Shown here piece by piece: positions 1 to 64,000 of a DNA stretch of 64,000 nt. Location of the stretch: contig NC_090346.1 in the NCBI RefSeq assembly GCF_035084215.1, positions 48,608,001 to 48,672,000 on the forward strand. Reading direction: 5' to 3'. The number at the start of each line of letters is the position of its first letter. Position 1 is the stretch's first letter. Made by a program: the position numbers and the translations under genes. Source of the stretch: Heptranchias perlo. Taxonomy: Eukaryota. Below the pieces are notes generated by a model that was not told where the DNA came from, did no database searches, and was given only the letters and a program-made list of their open reading frames with translations.

Positions 1-684
1 GTTGTGAGGTGGGGACGGGTTTGTAGATGAGGGCGTAGTGGTGGAGGAAAATAGGAAGATGTGGAGAGGAATGTTCACACTTCCCATGACAGAGATATTG
101 GGATTAATCAAGGATTATGTGGCATAACTGGAAACGATTCCCTTGGGAAGCACAATCTCCCAGCGTAACGGCAGTGGGAGATTGGCAAAACCCCAGAGGT
201 TTTTTTTTACTGTTTACGCCATTTCTCCTGAGATTCTGCCAGACAACGTCCATGGAATTTCCAGGTTTCTATTTTTCCTTTTGATTTATTATTGTCCTTA
301 ACTAGACTGCCTGAGACTATGTGGCCATTAGCAGCATTGTGTTTTGCATCATTGAGCATGAATTAATCAAGTCCCCTGTAAAATTCTACACAGCACAGAA
401 AACCATTTATTAATGGAAGAGGAATGGTGAGAGATATGAAGACAGATCGGCAGCGCACACACCTGCATGAGAGCCAGTCAGGTCTATAAATCCCGCATCC
501 CATATAAACATCACCTCTCCATCCCAGGAGAGGCTGAGCCTGTAAGGGCATGTCCCACACAGAACAAGGGTAGCTCAGGGTCAGTCATGCTAGGGTCCAG
601 GTTAGGCTCTGCATCTTCAGGAGAGAATAACTTTCCTCACATCAGAAAACCAATGGCACTAACAACAGAGATTAGAATTACATT

Positions 685-925
685 ACAGCATAGTAACAGG
701 CCATTCGGCCCAACTGTTCTATGCCAGCATTTATGCTCCACACGAACCTCCTCCCATCCCTCTTCATCTAACCCTCTCGGCATATCCTTCTATTCCTTTC
801 TCCCTCCTGTGTTTATCCAGCTTCCCCTTAAATGCATCTGTGCTATTTGCCTCAATCACTCCTTGCAGCAAGTTTCACATTCCCACCACTCTCTGGGTAA
901 AGAAGTTTCTCCTGAAATCTCTATT
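685..925 (-). mobile_element. CR1 LINE 3'-end fragment
   Basis: aggccattcggccc tail hairpin and FFTQRVV-type coding remnant; related pieces at 17478-17622 (minus) and 55945-56200 (plus). Confidence 0.75.
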
Positions 926-1259
926 GGATTTATTGGTGATTGTCTTCTATTTATATTGGAGGACTGTTAATTTGATGCAGTTAATGCAGTGCACTACATC
1001 AAAAATAGCTATTTTACAATTTGTTGGCATTGAATCACCTTTAATGCACATGGTGATTTGTATCTGTCCACAGTTACACATTAGTGTTACAAAACAAACT
1101 GACTAACTGAAGAACAGCTTAAAGGAGGGAGGAATTCCCAATAACAGTTAACGACCTATAGTTACAGAGCAATTTTAATAAATTTTAAGGATTAAATAGC
1201 ACGAGTAGAACAAACATTTAAAAGGATCAGGTGTGTTGTACAAGTACAGAAACAGAAAT

Positions 1260-1888
1260 ATAGAATCATAGAAGTTTACAACATGGAAACAGGCCCTTCG
1301 GCCCAACATGTCCATGTCGCCCAGTTTATACCACTAAGCTAGTCCCAATTGCCTGCACTTGGCCCATATCCCTCTATACCCATCTTACCCATGTAACTGT
1401 CCAAATGCTTTTTAAAAGACAAAATTGTACCCGCCTCTACTGCTGCCTCTGGCAGCTCGTTCCAGACACTCACCACCCTTTGAGTGAAAAAATTGCCCCT
1501 CTGGACCCTTTTGTATCTCTCCCCTCTCACCTTAAATCTATGCCCCCTCGTTATAGACTCCCCTACCTTTGGGAAAAGATTTTGACTATCTACCTTATCT
1601 ATGCCCCTCATTATTTTATAGACTTCTATAAGATCATCCCTAAACCTCCTACTCTCCAGGGAAAAAAGTCTCAGTCTATCCAACCTCTCCCTATAAGTCA
1701 AATCATCAAGTCCCGGTAGCATCCTAGTAAATGTTTTCTGCACTCTTTCTAGTCTAATAATATCCTTTCTATAATAGGGTGACCAGAACTGTACACAGTA
1801 TTCCAAGTGTGGCCTTACTAATGTCTTGTACAACTCCTGTATTCAATGTTCTGACCAATGAAACCAAGCATGCTGAATGCCTTCTTCA
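1260..1888 (-). mobile_element. CR1 LINE 3' fragment (ORF2 C-terminus plus 3' UTR)
   Basis: YKTLVRPHLEYCVQFWSP...NFFTQRVVSVWNELP, the standard CR1 ORF2 end, with a short tandem tail. Confidence 0.92.
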
Positions 1889-3414
1889 GAAGGTCCATCA
1901 GGATTTCAGGCATAGTTCCTTCGTCAGAACCTTTCTGGTCTTTGAGGTGAGGGTTGTCAGCATTGGAGGATAGAACTCTTCCCATTTCAGGCAGCCAATG
2001 TCAGCACCAGGCACTCCCAGGTCAGGGACAATACAGTAAAACTCTCTCTGCTCTTCCCCAACAACATGCCTCAGTCCAGCCTTAGAAGAGCCCCCAATGA
2101 CTGGATAAGGGACTGTTTCCGACCCAGGCCAAAGTACGTGAACATTGTCGGGTTTGAGATGTGGATTCTGAAGAAATTTATTGTACATTCGAACCTCCGT
2201 GATCTGCGTTCCAATTATACGCCAGAATACTCTAGAACTAATCCTTGTGTAAGACATCAAAACTTCTTCATCCTTTGTATCGCACTTGTCTTCGATCCCA
2301 ATTGCTATACCTAAACATACAAGACCAAAATTTGGTAATTTCCAATAATCTGCTAATGTCCATTTATCCAGCCACCCCCCTCCCTCCCCTCCCCGTTACA
2401 GTGGATAATAGAAGCTCAGCTGAATTTCGTGGTTTCTGCAATGGTGTTCTATATCACACTCAGTAAAAGGGCAAGTGGCCAATTCTGTCACTGCCCTAGA
2501 ACGATGATGGTCCTTATTTTAAATGCTGGAGATTGCTCAGACTGTAGCTTTTCTCAGCGGTGTGTAAGCTTCTTTACCTATTTCAAATGAAAAGAAAGTC
2601 ACACATTAACAGTGAAGATAAATTCCACTTTATACAGAAAATGTAGGTGAGTGAAGGGATTTAATTTCACAGTAAATCACTGCGTCTTTTAGATTTGCAT
2701 TTATATAGCACCTTTCACTACCTAATGACGTCCCAAAGAGCTTTACAGCCAATGAAGTGTAGTCACTGTCGGAATGTAGGAAACGCTAAGGCCAACACCA
2801 GGTGGGATCAGCTAACTGAGCACTGACCAGGGAGCTTCCACATGTCTTTTGGCTCAGTATCACACCAGGAGATTCACATGCCCAACAGGCCAGCAGGGAG
2901 CTTTCTTCCGTTGTATTAACTGGATTTTATGAACAGTTTTAGTAGAAATATACTAATGAATGTGTGTTACAGTACCACGCACAGCTAAATAAGTATTGTG
3001 GTAACACAATTCATTGTTCTTCTTTCTTATTAGTGTCCCAAAGATTGTTACTTTGCAGCGAACAGTTTGTTTCAAGGACGGGTTACATTACCCATTAAAA
3101 TGTAGCAATCACTATGATACGGTCTTGTCTTGGATAAGGCAGGACTGTATTACATCGGCTGTAACACCCCTGAACCTGGGTGTATTATCAGCTGTTGTAT
3201 ATTGGTTCTGATACAGTTCTCTCACCTCATCAGGCTTGGGTATATTCTCTCTTGTAGCTGTGATTAAGACTTGCTACCCTGCCCGAGACACATCAGATAG
3301 GATGTCCTCTCTCCTCGGGTCACCCAGCTCTTGTATCTTACCTTCCCCTATTTTAGTTTTCTTTCAGTTCTCCCTCTCTGTGAGTCAGTTGCTCTTCTCA
3401 AATAGTACTGTGGG

Positions 3415-3620
3415 ATCTTTTACATCCATCTAAGAAGACAGATGAGGCCTCAGTTTAACGTCTCATCCAAAAGTCAGCACCTGCAACAGTGCAGCACTCC
3501 CTCAGTATTGCACTGAAGTGTCAGCCTAGATTCTGTGCTCAAGTCTCTGGAGTGGGACTTGAACCCATGACCTACTGACTCAGAGGAGAGAGTGCTGCCC
3601 ACTGAGCCACAGCTGACATC
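3415..3620 (-). mobile_element. SINE copy, 5' half, same family
   Basis: Reverse complement has the tRNA-like head (tggctcagtggg...gggttcaagtccc) and the cagtgcaatactgagggagtgctgcactg core. Confidence 0.8.
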
Positions 3621-3791
3621 TTAAAGTCATTCTAAAGTCACATTCATGACATTTACCCTTAAAGCTGCAGAGACCCCCAGCTGAAGAAGGATTCATTGAA
3701 TAAATGGCATCTAACACCTATAAATGGAGAACACAACATATATGTTCTAACTGGTCAGCAAACATCAATATATGCTTCAAATACCGTGTGC

Positions 3792-4911
3792 TTACAATAC
3801 AGTATCCACTAGTTTGTTTGGTGTTTCCAAGATTAATTTTCTTCTTTCTACTGCGGAAAGAATTTTTTTCCGTGGTCCAAGTGGCAGATGGATGCCTTTC
3901 AGATCTTCGTCAGAACACAGCATGAGGGAATCTAGGTCAATCTGCTCTCTTGCAAGGAAAGGGATGAACTCCATCATGTTCTGAGATGCCAGGAAGACTT
4001 CAAGTGGTGTTGTCTCAGGCTCGTCATCATCCAGACCTATATCTTCCTCGTTCCAGGGCAAATCATCTTCCTCTTCTTCATTGAATCCATCAAGGATTTC
4101 AGGATTTGCAAACTTCTCATTAGGCTTCAACACTTCACGACGTAATTTGGAACCAACATCTTCCATCTCATTATTGGTCAACACTTCCTCTTCCACATTC
4201 AAGCCAAAGACAAAGTTTCTTCTGAAAAGCATATTTCCCAAACCAGGACGATTGAAGAGAGACTCATGTCCGAAATTATCACCATCTTCATTAGAGGCTG
4301 CACTCCCCTCATCTCTTTCATTAAACATGTCCAATACATTGCCCCGTACCCCACTGCTCCCTTCTTGAGTTACAAAGATGACATCCTTTCCTAGTTGCTG
4401 CTCCGAAATGTTTTTGCTGCTTTCCTTCTTCCTAAGTTTCTTCTGCAGGGATCCTTTCATGATGGAAGAAATGGGACCTGTTCGTTGTGATCCACCCATT
4501 TTGAAGAGATCACTAACACTAGATACAGTCCCACCCTGTGCATGTGCAGCCCCACTGCTTTTGGCTTCCATCTCCCGGGTATATTTCTTGTTCATTTGAT
4601 TCTGGTGCTTTTTCTTGCGTTTTTCACACTCTTTGATCTGTTTCTCTGCTTCCTTCCTCGCCTTCTCCTTTAGCCTGGTGACCTGTTTCGGATTCATCGT
4701 TGTTTGCTTAGTGGCTGCCGTGTCTAGGAAGCGGACGCATTCCATTCGATCCTTATTGGCGGCAGCGTCCATCGCGGAATGGAAGTCGTTATCCAGAGCC
4801 CAGATGTTTGCACCAAAGTTGACCAAGAAAGTGACAATGTGAAGATGGCCATTGGTTGAAGCATGGTGCAAGGGAGTGTTGCCCCAGATGTCACATATGT
4901 CAGGGTCACCT
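3792..4911 (-). CDS. ANKS4B: ANKS4B coding exon 2 (ankyrin repeats, central region, SAM domain, C-terminal PDZ-binding motif DTVL)
   Basis: ttttttcAG acceptor, then GDPDICDIWGNTPLH..., central motif SLFNRPGLGNMLFRRN, SAM domain (QIDLDSLMLCSDEDLKGIHLPLGPRKKIL), stop TAA at 3792-3794. Two-exon structure and residues NFGANI.ALDND and MNPK.VTRLKE favour ANKS4B over its paralogue USH1G. Confidence 0.92.
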
Positions 4912-5427
4912 CTGAAAAAACAATCATAAAGAGTTGGTTTGATACAGGGTTTCACAATAAGTAGCAAGTCTGTTCCTTTCTGCCTCTCTAACTTTGCCCT
5001 CTTGGCCATCATCTCCCCAAGGGGTCTCGATGTCAATGGCCCTCTGACACCGTACCCAAGCGGCCACTCTCGATACATTAGCCTGGACAACGAGTGTTGA
5101 TTGTTGATCTGACCGTGAAGCAGTCACAGCCAAACCTGTTCTAACTTGTCATCTGCACTTGAACACTTCCAGCAAAGGACAGTGGATCAGAAGCAGAAAA
5201 CATGGCTGATTTCCTCCATCCCCTCCTTAATTCAGGAACGTCGAAGCTATCTATAGCTTCGCCAATTCCCTAATGAGATGTAACTAGCAAAGACCAGCTA
5301 GCTCAGTGCAGACTATGGAGTGAAATTAGGACCTGTCCAGTCTAGTGTCACACTGAGCAGTCCAATTAACAAGATGACCACCGCCAGAGCACATATGACA
5401 CCTTTAACCATTGGTGGACAGAATGTT

Positions 5428-5870
5428 TTGGCTCAGTGGGTAGCACTTTCGCCTCTGGGTCAGAAGGTCGTGGGTACAAATTGCACTCCTGAGACTTGAG
5501 CCCATAATCAAGGCTGACACTCTAGTGCAGTACTGAGGGAGTGCTGCACTGTTGGAGGTGCCGTCTTTTGGATGAGACCTGTCTGTTCTCTCAGATGGAA
5601 GTAAAAGATCCCTTGGCAGTATTCAGAGAAGAGCGTGATCATCATTCAAGTAAGATGTTAAACCAAGGCCCTGCCTGCCTTCTCAAGTGGACGTAAAAGA
5701 TCCCATCTGATTCAAAGAACAGCAGGGTAAGAGGACAAGTTCTACTGGTGTTCTGGCCGATGTTTATCCCTCAGCTAACACCACCAAACACCAATGAACT
5801 GGTCATTCATTTCATTGCTATTTGTGGGACCTGAGGTTGTGAAAGGCGCTATATAAATGCAAGTCTTTCT
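5428..5870 (+). mobile_element. SINE copy, same family, with an internal duplication
   Basis: Head tggctcagtgggtagcac, core cagtactgagggagtgctgcactg, tail gaaaggcgctatataaatgcaagtctttct; the taaaagatccc segment occurs twice. Confidence 0.8.
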
Positions 5871-6324
5871 CCCAGTCACCTGACCGGAGTGGGTGTGCAC
5901 TTTAAACGCTCAGCAACATTTGCAAATATTGACTGTGACGAGCAACAATCTGTCTCCATTTACTGTTACTCCTTGGAATGATGTGGAGATGCCGGTAATG
6001 GACTATAACCTGGTGTTGTAAGATTCCTTACATTACTCCTTGGAATGACAGATAACAAGACCTGAAACATAACTTTACGAGATTCGGGTTATGGCTTCAA
6101 TTCAGGTTGCTGAAGGGCAAACCCCTGAAACATTACGACATCTTTTCTTTTTATAGACTGACCTGTTGCTTAATTCCAGCTTTATTTGATTTATATTAAT
6201 TCAGGTTCATAGTTTGTGAGTATGTTTTTTTTAAATGACTCAAGGTTTGTAGAAAGCCTTAGACCTTGATCAACACGTAACAATTCTCTCAACGTCTATC
6301 ATTTCAAAAGACATTTACTAAATA

Positions 6325-7107
6325 AACCATTGTCTTCGGTCCTCGCCAGAAACTCCGTTCTCTAGCCACTGACTCCATTCCTCTCCCTGGCCACTGTCTG
6401 AAGCTGAACCAGGCCATTCGCAACCTTGGCATCCTATCTGACCCCGAGATGAGCTTCTGACCACATATCCGCTCCATCACCAAGACCACCTACTTCCACC
6501 TCCGTAACATCGTGCATCTCCACCCCTGCCTCAGCTCATCTGCTGCTGAAACCCTTATCCATGTCTTTATTACCTCTAGACTTGACTATTTGAAAGCGCT
6601 CCTGACCGGCCTCCCATTTTCCACCCTCCATAAACTTGAGTTCATCCAAAACTCTGCTGCCCGTATCCTAACTCTCACCAAGGCCCGTTCACTCATCACC
6701 TCCCCTGTGCTCGCTGACCTACATTGGTCTGGAAACGCCTCAATTTTAAAATTCTCATCCTTCTTTTCAAATCCCTCCATGGCCTCACCCCTCCCTATCT
6801 CTGTAACCTCCTCCAGCTCTACAATCCTCCGAGATCTCTGTGCTTCTCCAATTCTGGTCTCTTGCGCATCCCCGATTTTCATCGCCCCACCAGTGGCGGC
6901 CGTGCCTTCAGCTGCCTAGGCCCTAAGCTCTTGAATTCCCTCCCTGAACCTCTCCGCCTCTCTCTCCTCCTTTAAGACACTTCTTAAAACCTACCTCCCA
7001 TCCTAATATCTCCTTGTGTGGCTCGGTGTCAAATTTTGTTTGATTACGCTCCTGTGAAGCACCTTGGGCCATTTACTAAAGGTGCTATATAAAAGCAAGT
7101 TGTTGTA
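6325..7107 (+). mobile_element. L2-clade LINE 3' fragment
   Basis: AETLIHVFITSRLDY, QNSAARIL, PVLADLHW and GGRAFS motifs; tail aaaggtgctatataaaagcaagttgttgt resembles the SINE tails. Fainter L2 remnants near 16480-16690, 45200-45560 and 56200-56460. Confidence 0.88.
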
Positions 7108-7204
7108 AGTTGACAGGTAATAAAGGAAACATTAGATAGCAGATATTAAATATTGAGACGTTTAAAAATAACAATGGTTACATTGTTCCACGTTAAATTA
7201 AAGA

Positions 7205-10200
7205 ATGAAAGACTTGCATTCGTATAGAGCCTTTCACAACCTCAGGACGTCCCAAAGCGCTTTCCAACCAATTAAGTACTTTTGAAGTGTAGTCACTGTT
7301 GTAATGTAGGAAATGCAGCAGCCAATTTGTGCACAGCAAGATCCCACAAACATCAATGAAACAAATGACGACGTCATCTGTTTTAGGTGTTGGTCAAGGA
7401 ATAAATATTGGCCAGGACACCGGGGAGAATTTCCCCGCTCGTCTTAGAAATAGTGGCCCTGGAATCTTTTACATCCACCTGAGGGGGCAGACAGGGCCTC
7501 GGTTCAACGTCTCATCCGAAAGACGGCACCTCCGACAGTACGGCGCTCCCTCAGTACTGACCCCCCGACAGTGCGGCACTCCCTCAGTACTGACCCTCCG
7601 ACAGCGCGGTACTCCCTCAGTACTGACCCTCCGACAGTGCAGCGCTCCCTCAGTACTGACCCTCCGACAGTGCTGCACTCCCTCAGTACTGACCCTCCGA
7701 CAGTGCGGCGCTCCCTCAGTACTGACCCTCCGACAGTGCTCCCTCAGTACCGACCCTCCAACAGTGCGGCGCTCCCTCAGTACCGACCCTCCGACAGTGC
7801 TGCGCTCCCTCAGTAACGACCCTCCGACAGTGCGGCACTCCCTCAGTAACGACCCTCCGACAGTGCGGCACTCCCTCAGTACTGACCCTCCGACAGTGCT
7901 GCACTCCCTCAGTACTGACCCGCCGACAGTGCTGCGCTCCCTCAGTACTGACCCTCCGACAGTGCTGCGCTCCCTCAGTACTGACCCTCCGACAGTGCTG
8001 CGCTCCCTCAGTACTGACCCTCCGACAGTGCTGCGCTCCCTCAGTACTGACCCTCCGACAGTGCTGCACTCCCTCAGTACTGACCCTCCGACAGTGCTGC
8101 ACTCCCTCAGTACTGACCCTCCGACAGTGCTGCGCTCCCTCAGTACTGACCCTCCGACAGTGCTGCGCTCCCTCAGTACTGACCCTCCGACAGTGCTGCG
8201 CTCCTTCAGTACTGACCCTCCGACAGTGCTGCGCTCCCTCAGTACTGACCCTCCGACAGTGCTGCGCTCCCTCAGTACTGACCCTCCGACAGTGCTGCGC
8301 TCCCTCAGTACTGACCCTCCGACAGTGCTGCGCTCCCTCAGTACTGACCCTCCGACAGTGCTGCGCTCCCTCAGTACTGACCCTCCGACAGTGCTGCGCT
8401 CCCTCAGTACTGACCCTCCGACAGTGCTGCGCTCCCTCAGTACTGACCCTCCGACAGTGCTGCGCTCCCTCAGTACTGACCCTCCGACAGTGCTGCGCTC
8501 CCTCAGTACTGACCCTCCGACAGTGCTGCGCTCCCTCAGTACTGACCCTCCGACAGTGCTGCGCTCCCTCAGTACTGACCCTCCGACAGTGCTGCGCTCC
8601 CTCAGTACTGACCCTCCGACAGTGCTGCGCTCCCTCAGTACTGACCCTCCGACAGTGCTGCGCTCCCTCAGTACTGACCCTCCGACAGTGCTGCGCTCCC
8701 TCAGTACTGACCCTCCGACAGTGCTGCGCTCCCTCAGTACTGACCCTCCGACAGTGCTGCTCTCCCTCAGTACTGACCCTCCGACAGTGCTGCACTCCCT
8801 CAGTACTGACCCTCCGACAGTGCTGCACTCCCTCAGTACTGACCCTCCGACAGTGCTGCACTCCCTCAGTACTGACCCTCCGACAGTGCTGCACTCCCTC
8901 AGTACTGACCCTCCGACAGTGCTGCACTCCCTCAGTACTGACCCTCCGACAGTGCTGCACTCCCTCAGTACTGACCCTCCGACAGTGCAATGCTCCCTCA
9001 GTACTGACCCTCCGACAGTGCTGCGCTCCCTCAGTACTGACCCTCGGACAGTGCTGCACTCCCTCAGTACTGACCCTCCGACAGTGCTGCACTCCCTCAG
9101 TACTGACCCTCCGACAGTGCTGCACTCCCTCAGTACTGACCCTCCGACAGTGCTGCGCTCCCTCAGTACTGACCCTCCGACAGTGCTGCGCTCCCTCAGT
9201 ACTGACCCTCCGACAGTGCTGCGCTCCCTCAGTACTGACCCTCCGACAGTGCTGCGCTCCCTCAGTACTGACCCTCCGACAGTGCTGCGCTCCCTCAGTA
9301 CTGACCCTCCGACAGTGCTGCGCTCCCTCAGTACTGACCCTCCGACAGTGCTGCGCTCCCTCAGTACTGACCCTCCGACAGTGCTGCGCTCCCTCAGTAC
9401 TGACCCTCCGACAGTGCTGCGCTCCCTCAGTACTGACCCTCCGACAGTGCTGCGCTCCCTCAGTACTGACCCTCCGACAGTGCTGCGCTCCCTCAGTACT
9501 GACCCTCCGACAGTGCTGCGCTCCCTCAGTACTGACCCTCCGACAGTGCTGCGCTCCCTCAGTACTGACCCTCCGACAGTGCTGCGCTCCCTCAGTACTG
9601 ACCCTCCGACAGTGCTGCGCTCCCTCAGTACTGACCCTCCGACAGTGCTGCGCTCCCTCAGTACTGACCCTCCGACAGTGCTGCGCTCCCTCAGTACTGA
9701 CCCTCCGACAGTGCTGCGCTCCCTCAGTACTGACCCTCCGACAGTGCTGCGCTCCCTCAGTACTGACCCTCCGACAGTGCTGCGCTCCCTCAGTACTGAC
9801 CCTCCGACAGTGCTGCGCTCCCTCAGTACTGACCCTCGGACAGTGCTGCACTCCCTCAGTACTGACCCTCCGACAGTGCTGCACTCCCTCAGTACCGACC
9901 CTCCGACAGTGCTGCACTCCCTCAGTACTGACCCTCCGACAGTGCTGCGCTCCCTCAGTACTGACCCTCCGACAGTGCTGCGCTCCCTCAGTACTGACCC
10001 TCCGACAGTGCTGCGCTCCCTCAGTACTGACCCTCCGACAGTGCTGCGCTCCCTCAGTACTGACCCTCCGACAGTGCTGCGCTCCTTCAGTACTGACCCT
10101 CCGACAGTGCTGCGCTCCCTCAGTACTGACCCTCCGACAGTGCTGCACTCCCTCAGTACTGACCCTCCGACAGTGCTGCACTCCCTCAGTACTGACCCTC

Positions 10201-11097
10201 CGACAGTGCTGCGCTCCCTCAGTACTGACCCTCCGACAGTGCTGCGCTCCCTCAGTACTGACCCTCCGACAGTGCTGCGCTCCCTCAGTACTGACCCTCC
10301 GACAGTGCTGCGCTCCCTCAGTACTGACCCTCGGACAGTGCTGCGCTCCTTCAGTACTGACCCTCCGACAGTGCTGCGCTCCCTCAGTACTGACCCTCCG
10401 ACAGTGCTGCACTCCCTCAGTACTGACCCTCCGACAGTGCTGCACTCCCTCAGTACTGACCCTCCGACAGTGCTGCGCTCCCTCAGTACTGACCCTCGGA
10501 CAGTGCTGCGCTCCTTCAGTACTGACCCTCCGACAGTGCTGCACTCCCTCAGTACTGACCCTCCGACAGTGCTGCACTCCCTCAGTACTGACCCTCCGAC
10601 AGTGCTGCACTCCCTCAGTACTGACCCTCCGACAGTGCTGCGCTCCCTCAGTACTGACCCTCCGACAGTGCTGCACTCCCTCAGTACTGACCCTCCGACA
10701 GTGCTGCACTCCCTCAGTACTGACCCTCCGACAGTGCTGCACTCCCACAGTACTGACCCTCCGACAGTGCTGCACTCCCTCAGTACTGACCCTCCGACAG
10801 TGCTGCGCTCCCTCAGTACTGACCCTCCGACAGTGCTGCACTCCCTCAGTACTGACCCTCCGACAGTGCTGCGCTCCCTCAGTACTGACCCTCCGACAGT
10901 GCTGCACTCCCTCAGTACTGACCCTCCGACAGTGCTGCACTCCCTCAGTACTGACCCTCCGACAGTGCTGCACTCCCTCAGTACTGCACTGGGAGTGTCA
11001 GCCTGGATTTTATTGCTCAGGCCTCTGGACTGGAGCTTGACCCTCGCAGCTTCTGACTCAGAGGTGAGAGGGCGACACACTGAACCACGGCTGACAT
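7205..11097 (-). mobile_element. tRNA-headed SINE (Deu-domain / SacSINE1-like) hosting the minisatellite
   Basis: Tail and body at 7205-7530 and head at 10985-11097 are collinear with intact copies at 49108-49520 and 53910-54355. Confidence 0.85.
7527..10988. repeat. 33-bp minisatellite, about 105 copies, derived from SINE internal sequence
   Basis: Unit CTCCCTCAGTACTGACCCTCCGACAGTGCTGC(G/A) repeated head to tail; the single-copy version occurs in other SINEs in the window (e.g. near 12505-12540). Confidence 0.98.
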
Positions 11098-11198
11098 TTC
11101 AGAACAGATAAATCATCTGAAAAAAAAAACCACAAGTGCTCAGAAGGATTTCTATCCCATCATTGCTGGTGATGTGGGAACCAGCCTGTGATCCTCAC

Positions 11199-11362
11199 CC
11201 TCTGCTACAGATGAGCTGAAGAGCCTCCAGATGGCCGTGATACGCCGCCCAAAGAGTCGGGGTCATCCCATCCTCATTTGGGCTGTTGAGATCCTTCCTG
11301 GTCGCCTCCTTCAAGGGACCCAGGTAGCCATCCCTGGCGGCCTTGTGATACCTGTCAGTCAT
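11199..11362 (-). CDS. ANKS4B: ANKS4B (ankyrin repeat and SAM domain 4B) coding exon 1
   Basis: Not in the ORF track. Reverse complement reads [55 protein letters not shown], then a GTGAGG donor. 164 nt, phase 2, joins exon 2 in frame. Confidence 0.93.
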
Positions 11363-11450
11363 GGCTCAGCAGCTCAGGGACCCCCCCGCACACACACCAC
11401 GGGCACCGGGTGGCGAAGCAGCGAGTCCGGCGACAGAGTGAGAGCCGGGT

Positions 11451-11472
11451 CCCCGCCCCTGGCCAAAGTCCA
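11451..11472. promoter_or_regulatory. GC box plus HNF4-type DR1 element upstream of ANKS4B
   Basis: CCCCGCCCC (11451-11459) next to TGGCCAAAGTCCA (11460-11472), which contains the HNF4-specific CAAAGTCCA core, about 100 bp upstream of the ATG. Confidence 0.55.
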
Positions 11473-12234
11473 CTCTCCACAGACCGGATGGTTAAGGTGG
11501 TTCAGGCCGGCAGGCGAGTGACTGAATGACAAGCACCGTCTCCCCCGTCACTTTCACCCGTTCCTTGGCCACAATCTTTTTGTTTTGCAAAAAAAAAAAG
11601 TGCATTTTTGCAAAATAAAACCGTCTGTCGTTTTAAACTGAACGGCAAAAAAAAAAAACCCCGATAAAGGGGTTTCGGTGTCCGCATTGTTTCGGCTGCA
11701 CTCTGTCCCGGGACATAATATCCGCTAATCCGAACCGTTACACACAATAAAATCTTTGCTTTCTGCATTTTTCACAATGCACCATTCCCACGAGGGATAT
11801 TTGCAATTTAGAGATTGCATTATTCATTTGTACAAAACGCGGAACGACCTTAAAGGGGAATAACAATATAATATCGACCTTTGATTTACAAACGGCGTCA
11901 AGACTGTAAATTCTTTTTACAGGCTCGGTGGAAATTCTTTTCCCATTCAATGTTCGCTTCACTCTCTCTTCTCAAATGCAGACGATTTTTCCGGTTGAGC
12001 AGCATAATGAATTCATGGTCACAATTATATCCCTCTGAAAAAAGCAGGAAGTATTCGGAGGCGGCCGCTTGCAGCGAGAGAGTCACCCAGGGGTCAGTGA
12101 GCGATTCGAGAGGGATTCAGTCATTTAATGAGGAGACTCTGTTTATACCAAACTAGAGATGGAACAATCAGCGCCTGCCGAATATATCAGAGGCTCCCTA
12201 CATGAACACAGAGCGTGAATGCAGCCTGGGACGA

Positions 12235-12560
12235 AAGGAAGAAACTTATATTTAGTACTTCTGAAGTGTAGTCACTGTTGTAATGGAGGAAATAAAGCCG
12301 CCAATTTACGCACAGCAAGATCCCACAAATGTGACAATGATCAGATAATCTGTTTTTAGTGATATTGGTTGAGGGATAAATACTGGCCAGGACGCCGGGG
12401 AGAACTCCCCCTGCTCATCCTTGAAATAGTGGCCGTGGGATCTTTTACGTCCACCTGAGAGGGCAGACAGGTCCTCGGTTTAACATCTCATCTGAAAGAC
12501 GGCACCTCCGACAGTGCAGCCCTCCCTCAGTACTGCACTGAAGTGTCAGCCTGGATCATG
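12235..12560 (-). mobile_element. SINE copy, same family (a separate head fragment lies near 12895-12975)
   Basis: Collinear with 7205-7530; carries one unexpanded copy of the minisatellite unit. Confidence 0.8.
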
Positions 12561-12971
12561 GGCTGCATATCTGTCACACTGCAAGTCTCGGCCAGAATGG
12601 AGATGATTGGGTAATTCCCCCGTCAATCACGCCCGGAGGCTGCACTGCTGTAAGTGACTGGGATTGATTCTACAAAGATAATGTAACTATCCTCCACTCA
12701 CAGGATTTTGATGGAGCAATCACCCTGCTTTTATCGGGAGAAGTTGCTGCAGTTTCGGTCATGAGTTCTGTTTGCTGTTATTCATAGAGACTCTTTTTAA
12801 ATAGACTCTGTAAATGGACGTTGTTTGCTGTTTACTGTAAGTCGCCAGTAAGTGCGGCCCTGTCTCCAACTCACTGGTGTTAACAGATACCCTGTAGATT
12901 TTGTACTCAGGCCTCTGGAGTGGGAATTGAACCCACGACCTTCTGACTCAGAGGTGAGAGTGCTGCCCACT

Positions 12972-13560
12972 GAGGCCTTCCTCGACCAGTGGACACCGCA
13001 GGGACTGGAGGGTATATTGGACACAGGTGGCAGTATTATTATTTAATTTGATAAGTTTCCTTTGTGTTTTATGATTTCTGTTTCTATTAGTTGTACCCCT
13101 CTTAGATATTTTTAGTCTGATGACCCTGGGCTAACCCCGCGTCTCCTTATGGGTTTCTACCAAAAGGCAATCACTGAGCTAAGACTGACATCTGTAAGGT
13201 GTTTTCTACTAAATTTAACGCAAGTGGCTAAATTGGTATTGCCATAAGCACATCTGCCAGGCCGAGGTGGCCATTGACAGGTCCGGGTTGGACGTGGCCC
13301 GTGGGGGATGGGGTCGCTCTGACTGCCTCCCTGTCTTCCGTGGTCTTGTCCACGCCCGGGTGGCCCTGGTGAAGGAGCACGAGATGTGTCTGCCGGTACG
13401 CTCGAGGCCTTCCACGACCGGTGGGCACCACAGGGACTGGAGTGTGTATTGGACACGGGTGGCAATGTTATTATTTAATTTGGTAAGTTTCCTTTGTTCT
13501 TTATGATTTGAGTTTCCATTAGTTGCTCCCCTCAAAAAAAAGGGGGCCCTTTTGTTAGAT
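12972..13560 (+). mobile_element. Two Tx1-like LINE 3'-end remnants in tandem
   Basis: DCLPVFRGLVHARVALVKEH and FHDRWAPQGLE remnants; the block gaggccttcc...ttatttaatttg.taagtttcctttg occurs at about 12972 and 13405. Confidence 0.6.
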
Positions 13561-13819
13561 TTTTTTTTGGGTGATGACACTGGGGTAACCCAGTGGCTCT
13601 TTCTGGATCCTAAAGAAAAGGCATAACCAAACTTGCGGCTGGTCAGTGATTGGTAATGGACATCACTGGCCCAACCCAGACCTTGTCCAAAGGAGGGCGC
13701 CAGCGGTCTGTCTCACGTGGATCTGTTGCATGTTCCTGGAGTGAGTGTGGAGGGGAGGAGCCCGCTGTTGGAGGGAGTGTCAGTTCATTGCAATCTTGCT
13801 TTCGTTTGCGGGGCTGACA

Positions 13820-13888
13820 ATGAAGGGCACCGCCGGCGCTCCCATCGCTTCTTACGAGACGCTTGTCCACGCCGTGGCCGGGGCGGTG
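13820..13888 (+). CDS. SLC25A17: SLC25A17/PMP34-like peroxisomal carrier, exon 1
   Basis: MKGTAGAPIASYETLVHAVAGAV then GTAAGT donor; lies in a CpG-rich stretch; matches the PMP34 N-terminus (SYESLVHAVAGAV). May be the slc25a17-like paralogue. Confidence 0.88.
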
Positions 13889-14999
13889 GTAAGTTGCGCG
13901 GACGCGGAGTTTGGACGAGTCTTTGCCGTGGGTCGAACCTAACACCGGGAGCGGGGACCTCCTGTTAGAGGCAGATACCCGCCATGAACCAGTGCAATGT
14001 GTTGGGATGGGTGGAAATTGGAGCTGAATTGGGTAATTTCCAGCTCAGTGTTGTAATGAATTGTTTTATTTGAGTGTGAGCAACAAGTGTGAGCAGTATG
14101 CGGATGTCAGTAACAGTTGACTAAATTGGACTTGACAATGCGGAAACGCGGTAGCGTTGTGTGGTTCCTTGATGTGCTGAAAGGTCCCACCAAATCCAGA
14201 CCAGGTTTGCTCCAAAAAAAAACATATTAAAGATCAGTCTTCATGAAAAAGTTTGATAAAACTCTTCTTTAGGGGACGGGAGAAGCGGTTTCCATGCAGC
14301 AGAAGCCAACTCGCCCTCCTGCTATAATGGTCATTTTGGTTTAAATGGGGCACAGTTTCATGTATCTCAAGTCTTTGGAAAATAAACCCATGTTTTGAGA
14401 TCATTAATCTCACTAACTGTTTCTTCCCCTACTTCCTGCTCGGTGCCTGTAGAACCTCCGAACGTTTTTGTAACATTGAAAGAGGCTGAAATGTAGGTTC
14501 TTCTGTCATCTCCCCAGTGACTCTGTGTTTTGATGTGGTTTCCTTTCTTGCATTGTGTGTGTGTGTCAGTAAAATGATTGTGGAACACTTTTACATGAAG
14601 ATAATACCTTTTTAAAAAATATGTGGTCTGATCCTGTAACCAGTTCTAAATTTAGTATTTATATTCATTATTAATAGAATATCACCTGGCTTTCCCTCAA
14701 CTACTTATTTTAAATCAAAAGCAAAATACTGCAGATGCTAGAAATCTGAAATAAAAACAGAAAATGCTGGAACTCAAACATCTTCCAGTTCTGACACAGG
14801 TTTGTCCGACCTGAACGATTAACTCTGTTTCTTTCTCTGCAGACGCTGCCTGACTTGCTGAGTATTTCCAGCATTTCCTGTTTTTATTCCACTTATTTTA
14901 AAGCTTGGCCACCTTGTTCATTATTACTTTTAAAACCATTTTTTTTATATAAAGAAGGGAGAATAGTTGGATATTTTGAGACGGTCGATGGAGTGACTG

Positions 15000-15560
15000 C
15001 CTTGGCTCAGTGGTAACACTCTTGCACCTCTGTCAGAAGATCATGGGTTCAAGCCCCACTCTAGGACCCGAGCACATCTAGACTTGCGGTTGAGTGGATT
15101 ATTGAGGGGGTGCTGTCGGAGGTGCCATCTTTCAGCAGGAATGTTAAACTGAGGTCCTGTCTGATCTTGCAGGTCAATGCAATAGATCCAATGGTGCTAT
15201 TTGAATAAAAGCAGGGGAGTTCTCCCAGAGTCCTGGTCAACATTTATCTCAACCAACACCACCAAAAACGGATTATCTGGTCATTTATCTTATTGCTGTG
15301 CACAAATTTGCTGCCATGTTTTCCTACATGGAATCATAGGATAGAATGGTTACAGCACTGGAGGAGGCCATTTGGCCCATAAAGTCCATGCTGGCTCTTT
15401 GTAAGAGTAATCCAGTTAGTCCCATTCCCCCACTTTTTCCCCGTAGCCCTGCAAATGTTTTCCCTTCAAGTGACATAAGTGACTACACGTCAAAGGTGCT
15501 TCATTGGGTGTGAAGAACGTTTGAACGTCCTGAGAATGTGAAAGGTGTTATATGAATTCT
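15000..15560 (+). mobile_element. SINE copy interrupted by a CR1 3'-end fragment (about 15330-15470, minus)
   Basis: Head tggctcagtggtaacactc; the body is split at ttcctacat...aagtgactacac by a gaatcatag...ggccatttggccc CR1 tail. Confidence 0.75.
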
Positions 15561-16137
15561 TTGATCGCGAAAAGCATATCTTCATCTCGTGTCATTGAGT
15601 TGCACCAGTCATCAAACTGTAGGGGGGCACATTAGTAATTGTGTTGTTTGTGGCCTCAATTAACTAGAGTAAAACACCTCTTGTAATACTTAACATTACA
15701 AATTTTGCCTATTTGCAACTAGAGGTGGACAATAAATGCTGGCCTTGCCAGTGTCACTAATATACTATAAAACTATTAAATAAAAAGACACTGCCTGTTT
15801 CAAAATGATTTAAGACCATTAGTTTGATTACTTTTGTCTCATTCCAGTTTTTAAAACTAAGTTCAGTGTCTTGAACTTGTGAACAAGGAACTCCAGAATG
15901 TGACTGGTTAATCTTCAAAAATCAGCTTAAACCACAGATATGGGACCTCCTCCCAATGGTTTAGTGGGTAGAGTCGTCATCTGGTGTGGTGCTGTGCCAG
16001 GCTGGTGCCCTTGGGCTAGGGAGAGGAAATATACGTCAGCAGTCCCTCGTCTAATTACTATCCCGTGTCCCTTTCTGGACAGTGCACCTATATAGAGAAT
16101 AACACTTCCTTTTACACCCTCATTTAATTTTCTGCAG

Positions 16138-16198
16138 GGTAGTGCGATTGCTACGACAACGTTTTTCCCTTTGGATACTGCAAAGATACGACTTCAAG
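16138..16198 (+). CDS. SLC25A17: SLC25A17-like exon 2
   Basis: ctgcAG / GSAIATTTFFPLDTAKIRLQ / GT; first carrier signature P-x-D-x-x-K. Confidence 0.9.
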
Positions 16199-17389
16199 GT
16201 GGGCATTGCTACATAAATAAACTAGATTATCGTGAACTGAGAGCTTGTACAGTAAAAGGCCCAAATCACTGCAGAGAATTACAAAACAAACTGCTCCTAT
16301 ATCGGTGCAATTTGGGCGTCTTATAATGGAGCATGTTTATTCTTGGAATATTTTAATCAAAAATAATTTCAAAGTAACCAACATTTATAATTCAAAACAG
16401 CAGTTTGTGTTTGCGTAGCTCTGATCGTGTTGGGCAGATGCACCAGAGCTTTGCAGATTTTGAGACTGAAATGGACACAAAGAGGAGGAAAAAAGTAATC
16501 AGAGTGGACTTAAGAGCTTATGTCAAACAAGCAATGGAAGAGAAAATGGAGGGAGGGACTTAGGTGGAGGAATTCTGGCAAGTGAAGATTGTGAATGGGG
16601 ACATGGGACCAAAGGAGGTCACTGAGGTGGTGAGGGGCAAAGCCACGGGGATGTTTGAAGGTGATGTGAGAATCTTGAGATTGATTTGTAGAGTCAATAG
16701 AGCCTATCAAGAACAATGAATGCACACAAATTTTTACCCTCACAGCCTAGATGCTACTGACTGTGTGGTAATTATTTGCTGTTTAATGGCCCTTTAATTT
16801 TATTAATGAAATGGATTCAGTCTGACCTCCTCTGCTATTTTGCAATATTCCTTTTATCTCCTTGGCAGATTGCTTTGGATGAAAAAGGTCCTTCAGCCCA
16901 TCTGATCTCATCCTTTCAGAATACCATCTTCCCATGACAAGATCAGCTGTTATTATAAAAATAAAGAAATGAGTCCAGTGTCCTGGCTTTGACCACATAG
17001 CCTGCTCACAAGACTCGACCTGTCGATCACCCTCAAACCTGAAGCATAATCTTTTTTATAAAAAAAAAACAGGCTGTTGAATGTGGAAAATATTGGCTGT
17101 TAAACTGTAATTAAGGTTCTGTTGTAAAAGAGGAACTCGGACACAGGTTAATATGTTGGTGTAGTTGTACAGGTACATTTAGTGAGGCTGTGCATTGGTA
17201 TAGCAGTTTTACTCCCCTCAGGATCAGGGTGGGTCTGGGATGGGGGTATTTTAATATGACCAAAAATTCAAACACAATATTGGTCTAAATTATGAGGTCA
17301 AAGCACATCCATGTTTGGCCAGTGATGTATATTGTTCAATAGTGACTCTGGTTTCTAATTCCCGTTGTTCTTGCTTGCATTTACTTTAG

Positions 17390-17456
17390 TTGATGAAAAA
17401 CGTAAAACCAGCTCCACACCAGTATTACTGGTGGAGATTGCGAAAGAGGAAGGCAT
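17390..17456 (+). CDS. SLC25A17: SLC25A17-like exon 3
   Basis: tttAG / VDEKRKTSSTPVLLVEIAKEEG / GTGAGT; phases fit the neighbouring exons. Confidence 0.88.
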
Positions 17457-18321
17457 GTGAGTATTATATAGAGTCTAGAGCACAGAAACAGGCCGTTCGG
17501 TTCAACTGGTCTGTGCCAGCGTTTATGCTCCACATGAACCTCTTCCCACTCCTCTTCATCTCACCCTATCAGCATATCCTTCTATTCCTTTCTCCCTCAT
17601 TTGCTTAAATAGCTTCCCCTTAGTAAAGAGTGCTGATCTTAAAACAGCTGTGACATTATGCAATTGATTTATTTTGTGAGCAGTGCTCACCAGGCAGCAC
17701 CAGTGTGCAAAGTAAGCCTGCTTATTCCTATTTTTCTTTTGTATTTATTGGAAGTTAAGTTTCAGGAGTAAGTGGTATGTCCAAATGTGGCACCTTAATT
17801 AGTGCCAATGCAATTCAAACATATTAAATTATGAGATTTTTAAAAAAGTTTTAATTGGGCATTCTTCTTGAAGTAAAATTAAAGAGGGAAGGCTGCAAAT
17901 GCTGGAAATACACGGGTCAATCAGCATCTGGGAAGAGAAAAGACGGGTTCTGGTGTTTCATCAGAGAACTACACTCACTCTCTCTCACACTCACACGTTT
18001 TTCTTTCTTTCCAATTGCTGACTGACCTTCACAAAAAAAATTCTGTTTACAAATGATTCAAATGAAAGAGATTTCTGGCAGCATTTGTAGGTGTAACTGC
18101 TATGACCCAGGAATGAAGTACAGTGAGAGAAATGTCGGAATGTGTAATTTACAACAGGCTGTTAATTACTACAATTCTGGGACAGGCTTGATGGACCTGC
18201 TGCCCTTTTCCTGCCCGTCAGTTTCGTATGTTCAGAAGTACTTGTTGGTTCGGATTGCTAGGAGGGATTCAAAATGTCAACCCCCAAAATGCTGAGACTT
18301 TCTTTTCTCCGTCTGTTGCAG

Positions 18322-18476
18322 ATCGGCTCTATATCGTGGATGGTTCCCTGTAATTTCTAGCCTCTGCTGTTCAAACTTTGTTTACTTCTACACGTTCAAC
18401 AGCCTGAAAGCAATGTGGGTGAAGGGTAATACCAGGGCTACACCAGGCAAAGATCTACTCATGGCGTGCATTGCAG
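18322..18476 (+). CDS. SLC25A17: SLC25A17-like exon 4
   Basis: ttgcAG / [35 protein letters not shown]...[10 protein letters not shown] / GT. Confidence 0.92.
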
Positions 18477-18767
18477 GTACAGAGGGATGTTTAATGGGGT
18501 TGCAAATTGCCCAATGTAACAGATACAGACCCTGTTATTCAAATTGCTCGATTCTAGGTACTCCTATAGTCGAATGCTAATCAGTTAAAAACACTGTTTA
18601 AAATATCACTCCTAGAACTGATGACATAAACCAATTTTTGTTAAGAGAAAAATGAGAAGCTTCATTATCACTCTAATCTTGGTTTCACCATTTTAACAGT
18701 TTATGTTGAAACCTGGAGCGTACAGAAAGGAGTAACATAGGGAATTGCAAGACAGTACAATTTTTTA

Positions 18768-19395
18768 AAAAAAGCATATGGGATCCTTGGCTTTATTAAT
18801 AGAGGTATAGAGTACAAAAGCAAGGAAGTTATGCTAAATCTTTATAAAACACTGGTTAGGCCTCAGCTAGAGTACTGTGTTCAATTCTGGGCACCACACT
18901 TTAGGAAGGATGTCAAGGCCCTAGACAGGGTGCAGAAGAGATTTACTAGAACGGTACCAGGGATGAGGGACTAGCGAAGCTGGTGGTGTTCTCCTTAGAG
19001 CAGAGAAGGTTAATAGGAAATGTGATAGAGGTGTTCAAAATCATGAATGGTTTTGATAGAGTAAATAAGGAGAAACTGTTTCCTGTGGCAGAAGGGTCGG
19101 TAATGGGAGAACACAAATTTAAGGTGGTTAGCAAAAGAACCAGAGGCGACATGAGGAAATTTTTTTTTAAGCAGCGAGTTGTTATGATCTGGAATGCACT
19201 GCCTGAAAGGGCGGTGGAAGTAGATTCAATAGTAAATTTCAAAAGGGAATTGAATACTTGAAATGGAAAAATGTACAGGGCTATGGGGAATGAGCAGGGG
19301 AGTGACTAATTGGATAGCTCTTCCAAAAACCCAGCACAGGCATGATGGGCCGAATGGCCTCCTCTGCGCTGTACCTACTACGATATTATGATAAT
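18768..19395 (+). mobile_element. CR1 LINE 3' fragment
   Basis: YKTLVRPQLEYCVQFW and FFFKQRVVMIWNALP remnants; gggccgaatggcct tail. Confidence 0.9.
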
Positions 19396-19737
19396 ACAAT
19401 TGAGGGTCTCAGAGGATGGTGCGTTGTAAGTGAATAGCCTGGTGTCATTTAAAAAATGGCTGTCCCAGTCTAAGTAAGCAGATTGCTGCAAGATTCAGGT
19501 TTGATTCCCACTCTGCTGCTTCAGCAGATCTTGATCAAGACACTACAATCGGTTTTAGGCGGTAAAAGGTCAGCCAGGAGTGCAACTTCTGATCGCTATT
19601 CAGCAATTCCTGTTGGACAATGGGTGGGGTGGGGAGACTGAAACAAGCTCAGCAATGATGGCCCCTGGGCGCAGGTAGCCTGCTGACACCTGCTGCCTAA
19701 GGTTACTTGGCCACTAGGGCGAGATGCTGGAGAGCTG

Positions 19738-19974
19738 CAAGGCCTGAGAGGTGAGCGTCTTCAGTACAAGGCCTGAGAGGTGAGCGTCTTCAGTACAAGG
19801 CCTGAGAGGTGAGCGTCTTCAGTACAAGGCCTGAGAGGTGAGCGTCTTCAGTACAAGGCCTGAGAGGTGAGCGTCTTCAGTACAAGGCCTGAGAGGTGAG
19901 CGTCTTCAGTACAAGGCCTGAGAGGTGAGCGTCTTCAGTACAAGGCCTGAGAGGTGAGCGTCTTCAGTACAAGG
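19738..19974. repeat. 29-bp perfect tandem repeat, 8 copies
   Basis: Unit CAAGGCCTGAGAGGTGAGCGTCTTCAGTA; I saw no mismatches between copies. Confidence 0.97.
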
Positions 19975-20072
19975 GAGAAAATTAGGGAAGAGGATGGAAT
20001 GCTTTCTGCTGTAATGTTTTCTGACGTTTGTGATTTATTAGTGGCTCAAACAATAACATTACTTGTTATTGG

Positions 20073-20366
20073 TGATGTGGAGATGCCGGTGACGGGCTGG
20101 GGTGTACAAATGTAAGGAATCTTACAACACCAGGTTATAGTCCAACAGTTTTATTTGAAAATCACAAGCTTTCGGAGATTATCTCCTTCGTCAGGTGAGT
20201 GAGTGAAAGGTTCTCAAATCGCATATCTTATATTAGGCTGGGACACGATCACACCAATCAAAGGTGTCGTTGGTGTTCAGACAGGTTAGCCACGGAAAAC
20301 AGTACATCCCAGTATACTGAATACACAATGGGTCAGATTACACAGACAGATCGAGAAAGAGACCCG

Positions 20367-20399
<33 letters not shown>

Positions 20400-20400
20400 A
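20073..20400 (-). mobile_element. Penelope-like terminal fragment with 9-bp target-site duplication
   Basis: TGTTATTGG at 20064-20072 and 20401-20409 flanks it; terminal sequence shared with 50525-50820 and 5982-6032; contains a hammerhead core. Confidence 0.75.
20162..20198 (-). ncRNA. Minimal type I hammerhead ribozyme motif
   Basis: UCAC-CUGACGA-A-GGAGA(UAA)UCUCC-GAAA-GC-UU-GUGA: intact core boxes, 5-bp stem II, 4-bp stem I, palindromic AGCU in place of stem III. Activity not shown. Confidence 0.7.
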
Positions 20401-22308
20401 TGTTATTGGAATTGAGACGGATGAAATACTGGAGTGCAATAGTAATATTTCACCTCTTCTCCCCAATATGCCTCTGAAGTACCTTGAGATTTTTTTCTGT
20501 ATTAATGGCACTATATAAATGGAAGTTGTTGCTGTTTTAGTATTACAATTGATGCAAAAGTATAGAAGCAAGTAACCTAAGAGCCTTAAAGTTCATGGAT
20601 GTGATGTTACTGCTCTTTAGTTCCGGAATGGTTAATGACAAACACTGGTAAAATAAGCGGTCAAAACAATCACAATAAAGATGACTTTTATTTTGTACAA
20701 CTTCACAATACACTTGGCTGCTCCTTGCATTCCTGAAATTTTAATTTGAAAATCTGTATCATGCATGCATTGGAACAAGTGCCAAGGCTATAAAACAAGA
20801 GATTGTTTTTTCAAAGAAAGGAAGTCTGTACTTGAACAATGAGGCTGCAGCTGGCCTGTGAAGAGGGCTTGTGATTGGCCATGGTAGTGGACTGTGAAAA
20901 ACAGCAAAAGTAAAATTCTTGAACTTTGTTTCAAATTACCTTTTTTTTGTGTGGTGGGGGGGAGGGTTGTCATTTGTTTAATTGGGTCGGGCAATTATGA
21001 GGAAAAAGCAGCATGCAGGGTTTTGCTGACTGCTCAGTTGGTTTATCCATTGAGGAACTGAGCAGTTCAGATAAGGAGCATCCCAAGTTCAGCTCCTCGT
21101 TCTACATTAGTTCATCTTAGCTGGAGCAGTGGGGGTAGGCTTTGTTTAGTTGGCCTTGGTGCCTGTGAGTTAGTGGGGCGGGGGGGATATTGGCCAGGGT
21201 TCCCACTCCTGACATCTGTCCTGCTCGAAGACATGTGTGTGGCCATTATAATGAGGAAAGGATTGGGCTTGGTATCTTCCCCCACCCCCTCCCCCAATCC
21301 CAACTGACCAAAGCGCCTCGCTCAAGGTTCACCCATGGAGAATGACCATGTGGGCAAGGAATTAGCATCAATGGAACTGCAACCCAGTAAGGAATCAACA
21401 CCTCAAGAGGAGGAGAGAAAACTGATGGAGAGGAAATGCAGCATGGGACTGAGGTTGGGTTGATGAAACAGAAGCAAAGATCACTAGTCTTTCTAATCAT
21501 GGGGATTGATAGGTTGGTAAATGGAAGGGCTGGGGAGGGGGAATTCAGATAGGAAAGGAGAGTTCGGGTACAGGCACAGATCAGACAAAAATACAGTTCT
21601 GCTGGCTCAAATCTCAAGTGAAATGATGTTGCATTTCATTATCATAAAAGCTGAAAACAGTCCCTCTCCACCCAGTTTGTTGTTGGTGAGTATTCCTTAA
21701 AAAAAAATGCTAAAGATGGTGGGGTCAATAATTATCACCTCCTTCCAAGTCCTTAGGAGGCTGGTGTATGCCAGTGAGACAAGCTGATATGATTATAGGG
21801 AACACAACAAGAAGTTGCATTTATATAGCGCCTTTTAATGTAGAAAAATGTCCCAAGGCACTACATAAAAATTCAAATCTTTCTCAAAGTTGATTTATGA
21901 TGGGGGAGTTGGCGTAACATGTTTAACAGCAAACTGGAGGACTAAACTCCCTTCAATAGACCCTAACTGTCCTAATGACAAACTGAATGTACCCAACATT
22001 TGAAGGAGAGAAAACAGTACAATACAATTGCTTTGCTGATATAATCCATTTTGAAATGAAATTCAAATCTTCAGTGTCACTCTTGACATTGTGCTTTAGC
22101 TAAACCAGTAGGGCAGCTATCAGTTCTTCAGATAGAATGTGAGAATTGTTTAATGGTAAAAGCCCATTCCAGTGCTGCACACTGTGGTATACTGTGCAGC
22201 AATTAAAGATTCATCAGTTGTACATTGGCATACAGTGATCAACCTGTACTTACTGAAGGACCATCAAAATGGGGATAGTCAGAAATAACAGCCAGTTTGT
22301 TTTATTAG

Positions 22309-22425
22309 GTGCTACTAATGTTCTCCTAACTACACCAATGTGGGTAGTCAACACAAGATTGAAACTACAAGGAGCAAAATTTAGAAAGGAGGATATCCAT
22401 CAGACTGAATACAAGGGTATTCTAG
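22309..22425 (+). CDS. SLC25A17: SLC25A17-like exon 5
   Basis: [39 protein letters not shown] with AG and GTGAG boundaries; the P-x-W-V-V-N-T-R motif is typical of PMP34. Confidence 0.93.
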
Positions 22426-23385
22426 GTGAGTCTTCCAATTGGGTAAATTCACTAATTTCTGAGTTAGTAATACAAAGAACAAAAGTACACTGTGGTAATA
22501 AGAAGGGTGTGCGAGGATGTCAAAAAGTAACGGAACCCTTCCACTGTTAAATTGAAGAAACTAACTAAAGGGAGCTAGTGAGTGTGATGGTGTGGAAAAT
22601 CAGAATTTACATGACCACTTGCTTTGTATCAATTTTAATTTTTAGTAATGATGAACCATTACATTAAAAAAAAATCTTTAGAATTGGTTCTGTGAATGTA
22701 GCAAATATTGAAGTTGGGGTTCTTCCCCCGTCCCTCCCTCCCTCCTTGAACCGCCATACCCCAATATCGGAAATGTAAATGTTCTTGTTCCACACTGATC
22801 AAACTGTGACTCTCCCCTCATGATTTCTCGCCTGTTCCCTTTCTCCACAGATCCCCGACTGGGATTGAGAACTGTACGGAACAGCACTCGACCTGCATGT
22901 GGCGCCATGCGTTGGTGCACCAAAGCTAGCACACAGTTTTAAATATTAAAAACTGTACTTTGTAGATAGTTTATTCAAAGAAAAAACAAGCTTCATAATA
23001 TTCACAGCATTTGGCTGAGGGGGTAGAATAGATGGGAGGTAGGTGTTCTTTTCTGTTTGAGGTGGATTTTGGGGTGGGGAGAGAAGAGGCTTCTCATTCT
23101 CTAAATCACCCTAAACTACCTACACAGCGAAGTGCAGATGTTGTTCACCTTCTCTTTGGTTTAGCGGAATTCTACATTTAAAAGGCAAGTTAGAATTCAG
23201 CTGCCACAGACTCTCATTTATAATGATGTTAGAAGTCATACAGAACACTTGCAGTACCATACTGAGGAATGCGACAGGCCGTTATATTTGCTGTGGGAGG
23301 GGTCGTAATAAACTTGCAGTCGGTCAGAAGCTGAGATGTGTTGGGGAGGTGTTGTCAAACTTAACAAGTGTCCCTTTCTCTTTAG

Positions 23386-23531
23386 ATGCCTTTCAACAGA
23401 TCATTACAAACGAAGGTGTGAGATCTCTCTGGAATGGGATTCTACCATCTCTTATCTTGGTCTCTAATCCTGCAATCCAGTTCATGTTTTATGAGGGGTT
23501 GAAACGGAAAGTCAGCAAAGCTGGGAGACGG
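23386..23531 (+). CDS. SLC25A17: SLC25A17-like exon 6
   Basis: DAFQQIITNEGVRSLWNGILPSLILVSNPAIQFMFYEGLKRKVSKAGRR with AG and GTATGT boundaries. Confidence 0.92.
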
Positions 23532-23742
23532 GTATGTGCAGGGTTTAGCACTTCGAACTCGCGTCTCCACTGCCTGAGCGGTACCATTCCAATTACAGAA
23601 TTGTAGTTAAGGTGTTTTTTTTTGGGACAAAAAAAAATGATGTTGGGCTGATCTTTCTTGCCTTAGAAAGTGTGATAATTACCAGCAGTATTTCAACACA
23701 AGAACACAGGACTCCTAACAGATATGATTAATCTCTCTGCAG

Positions 23743-23838
23743 ATTTCTTCCTGGGAAATATTCATGATTGGCGCCATAGCAAAAGCGATTGCCACGACAG
23801 CTACCTACCCCTTACAGACCATGCAGGCTATACTACGG
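23743..23838 (+). CDS. SLC25A17: SLC25A17-like exon 7
   Basis: [32 protein letters not shown] with AG and GT boundaries. Confidence 0.92.
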
Positions 23839-23926
23839 GTACGAAGAGGAAAGTACGCAGATCAAATACTCAGTGCTTGCACAAAATGGCTTTTTTTAAA
23901 GAAGCTTTTTCTCTCTTTTTTTACAG

Positions 23927-24009
23927 TTTGAACCGAATAAAAGCAGATCACAGAGCACGTTCCAGGAGAGCGTCCACGCAGTCATTAACCTGCTATCACA
24001 GAAGATTAA
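23927..24009 (+). CDS. SLC25A17: SLC25A17-like exon 8
   Basis: ttacAG / [28 protein letters not shown] / GTAAG; 83 nt, keeps the frame. Confidence 0.85.
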
Positions 24010-24130
24010 GTAAGGGCCAGCCTGTGACATTAATCTGATTTACAGTATTTAGTTTTGTACTGCTCTTTCTAGCAAGCTATTAATAATTTCAAACTGTCTC
24101 TATAATTTTCAGCAAATTATTCAACGGATT

Positions 24131-27100
24131 AGGAACATAGGAACAGGAGTAGGCCATTCAGCCCCTCGTGCCTGCTCCGCCATTTGATAAGATCATGGCT
24201 GATCTGTGATCTAACTCCATATACCTGCCTTTGGCCCATATCCCTTAATACCTTTGGTTGCCAAAAATCTATCTATCTCATATTTAAATTTAGCAATTGA
24301 GCTAGTATCAATTGCCGTTTGCAGAAGAGAGTTCCAAACTTCTACAACCCTTTGTGTGTAGAAATGTTTTCCAATCTCATTCCTGAAAGGTCTGGCTCTA
24401 ATTTTTAGACTGTGCCCCCTACTCCTAGAATCCCCAACCAGCGGAAATAGTTTCTCTCCATCTGCCCTATCCGTTCCTCTTAATATCTTATAAACTTCGA
24501 TCAGATCACCCCTTAACCTTCTAAACTCCACAGAATACAACCCCAATTTGTGTAATCTCTCCTCGTAACTTAACCCTTGAAGTCCGGGTATCATTCTAGT
24601 AAACCTACGCTGCACTCCCTCCAAGGCCAATATGTCCTTCCGAAGGTGCGGTGCCCAGAACTGCTCACAGTACTCCAGATGCGGTCTAACCAGGGTTTTG
24701 TATAGCTGCAGCATGACTTCTGCCCCCTTGTACTCTAGTCCTCTACATATAAAGGCCAGCATTCCATTAGCCTTCTTGATTATTTTCTGCACCTGTTCAT
24801 GACACTTCAATGATCTATGTACCTGTACCCCTAAGTCCCTTTGGACATCCACTGTTTTTAACTTTTTACCATTCACCATTTTTTGATCCAAAGCGAATGA
24901 CCTCACATTAGTCTACATTGAATTCCATTTGCCACAGTTTTGCCCATTCACCTAATCTATCAATATCCCTTTGTAATTTTATGTTTTCATCTACACTGCT
25001 TACAATGCCACCAATCTTTGTGTCATCGGCAAACTTAGATATGAGACTTTCTATGCCTTCATCTAAGTCGTTAATAAATATTGTGAATAATTGAGGCCCC
25101 AAGACAGATCCCTGCGGGACTCCACTAGTAACATCCTGCCAATGTGAGTACCTACCCATTATCCCTACTCTCTGTCGCCTTTCGCTCAGCCAACTTCCTA
25201 ACCAAGTCCGTACCTTTCCCTCAATTCCATGGGCTTCTATCTTAGCTAACAGTCTCTTATGTGGGACCTTATCAAATGCCTTCTGGAAGTTCATATAAAT
25301 AACATCCATTGACATTCCCCTGTCCACTACTTTAGTCACCTCTTCAAAAAATTCATCAGGTTTGTCAGGCACGACCTACCTTTCACAAATCCATGCTGGC
25401 TCTCCTTGATTAACTGAAAATTCTCGAGGTGTTCAGTCACCCTATCCTTAATTATAGACTCCAGCAATTTCCCCACAACAGATGTTAGGCTAACTGGTCT
25501 ATAATTCCCCGGTTTCCCCCTCTCTCCTTTCTTAAAAAGCGGAGTGACGTGCAATTTTCCAATCTAGAGGGACAGTTCCTGAATCTAGAGAACTTTGAAA
25601 GATTATAGTTAGGGCATCCGCAATCTGCTCACCTACTTCCTTTAAAACCCTGGGATGGAAACCATCTGGTCCTGGGGATTTGTCACTCTTTAGTGCTATT
25701 ATTTTCATCATCACTGTTGCTTTACTTATGTTAATTTTATCAAGTCCCTGTCCCCGATTCAATATTAGTTTTCTTGAGATTTCCAGCATGCTATCCTCTT
25801 TCTACTGTAAATACTGACGCAAAGTAATTGTTCAACATGTCCGCCATTTCCCCATTGTCAATAACAATATCCCCACTTTCAGTTTTTAAGGGGCCAATAC
25901 TGCTCCTGACCACCCTCTTTTTCCTAATATAACTATAAAAGTTCTTTGTATTGGTTTTGACATCCCTTGCAAGTTTCTTTTCATACTCTCTTTTTGTAGC
26001 TCTTACTATCTGTTTTGTGACCCTTTGTTGATCTTTGTATCTTTCCCATTCGCCAGGATCTGTGCCATTTTTTGCCTTTTTGTATGCCCTTTCCTTATGT
26101 CTTATACTGTCCCTTACCTCTTTAGTTGTCCATGGATTTTTTTTTTGGCAAGTAGAGTTCTTTCCCCTCAGAGGTATAAACCGGTTCTGTATCTCGTTAA
26201 ATGTTTCTTTAAACATTTCCCACTGATCATCAGTCATTTTACCCATTAACAGATTTGCCCAGTTTACTGTGGACAGTCTCTGTCTCATCCCATTGAAGTC
26301 GGCCTTACCCAAGTCTAGAATCTTAGCAGCTGATTCACTTTTTTTCCCTTTCAAACACTACCTTGAACTTGATCATGTTATGATCGCTATTGGATAGATG
26401 TTCACGCACAGTTAAGTATGGCTTGCCCCCTTGTTGCCTCTAGGACATACTGCTGTAGAAAACTATCCCAGACACACTCAAGAAATTCACTACCTTTCTG
26501 ACAGTTGCTAGTCTGCTTTTCCCAATCTATGTGAAAGTTAAAGTCCCCCATTAAGACCACTATGCCTTTCTTGCACGCTTGTCTAATCTCTGCATTTATA
26601 CAATCTAGCACTTCAGAGCTGCTGCCAGGGGTCCTATAGTCTGAGATCCTTTCCTATTTCTCAACTCAACCCATAAGGTCTCTGTTGGCTGCTTACCTCT
26701 CGTTATATCCTCCTTTAGAGATTAAATCAATTCAATGATAATCACTAAGGCTACTCCTCCCCCTCTTCCATTTTCCCTATCTCTCCTGTAGACCTTATAA
26801 TCCGGTATATTTAGTTCCCAATCCTGACCATCCTGCAACCATGTCTCAGTAATAGCTATCATGTCATACCCTCCAATTTGAATTTGAATCTGTAGTTCAT
26901 TTAATTTATTCCTTATACTCCATGCATTTGTATATAGAACTCTTAGTTGGGCCACACACCCTAGCCTGACCTTCAGCTTTGATGCTGGGAGAATCGCCTT
27001 ACGCCTTCTAGTTTTTACTTTATCTGTAGTGTCTAAAGTACACTTTCTGCTGCTCTACGCTTTTCCCTTTCACTTGTTCTTGAACAACTGTTTGTACTAT

Positions 27101-27880
27101 TTGTATTGTAAATTTCCCCTGGGTCTTCCCCTCTCTTGCTGCTCTCAACTTTACTCCCTTCTGACTCCCCGCTCAGGTTCCCATCCCTTGCCACTCTAGT
27201 TTAAACCTTTCCCAACAGCACTAGCAAACACCCCTGCGAGGACATTGGTCCCGGTCCTGCTCGGGTGTAACCCGTCTCGCTTGTACAGGTCCCACCTTCC
27301 CCAGAACCGGTCCCAATGTCCCAGGAATCTAAATCCCTCCCTCCTACACCATCCCTGCAGCCACGCATTCATCCTGTCTGTTCTCCTGTTCCTATACTCA
27401 CTAGCACGTGGCACTGGTAGTAATCCTGAGATCACTACCTTTGAGGTCCTTTTTAATTTATCTCCTAACTCCTTGAATTCACCTTGCAGGACCTCATCCC
27501 TTTTTTTACCTATGTCATTGGTACCAATATGGACTACGACTACCAGCTGTTCACCCTCCCCCCTCCAGAATGCCCTGCAGCCGTTCTGTGACATCCTTGA
27601 CCCTAGCACCAGGGAGGCAACGTACCATCCTGGAGTCACGTTTACGGCTGCAGAAATGCCTATCTGTTCCCCTTACAATTGAATCCCCTATCACTATAGC
27701 CCTGCCACTCTTCTTCCTCCCCTCCTGTGCAGTGGTGCCACGAACTTGGCTCTTGCTGCTTTCCCCTGATAAGCCATCTCCCCCAACCGTATCCAAAGCA
27801 GAATATCTGTTTGAGAGGGAGATGGCCCCAGCGGACTTCTGCTCTACCTGCCTGGTCCTTTTACTCTGCCTGGTGGTCGC
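24131..27880 (-). mobile_element. Long CR1 LINE (partial ORF1 esterase plus ORF2 endonuclease/RT), frameshifted
   Basis: ORF1 SGNH motifs VIGDS, HIGTND, DGLHP; ORF2 motifs IAITETW, GDFN, SPGPDG, NYRPVSLT, GVPQGSVLGP, KFADD, RPHLEYC; split over about nine ORFs. Confidence 0.95.
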
Positions 27881-27976
27881 TCATTTTGGAGCATGAACAC
27901 CAACATGGAACAGTTGGGCTGAATGGCCTGTTTCTGTGCTGTACGTTTTAAATGAGCTTTTTCTTCTTGTTCACAG

Positions 27977-28124
27977 AAAATATGGTTTCCCAGGATTGTA
28001 CAAGGGCCTTGAAGCCAAGTTACTTCAGACAGTTCTTACCGCTGCTCTTATGTTTCTGGTCTACGAGAGGGTTGCAGGGGTCACCTTTAAAATCATGGGA
28101 TTATCGAAGATGGCTAAGCACTAA
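27977..28124 (+). CDS. SLC25A17: SLC25A17-like exon 9 (last coding exon)
   Basis: cacAG / [48 protein letters not shown]; the nine exons sum to 942 nt = 313 aa plus stop. Confidence 0.92.
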
Positions 28125-28998
28125 ATGAACAATCTGAAAACTGACCCGATTCCTGCTGACAGACCGTTCAGCCTCTGCTTTACTGCCACAGTAGCATTAA
28201 AGCTGGGTGGTACCATTTTGATTCCTTCAAGGGATTGCATTAACGGGGGAAATAGCACTGTTGAATTTACATTTGTTACGTGTGTGTTGTCCGAGTTTGC
28301 AAAGGTGTTGCAACAGCACAGAAAGCACAAAAGAGAACATGGAACATAACGCAGCCACTAGGGGTATAGGTTAACTATTTTTCTCTCAAAACAAAAAGCA
28401 AAGGTGGGGGAATCAGAGTTCCAATTTGTATGCAGGATAAAAAGTGAGAGTGGAAAAGTGTGCTCTTTTATATTAAAAAAAAAGTTAAAATGCAGGTGCC
28501 TCCTTGGATATTTCCATGCTGCACTAACTTTATTTGTAACACTGGCGCTCTCTGCTCCTAAGTTATATTTTTATTACATCACTGGCTGTAGTCCAACCCA
28601 GTGGCTACAATGCAGCTGTATTGAAGAATCTCAATGGAATACCAAGAAATTGCACTGTTAAGGATGAATGTTGTTTATAGAAGGGGAGTTAAGAGAACAT
28701 GCTGGCTCTCAGATTGGAGATGTTTGAATTTTACTCTATTATGTTATCCTCAAACTCTAGAAGTTAGCTATGGAAGTTGTACATTATTAAAACAAAGAAA
28801 ACAGACAGTTTCTATGGCTGGGGAGAGCTGTACTTGTGTATTTTATAAAACTTTTATTATGAAGGTTCTTTGACTGTGTACATTTTTAAAGTGTCACTTT
28901 GTACAGAACTGTAAAATACATAACGACAGCCGTTCAGCATTACGTTTCCTTCGCTGATGCTGAGTCAGATGCCTGGTTAGTTTCTCACCCACAGCGCA

Positions 28999-29122
28999 CT
29001 AGTTACCTTTCTGTACAATCATGTTTTCCACATACCAGTCTGGTAGGAAGGTATACGTGCGGTCTGTGTGTACTGAATATGAAATATCTTTACCGGGTTC
29101 CCAGGAGAAAAGGGTCACCATC
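28999..29122 (-). CDS. DXO: DXO last coding exon
   Basis: MVTLFSWEPGKDISYSVHTDRTYTFLPDWYVENMIVQKGN*; FSWEPG and FLPxWY motifs; total CDS 1266 nt = 421 aa plus stop. Confidence 0.9.
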
Positions 29123-29950
29123 CTAAAGACAAAGGAAAGGTAATAGAAAATATTAACCTGGCATAGGGCTTGGGTGTTTCAAATAAGATCCATGGTAACA
29201 AAAGCATCTGTACAACAGAAGCAGAACACTGTTTGATACTTCTAAAGAGGTTGGACTGTTGCATGAGAGAGATTCTAGTGCATTGTAATTGCAACTGGAT
29301 ACTAAGCAGACAACTGTAAATCTAACTACTGATCGGCCTAATAAGCTAATATAATTAATAATAACTTCAAGAAAACCAATTGGATGCAGTGTTCTAGAGA
29401 GGTCCGTTTCTTAGGGCTTCACTGTATTTATACGAGGTGGGGGGGAAAAATACTGCACTTTGCTGCGACCACTACCTCCAAGTCCCAGCCAGGACCAAAA
29501 GCCCCTGCTCACTCCCTCCCAGCCAGGTTGGGGGGTTGAGGCTTAAGTTCAGTTCCCAGTCTCTGTGGGAGGTGAGGAAAAGGAGAGTATGATATGAAAT
29601 GTGAGGCACATAATGTGCAAGAAAGACATACAAAGAGTCAGATCAAGAGACAGAGGGAAGGAAGGAAGACCAGAAAGAGAGAGAAAATGAGCGAGTCAGA
29701 TGATGAGAAGTTGCGTGATATACGTGTTATTCTGGGTGAATGGTTATCTTAGTCACAGCAATTTGGGGTTAAAGGACTAAGCAAAGGTTAAAGTAGAGCT
29801 GCTTTTTTTAGGTCTATAGATGGTCTCATAACCCTTTAGCTCTTATGCTTAACAATGGGCATTGTTAAAACTGCTTTCTAACTGGGAAATAACCTCTTAC
29901 TAAAACAGAAGGCTCACAGAATTCTGAAGGAGAACTAAATAGATTCGTAC

Positions 29951-30045
29951 CGGTGATCATCTTGGGTCACCACCTTCTTCACAAAGGACAGAAAAGCGTT
30001 GCAGAAATTTAGACAAACTGCAGGCTTCCAGCAATTCCGTTCGTT
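29951..30045 (-). CDS. DXO: DXO coding exon 5
   Basis: NERNCWKPAVCLNFCNAFLSFVKKVVTQDDH-R, 95 nt, AG and GT boundaries. Confidence 0.9.
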
Positions 30046-31263
30046 CTGTTTTGAGAAGGGAACAAAATGTAATTGTCTTTAGCTGAAGTCTGGCACAAAC
30101 AGAGAGGCACTGCTCCTGTAATCAAACTAATATCAATCATGCCATTACATGAAAACCCCTCCACAGGAATACAGAAATAGGCCATTCAGCACCATTGTGG
30201 CATCTTCCAATGTTATTTAACATCCTGAGGGAGATGAACCACTGTGAGTGAGAATAAAATTTGGGCCCAATCTCCTCCTGGAACTGCTGACCTTTGTAGA
30301 CTGAGAATCGAACGTGGGACCTCCTGGTTTGTACGGCTCACTCCAACCATCAGGGAAGCTTTCCACTTGGGTCAGCAATCTAGCTCAGTCAAATGAGCCT
30401 GGGGGTTGCTCCTTCTGGGCATGGTGGGGGGGAAGACCACCCCTTGAAAAGGACAACAGACCCATTCTGCTTATGCACGTGGTCAGAGGACAGGATTTGA
30501 GGATCCTATCAAGCTGGACTAAAAGGCTGCTGCCAGGTTTTTAAAAAAAATTCATTGTAATATTCTCTAATAATTAGAGGTCACCTTATATCAAGTGGCC
30601 TTTTTGCGTGAAATTTCTATAATAAAACCCATCTGAACTAAATATATTTGATCTCTGCCCTAAATGTTAAATAGTGACTCTTAAGACCTTTTTGCGTATG
30701 TCTGGCAAGGTCCAGTTTTCACCATCAGTGGAAATTCTATATAGAATTGCATCGTCCGACGACCTCAGTAGGTTTTATTCTTACCGTATCAGTAAGTGAT
30801 GGGAGTGCAGGCGCGAGTTATTTTTGTGAACCTACACTATTTAAGGAGGTGCTTTTGCTGGGTATGTAAGGAGTCACAAATTGACTGTTCCCACTCTGAA
30901 TTGTACCAAAAACAAAATATGGAAATCCAGTTTAGAATAATTTGGTTGCTAATTCCAAAGATAGATTTATCATTGAGGATATCTGGCTGCCTGTAACTGG
31001 AGTTAGCCAGAACTTCGGGCAATGTTAACTTGTAATCCATCACATCTGTTCCTGTTTTAGCACCCCTGCATTTCAAGCCATTTAACAGCTTACTCCAGTA
31101 GTTTTTGTTAAATGTGAGGGTGTTGCCTGTAAAAAGTGAAGTGCAAGTTTCACCTTTTTTACTCTTTATCTTTTATTCTCCTCTTTCAATAATTATGCAG
31201 CTGGCAGTCCATAACTTTAAGACTTATTTCTAAAATGTAATGATTGAGTTTTTGTGTACAAAC

Positions 31264-31399
31264 CTTGACGAGATGATGAATCTTCATTGTTTCAAAAGAC
31301 TGAAGTGAAACTACTGTCCCATTGTCATCTCTAAAGCCTGCGATTATCCGAGGTACTCCCGGCAGAAAGGACTGTGCCCACCATTTGATCAGCTTAAAT
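31264..31399 (-). CDS. DXO: DXO coding exon 4
   Basis: Not in the ORF track; FKLIKWWAQSFLPGVPRIIAGFRDDNGTVVSLQSFETMKIHHLVK with AG and GT boundaries. Confidence 0.93.
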
Positions 31400-32445
31400 C
31401 TACAAAGACAAGGTTGACACAGTCAGAACTTCCAGGTGCCTTTGCTGTACCCATTGTTAAGCTGTGTCCCATTTAGCAAAGTTTCGTTGTACAATTGGAG
31501 CTAAAGTTCCTACAGCCTCATTGTACACAAAACAGGACTGTGGCAGCTGTGTAATAGCAGGAGTAACAGGGTGCATTGCAATTCGAGGATCCAGAAGGAG
31601 GTCTCAATAGTGTCTCTTGGGATAGTGAGAGGTTTGACCTGCCTCCCACTCAGAATGAACAGTTCATATTTAATTTGCAGACTAACAATGTCCTGGCTGA
31701 CATGAACAAATTCAGGAAACAGCAGGTTTGTATTGTGAATTATGCCGATAAAGTGAAGAATGAAATTAAGTTTTTTTTTTGAAAAGAGGTCTGCTTTACT
31801 TGTTTTTTTCCTCATGTGATCATTCAGCTAATGAATGCACTCACATAAACACCTTCCCTCTGGAGAGTTGCCATTCCCCTCCCCCCCCTTTGAATTGTGA
31901 CACTCTTTACTCTGGCTTCCACCTTTCTACTGGGAGTGGTTCTGCCAAGGGTTTGTATAATCAATATCTCTGTTCTGACCTGCTACTATCTTTCAGTCTC
32001 TTCACCTACAGTAGTTATTGATACTGTTTGTCTTCAGTGTTTCTGGTATATTTTCTTCAATTGAAAATTTATAACTACAATAGCAAAAAAAAGTGCAATA
32101 ATTCTATTGTTTATAAATGAGCTATTTCCAATTTCAAACATATCTTTGGTCCGGCTGGAAAACAGAACAGATCACTGATTGTTAAGTTCCATTTACACAG
32201 TTTTTACAAACCTGTAGTAATTTTATCCTGAGGTTGAACTGTAGCAGGCCACGTACATGCATATTTACCATTCGTAAGACTCTCCAAAATCACTTCAGTC
32301 AAGCATCTCAAACAACTCTGCAGCTGTGCCCTGCAGGTGTTTACGGGAGTGTAATCACTAGCTGGATATGCAACAGACAGGTTGACATTTAGAACTGGTT
32401 AATTTAACCTTCTTCGTGCAAGTGCAGGAGGCAAAGGCTACCAAC

Positions 32446-32665
32446 CTATGAAAATTCCTCTCTTGGTTTGGACTGTAAATCTCCCTGCTTGTCTTTAGCT
32501 CCAAATAACACTGTGGGGCCTTTAAGCTAGGGTCAGAGTTGTCTTTGCAGTCCACCTCACCGGAGAATACGAGTGAGTGGCCGTTGAGCCGAGTTCGAAC
32601 CACGGAACAAAATGCTTCGTTGGTGTTTACCACACCCGCTGGATTAGGATTCCCATCTGGTTTAT
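32446..32665 (-). CDS. DXO: DXO coding exon 3
   Basis: DKPDGNPNPAGVVNTNEAFCSVVRTRL...FSGEVDC...YLELKTS...; catalytic EVD and ELK motifs intact. Confidence 0.93.
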
Positions 32666-33969
32666 CTGAAAGAAATACCGTGAATATTAGTTAATTTTGC
32701 ACTTTCCTATCCTCATCTTCTAGGGGCACTCACTCTTGCTAGGGTACAATTCTAGGAGTATCAGGCAGCCTTCAATACTTCATTTATATGGCTATTCTTC
32801 ATGCATAAGCCTGTACCGTGAGTGTTGGCAGCTGTTTGATCATGAAGGGTATCTACATAAGTGCATATTCCAGTGATCATTGAATAGTATTTGAAGCAGG
32901 AGCTCTGGCTCGTTCTCTTCCCCCCAGGGAGACTGAGGCCAATTGCAGTGCCTCACATGCTGCCCTGGCAGAGACCAGGATCTTTATTGGCCTAAAACAA
33001 ATAAGATTTAAGGAAAGATTGCCAGTGCAAACCAGATAACTACAAACAAAACACCTCTGTTCTTTGATAGTAGGGGCTTTCAATAATTATTTGGGAAATT
33101 CTGTGAAGATTTTGTATACCTCTATCTGTATTTATCTTTATAACCCTTAGTCCTAACAGATGTTTGTTTGAAAAAGGCTGAACAAATAACAGTGATCACA
33201 CCTGCCATTCAGTTTGGAGTTACAAACTTAATCTCCTTATCCTTCAAATGTGATTGGATATGCACTAGTCTTGTTAGGATTCAGTAAAGTGAAGGGGGTA
33301 AGAAAGCTTCATTCTGTGTCCACTTAAACTGTGAAAAATACCCAGCACCACAATTATGCTGGAGAGACTAATTTGAGATCTATAACATGGGGTTGAAATG
33401 CTGGTAGCTACAGGTCTTTCAGGAGAAATGTGAGATGATTTATGATTTTTGTTTCAGTATTAAGGTTGAAACACTACATCAAGTGAACCGCGTTTGATAG
33501 ACTGGATCTGTCAAAAATTCTTTGAAGAATGTGAACTGAATGCCGCACAGAAGTATCGCGGACAACTTTGAGTAATAGTCCAAGCACTGAGTAGCTAATA
33601 TTTTAAGTTTAACATTTCGCTGTTGATCAGTGTCTTAGTCTATTTTTGTAGTTCTGCTAATTTGATTTTTAGTTTAGTACAGCATTAAAGTGCATAAGTG
33701 CAATTTTCCCCTATAGCATATGAATATCAATATATTAAATAAGGTAGTAACACTAATCACATTACTAGGGCAGTGGGTGAACAATGGCATTTTTAACTGT
33801 TTAAAATTTATTTATAGGCTGAGTGTTGTTGTAGCTCTGAGGTCATGGCAACTGATACAAATCAACTCACCGCTGAAAAGGTGAAGTTTTCTTAACTAAT
33901 TTCATCTGATCATAACAATCCTTTGATTTGACGTCCAGTCTGGCCCAAAACAATGGATAAATCTCTTAC

Positions 33970-34196
33970 CTGCACATAAGTACTGTTCAAACTTATATCC
34001 TCCATACATCAATTCCTCCTGCAATTCGGTCCGCTGCTCTCTCTGCCGCCTGGCTTCCTCGGTCTCTACCTCACTCATGTAATAAGTTCTATTAAACCGA
34101 GTCACCGCCATCAGCCAGCCCTCCCGGTTCTCATAAGGAGTGGTGAGCATTTTTGTCAGATGTCCTCTCCACGTGATGAAGTCTGTGTGCAGCTGA
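33970..34196 (-). CDS. DXO: DXO coding exon 2
   Basis: QLHTDFITWRGHLTKMLTTPYENREGW...MYGGYKFEQYLCA; contains the WRG and GYKFE family motifs; AG and GTAAG boundaries. Confidence 0.93.
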
Positions 34197-36082
34197 CTGC
34201 AAGTAAAAATGGACAATTTCTCAAACCAACAAAAAACACACACATGGGGGGAAAAAACCCATCCAGCTTGTAAGTTGTAAAAGAAGGATAAGGCAACCTG
34301 TAGAGGTCAGTCCCTTTTAAACACACAGCTGGTCTGTTTGGATGATGCCCGTTTCCATTGTCCAAAGATAGATTCTATAATAGTCAGGCATGCAATGTGC
34401 ACAATCCCCTGCTTACTCCTCACTTCCTAAGATATGATACTCTTATTCACCGCATGGGACCTAAGTCTGATTTATGAAGACGAGTACTGTAATGCTATTT
34501 TATTTAGCTTCTATATTTTTTAAAAAATAGATCTAGGTTTCATATAACTATATCATCTCTAAAGAAAATCTGTTTTATCCAGAAAGAGCCATGACAAGTT
34601 CTAGGGAAGTGTTCATCAAGAAAAGGTCAACTGACCCGTGTTTGCTCAATGGATGCTGCCTGACCTGCTGCGTGTCTCCTGCATTTTCTGTTTACGAGTT
34701 CTTTTCTCCCTACAGTAATATTGCGTTTATTGATTAACCAGCCAATAGTATGAGATTTCTGTTGCTTTGAGTGTGCTCCATTGTAGTAGCTTTTTTAAAT
34801 ATAATTCTCTGGTGTAACCAGTGCCAGCTCCACTGATGGCTCACTGGGTAAATGCATCACTTGTTTGGTACTAAGCTACACAGCACAGACCAAGAAAGTC
34901 CCAGGTTTGATCGTTGAGTCATTGCTATACATTGCTTATATGCAGACATCGAATGAGCTCAATGCAATGGCCTGCATGATTAATTAGCCCACAGACACAC
35001 GTGGTCTGAACTTACTTATGAAGACTGCCCACTTGCGCAAAGTGCAGATACTTGTACAACTGTATCCCAGCATAGGTCACCAATTTTCAGCAAAGGAGGG
35101 GAAAGGGGAGAAGACTGGAGGGAAAGGGGAGAAGACTGGAGGGAAAGCATATTTTTAAAAAGGTGCAGTGTGCATATTTCGGTTGGGGGGAAGGGGTAGA
35201 GAGAAGGTTGAGCACACTCCTCATGATTAAAAGTAATGAAACTATATAATCTGTGTCTGTGGAAACTCCTTTATGTACAGCAATATTGTACTTTCAAAAT
35301 GGGTATAGCATCCTGGGAATTGTAGTCTTAAGGAGCATTCACTGTACAAATGCAGCACCAGTGCAAAGCTCTTCACTTCACACCACTGCTATGATTATAG
35401 TGCAACTGCAGCTAACACCAGAATACGAGTGGAATGTAAAGCGAAGGGAGAGTAGGTTGGGAAGTCAAGACCCCATTCTATAATTAAAAGACTACTATAA
35501 CATATAAATGCCACAAAGCACTTAGCTACCATACAGTTACTGGCACAAAACAAATTTGGTTACTTCAAAATGATACTTTCATACACAGGTATAATTAATA
35601 ACTAAACATCGATATCATCAAAAATGCTACATCTGCACATATTTCCTGATTGGGGGATGGGCCGACAGTGGGCCTGGGTCCCAGATTGATTGTAAGGGTC
35701 GCATATAAAATGAGCTTGTTCAGTTCCTGGTGGCAAAGTGCAAGACTGCCCTTAATTCAGCACTAAACAGGCACTTTCACTCAGTGGTTTGTGTGCAATT
35801 GGAGGATGTTCTTTTGAAGTTGAAACTGAGGATATAATCGGGACAGAATCAAAGGAACTTCACTCTGCATTTAACTGCACAGTGCTGGGTGCTGACAATG
35901 GATGTCTGAAATAGAAAATGTTCCATTCTGCATCCCTCAGCTTCAAAAGTGGAAAATTCATGTGATTTTTTTTAAATGTTGAGTAAGTGAAATAGACAGT
36001 TCTATCTATCATAAACCTATACTACAAATTTATTATTTTACTATATTATTTACAAAATAAAAAGCTCAATGTCACAACTTAC

Positions 36083-36546
36083 TTGATCAAAGCAGGTGAT
36101 TTATCATCCCCAGACAACATGGGGAATTTGTGTTTGTTTAGTAATATCCACTTCAGGATATGGTCCAGCTTTTCCTTAATGTTTTCGTTCCGTTTTATAT
36201 ATCTGTCTTTGTAACCATCTCGCAGATTGAAATTTGGATTCTTGCTGGTGGGCTCCACGCAGTATTTTAGCTGCCTGGCATCATTAAAGAGCTGTCGATG
36301 TGAATCTAGCGAGAAACAGCCAATCTCAACAGGCTGCCTGTAATCAGGAAAATTCTTGTCATAATAGTCTGGCTGCGCAGGAAGAACACGTTCACAATTG
36401 TCGTCATTGTTTCTGTTTGTGTGTGAAGTGCATTGTTTATCAGTCTCCATTCGCAGTAATTTAATCTGACTCTCTTGTATATCATCTGCTTTTCGTTTAA
36501 AGACTCCCCTGGACGATTCCCTACTGGTATTGAAATGCTGATCCAT
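36083..36546 (-). CDS. DXO: DXO (decapping exoribonuclease, Dom3Z/Rai1 family), first coding exon
   Basis: Acceptor just before 36576, ATG at 36546; MDQHF...FPDYRQPVEIGCFSLDSHRQLFNDARQLKY...NFNLRDGYKDRY...EKLDHILKWI; GTAAGT donor. The start codon is the least certain part. Confidence 0.85.
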
Positions 36547-36671
36547 ATCGTCACTCTTTGATTTAATTAAAAAAGCCTGCAAGAAATTAACAAAAATTAC
36601 AGGTTAAATATAATTGACAGAAACTGGCAATATTATGTTACAAAAGTTTCATTTCAACTGTGGGGAGCCTC

Positions 36672-37030
36672 CTTCAGTGGCTCAGTTGGTAAAGGCAGTA
36701 TGTAACCAAGCAATGACCATAAAACCCCATGTTCAATTCCCAGTCAATGCTGAACTAGTTGATCAAGGTGCAAAGATTAGCTTCACTGCCTCTGGGCAAG
36801 GGAGGAGGAACGAAAGATAATCAGCCAGGGCACCTGACTGCCTTTCATGACCTGCTGCTGGTAGGTGTTGGGTGAGGACAGGGTGGTTTTGGAGTGTCCC
36901 CCCCCACCCCAGTCAAATAGCCTTCCAACACTCTCTGTCTATGCTCAGACATGAAGAATAGCCACTTAGGTGCTTGTGGAACTGTACTCCAGCATGAGTG
37001 AGTGCCTTCAAGAGAGGAGTGGGAAAAATA
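36672..37030 (+). mobile_element. Old, highly diverged SINE-like family (representative copy)
   Basis: gctcagttggt head and shared blocks (cagccaggg, aatagcc...acactc, atgaagaatagccact) recur near 19480-19990, 21030-21420, 32710-33000 (minus), 34835-35110, 38630-38970, 39800-40050 (minus) and 50070-50410. Confidence 0.55.
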
Positions 37031-40000
37031 GTTTTGACTCTTCTATTCAACTAGGATTAGTCCTCATTAAATATTCAAAATCACCTGTTCTACCAGGACT
37101 AAAGATAAGCTACAAATTTAAACTGATCAAGTAGAGACACACACAACTGAGCATCAAAGTCATATGTTATACAAAGTTATATTATTTTATATTAACCTCC
37201 AAAACAATGGCAAGGACAATAAAGATATTCAAAACACTGGCGTAAACCCAAATAAAATGAATATGTAAAATACACTGAACTACCTTGTATCAAACAGAAA
37301 CCAACAATTTTATAATACCCTCTCTCAATTTCCATACATAGCATAAATTCTACTTCCTTGCATCATAATTAATGGTAAAGTGTGAGAAAACTAGGTGACT
37401 GTTTAAAAATAAAATTGCATTGTGTGTATTAAAGTAACGAATGCTAATGATTAGTCTGCTCATGAAAATTCAAATTCCTTTTTTGCAATAAAAATTTTGA
37501 ATAACCAGATTGTTTGAATTAAGAGACTACTGTTATGTACTTTTGGAACTTTTTTGTATTCAGTATAGAATATATAAAAGAGCATTTGATCCACCAGTTA
37601 CATAGGATTACATCACAGAAATAGGCCATTTGGCCCAACTGCTCTATGCCAGTGTTGTTCCATCTGGGACAAGGGCACTCAATTACAATGTGGTGACATT
37701 GACCAGGCTATCTGTGGTCCACAATGATCCTACATGACCGCCAGCAATGGGGAATACACTTCAAGGAACGATTCCTGATGCTCCCCATCGCTCAAGACTG
37801 TGTGAATAGAACATGCAGGTAAGCGGCAAGTGTGATCGTAATTTAATCATAAAGGTTTGTACACACACTTCAGGAACTTTGTGTGGCTTGAGTCCATCAT
37901 TTATACACACTTAGTCTCGTGCAGCAGTCCGACCCTGTGCATTGATATCCACCAATTACCTCACGCCCCCTCCCTCAGAATAAGACCTATCACTGTCTTG
38001 CCCAGTTTGCATCTCACCGCTGTCCAGCACCTTTTGCTAAAGATTCTTTGTGGCTGCATATAACACGCAGTAGGCGATGCAAGAATTTCCTTCAAAACAC
38101 TTGTCCAGCCAAAACTGTTTAAATTCTTCAAACTTCTTCCTACAATCCTCTGAAAAAAGGTTCCAGCCTTTATTTATCTGCACCATTATAAAAAACTGAA
38201 CCTGTTGTCCTTTCATTCTCACTAATCTTACCTCCTTAGCCTGTCTTGCTGGAAATGATCATCTTTGTTCTGCTCCCTTTGGCGACCAAAGTTAATCCAA
38301 TATTGAGAGTGTGGTCTTACTAGTATATTATTTAGACTCTATACCACATCCTTGCGGGTGCTCCTGGCAATGCTTTCTGACATGCAATTCATTTCAGCAA
38401 TAAGGATCTCACTGCAGATTTTTATAGATCAGTTTTTGACCGTTCACAAATCTTCATCGTTCTCCACCCGATAATCAAAGTTAGTGTCAATCATGCATTA
38501 CTTTTTCCTAACATACCGAATGTAATGCGGCTCAGCATTAATCATTTTCTATCTCCTTAAATATCAACTTCTATTACTAAATTGAACCGGATGGAAAATA
38601 AGTATCATTTAGATGGTAGCTCATGTACCTAAATGCATCATGTGTTGTAGTACTGAGGTATACAGACCAGGAAGATCCTTGTGCTGGATTAGCTTATGAC
38701 AGCCAGGGCAATGGTGTAGGGAGGACAGGGGGTTCCAATTGGCCTCAGTATTCCTGGGCTAGGAAGAGTAAAAAAAATTAGATAAGGTCCCTACTTCTGA
38801 CTGCTATGACCCCTGCAGGAAAGGGCATGTAGAACTTGAAAGGGGATAAGGTCAGGCTTAGGCGTGATACACCCCTTACCCATGCTCACCCACGTCAGAT
38901 TGTCTCCTGACATATGGCATCTTGGGCGAGGTACTAGAGGGCTACTGTTGCCTGTGGAACTGTACTTCCTAAAAAAAATAAAGGGCGTTACTGCTAACAT
39001 ATTTTAGTCCTAATGTAAATGCTAACCACATCAGTAACAAGCTTCAGTTATTGTTACTTTATTGTCAACCTAAGTAGTGGCAGTAACTGGGATTATTAGT
39101 GTAAAATGTAGATATTTTACCTCGAGAAACATCCAAGATTAAAATTGTTTGGAATAAAAATCACTATCGAGTTGCTTATCTTTTTCAGTGACTGCTACTA
39201 CACTTTTGTGAAGATTTTAATTGTGCTGTCTCTAAGTTCTGAGTGCTGTGTCAAGAAATTAGTCAAGAACAGACGTGCATCAAAATTTTCTACAAAATGG
39301 TTACAAGAGGCAATAACATAAAAATGAATGGGAATTTTGAAAAATCATGACAGTGAAATCTGATGTGCTAAGTAAACCAGTTACAAGTGCTCACGAACAG
39401 GAAGAGGCAAAATTATCTAGTCACTTCACATGACCTAGGCCTGCTTTTGCATTTATTCCACCTCATGAGAGAATTTTAATTTTATGACCAGATTGGCCTG
39501 TATTTACTTTGGTTTGTACCAGAGGAAAATAATGTGAAAACAGAGAGAACAAAGAAGTCTTGAGATTATTTTCTGCATGCTCTTAAGATTCTAACCATGT
39601 ACCCTCTGAACCACAACAAAAATCTATATAACTACACCAGCAAAATAATTGGATTGTGCAAAGCATGCCTTAAGGAAACCCAAGTGACCTTTACCTGCAG
39701 TACTAGTTAATGTTCCAGAAATATTACCAAGAGGATGGATTTTTGCTTCAGTGATAACTTGTTATGTGAACTATTTTTCTAGGTTGGTTTTCTGCCTTGT
39801 GGGTGCTGAATCTTGCTAGGCTAGGTTCCTCCTGCAATGGCTGCCCTCTGGTCCCTCACTCAGACTGGGCATTCTTCACGTGTAAGCCAACAGGCTATCT
39901 GAGCATGACCATGGACAGTCATGCTCAATCCTGTCATCCAAGATCCACTTTCCAACATGGGTTGCTTGATAGTGCTTTGGAATTGGAACCCTGGCTGATT

Positions 40001-41349
40001 TTTGACAAGCTGGGGCAAAGGTCAAAAATAGCATCCCAACTGTTGGCCCAGCTTAGATCAAAAACAGTTCTAATGAAAGGTCATCGACCTGAAACGTTAA
40101 CTCTGTTTCTCTCTCCACAGATGCTGTCTGACCTGCTGAGTGTTTCCAGCATTTTCTGTTTTTATTTAAGAAAAATATTAATCTCCCTATCAATAACCAA
40201 TTCAACTGATTAATATTTGGTATTGCTCAAAGGCAAATTACAATTATGTTTCTCAGTAGTCACATGCATTTTTTTTCTTGTCAAGGATAGCTTTTGTTAG
40301 TTTCATAAATTCAAATCAACTATGGGATTGAACTGATTTTTAATAGGTCAATTAGTAAACAAATCAGTACAACACACCACTTCTCTTCTGCATTTTACAA
40401 TTAATCTGTGAGGCACTCAGGGCAACCTTCGCCCCACATTTCCAATTCTCTCCCCGCTTCTGCTAAATGCGAAGAATCATTATGGGGTACAAGGCTGGCA
40501 GATTGAGAAATACCCCTCACCCAAGTGGCCATGCTTCATACATTAGCCCAATGAGTGCTAGTGGGTTTGGCACTCTTTGGTGCTTCATGGCCATACATTT
40601 CTCAAATGGTGTAGATTACATTAGTGGCAATAACCCTTTCTCTACCTCTGAATACAGTTTAATCTTGGTGACTGGGTCAGATGATCCATGACTTGTTGCC
40701 AAGAAACAAACACAACCATTATTTGCCAAATGTTATTTATTGACTTATTCACAGCAGAGTTGCCACCTTTATACCAGAAAATTTGGCAGAATCCCTGGTT
40801 GCAACTTTTTTTTTAAAAGGCATACAATTCTGAGAAAACTATGTCCAGGAACTACATCAAGAATAACAAAAACCTGTTAATTTCAAAATTTGAGACAGAT
40901 GGTTACAGGCTGCACAGCCATAGAGGTTCTGTGTTATGACAAACCAACACAGCCTGGATAACAACAGTCCCCACAATTTCAAAGAACAGTCAAAGAAAAC
41001 TGACTTCCAAATTTAAAAACCAATGATATAGTGAGTTTATAGACACTGGCCTTTCGCTTCTCGGATCTGGGATCAAATCCAGTCGTGGCTGATGGGATGA
41101 AAGTCTCCTCTCTGCTGATTGCAAGGATCCCACGTCAAATGGATTTGGGGGAAAGCTCAAGCGGGAGTGAGTTCACAGCTGAAAACTGGCAACCTCACTC
41201 AATGGGACTACAGGCCGGAGAGAATATTAATTGGGGAAAATATTGTACTGGCGCAGGTGGGGGGAGGGGTACACTGTTTGGGACACTGTGGGGGGGACTT
41301 TACTCTGCATCTTAACCAATACCGCACCTGTTTGGTGACTGGATTTGTC

Positions 41350-42380
41350 CCGTTCCCCCAGCACTAACCTCCCCCGAGCAGAAATGGCGGGAGTCAGGGT
41401 TAGATTTCAGGAAGGCTCCATCACCGGAGGCCGGCGTCTCGGTTTAAATCACCTCGCTTGCCGCACACGCTCGGAGACAGATTACTTTCGGGCCGTTCAG
41501 CGGCAGAGAGGCCGGAATCTCCTTTGCTGGAACAGGCCTCTGGTCCCGGGTCTGCGAAGCGGCGGCGGCCGTGGAGCCTGTTCCCCGAGGCCCCTAAGCG
41601 GCTTCATTTACACAGGAGGGAACGAGAGAGAGAGAGAGAGAGAGCAAAATCAAAAAGAAACAAACTCGCGCTTCCAGCTTGAACACGGTAACGGGGCCTT
41701 TCCCCCCTCACCGGGAAATCCAGCAGGGCGCCGCCAGCCGACAGAGGGAACCGCTCGAACACGAGAGGGTGAAATGGCGCCTTTCGCCGGGGGCGCGCGC
41801 GCCGTTACTGAGCGGACAACCTGGGCGCGCGACCCCCCGTGCCACTGCCCTCAGCTTCCGGGTGGAAACATCGACCCGTCCCCAACCACCAAGCTCTTTT
41901 TTTTAATCTAATGTAAGATCGATCAATACTTTACTCTTTAAAACAGTTCATTGCTCAAATAGCGCACTTAATAACACGCCAGGCGTTTGTCTGTTTACAA
42001 TTAATTGAATTAATAATTCAACTTTTCAGTCAGGATGACCGTGCCTCATTTAAAGGCGCACATCTGATATCCTGTAGGCGCGTTGATGGTGAGGTGTCGC
42101 GGAGAGATTGCGTAGTTGCCTGTTCTGTGCGCTGTCAGCCGCCCTGAGGAGAAATATCCTGCCGGAGCTGAGAGGTTGGTGTCGGGTCACTTGGGGGAGG
42201 TGGGAATGGCCGACTCTCATTCACTGAGGCAGGGACCCCGTTGCATCTGTTTAAAGGGATGGTGGGTACAGGCGAGCGGGGCAGTGCCACTAGTTTTGGA
42301 TCGTTCTGTGCAAACAGCTGGCCCCGGCAACTCCTGGCCCGAAAACTCTGTTGCCTGTATCCTATCCCGGGCCACACACC
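41350..42380. promoter_or_regulatory. CpG island, probable bidirectional promoter for DXO and STK19
   Basis: Sharp local CpG enrichment between two divergent genes whose first coding exons both begin at splice acceptors, so non-coding first exons are needed. YY1-like AAATGGCG motifs near 41382 and 41772; candidate donors near 41450 (minus) and 42089 (plus). Confidence 0.7.
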
Positions 42381-42384
42381 GCTC

Positions 42385-44190
42385 TTTTTTAAAGTTTCAA
42401 AATATACTTTATTTCATTGAACTGTGTGTATCTTTTTAAATTCTATGTAAATATCACAATTCCAAACCAGTACAATTCAAACCAATACATTACAGATTGT
42501 ACACAATGCGATCTCAATATTACAATTCAAACACAGTATTTCTTATTACTTATGGTATACAATACAGGGTGGGGTGGCCTTTCCCCATAGAGCCTTTGCA
42601 TAGGTCGCACCTCACTTCAGTGCGTCCTGCAGCACGTATTCCCTGACCTTGGAGTGTGCCAGTCGGCAACACTCAGTCGTGGACAGCTCCTTCAGCTGGA
42701 GGATCAGCAGGTTTCGGGTGAACCAAAGGGCCTCCTTCACCGAGTAGATGGTCTTCCAGCCGCAGGTGATATCTGTCTCGGTGTGTGTCCCGGGGAACAG
42801 CCCGTAGAGCACAGCGTCCTGTGTTACCGAACTGTTGGGGATGAACCGGGACAGATACCAACGCATCTCTCTCAACACCGTCTGCGCGAAGGGGCAGCCC
42901 ATCAGGTGGTGGACAACGGTCTCCTCTCTGCCGCAGCCTCGAGGGCAGCTCGCATTGGGGCTGAAGTTCCGTGCGTGTTGGAAGGACCGCACTGGGAAGG
43001 CTCTTCTCACTACCATCCAGGCTACATCCTGGTGCCTATCAGTTCTGGGGACAAGACGTTCTGCCAAATGGCATCATCCGTCTGGTCAGGGAAGAACCCG
43101 ATCGAGTCCACCCTCTCCTTTCCTCGCAGGACTCTTGGAATGTTTTGTGTCGACCACTGTCTGACGGCCTTGTGGTCGAAGGAGTTCCTCCTCAGGAACT
43201 TCTCCACCTGGGACAGGTGGGGGAACGGTCCAGCTGGACGGGACATCCTGCGCTTGCTCGGCCAGCATAGCCACACCCAGCCTTCTCAGTGTATTGGACA
43301 GGTAGAAACTCAGCACGTAGTGACACTTGGTGTTTGCGTACTGGGGCTCTACACACATCCTGAGGTGGCCATCAGGATTAGAATGGCATTGGGGACACTT
43401 TCTTTCCCCTCTCCCCCCCCCCCCCCCCCACTTTGTCTGGGGGCTTGTACATGGTGACCCTGCGGACACGATCTAACTTGGACCTCCAGACAAAGTGGAA
43501 GATAGCTCGGGTGACCGTGACGGCTGAGTTGCGGGGAATGGGCCACACTCTGGCCACGTAGAGCGACACCACGAGTACCTCTCGCTTTATCACCAGGTTC
43601 CTGCCAGTTATGGAGAGGGATTGCCCCACCCACATACTAAGCTTTTGTTTGGCCTTGGCAATCTGCTCCTCCCAGTTCTTTGTGCAGGCCTGGGGCCCCC
43701 GAAACCAGATCCCTAGCACCTTCAGGTAGTCGGACCTGACGGCGAAGGGGACAAAGGATCGGGTCTCCCACCTGCCAAAGAACATGGCCTCGCTCTTACT
43801 TTGGTTCACTCTGGCCCCCAAAGCCAGCTTGAAATGGTCACAGGTGCCCATCAGCTGATCGGAGCAGAAAATGGTGAAATCGTCCATGTACAGGGAAGCC
43901 TTAACCTGATCCTGCTGCCTGGGATCGTCACCCCGTGCGTCCTTCCTGATGGACGTGGCAAACTGCTCGATACAACATATGAGCAAGACTGCGGAGAGGG
44001 GACAGCACTGCCTGACTCCAGATCTGATCAGAAAGCCCTCCGACTCCCACCTTTTGATTAGGACTGTGCTACGGATGTCTGCGTAGAGCAGTTGGATCCA
44101 ATCGCGGATTCCCTCCCCAAAACCCATTTTGGAGAGCACTTCCATCATCTACATGTGGGATATTCTGTTGAAGGCCTTCTCCTAGTCCAG
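42385..44190 (-). mobile_element. Tx1/L1-clade LINE, 5'-truncated and degenerate
   Basis: EKAF..ISH, SGVRQCCPLS and YMDD RT motifs, CPRGC...ETVVHHLMGC zinc knuckle, AATAAA plus A-rich tail at the 3' end. Confidence 0.88.
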
Positions 44191-44283
44191 GCTGCCATCC
44201 AACTACACAGGCTCCTGGGTCCCAAACATCTCACCCCTCCTTCAGTCCTACAACCCACCGCCAACTCTCTGTTCCTCTGACTC

Positions 44284-44328
44284 CAGCGCGCGCGCGCGCG
44301 CACACACACACACACACACCCCCCCCCC
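44284..44328. repeat. Compound microsatellite (GC)n(AC)n followed by a C-run
   Basis: cagcgcgcgcgcgcgcgcacacacacacacacacac then poly-C. Confidence 0.9.
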
Positions 44329-45013
44329 ATATTCTGTTGCCTCCTTTTGGCAGCTGTGTCTGCTTCACTTCTGTTTTTTATGATGTGGAGGGGTTTGTTA
44401 TTAAAGTTTAAAATTAATTTGCATAAGCGGCAAAGAAAATGTTAGAACTCGAGCCCTGCCTTATCCTGTTTGGTTTTGGATTTGGCAAATGGTAGTGAAC
44501 TGCTAGTTCTAAATGGTACTTATATTTGAATAATATCATTTAAAGGTACAACTGGAGTCAGGCCAGCTGATATAGGTTAACACAGCGTTCTCCTTTAATT
44601 GAACTTCTTTGTGATTTCTTAGTATGGTATGTTGGAAAGCTCTTTACTGCCTCAGTTGAAAAAAAGTATTGCTCATACTTTGAGAAGCTCCTAGTTTTAG
44701 AAGAAATATTAAGTTTATTCGAATTCACAAGCAGCTGTGGTCTAAAGTAAATAATGCTTTGTTGTTATTAATGAGATGCTGATTTTGATAACTTAACCGG
44801 TTCCACCTTGGCCCAAACGGAGGTCACATTGACTTGCGTTTCTTATTTTAGATGAAATGGCTCTAGTTCTTGTGGAGCAGGTACAATTGTATTAATGGGC
44901 ACTTGATGTATCATGGATGGTCATTAAGAGACAATGTTGCTGCACTTACATACAGGGTATATTTTACAGGGCAATGTTTCAATTGCTGTCTTTTTCATTT
45001 TTTACTTGCAGCA

Positions 45014-45128
45014 ATGAATCGGAAGAGAAACTTGATACCAGACGTTTTCCAGCAGGTTAAGAAATGTAAATTTGGGTTAGCGGAAGGCTTCAAGTTGTTG
45101 GATAAGAAGGAAGCAGCAAAGTTTGAAG
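45014..45128 (+). CDS. STK19: STK19 (WHR1, winged-helix repair factor), first coding exon
   Basis: ttgcAG-CA-ATG; MNRKRNLIPDVFQQVKKCKFG... resembles the MSWKRHHLIPETF start of the short human form; GTAAC donor. Confidence 0.85.
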
Positions 45129-45564
45129 GTAACACTATTCATTTTCTAATAATACTGTTTGAAAAAACATTCTTTAATTTCACTTGTTGCACTGTCAAGT
45201 TGCCACTGGCTCCCATTTCCTAGCCCATTGATTTCAAAATCCTCGTCCTTGCTCGTACATCTCTCCAAGGCTTTGCCCCACCTTCCAGCCCCTTCTCTGC
45301 AACCCCTTCCAGCCCTATCTTCCCACTTGCACCCTCCACCCTACTCTGTTCTTCTATAACCCTCCACCCCCAGCTCCTCAATTCTTTTTTTTTAAAACCT
45401 CCTGCTTGCCACCATCTCGTGACTTCCACAAGCCTCCTCAAAACAATATATTTTTTTTGGCTGCACTGTTGGTCACCTCCCCAACCCACCTCCCATGTTC
45501 CTGTTTGGGGAACTAATTCCCCTTTGTAAAGCTACGTTAAAGGCATGATATAAGTTGTGATTAC

Positions 45565-45855
45565 AGTAGCCTAGTGGTTGTGGTGCTGAACTAGTAGCCC
45601 AGAGGTCGTGAGTTCAAATCCCACCATGGCAAATTGTGAAATTGAATTTATTAAATCCAGTAATCTGTGGCCTGGCATCAGAAAAGCTGCTGGATTGGCA
45701 AGAAAACCCAACTGGTTCACTAACGTCCTTCAGGGAAGGGAACCTGCCTGCACGTGACTCCAGTTCCACAATACATGGTTGACTGTTAATCCCTCAGGGC
45801 ACATAGGATTGGGCAACAAACACTGGCCTTGCCAGTATTGCCCATATCCTGAAAA
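45565..45855 (+). mobile_element. Second tRNA-derived SINE family
   Basis: A-box-like tagcctagtgg, B-box-like gagttcaaatccc, tail ctggccttgccagt followed by an A-run; the tail motif recurs near 15738. Confidence 0.6.
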
Positions 45856-46102
45856 AAACACTGGACAAGCCAAATTATGACAACTGACTTAATTCACACT
45901 ACATATTACTGCTAGCTGTTGAGTTTCTTGAATCCAGGTTAGTTTATTGCAGTTGAAAGAAGTCCTAATAGCTTGCCTAGTCTATCTAAAAAGTGCTTGA
46001 GTCACAGTTTTCATTTAGATTACTTCAGTGGTATAATTATTTTAAATTACTTTTTGTGAAGGATTTTGAAACCAAACTTCATCTTTACAATTTCTTTAAT
46101 AG

Positions 46103-46248
46103 GTATGCCAAACGATACAAAATCGGCGCTGATTTTTCTAGCATCCTTGTTTCCCCGCAAGTTATTTGATGATTCCCTTCCGCCTATAGTTCTGAAACAC
46201 CAACTTTACAGCATTGTTAAAGACAAAACAACAGTTGACCGTCAGCTG
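46103..46248 (+). CDS. STK19: STK19 coding exon 2
   Basis: GMPNDTKSALIFLASLFPRKLFDDSLPPIVLKHQLYSIVKDKTTVDRQL with AG and GTAAGT boundaries. Confidence 0.92.
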
Positions 46249-47204
46249 GTAAGTCCTGTCACTGTTTGAAGCTATTGTGTATGTTGTCTAAGCATGTGGG
46301 AAACTGGCTGAGCTAGAAATGTATGTATGTTGACCAATAGTCACTTTATATCCATTTGAATTCCTTGTGCAATAAAACAGAAAATGTTGGAAACTCTCCA
46401 CAGGTCAGGCAGCATCTGTGGAAAGAGAAACAGAGTTAACATTTCAGGTCTTTGATCTTTTGTCAGCACTCCTTCAGTACTGAACTGAAGTGTCATCCTC
46501 GATTTTATGTGCTCAAGTCCCTGGAGTGGGATTGGAACCCATGACTTCTCACTCAGAGGTGAGTGTGCTACCCACTGAGTCATGGCTGAGACGGTGACAA
46601 GTTACGGTCACCGCCTGTCTAATGTCAAGAGTTGCTCCCATCTACATTTGTTAGGTGAGCTGAAGGATCAATCTTAATGCCTTTATTGAACGTTGTCTAG
46701 ATTTGCCCTCTAAATCAGGCCCATATTGCAGGATACTGCCAAGGTTGAATGAATATAAGCAAAGACAAGGTAAATCAGGAACTACTGATTGGTTAAGGTA
46801 AGTATGGGTTTTAAAAGCCTGTATGTTGTAGCAGGAAGAAAAGACTGAGGAGTTGCATAGTTTTGAGGTCCTGGGATAGATTGAGTTAGAGTAGCTGATG
46901 GTTTGATGAGTTTTAATTTGAGCACAGCAGAGGAAGATTGTGTGCATTTGTGGTTTGGGCGGAACGAGAAAGATCAGTGAGGCACTGACCATAGCAGATT
47001 TAGTAAAATGGCAACCCAGAAAGGGTGGGCTTTTCCTTGTATCTTTAGTGTGTGAGTGAGGTGTTAAAAGAGCTCCCCAGTAATGGAGCAGTATTCAAAC
47101 TTTGGATGGACTTGGACTTAATGCAAAAATAAGATTAGTTGAGGAGAAAAGAAGCTCGATGACAGTCCTATTTCTGAAGGTATACGGAAAGTAAATTACA
47201 TCCA

Positions 47205-48325
47205 GAATCGTAGAAACCTACGGCACAGAAGGAGGTCATTCGGCCCATCGTGTCTGTGCTGGCCGAAAAAGAGCTATCTAGTTTAATTCCACTTTCCAGC
47301 ACTTGGTCCGTAGCCCCATAGGTTACAGCGTTTCAAGTGCACATCCAAGTACTTTTTAAATGAGTTGAGGGTTTCTGCCTCTACCACCCTTTCAGGCAGT
47401 GAGTTCCAGACCCCCACCACCCTCTGGGTGAAAAAATTTCTCCTCCGCTCCCCTCTAATCCTTCTACCAATTACTTTAAATTTATGTCCCCTGGTCACTG
47501 ACCCCTCTGCTAAGGGAAATAGGTCCTCCCTATCCACTCTATCTAGTTCCATCATAATTTTATATACCTCAATTAAATCTCCCCTCAGCCTCCTTTTGTT
47601 CCAAAGAAAACAACTCCAGCCTATCCAATCTTTTCTCATAACTAAAATTCTTCAGCCCTGGCAGCATCCTTGTAAATCTCCTCTGTACCCTCTCTACTGC
47701 AATCACATCTTTCCTGTAATGTGGTGACTAGAACTGTACCTAGCACTCAAGCTGTGGCCTAACCAATGTTTTATACAGTCTTAGCATAACCTCCCTGCTC
47801 TTATATTCTATGCCTTGGCTAATAAAGGAAAGTATCCCGTATGCCTTTTTAACCACCTTATCGACCTGTCCTGATACCTTCAGGGATCTGTGGACATGCA
47901 CTACAAGGTCCCTTTGTTCCTCTGCACCTCTCAGTATCCTCCCATTTATTGTGTATTCCCTTGCCTTGTTTGCCCTCCCCAAATGCATTACCTCACACTT
48001 CTCGGGATTGAATTCCATTTGCCTCTTTTCTGCCCACCTGACCAGTCCATTGATATCTTCCTGCAGTCTACAGCTTTCCTCCTCACGATCAACCACATGG
48101 CCAATTTTTGTATCATCTGCAAACTTCTTGATCAAGCCCCCCACATTCAAGTCCAAATCATTAATATATACCACAAAAAGCAAGGGACCTAGTACTGAGC
48201 CTTGCGGGACCCCACTGGAAACAGCATTCCAGTCGCAAAAACACCAGTCAACCATTACCCTTTGCTTCCTGCCACTGAGCCACTTTCCCTTGGATCCCAT
48301 GGGCTTTTACTTTTTTGACCAATCT
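47205..48325 (-). mobile_element. CR1 LINE RT and 3' fragment
   Basis: GVPQGSVLGP, KFADD, RPQLE and NFFTQRVVGVWNSLP. Confidence 0.93.
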
Positions 48326-48422
48326 TCCATTTTGAAAGCGCCTAAGCTTTTAAATTTACCTAAATTTTAAAAAAGTAACCAAATAAATAATGTCATTGTC
48401 TTCATTCCTGTATTTTGATCAG

Positions 48423-48658
48423 AATGAGTTGAAGGATCTAGGAGACATTCGCATTTTCCAGTTTGGATTTGACACGGATGTGTTTGGCGTTGTATTTAGT
48501 GAAGATTACAAAAGTAAAGTTTTGGCTGCGACGGCGATGAAAGAGACCTCCGCAACAGTGCAAAGGTTTCTGGAGACCGTACTGAACTCGTGTACAGATA
48601 TTGGTTTCAACAAAGATAAAATGCAGAAGGAGTTTTTGTTTCGTGACCAAGAAATAAC
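48423..48658 (+). CDS. STK19: STK19 coding exon 3
   Basis: NELKDLGDIRIFQFGFDTDVFGVVFSEDYKSKVL...FLFRDQEIT with AG and GTGAG boundaries. Confidence 0.92.
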
Positions 48659-48859
48659 GTGAGTACCCGGGATAATGCAAAGAAATCAAACACTGCAGAT
48701 TGTAGACTCTATAAAACCTTATTTAAATTCACACGTGTCCACGGAATAGCTGTAATCTGCACCACATGTACACATTCTGTTCCTATAAGCCTGGAGGTGA
48801 ATGTAATGATTCCATGGTTACTTTCATTTTATAAATATTCTAATTCTTTTTCTTGACAG

Positions 48860-48957
48860 GCAGTTGGTGAATGCAGGACTTCTTACGGTACGAGATGTTG
48901 GAAGTTGGTGGCTTGCTATTCCAGGCGCTGGCCGATTTGTGAAATACTTCGTTAGAG
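48860..48957 (+). CDS. STK19: STK19 coding exon 4
   Basis: QLVNAGLLTVRDVGSWWLAIPGAGRFVKYFVR with AG and GTAAG boundaries; the most conserved STK19 block. Confidence 0.94.
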
Positions 48958-49107
48958 GTAAGCTCCATTGCGACGTACTTGAGGTGGGACTGTTACTGGC
49001 AGGCACAAGCAACTTTGAACTTAATCAGAAGGCTGCAGGTGGTTTGCAGTTGCTGTTTGTCTCTGAGATATTGTTCAATATTTTGATGATTGACAAGAAA
49101 GTTGTGT

Positions 49108-49520
49108 TAGCCGTGGCTCAGTGGTAGCACTCTCGCCTCTGAGTCAGAAGGTCATGAGTTCAAGCCTCACCCCAGACACTTGGGCACAATCTAGGCTGAC
49201 ACTTCAGTGCAGTACTGAGGGAGTGCGGTAGCATCTTTCGGATTAGACGTTAAACTGAGGCCCCATCTGCCCTCTTGGCTGGGTGTAAAAGATCCCACGG
49301 CACTATTTGCAGGGGAGATTTCCCCGGTGTCCTGGCCAATATTTATCCCTCAACCAACATCAATGAACCAGATCATCTCATTGCTGTTTGTGGGACCTTA
49401 CCCTGTGCAAATTGGCTGCTGCATTTCCCAACAAAGCAACAGTCTTCAAAAGTACTTAATTGTCTGTAAAGTGCTTTGGGACTTCCTGAGGTTGTGAAAG
49501 GCTCTATTTCTGCAAGTTAG
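49108..49520 (+). mobile_element. SINE copy, near full length
   Basis: Head gccgtggctcagtggtagcactctcgcctctgagtcagaagg, core, and L2-like tail. Confidence 0.85.
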
Positions 49521-49822
49521 TTCTTTAGTGAGTAACATTTTTAAAAATAGTTTATTCAAGAAAATGATAAAAATATTTAAAACCTCATTCCCAAGTTATG
49601 ACATTACTGCGGCAGTGTTGAATATGGCATGATGCTGTTGAACAGTATTCCGGTGGTAGAATCCTGGTTCGCACCTAAAGTTCTCACCCTCTTGTGCTAG
49701 CGTTTCGCCTCCTGGGTTGGTAGAGAGGGATGGTGCAAGGGCAAGTTAGGCCGAGTTGCACTTGGACATTGTTAACAGTCACCTGTTAAATTATAAACGC
49801 CTCTGTTGGTTACATGTTACAG

Positions 49823-49970
49823 GTCGTAAAGCTGTTCTTGGCATGATCCGGAAATCTAAGTACAATGAAGTTTTGCAGTCGGATCTAGAGACTCGGAGAG
49901 TAACTTCCACAGTAAAGTTAGGGATCCAGTATCACGTTCACGACATCGTTGGAGCTGAGTTGGTGAAATG
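49823..49970 (+). CDS. STK19: STK19 coding exon 5
   Basis: GRKAVLGMIRKSKYNEVLQSDLETRRVTSTVKLGIQYHVHDIVGAELVK with AG and GT boundaries. Confidence 0.92.
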
Positions 49971-50524
49971 GTGAAGTACCTTTTGATTAAATAAATGTGC
50001 AACATGTATGTGGCGTTAACTTAAAGTTACTGGGAATTTGTCTTTAAATTTTGTTGAAACAGCGAATACCTGAGCTACACAGACCAGGAACGTTCCCTTG
50101 GTTCAATTTCCAGTCTCTGCTAAGTTAGCTGATCTCAGCTGGGATGCTACAATTAACATCAGCATCCCAGGTTAGGAGGGAGAAGCTCTGCCAAGGTATC
50201 TGCTCCTGATCATTATCCAGCGACCTCTGTGTCAGCACTGGGAGGAGACAAGATAGGAGCTCTGATGTGATTCCCTCAGTGGGCAGATAGCCTGCTGATA
50301 CTGTTCAGGCTCGTAAATGAAGGCCACTTTGGGGAGGTACTGGAGGGTGCCTGATGCCAAGGACCCAAACCCCAGTGAGGAGTCATTGTCTTCAGAAGAG
50401 GTGAGAAAAGTGATACATACGAACACACTAAATTGACAGGTAGGAAAAGACCAGCTGGTCCATCAAGCCTGTTCCACACTCGTGATGGCTGGAGCTTCGT
50501 CATCTGACCCCTTGTGTATTCAAT

Positions 50525-50820
50525 ATTCTTGGATGTAATGTTTCCCTGACCAACCTGTCTGAACACCGTCCACTCCTTCGATTGCTGTGATTATCTCTCT
50601 GCCGAGGTGTGATAACGGGCAGTTGGAAAGATTATCTGTAATCACCAGGTATTGTTCTCTGACTATATATGCGGTGCCTTTATGGAATCCTTCACTCACC
50701 TGACAAAGGAGCAAAGCTCCAAAAGCTTGTGGTTTCAAATAAAGCTGTTGGACTATAACCTGGTGTTGTACGACTCCATACATTTGTCCACCCCAGTCCA
50801 TCACCGGCATCTCCACATCG
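50525..50820 (+). mobile_element. Penelope-like terminal fragment with decayed hammerhead core
   Basis: Same terminus as 20073-20400 (ggactataacctggtgttgta...ccggcatctccacatc); core reads CUGACAA...AAAA. Confidence 0.7.
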
Positions 50821-50926
50821 TTTTTAAAAGCTGTCATGAGGTGAAAATGTTCAATTTTTATCTCCTGTTACAAATGGATCATTGAGGTCTGTGAGAAGTC
50901 ACAACTTTATTTTATTTTAAAAACAG

Positions 50927-50972
50927 CATACCAACAACTACCGGAACTTTGCTACGCTTGAACGACGCCTGA
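50927..50972 (+). CDS. STK19: STK19 last coding exon
   Basis: aacAG / (C)IPTTTGTLLRLNDA*; matches the TTSGTLLRL terminus; total CDS 789 nt = 262 aa plus stop. Confidence 0.9.
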
Positions 50973-51509
50973 TCTGTGGACCTTACTGCAAACCACCCTA
51001 TGGACCAAGTTTGAGTGATCTGCATGTTTGGCGAGAATATAATCGATACCAGGAGAGGATGGTAGAAAAAGGGAGCGATTTAGAAATGGAAAAAATATAT
51101 TGCCATAATCTGATACTATGAAATTGGAAGAAACTAAACATTTCAGCTATTACTTATTTGCCAAGCATGTGAAATGGGAACAATATATACATTTACTAAA
51201 GCAAAATACTGCGGATGCTAGAAATCTGAAATAAAAACAAATGCAGAAAAAATAGAATTTTATATATCATATAATATATTTACTATTTAGTTTAAATTTG
51301 ACTTCCTTTTAAGTTCAGTGTTAAAATGGTTAAATCAAATGTAATTTGTATTTTTCCATCGATTTTGATGTCCGTTGAGCACGATGGATCAACGTGCAGA
51401 AAACTCTGAATACAGTGATCATGCAACGGAGAAAAAGGTTGCATGAGTTGTCACGTGTATCGTGGAGAAGCTCTTGGGTTTAGTGTCTTTAAAAAAAAGT
51501 TTTAAAAAA

Positions 51510-53050
51510 ATTAATGGGACTAAAAGCCGACAAATCCCACAGACCTGATCGCCTACATCCTAGGGTTTTAAGAGGTGGCTGCAGAGATAATGAATGCATT
51601 GATTTTGATCGTCCAGAATTCCCTAGATTCTAGAATGGTCCCTGCGGATTGGAAGGCAGCAAATGTAACCCCACTATTCAAGCAAGGAGGCAGAGAGAAA
51701 ACAGGGAACTACAGGCCACTTAGCCTGACATCGGTAGTAGGGAAAATGCTAGACTATTATTAAGGACGTAGTAACACGGCACTTAGAAAATCATAATATG
51801 ATTAGGCAGAGTCAACATGGTTTTATGAAAGGGAAATCGTGTTTGACAAATCTATTAGTTTTTTGAGGATGTAACTAGCAGGGATGTAGTATATTTTGGA
51901 TTTTCAAAAGACATTCGATAAGGTGCCACATAAAAGGTTGTTATGCAAGATTAGGGCACATGGGGTTGGGGGTAATATATTAGCATGGATTGAGGATTGA
52001 GGATTGGTTAGCGGACAGAAAACACAGAGTAGGGATAAATGGGTCATTTTCAAGTTGGCAGGCTGTAACTAGTGGGGTGCTTCAAGGATCAGTGCTCGCG
52101 CCTCAGCTATTTACAATCTATATTAATGACTTAGAGCATAATGTATCCAAGTTTGTTGACAATACAAAGCTAGGTGGGAAAGTAAGCTGTGAGGAGGATA
52201 CAAAGAGTCTGCAAAGGGATAGAGACAGGTTAAGTAAGTGGACGAGAAGGTGGCAGATGGAGTATAATTTGGGGAAATGTGAGATTCACTTTGGTAGTAA
52301 GAATAGAAAAACAGAATATTTTTTTAACTATTAAATGTTGGTGTTCAGAGGGATTTGGGTGTCCTTGTACACGAAACACAGAAAGTGAACATGCAGGTAC
52401 AGCAAGCAATTAGGAAGGCAAATGGTATGTTGGCCTTTATTGCAAGGGAGTTGGTGTACAAAAGTAAGGAAGTCTTGCTGCAATTGTACGGGACTTTGAT
52501 GAGACCACACCTGGAATACTGTGTACAGTTTTGGTCTCCTTCCCTCAGGAGGGATATACTTGCCTTATAAGGCGGTGCAACAAACGCTCACTAGATTGAT
52601 TCCTGGGATGAGAGGGTTGTCCTATGAGGAAAGATTGAGTAGAATGGGCCTATACTCTCTGGAAGAATGAGAGGTAATCTCTTTGAAACACATAAGGTTC
52701 TAAGAGGGCTTGACGATAGATGCTGAGAGGATGTTTCTGCTGGTTGGAGAATCTAGAACTAGGTCTCAGGATAAGGGGTCAGACATTTAGGACTGAGATG
52801 AGGAGGAATTTCTTCACTCAGAGGGTGATGAATATTTGGAATTCTCTACCCCAGAGTGCTGAGAATGCTCAGTCATTGAGTATATTCAAGGCTGAGGTCG
52901 ATTAGATTTTTGGACTCTAAGGAAATCAAGGGATATGGGGATTGGGGGGAGAAAGTGGAGTTGAGGTTGAAGATCAGCCATGATCTGATTGAATGGCGGA
53001 GCAGGTTCGAGGGCCCGTATGGTCTACTCCTGCTCCTATTTCTTATGTGA
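51510..53050 (+). mobile_element. CR1 LINE ORF2 RT and 3' UTR, degenerate
   Basis: WKAANVTPLFK, NYRPLSLT, QGSVLAP, RPHLEYCVQFWSP and NFFTQRV. Confidence 0.92.
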
Positions 53051-53147
53051 CTGTAAGCTGGGACATTTCAACTGCAGAAGGATTTGGGAGTAAACTGACA
53101 CTCTGAGAGACAGTTGGAATGGAAATAGAAAAGTGTGTGTACAGATA

Positions 53148-53357
53148 TAAAAGCAGTAAATGCTGGAAACACTCATCAGGTCAGGCAGCACGTGTGGCAA
53201 GAGAGAAAGAGAGTTAACGTTTCAGGTCGATGACCTTTCTTCATCATCGACCTGAAACGTTAACTGTGGTTCTCTCTCTACACGTACTGCCTGACCTGCT
53301 GAATGTTTCCAACATTTTCTCTATTTCAGATTTCCAGCATCTGCGGTATTTTGCTAT
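53148..53357. repeat. Palindromic pair of a second Penelope-like short repeat family
   Basis: Two arms in inverted orientation around about 53235; family members also at 14718-14890, 40063-40167, 46371-46466, 51197-51243 and 59163-59297. Confidence 0.75.
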
Positions 53358-53569
53358 TTAAAAAAAAAAGTGTGTGTAGATGTCTGGTGAAGACCAGATT
53401 AGAGATTGATCCACATTTGGTACGGCAGTGCTGTGATACTCTGCATCTAACCGCGCTGCACCTGATGTTGGAGTGCTAGGGGCAGAAAATGGAGTGCATT
53501 CCATTCCCAACCACTAACACCTCTCACCTTGATACGTGCGGAAGAAAAAATAATAAATGGTCGAAACGT

Positions 53570-54355
53570 TGTCTGGTGGGTATGGAGGTGGTCAGAAGGA
53601 CTTGAGCAGAAAATCGGGACTGACGTCTCTATCCAGTGCCTACAGGCTACTACATTGTCTGAGGGACATTGCAACATCCTTCACACGATACGTTGAATCT
53701 AGGCCCTGTCTGCCTGTGCTGGTGATTCAGGTGAGTATTAAAGATTCCATGGCAATATTTTGAAGTGGAGCGTGAAGTTCTCCTGGAATCCTGGCCAACA
53801 TCTTCCTTCAACCAACATTACCAAACAATATATTGATAGGTCATTCCTCTCATTGTGGAACCTTACTGTCTAATAAAACGTTTGCTGACTGTGCCTACAT
53901 GAAAGCAGAGTCAGCTGTGGCGGAAGGGGTAGTACTCTCACCTTTGAGACAGAAGGTCGTGGGTTTGAGCCCCAATCCAGGGGACTTGAGTACATAATCT
54001 AGGCTGTCACTCCTGTGCAGTGCTGCACTGGTGGAGGTGTCGTCTTTCAGATAAGATGTTAAACTGAGGCCCCGTCTGACCTCTCAGGTGGACGTAAGAG
54101 ATCCCTTGGCACTATTTCAAAGAAGAAAAGGGGCGTTCTCCCTGGTGCCCTGGCCAATATTTACTAAAAGAAACAGATTATCTGGTCATACATTTCATTG
54201 CTGTTTGTGGAACCTTGCTGTGTGCAAATTTGCTGCCTTGTTTCCTACATTACAACAGTGACCAAACTTGAAAAGCACTTCATTGGTTGTAAAGTGCCTT
54301 GGGATGTCCTGAGGAAGTGAAAGGTGCTATATAAATGCAAGTTTTGCTTTTCTTT
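53570..54355 (+). mobile_element. Two tandem SINE copies (degenerate 53570-53870; near full length 53910-54355)
   Basis: Same head, core and tail motifs as the other copies. Confidence 0.75.
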
Positions 54356-55079
54356 CTATGTCGACAGCTCTGTAACTATCAACATTAGTCTATCAAATGC
54401 TTACATTTCTGCATGGTGGTTAACCAGATTACAAATCATTAACCATGTTTACTACCAAAACTGTTCTTAAAAAAAAAAGAAAAATATCTGTACAACATAC
54501 TGTTTAAAATTTTTTTTTGCTCTTATTAATCTCTAATCCACCCAGTCCAACCTCCCTCCAACTGTGCTGGAGTGATGGGTGATTAGCCCATTGTCCCATC
54601 TGCTGTCTGTTTGGTTCAGGCGAAGCCGGCTGTAGATTCACTGGAGTGCTCAAGTAGTCTTCTCAATTCACCAACATTGAAAATCCCCCAGACTGATGGA
54701 TCAATAAAATTTCCTCTCTGTGCTGGCTGAGGGGGTCACATGTACTGTGATTTTTATCATTTAAACCCATACTTCTAATTCTAGAATCATACAGGACAGA
54801 AGAGGCCATTCGGCCCATCGTGCCTGTGCCGGCTCTTTGAAAGAACTATCCAATTAGTCCCACTCCCCTGCTCTTAGCCCTGCAAATTTTTCCTTTTCAA
54901 ATATATATCCAATTCCTTTTTGAATTCAGCACACCCTTTTCAGTGCCACCCTCACTTAAAGCAGGTCCAAGGATAGCTGGTATGTGTAATGGAAAATTTA
55001 CACTTCCTGGGTTGGCGTTACTGTTGGACTAGGATGAAAGCATTTTGCTGCACATCTGCATAGTGCGGTCCACAAGTCA

Positions 55080-55802
55080 ATCAGACAGTGGTCCACACAT
55101 TGAGGCACTTCGAAAGAAGGAAGCGGTGGATCTTGCTGGCAGGTTCCCATGAGCAAACAGCCAAAGTCATTTTGTAGAATGTCTCAATACCAGATCTGTC
55201 AAAGAAGCACCCAGATGTTGCTTGGCTGGTGGTAAGAAAGGCCCTTCCTGTTACACTCTGCATGCATAGTCAGAGTCTACAACACGGCATGTGGTCCTTG
55301 AGATGAGAAGAGATTTGTCCATCACCTGGGATGTGCGTTTGCAAAGAAAGCCTGGAGTGAGAAGCAGTGTTTTTGAGATTTTTCCCCTAGCAGCTCTATA
55401 ACACTGGAGTCCATGGACTGTTCTCAGGGAGGGATGCTGAAACAAAAATCAACTTCCACTGGAAAGCCATTAAAAGACACCCTTTGATCTGCTTGAAATG
55501 TGCTGATTTTCCAGAGCTAAGGCATATCCTTGATTGAGAGTTGCAAACTTGCACTTTTCAGGATGAGCTGCTGAGGAACACAAAATGGAGAATGTCCCCA
55601 AAACAAGCTCTACTGTCATTGGCTGCAAATGTAGTTGTGAACTTGGATTCTAAATGAAAATGTAGCATCTGGTCCAGTTAAATGTGGACATAGGAACCAA
55701 ATGTGTTAATATCTGTTAAAAGTGCCTTGTGATGTATAGAATTCTTTCTGGATGTGTTTGTCTATATTTATTTGATCAATGAATAAAGTTTATTTCTCTA
55801 AA
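55080..55802 (+). mobile_element. Diverged Tx1-like 3' fragment
   Basis: RQWST...KEAVD...DVAWLVVRKALPV remnants parallel the 42385-44190 element; ends with AATAAA near 55782. Confidence 0.7.
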
Positions 55803-56479
55803 GAGCATTACTCTGCTGTGCAACATATCTGACCTGCAAATACAACAACTTCCATTTAACTAGCCCCTTTAATGTAAACAATATCTCACAAGTAGGCAAA
55901 TGGGTAACAGATGATGAGCCAGAACAGATTAGGAATTAGAAAATAAGGAATTCAGGAGAAACATCTTTACCAAAGAGTGAACATAAGCGGTAAGAAGGTG
56001 GAACTTGCAACCACAAGGAGTAGTTGAGGCGAATAGCATAGATACATTAAAAGGGAAGCTGGATAAACACGGAGAAAGGAATAGAAGGATATGTGGATAG
56101 GGTTAGATGAAGAGGGGCGGGAGGAGGCTCGTGTGGAGCACAAACGCCGGCATAGACCTGTTGAGCCGAATGGCTTGTTTCTGTGCTGTACATTCTATGA
56201 CAGGTGACCAGGAGCTTGGTTGAAGAGATGAGTACTGAGGAGGTTTTAAAGAGTGAGGCGGAGGGGTTGGAGGAATTCCACAGATTAGGACCCAGGGTTG
56301 TGCTGCCAAAAGGGGGAGAAGGAGATGCACAAGAAGGTAGAGTCAGGAATGGAGTGTCCAGGTGGAGATGTAGGGTTTGGGAGAGGTTGCAGAGATAAGG
56401 TGCAAGGAGTGATTTAAAGATGAGGATAAAGATTTCAAACTCGAGTTATTGGGGAGCCAATGTTGTAATTCTCAACATG

Positions 56480-56830
56480 GTAAATATATTCCTGGCAGTA
56501 GCTCTCGACTCTGCCCGTAAAAAGCCGAACCCTGGTCTGTTTTCCGGAGTTTCCCGAACGACCTGTGACCGCTCTCCGGAAGGACCCGAACCTCTCCGGA
56601 AGTTGCCGAGCTCCGCCGGTCCCTGTTACCTGCTCTCGGGAACTGGGGCCGCCGACGGTGCCGATTCGGCAGGAATCGATTGGTCTCAAGTTTCTCCGAG
56701 CAACCGACATTAACGCGCTCGATATCGGTCAGAGTCGCGCAAGCGGAGAGTGTGAACATGAGGGGAGACGTGAGGATACTGCTGGTGGGAGAACGTGAGT
56801 AAAACACAAGAGGCACGCGAGAGAGTGAGG
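56480..56830. promoter_or_regulatory. CpG island / promoter of the RHOT gene
   Basis: CpG-rich segment immediately upstream of and overlapping exon 1; ETS-type CCGGAAGT motif near 56596. Confidence 0.65.
56758..56794 (+). CDS. RHOT2: Mitochondrial Rho GTPase (Miro) exon 1; RHOT2 favoured by the ANKS4B neighbourhood, RHOT1 not excluded
   Basis: MRGDVRILLVGE-(P) then GTGAGT donor, 37 nt. Family call is secure; paralogue call is inference, since residues LLVGE and VSEEF look RHOT1-like. Confidence 0.75.
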
Positions 56831-56889
56831 GGAAAGTACAAGGGGGGAGTGAGATAGGGGGGAGTGAGATAGGGGGACAGATATAATGG

Positions 56890-57962
56890 GGGGGGGACTG
56901 GGAGTGAGATTGAGGGGGGGACTGGGAGTGAGATTGGGGGGGGGGACTGGGAGTGAGATTGGGGGGGGGAGTGAGATTGGGGGGGGGGGGAGTGAGATTG
57001 GGGGGGGGAGTGAGATTGGGGGGGGGGAGTGAGATTGGGGGGGGGGAGTGAGATTGGGGGGGGGGAGTGAGATTGGGGGGGGGAAGAGACTGGGAGTGAG
57101 ATTGGGGGGGGGAAGAGACTGGGAGTGAGATTGGGGGGGGGGGGGAGACTGGGAGTGAGATGGGGGGGGAGACTGGGAGTGAGATTGGGGGGGGGGAGAC
57201 TGGGAGTGAGATTGGGGGGGGGAGACTGGGAGTGAGATTGGGCGGGGGGGGAGAGTGAGATTGGGCGGGGGGGGGAGTGAGATTGGGTGGGGGGGCGGAA
57301 GTGAGATTGGGTGGGGGGGGGAAGTGAGATTGGGGGGGGGAGTGAGATATTGGGGGGGGGAGTGAGATATTGGGGGGGGGAGTGAGATTGGGGGGGGGGT
57401 GAGATTGGGGGGGGGGTGAGATTGGGGGGGGGGGTGAGATTGGGGGGGGGAGTGAGATTGGGGGGGGGGAGACTGGGAGTGAGATTGGGGGGGGGAGTGA
57501 GATTGGGGGGGGGAGACTGGGAGTGAGATTGGGGAGGGAGACTGGGAGTGAGATTGGGCGGGGGGGGGAGAGTGAGATTGGGTGGGGGGGGGGAGTGAGA
57601 TTGGGTGGGGGGGGGGAGTGAGATTGGGTGGGGGGGGGAGTGAGATTGGGTGGGGGGGGAAGTGAGATGGGGGGGGGGAAGTGAGATTGGGGGGGGGGAA
57701 GTGAGATTGGGGGGGGGAAGTGAGATTGGGGGGGGGGAAGTGAGATTGGGGGGGGGGAAGTGAGATTGGGGGGGGGGAAGTGAGATTGGGGGGGGGGAAG
57801 TGAGATTGGGGGGGGGAAGTGAGATTGGGGGGGGGAAGTGAGATTGGGGGGGGGGAAGTGAGATTGGGGGGGGAAGTGAGATTGGGGGGGGGGAAGTGAG
57901 ATTGGGGGGGGGAGTGAGATTGGGGGGGGGAGTGAGATTGGGGGGGGGAGACTGGGAGTGAG
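56890..57962. repeat. G-rich minisatellite in RHOT intron 1
   Basis: Core AGTGAGATT separated by G-runs of roughly 7-13 nt, with optional GACTGGG; a degenerate extension continues to about 58380. Confidence 0.95.
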
Positions 57963-58939
57963 GTAGGGGGGAGTGGGGGAAAGTGAGGTGGGGTTTGGAA
58001 TGGGGGACTGGGGGACGAGTGAGGGGAAAGTAAAGGGAGGGTGAGGTGGGGGGAGTGGGATGGGCGAGAGCGAGGGGAAAATACGGGGGGACTGTGTGAG
58101 AGTGAGGTGAAAATATGGGGGGACTGAGATTGTGGGGGGGGTAGTGAGATTGGGGGGCTGGGGGAGAGCGAGGGAAAAGTACAGAGGGACTGAGATAGGG
58201 GAAGAATTGGGTGGATTGGGGACAGATGGGGTGGAACGGGGGGAGAGTGCGGGAAAAGTGCAGGGGGACTGAGATAGGGAAACGTACAGGGGGACAGAAA
58301 TGCTGGGGGGGGAACTGGTGGAGTGAAATAGGGGGACTGAGATGGAGAGGGACTGGGGGAGAGTGAGGGGAAAGGGAGGGGCAAGAAGGTGTGCTTTTAG
58401 TGTAATACATTATGGATGGTCCCCACACACCGTCTGAACTATTCGTGACCTTGTCGTCCCTTTTCTATTTTCATTGAAATGCCGCTCTGTGTAATAGTCA
58501 CATGTCACATAATGTAGACGTGACACTCATGATGTCTTCCGGTGACACCAAAGTTGTTCTCAGTTAATCAGGAGAGACGTAATCTTTGAAAACTAGTAAA
58601 TAGTCATTACCCACGGTCAATTGATGACGATGGAGTTGGGAGAAATTCTTCAACTCGCTCCACAGAACCACCTAGTGACCAGAGTCTGCAGCTACGTTGT
58701 GACAGTTGACATTGCAGAATCGATTGGGAAATGTTGACATAGCAATTTACAATGAGAGATGTTGACACGCATCTGTCGGGTGCATCTAAGTTGAGCCTGA
58801 TTCAAGTCCCAGCCACGGTTCATGTACCTACGTTTCCACTGCCATGGACCGGGGATTAAACCTGGCCCCATCCTGGCCTTTGTCACAACAGTGACAAAGT
58901 ACTTCATTGGCTGTAAAGTGCTTTGGGATGTCCTATAGG

Positions 58940-59497
58940 CACATAAGAAGAAATAGGAGCAGGAGCAGGCCATACGGCCCCACAAGCCTGTTCCGCCGTT
59001 CAATAAAACCACGGCTGATCTTCTACCTCGACTCCACTTTCCCGCCCTATCCCCATAACCCTTGGTTCCCCTCGAGTCCAAAAATCTATCGATCTCAGCC
59101 TTGAATATACTCAAAGACTGAGCATCCACAGCCCTCTGGGGTAGAGAATTCCATAGATTCTCGAGCAAAATACTGCGGATGCTGGAAATCTGAAATAAAA
59201 ACAGAAAATGCCGGAAAAGCACTGTAAGTCAGGCAGCATCTGTGGAGAAAGAAACAGAGTTAATGTTTCAGGTCGAAGACTTTTTGTCAGAACTGCAAGA
59301 TTCTCAACCCTCTGAGTGACTAAATTTTTCCTTATCTCAGTCTTAAATGGCCGACCCCTTATCCTGAGACTACGTCCCCTAGTTCCAGACTCTCCAGCCA
59401 GGGGAAACACCCTCTCAACATCTACCCTGTCAAGCCCTCTCAGAATCTTATATGTTTCAATGAGATCATCTCTCATTCTTCTAAACTCCAGAGAGTC
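58940..59497 (-). mobile_element. CR1 3' fragment with a nested insertion
   Basis: DLIETYKILRGLDRVD and WNSLPQRAV remnants interrupted at 59163-59297. Confidence 0.88.
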
Positions 59498-59766
59498 CTG
59501 AGGCCATGAAAGGCCTATAGAAATGCAAATTCATTCTTTCTTTGTGGTTCAGCGACTCACTCTGTGAACCACCGAGCCACTGGGCACGCGCAAAAAACCT
59601 TTTGTTTCAACTTAAAAATAAGTGTAGTGTTCAGATTGTTTGTGATGGGTGCGGTGGGTCTAAACTGAGGTTTAAAATGTCCCGAGTAAGGGGATAAGCT
59701 GCAATTAGAGTAATACACCCTCCTTGGGCTCAGTAATTAATGCCTCTCTCCTTTCTCTATCCACAG

Positions 59767-59825
59767 CTGAAGTGGGCAAAACGTCGCTGATCATGTCCCT
59801 GGTCAGCGAGGAGTTTCCCGAGAAG
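59767..59825 (+). CDS. RHOT2: Miro GTPase exon 2 (gene continues beyond the window)
   Basis: cacAG / (P)EVGKTSLIMSLVSEEFPEK / GTGAG; completes the P-loop GEPEVGKT. Confidence 0.78.
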
Positions 59826-60652
59826 GTGAGTCAGACTGGGTTTTATTACAGGAAGTGCAGTTATATTTCCCCTTCCCCCGCCCCCCCTTCCCTGAAGGGG
59901 CTGAGCTTTTGCTGAACTATGTGTTCCACAGGTAACAGCTGTTCCCTGGTAACAAAACCCCTCCCTCTGCCAATGTTCATGGTCCAGCCTCCCATATGAA
60001 GAATGGCCTCTTGGACAAGATATTAAAAGGCAGCCAATGCCCGAGGAGCTGGTACCCCAGCAGTAGTCACTGCCGAGGTGGGGAAGATTTGGAATGGGAG
60101 GGTCCCTGTTTCATAAATAAATGTACCTGTTTCCTGAAGCGAGAGGGGTCAGGAGTCCTGAAAATGCTACACTTGTAAACCTGTCATTGCTGATAAAGAA
60201 ACCACTTCTGTTCCAAGAGGAACTTGGCTGGCGTTTGAATGTAAGAGAGCTGAGCGATATACTCTTAATATTTGCTCTCAGAGGTTGCCCAGCCTTGTGG
60301 ATTGTGTAATATACAGCACCCTGTTATGTATTTTGGCACATTGGACTGTGATTGAAACAGTAGACAGGATATTTCTATTCAGCCCTTTTCCCCTCTGGGC
60401 CTTGAACAGCCACCTTCCCGCTTCAGGGTGCGGCAGGCCACAAAACGAGTCTCCAAGGCTCCCTCAGAGCCCCTCCTTGGTCAGCTGATGAGCTGTAGGA
60501 CTGGACAAGACAAGACTCGACATCTACAATTTCTGAGAAAAAAAAATTAGCTTTCTTTAACAGAATCCTCCTGTTTCAGTGGTGATCAGACTGGTCATTG
60601 CACCTGACAGCTGGTGAAAATGGTCACTGAGTTACATCACCTGCACCGGGAA

Positions 60653-61690
60653 TGGGGGGGGAGCAGTGGTGGGGGGGGGAGGGGGGAGCAGTCGTGGGGG
60701 GGGGGGAGGGGGGAGCAGTAGTGGGGGGGGGGGGGAGGGGGGAGCAGTAGTGGGGGGGGGAGGGGGGAGCAGTAGTGGGGGGGGGGGAGGGGGGAGCAGT
60801 AGTGGGGGGGGGAGGGGGGAGCAGTAGGGGGAGGGGGGAGGGGGGAGCAGTAGTGGGGGGGGGAGGGGGGAGCAGTAGGAGGGGGGGAGGGGGGAGCAGT
60901 AGTGGGGGGGGGAGGGGGGAGCAGTAGTGGGGGGGGGAGGGGGAGCAGTAGGAGGGGGGGAGGGGGGAGCAGTAGTGGGGGGGGAGGGGGGAGCAGTAGT
61001 GGGGGGGGGAGGGGGAGCAGTAGTGGGGGGGGGAGGGGGGAGCAGTAGTGGGGGGGGGAGGGGGGAGCAGTAGTGGGGGGGGGAGGGGGGAGCAGTAGTG
61101 GGGGGGGAGGGGGGAGCAGTAGGGGGGGGTGAGGGGGGAGCAGTAGTGGGGGGGGAGGGGGGAGCAGTAGTGGGGGGGGGGGGAGGGGGGAGCAGTAGTG
61201 GGGGGGGGAGCAGTAGTGGGAGGGGGAGGGGGGAGCAGTAGTGGGGGGGGGAGGGGGGAGCAGTAGTGGAGGGGGGAGCAGTAGTGGGGGGGAGGGGGGA
61301 GCAGTAGTGGGGGGGAGGGGGGAGCAGTAGTGGGGGGGGGAGCAGTAGTGGGGGGGGGAGGGGGGAGCAGTAGTGGGGGGGGGAGGGGGGAGCAGTAGTG
61401 GAGGGGGGAGCAGTAGTGGGGGGGAGGGGGGAGCAGTAGTGGGGGGGGAGGGGGGAGCAGTAGTGGGGGGGGAGGGGGGAGCAGTAGTGGGGGGGAGGGG
61501 GGAGCAGTAGTGGGGGGGGGGAGGGGGGAGCAGTAGTGGGGGGGGGAGGGGGAGCAGTAGTGGGGGGGGGAGGGGGGAGCAGTAGGGGGGGGGGAGGGGG
61601 GAGCAGTAGGGGGGGGAGGGGGAGCAGTAGGGTGGGAGGGGGGAGCAGTGGGGGGGGAGGGGAGCAGTAGGGGGAGGGAGGGAGGGCTCG
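60653..61690. repeat. G-rich minisatellite in RHOT intron 2
   Basis: Unit AGCAGTAGT-G(6-13)-A-G(5-6), about 24-26 nt. Confidence 0.95.
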
Positions 61691-61789
61691 CGCTGAGGTC
61701 GGGGGAAGGGCTCGCACTGAAAATTGGTGGGTGCTCACACCGAGAGGTGGGGGGGGGCTCGCTCCGAGAGGTGGGGAGGGGTCTTGCAC

Positions 61790-62170
61790 TGAGACTGGAC
61801 CACATAAACCAGGCTGACACTCCCAGTGTAGTACTGAGGGAGTGCTGCACTGTCAGAGGTACTATCTTCCGGATGAGACATTAAACCGAGGCCCCGTCTA
61901 CCCTCTCAGGTGGACTTAAAAGATCCCACGGCACTATTGGAAGAACAGGGGAGTTCTCCCCAACATTTATCCCTCAACCAACATTTAAAACCGATGATCT
62001 GGTCATTTATCTCATTGCTGTTTGTGGGATCTTGCTGTGCGCAAATTGGCTGCCACGATTCCTACATTACAACAGTGACTACACTTCAGAAGTGCTTCAT
62101 TGGCCATAAAGCGCTTTGGGACGTCCTGAGATTGTGAAAGGCGCTGTTTTAATGCAAGTCTTTCTTCTTT
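61790..62170 (+). mobile_element. SINE copy lacking its head
   Basis: ccaggctgacactcccagtgtagtactgagggagtgctgcactg through the tail gtgaaaggcgct...aatgcaagtctttct. Confidence 0.8.
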
Positions 62171-62529
62171 TCTCTCCCGGTGGTCACACATGTACATAGT
62201 TAGTAGGGGTCATTGAATAGCAGTCAACTTTGCCTGACCCTTCCCTAACCCAGCCTACTGTGGCCAATTGTAGTGTCTCTACTGCTGCCCCTGGCTAGGA
62301 ATGGCAGCTGGGGCCATCAGGAAGTGCTGGCGAGCCAGTCTTCTAACAGCCTTTATTTAAGGAACCAGAGGGCAAAGTCATTGTTAAAATAATACAATCC
62401 CGCGTTAGGCCAAGTGGCGAGTCCTGATCATCGTGAGCGCCTCTTTAAACAAACATCCTACACATCCTGTGGGCGGGGAACTGGCTGACCCTCTCGCTGG
62501 TGAATGTTCAAACAATGCCCTGGATTATA

Positions 62530-64000
62530 CTTTCTTGATCAGTGTGTTTCGGGCCCAACGAGGAAGGAGGCATTGCTGGATCTAGTTCTGGGGAATGAGG
62601 TGGGTCAAGTGGAGCAAGTGTCAGTGGGGGAACATTTAGGGAACAGCGATCATAGTATCATAAGGTTTAGATTAGTTATGGAAAAGGACAAGGACCAATC
62701 TAGAGTAAAAATACTTAATTGGAGGAGGGCCAATTTCAGTGGATTGAGAACTGATCTGGCCCGGGTAAATTGGAATCAAACAATGGGTGGCCTTTAAAGA
62801 GGAGATGGTTTGGCTGCAGTCCGGGTACATTCCCATGAGGGGCAACTAAAGCCAGTGCTCCTTGGATGACGAAAGAGAAAGAAAGCAAGATGAAGCAGAA
62901 AAAGGGGCGTATGACAGATGTCAGGTTGTTAAGACAAGTGAGAACCAGGCTGAATATAGAAAGTTCAAAGGGGAAGTGAAAATGGAAATAAGAGGGGCAA
63001 AGAGAGAGAATGAGAATAGACTGGCAACTAACATAAAAGGGAATCCAAAAGTCTTCTATAGGCATATAAATAGTAAACGGTTCGTAAGGGGAGGGGTGGG
63101 GCCAATTAGGGACCAAAAGTACGCATGGAGGCAGAGGGCATGGCAGAGGTACTCAATGAGGACTTTGCATCTGTCTTTACCAAGGAAGAAAATGCTGCCA
63201 AAGTCACAGTAAAAGAAGAGGTAGTTGAGATACTGGATGGGCTAAAAATTGATAAAGACGAGGTACTAGAAAGGTTAGCTGTACTTAAAGTAGATCAGTC
63301 ACCAGGTCCAGATGGGATACATCCTAGGTTGCTGAGGGAAGTAATGGTGGAAATTGCGGAGGTACTGGCCATAATCTTCTAATCCTCCCTAGACACGGGT
63401 GGTGCCAGAGGATTGGAGAATTGCAATTGTTACATCCTTGTTCAAAAAATGGTGTAAGGATAAACCCGGCAACTAAAGGCCGGTCAGTTTAACCTCGATG
63501 GTGGGGAAACTTTTAGAAACAATAATCTGGGCAGAATTAACAAGTGTGGATTAATAAGGGAACGCCAGCATGGATTTGTTAAAGGCAAATCATATTGAAC
63601 TAACCTAATTGAGTTTTTTGATGAGGTAACAGAGAGGGTTGATGAGGGCAGTGTGGTTGATGTTGTGTATATGGACTTTCAAAAAGCGTTTGATAAAGTG
63701 CCACATAATAGGTTTGTCAATAAAATTGAAGCCCATGGAATAAAAGGGGCAGTGGCAGCATGGATATGAAATTGGCTAAGTGACAGGAAACAGAGAGTAG
63801 TGGTGAATGGTTGTTTTTCGGACTGGAGGGAGGTGTACAGTGGTGTTCCCCAGGAGTTGGTACCAGGACCACTGCTTTTCTTGATATATATTAATGACTT
63901 GGACTTGGGTGTACAGGGCACAATTTCAAAATTTGCAGATGACCCAAAACTTGGAAGTGTAGTAAACAGTGAGGAGGATAGTGATAGACTTCAAGGGGAC
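62530..64000 (+). mobile_element. CR1 LINE ORF2 fragment running off the window end
   Basis: LLDLVLGN, LGNSDH, NPKVFY, SPGPDG, DFQKAFDKVPH and KFADD with stops and frameshifts. Confidence 0.92.

What the first reader, a model, noticed from the sequence alone, without database searches (positions are those of the whole stretch)
20162..20198. Intact minimal hammerhead ribozyme in a Penelope-like insertion inside a host intron
Seen: the minus strand reads UCAC CUGACGA A GGAGA-UAA-UCUCC GAAA GC UU GUGA, i.e. both hammerhead core boxes, a perfect stem II, stem I (UCAC/GUGA) and a palindromic AGCU with no loop where stem III should be. The host element has an exact 9-bp TSD, which suggests it is young. 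Established: Penelope-like element terminal repeats carry minimal type I hammerheads thought to cleave as dimers through a palindromic stem III. Inference: this copy could be competent, but it has an extra A after the CUGANGA box and a weak CUU cleavage triplet. It is antisense to SLC25A17, so it would not cut that pre-mRNA.
Basis: partly seen in the sequence, partly recalled or inferred. Interest (0 to 1): 0.7.

Follow-up and report, generated by a model that had tools for sequence, protein, structure and literature searches.

The report
Standard hammerhead in Penelope retrotransposon stub
The small self-cutting RNA motif is real and undamaged, but it is one of tens of thousands of near-identical passengers of a common jumping gene in this genome, lies alone and backwards in a host intron, and so likely cuts little or nothing here.

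Summary
Observation confirmed. The 37-nt motif is a minimal type I hammerhead in a 328-bp, 5'-truncated terminal repeat of a young Penelope-like element (exact 9-bp TSD), antisense in intron 4 of a spliced mitochondrial-carrier gene. It is ordinary: 2,578 identical 37-mers and 84,986 relaxed-core matches genome-wide (control 243). The 'extra A' and CUU are not defects. They are the family consensus, also in intact 891-aa RT/GIY-YIG copies, and the extra base is a published hallmark of these ribozymes. This copy has no tandem partner, and its predicted folds disfavour the active dimer, so cleavage likely needs a second RNA and probably the element's protein. Genomic copies show no pile-up of 5' ends at the cut (32 versus 23 and 54 at neighbouring points, 343 at -28) but cluster just upstream, near a TATA/Inr-like start, so inserted copies likely come from uncut RNA. 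The scan reached the same reading earlier on other DNA of this and other genomes. Best lead in passing: a second, two-ORF, endonuclease-bearing Penelope family with its own hammerhead sits in polarised arrays at chromosome ends, fused in register to TTAGGG repeats.

The parts
20073..20400 (-). 5'-truncated solo pseudo-LTR (3' UTR plus tail) of an EN+ Penelope-like element, 328 bp, no coding sequence
   Evidence: 97-98% identical to 39 other full-length matches; relatives continue upstream into an RT/GIY-YIG ORF; 86% to the pLTR of intact elements
20162..20198 (-). Minimal type I hammerhead: stem I 20198-20195/20165-20162, CUGACGA 20194-20188, extra A 20187, stem-loop II 20186-20174, GAAA 20173-20170, palindrome AGCU 20170-20167, predicted cut between 20166 and 20165
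   Evidence: sequence, fold, family alignment
20064..20072 (.). Target-site duplication, copy at the element's 3' end
20401..20409 (.). Target-site duplication, copy at the 5' junction; 3 nt shared with element sequence (microhomology)
20073..20107 (-). 35-nt Penelope 'tail', ending at the point where the ORF's ATG lies in tandem copies
   Evidence: 3' ends of 93 copies are bimodal at about +55-59 and +92-95 from the cut; ATG at +92; inverted partners stop near element position 293
20226..20232 (-). TATA-like box 38 nt upstream of C3 (predicted promoter)
   Evidence: TATAWR at -48..-30 in 23 of 28 untruncated copies, 0 of 28 in each of four control windows
20201..20207 (-). Initiator-like word; predicted start near 20204, about 6 nt before stem I
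   Evidence: sequence and spacing (inference); 5' junction pile-up
20373..20399 (-). (TC)n tract of the element's 3' UTR in which the 5' truncation fell
20179..20200 (+). Host-sense reading of the hammerhead: pyrimidine tract, CAG, then GTGAGT (acceptor and donor consensus back to back at 20194/20195); use not shown
   Evidence: sequence; no joint at this site among those listed
18477..22308 (+). Host intron 4 of a mitochondrial-carrier gene (SLC25A17-like, name recalled)
   Evidence: exon translation, Pfam, spliced RNA contigs

Best explanation
This is a standard, intact minimal hammerhead carried passively in a 5'-truncated terminal repeat of a very abundant young Penelope-like retrotransposon, and as a lone copy antisense to the host gene it likely cleaves rarely or never. 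Shown: the motif, its family, the TSD, the orientation, and full-length relatives with two same-strand hammerheads about 3.04 kb apart around an intact RT/GIY-YIG frame. Inferred: in the parent element the motif sits at the very front of a TATA/Inr-started RNA; two copies pair through AGCU and swap stem I strands to form a double hammerhead that cuts after CUU, slowly and probably only with help from the element's protein. Inferred: the RNA that is reverse-transcribed into new copies is mostly uncut. Reverse transcription began at the pLTR/ORF junction, ran through the uncut hammerhead and here stopped in the (TC)n tract, leaving this stub. The host pre-mRNA carries the complement and cannot be cut in cis.
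For: Copy number: 2,578 exact, 37,839 with N7 and loop free (control 0), 84,986 relaxed core (control 243). In the first 100 rows, 99 keep a palindromic 15.2/16.2 (91 GC, 8 CG) though the pattern did not ask for it. In 47 flank-anchored copies C3-A9 invariant positions match in 45-46 of 47 each while N7 (42) and the loop and closing pair (15-32) vary, except one loop A (47 of 47). The stem II closing pair occurs as G-C, A-U and C-G in 12 of 18 subfamily representatives. Eight distinct loci among 20 fetched regions have two same-strand hammerheads around a 907-codon open frame, one array with period 3036. ORF: Pfam RVT_1 E 3e-10, nearest Atlas clusters RT/GIY-YIG. 5' junctions: 47 of 93 at -16..-50, 0 of 83 at -2..0; genome-wide 32 at the cut, 54 at +3, 23 at -4, 343 at -28. 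Published: monomers inactive, dimers weak (PMC4209133); the anole Penelope hammerhead cuts only with protein and is dispensable for insertion in vitro (PMC11167929).
Against: No cleavage was measured. The double-hammerhead dimer scores -16.1 kcal/mol, worse than two monomers (-18.6) and a stem-II-swapped dimer (-26.6), and a 132-nt RNA from the predicted start folds without stem I; this fits low activity but also no activity. The 3' flank is nearly as conserved among subfamilies (0.92) as stem I (0.94), so conservation is not confined to the ribozyme, and 6 of 18 representatives break the closing pair. The -28 peak is inflated by TCA/TGA microhomology in inverted copies, and inverted arms were counted separately. 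Upstream repeats of ORF-bearing copies begin 95 to over 1500 nt before the cut, so long copies need read-through or circular templates, not the predicted start. The start site itself was not observed (contigs only).
Confidence: 0.72

Rival explanations
1. The motif no longer cuts; it is kept as a DNA/RNA cis-element (downstream promoter element or binding site for the element's protein) that happens to retain hammerhead shape.
For: No excess of junctions at the cut; 3' flank about as conserved as the stems; active dimer not the predicted minimum; PMC8557442 notes successful PLE clades without hammerheads.
Against: Variation falls at the positions where catalysis tolerates it (N7, loop II) and spares the core; other families in the same genome keep CUGANGA-A-G..C-GAAA with different stems and the alternative palindrome ACGU (648 matches, control 17); the anole motif cuts and is rescued by C3G/G8C.
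Confidence: 0.14
2. Solo copies such as this one are transcribed from their own promoter and cut efficiently in trans by pairing with other family transcripts.
For: The copy keeps its TATA/Inr-like region; partners are plentiful; family sequence is abundant in RNA contigs.
Against: Only 12 intermolecular base pairs; competing folds are more stable; published dimers are weak even in cis; minus-strand transcription of this locus is not shown.
Confidence: 0.09
3. The motif is active as a monomer because stem I extends by 9 bp past a 12-nt bulge that docks on loop II.
For: The MFE of 20150-20225 shows this extension.
Against: Only 62% of cells pair across 18 representatives, RNAalifold does not predict it, its 5' arm lies upstream of the predicted start, and stem III still cannot close without a loop.
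Confidence: 0.04

Closest known systems
Minimal type I hammerheads (min-HHR) in pLTRs of metazoan Penelope-like elements (Cervera and de la Pena 2014, PMC4209133; parts 1-2 of 4 read)
   Same: Core boxes, extra base between 9 and 10.1, G10.1-C11.1, palindromic 15.2/16.2 with no loop, 4-bp helix I, mostly solo copies of truncated elements.
   Different: Helix II is 5 bp (7-8 in the Schistosoma families described); about 85,000 core matches against about 4,000 and 9,000 reported for coelacanth and Xenopus, though by a different search method.
EN+ Penelope-like elements of Neptune/Nematis type (PMC8557442 and PMC3846280, passages)
   Same: Single RT + C-terminal GIY-YIG ORF, CX4CxxC linker, partial tandems, inverted 5' copies, 35-nt tail, TSD, TATA and Inr-like words in the pLTR.
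   Different: Clade not placed on a tree here; this copy is a non-coding stub.
Poseidon element PAc of Anolis carolinensis (PMC11167929; parts 1-2 of 4 read)
   Same: pLTR hammerhead; two 3' end points defining a tail; insertion from uncut RNA.
   Different: In PAc the hammerhead overlaps the start codon and reverse transcription starts 111-118 nt into the ORF; here the ATG is 92 nt after the cut and copies end at or 35 nt before it.
Non-LTR retrozymes (bioRxiv 10.64898/2026.07.22.740005; part 1 of 5 and passages)
   Same: Non-coding, pLTR-derived, type I hammerhead.
   Different: Retrozymes are tandem units with two or more hammerheads; this is a single copy with a Penelope tail and TSD.

Membership tests
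Metazoan PLE min-HHR | CUGANGA, GAAA and UH core around helix II | tested here: met
Metazoan PLE min-HHR | Unpaired nucleotide between 9 and 10.1; G10.1-C11.1 pair | tested here: met
   A at 20187; G-C in 18 of 18 representatives, which were selected on these two bases; 47 and 46 of 47 in the flank-anchored set
Metazoan PLE min-HHR | Palindromic 15.2/16.2 without loop 3 | tested here: met
   AGCU; 99 of first 100 rows palindromic
Metazoan PLE min-HHR | Located in the pLTR of a PLE | tested here: met
Metazoan PLE min-HHR | Self-cleavage as dimer, none as monomer | not testable with these tools
   folding energies only
EN+ Penelope-like element | Single ORF with RT and C-terminal GIY-YIG (in full-length relatives) | tested here: met
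   RVT_1; VVY..YIG and GLN motifs by eye; Atlas clusters with GIY-YIG. Pfam GIY-YIG itself did not hit this ORF
EN+ Penelope-like element | Partial tandems, inverted 5' copies, 30-40-nt tail, TSD | tested here: met
Neptune/Nematis clades | CX2-5CxxC linker between RT and EN | tested here: met
   CX4CxxC in the 891-aa ORF; feature defined
Neptune/Nematis clades | RT phylogeny | not tested
   no named reference set fetched
Non-LTR retrozyme | Two or more tandem hammerhead-bearing units | tested here: not met
   one match in 64 kb
Rfam hammerhead models | Covariance-model hit | tested here: not met
   none at E<=10 in 18000-22500

The most novel reading that the evidence does not exclude
The hammerhead is a dose-sensing off switch at the front of the element's mRNA. 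Because it needs two RNAs to cut, cleavage rises with transcript concentration, removes the capped 40-nt leader and takes those RNAs out of the copying pool; promoter-bearing solo stubs like this one supply the partner strands, so tens of thousands of dead copies act as a ribozyme brake on the live element.
Probability: 0.1. Interest if true: 0.65.

Novelty: new member of a known kind. Interest (0 to 1): 0.2.

Why it matters
This copy matters little: it is a routine passenger. The family is a useful test bed for an open question, what Penelope hammerheads are for, because it offers intact autonomous copies, tens of thousands of insertion junctions and a clear prediction (cut 39 nt from the cap, insertions made from uncut RNA). 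The telomeric second family found while checking covariation would matter more if it holds up, since the papers read tie telomere attachment to endonuclease-lacking Penelope elements and state that those were not found in vertebrates.

Tried and rejected
Chance match: rejected. Rfam: no hit. Extended 9-bp stem I: not conserved. Retrozyme: no tandem unit. Cleavage footprint in 5' junctions: none; of 12 cut-site loci inspected out of 32, one (L168) is a clean truncation at the cut with a TSD, one is a double substitution, the rest are inversions or internal deletions. RNA: no holder was on record as RNA; X1-X4 are contigs of one sample, show spliced host joints, but cannot give strand, starts or ends; no pLTR intron joint and no end pile-up was listed. 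No contig ran over the 19975 end, a part without cover that I do not use as evidence. PDB: no hit for the ORF. Lunse et al. (PMC5785218) is not held; only its title was seen. The rank of CUU among triplets was not found; that it is weaker than GUC, and that the extra base can aid cleavage, is recalled. First part printed nothing (pattern error, redone). The dimer energy for the second family used a mis-sliced sequence and is discarded. In one search the GAAA columns, and the core and TATA, were selection criteria and are not counted as evidence. Supplements of PMC4209133 and of the bioRxiv preprint were not seen and may list shark families.

Full report
Observation. It is the only such match in the window and none of 100 shuffles gave one. 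Stems I and II are the predicted fold, with a modest z of -1.9. Rfam returned no hammerhead. The motif lies in a 328-bp insert, 20073-20400, bounded by an exact 9-bp duplication.

Host gene. Exons on the plus strand near 13820, 16140, 17390, 18322-18476, 22309-22425, 23386 and onward translate to a mitochondrial carrier. Contigs of four runs of one sample join exon 4 to exon 5 and show three more GT..AG joints. The insert is thus in intron 4 and antisense. The gene name SLC25A17 and the guess that the host is a shark are recalled; earlier scan notes also say shark, untested by me.

The element. The insert matches 39 other full-length copies at 97-98% among 40 scored of 2,373 candidates. Relatives continue upstream into a frame that ends about 70 nt before our truncation point. 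A protein search gave many uninterrupted copies. Among 20 fetched regions, eight distinct loci have two same-strand hammerheads around a 907-codon open frame (891 aa from Met), including a head-to-tail array with period 3036 whose units differ at 1 base. The protein has RT (Pfam E 3e-10), a CX4CxxC linker and GIY-YIG-type motifs, and its nearest Atlas clusters are RT/GIY-YIG proteins. Passages of PMC8557442 tie that linker to the Neptune and Nematis clades. The window copy is 86% identical to the terminal repeat of these intact elements, with the same C3-U17 core; a partial tandem of its own subfamily has identical 37-mers 2,997 nt apart around a frameshifted ORF. 3' ends of 93 copies fall mainly at +55-59 or +92-95 from the predicted cut, giving the 35-nt tail.

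How ordinary. The exact 37-mer occurs 2,578 times, 37,839 times with N7 and the loop free and a relaxed core 84,986 times against 243 for the reversed pattern. In the first 100 rows the extra base is A in 97, the two bases after GAAA are palindromic in 99 and position 17 is U in 92. PMC4209133 (parts 1-2 read) names the extra nucleotide, G10.1-C11.1 and the palindrome as conserved traits, and reports no monomer and low dimer cleavage.

In 47 copies picked by a downstream anchor and running through the motif, the invariant CUGANGA positions match in 45-46 of 47, N7 in 42, and most loop and closing positions in 15-32. Among 18 subfamily representatives, mean column conservation is 0.71 between TATA and stem I, 0.94 in stem I, 0.96 in inner stem II, 0.63 in loop II with its closing pair and 0.92 downstream. 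The closing pair appears as G-C, A-U and C-G in 12 of 18 and is broken in 6. The test passes against the 5' flank and loop, and is inconclusive against the 3' flank. Other families in the genome keep the core with different stems and the palindrome ACGU (648 matches, control 17).

Could this copy cut? It has no same-strand partner in 64 kb. The double hammerhead scores -16.1 kcal/mol against -18.6 for two monomers and -26.6 for a stem-II-swapped dimer, and a 132-nt RNA from the predicted start loses stem I; nearest-neighbour energies ignore core tertiary contacts, so this is only suggestive. A 9-bp distal extension of stem I is not conserved (62% paired). In the anole element the motif cuts only with the element's protein, and mutants insert normally (PMC11167929, parts 1-2).

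Footprint in the genome. If cut RNA were copied, 5' ends would gather at the cut. In 93 of the first 100 anchored places, all from the first 15 Mb of one contig, 47 junctions lie 16-50 nt upstream of the cut (about 0.021 per nt), 12 lie between -51 and -320 (about 0.0015 per nt), 19 run further, and 0 of 83 fall at -2..0. Genome-wide, junction patterns give 32 at the cut, 54 at +3 (12 of them on three small repeated contigs), 23 at -4 and 343 at -28. A TATA-like word lies 30-48 nt before C3 in 23 of 28 untruncated copies and in 0 of 28 in four control windows, which predicts a start a few bases before stem I; PMC3846280 notes TATA and Inr-like words in a rotifer pLTR. I infer that short copies run off the 5' end of uncut RNA. 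Caveats: both arms of inverted copies were counted, microhomology sharpens the -28 peak, and ORF-bearing copies start 95 to more than 1500 nt before the cut, which needs longer or circular templates. I reached this, which showed earlier scan notes with the same reading.

Verdict. A real, intact, known kind of motif in a known kind of element; likely silent here. Searches for hammerhead, Penelope and shark together (listings only) showed no paper on this family, but one chondrichthyan was in the retrozyme preprint's sample. Interest 0.2.

Lead outside the finding. 86 of the first 100 rows belong to one family; all 86 lie within about 1.05 Mb of a contig end (lengths) and 78 point away from the end. 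The 7.7-kb unit has a TATA-like word, a GUC hammerhead, a 754-codon frame with a weak GDSL hit (E 0.011) and a 744-codon RT plus GIY-YIG frame (E 1e-8, 2e-6), 33% identical to the window family's protein. Five of five recurring 3' junctions run in register into telomeric repeats, and five 5' truncations are capped by them, one by 715 units to the contig end. Passages of PMC5408684 mention esterases in fish Neptune-like elements, but passages of PMC8557442 and PMC6431247 tie telomere attachment to endonuclease-lacking clades. Searches (listings only) and scan look-ups showed nothing on such a vertebrate element.

Noticed in passing
L187:1321-9022 (-), L189, L196, L197, L199, L201-L203; G000 ends of C1, C4-C10: Best lead: a second Penelope-like family (7.7-kb unit, ACGU/GUC minimal hammerhead, esterase-like ORF1, RT+GIY-YIG ORF2, CCCTAA-rich 3' region) in polarised head-to-tail arrays at chromosome ends; 3' ends join telomeric repeats in register (5 of 5 at one unit position) and 5' truncations are capped by TTAGGG arrays. 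Looks like an endonuclease-bearing, telomere-targeted retroelement in a vertebrate; 8 rows near the start of C1 point the other way.
   Followed up: partly
window 20179-20200 (+): Read in the host direction, the hammerhead forms a pyrimidine tract, CAG and GTGAGT back to back, like a recursive splice site. RNA contigs cover 20410 or 20720 to exon 5 unspliced in all four runs, but no joint at 20194/20195 was among those listed. Every antisense intronic copy of the family would bring this word.
   Followed up: partly
L031-L060, L123-L162: Many family copies are head-to-head inverted pairs whose turning point lies in or just before the 5' half of the hammerhead; one arm has the tail, the other lacks it.
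   Followed up: partly
L073/L074 (G000:C6:66.255-66.267 Mb): Array of one inverted and three direct Penelope units, period 3036, units differing at 1 base; fits a single insertion from a multimeric or circular template.
   Followed up: no
window 20151-20156 (-): AATAAA 9-14 nt after the predicted cut, conserved in most subfamilies; possible poly(A) signal, yet copies end 40-80 nt further on.
   Followed up: no
window about 19745-19972: Perfect 29-nt tandem array of about 8 copies 100 nt from the insertion.
   Followed up: no
window 3795-5123 (-) and 32361-36603 (-): Neighbouring genes: an ankyrin plus SAM protein exon and RAI1/DXO-like nuclease exons.
   Followed up: no
L175 and 13 other rows: Dispersed minimal hammerheads of further, more divergent families with GGG/CCC-type stem II and the ACGU palindrome.
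   Followed up: no
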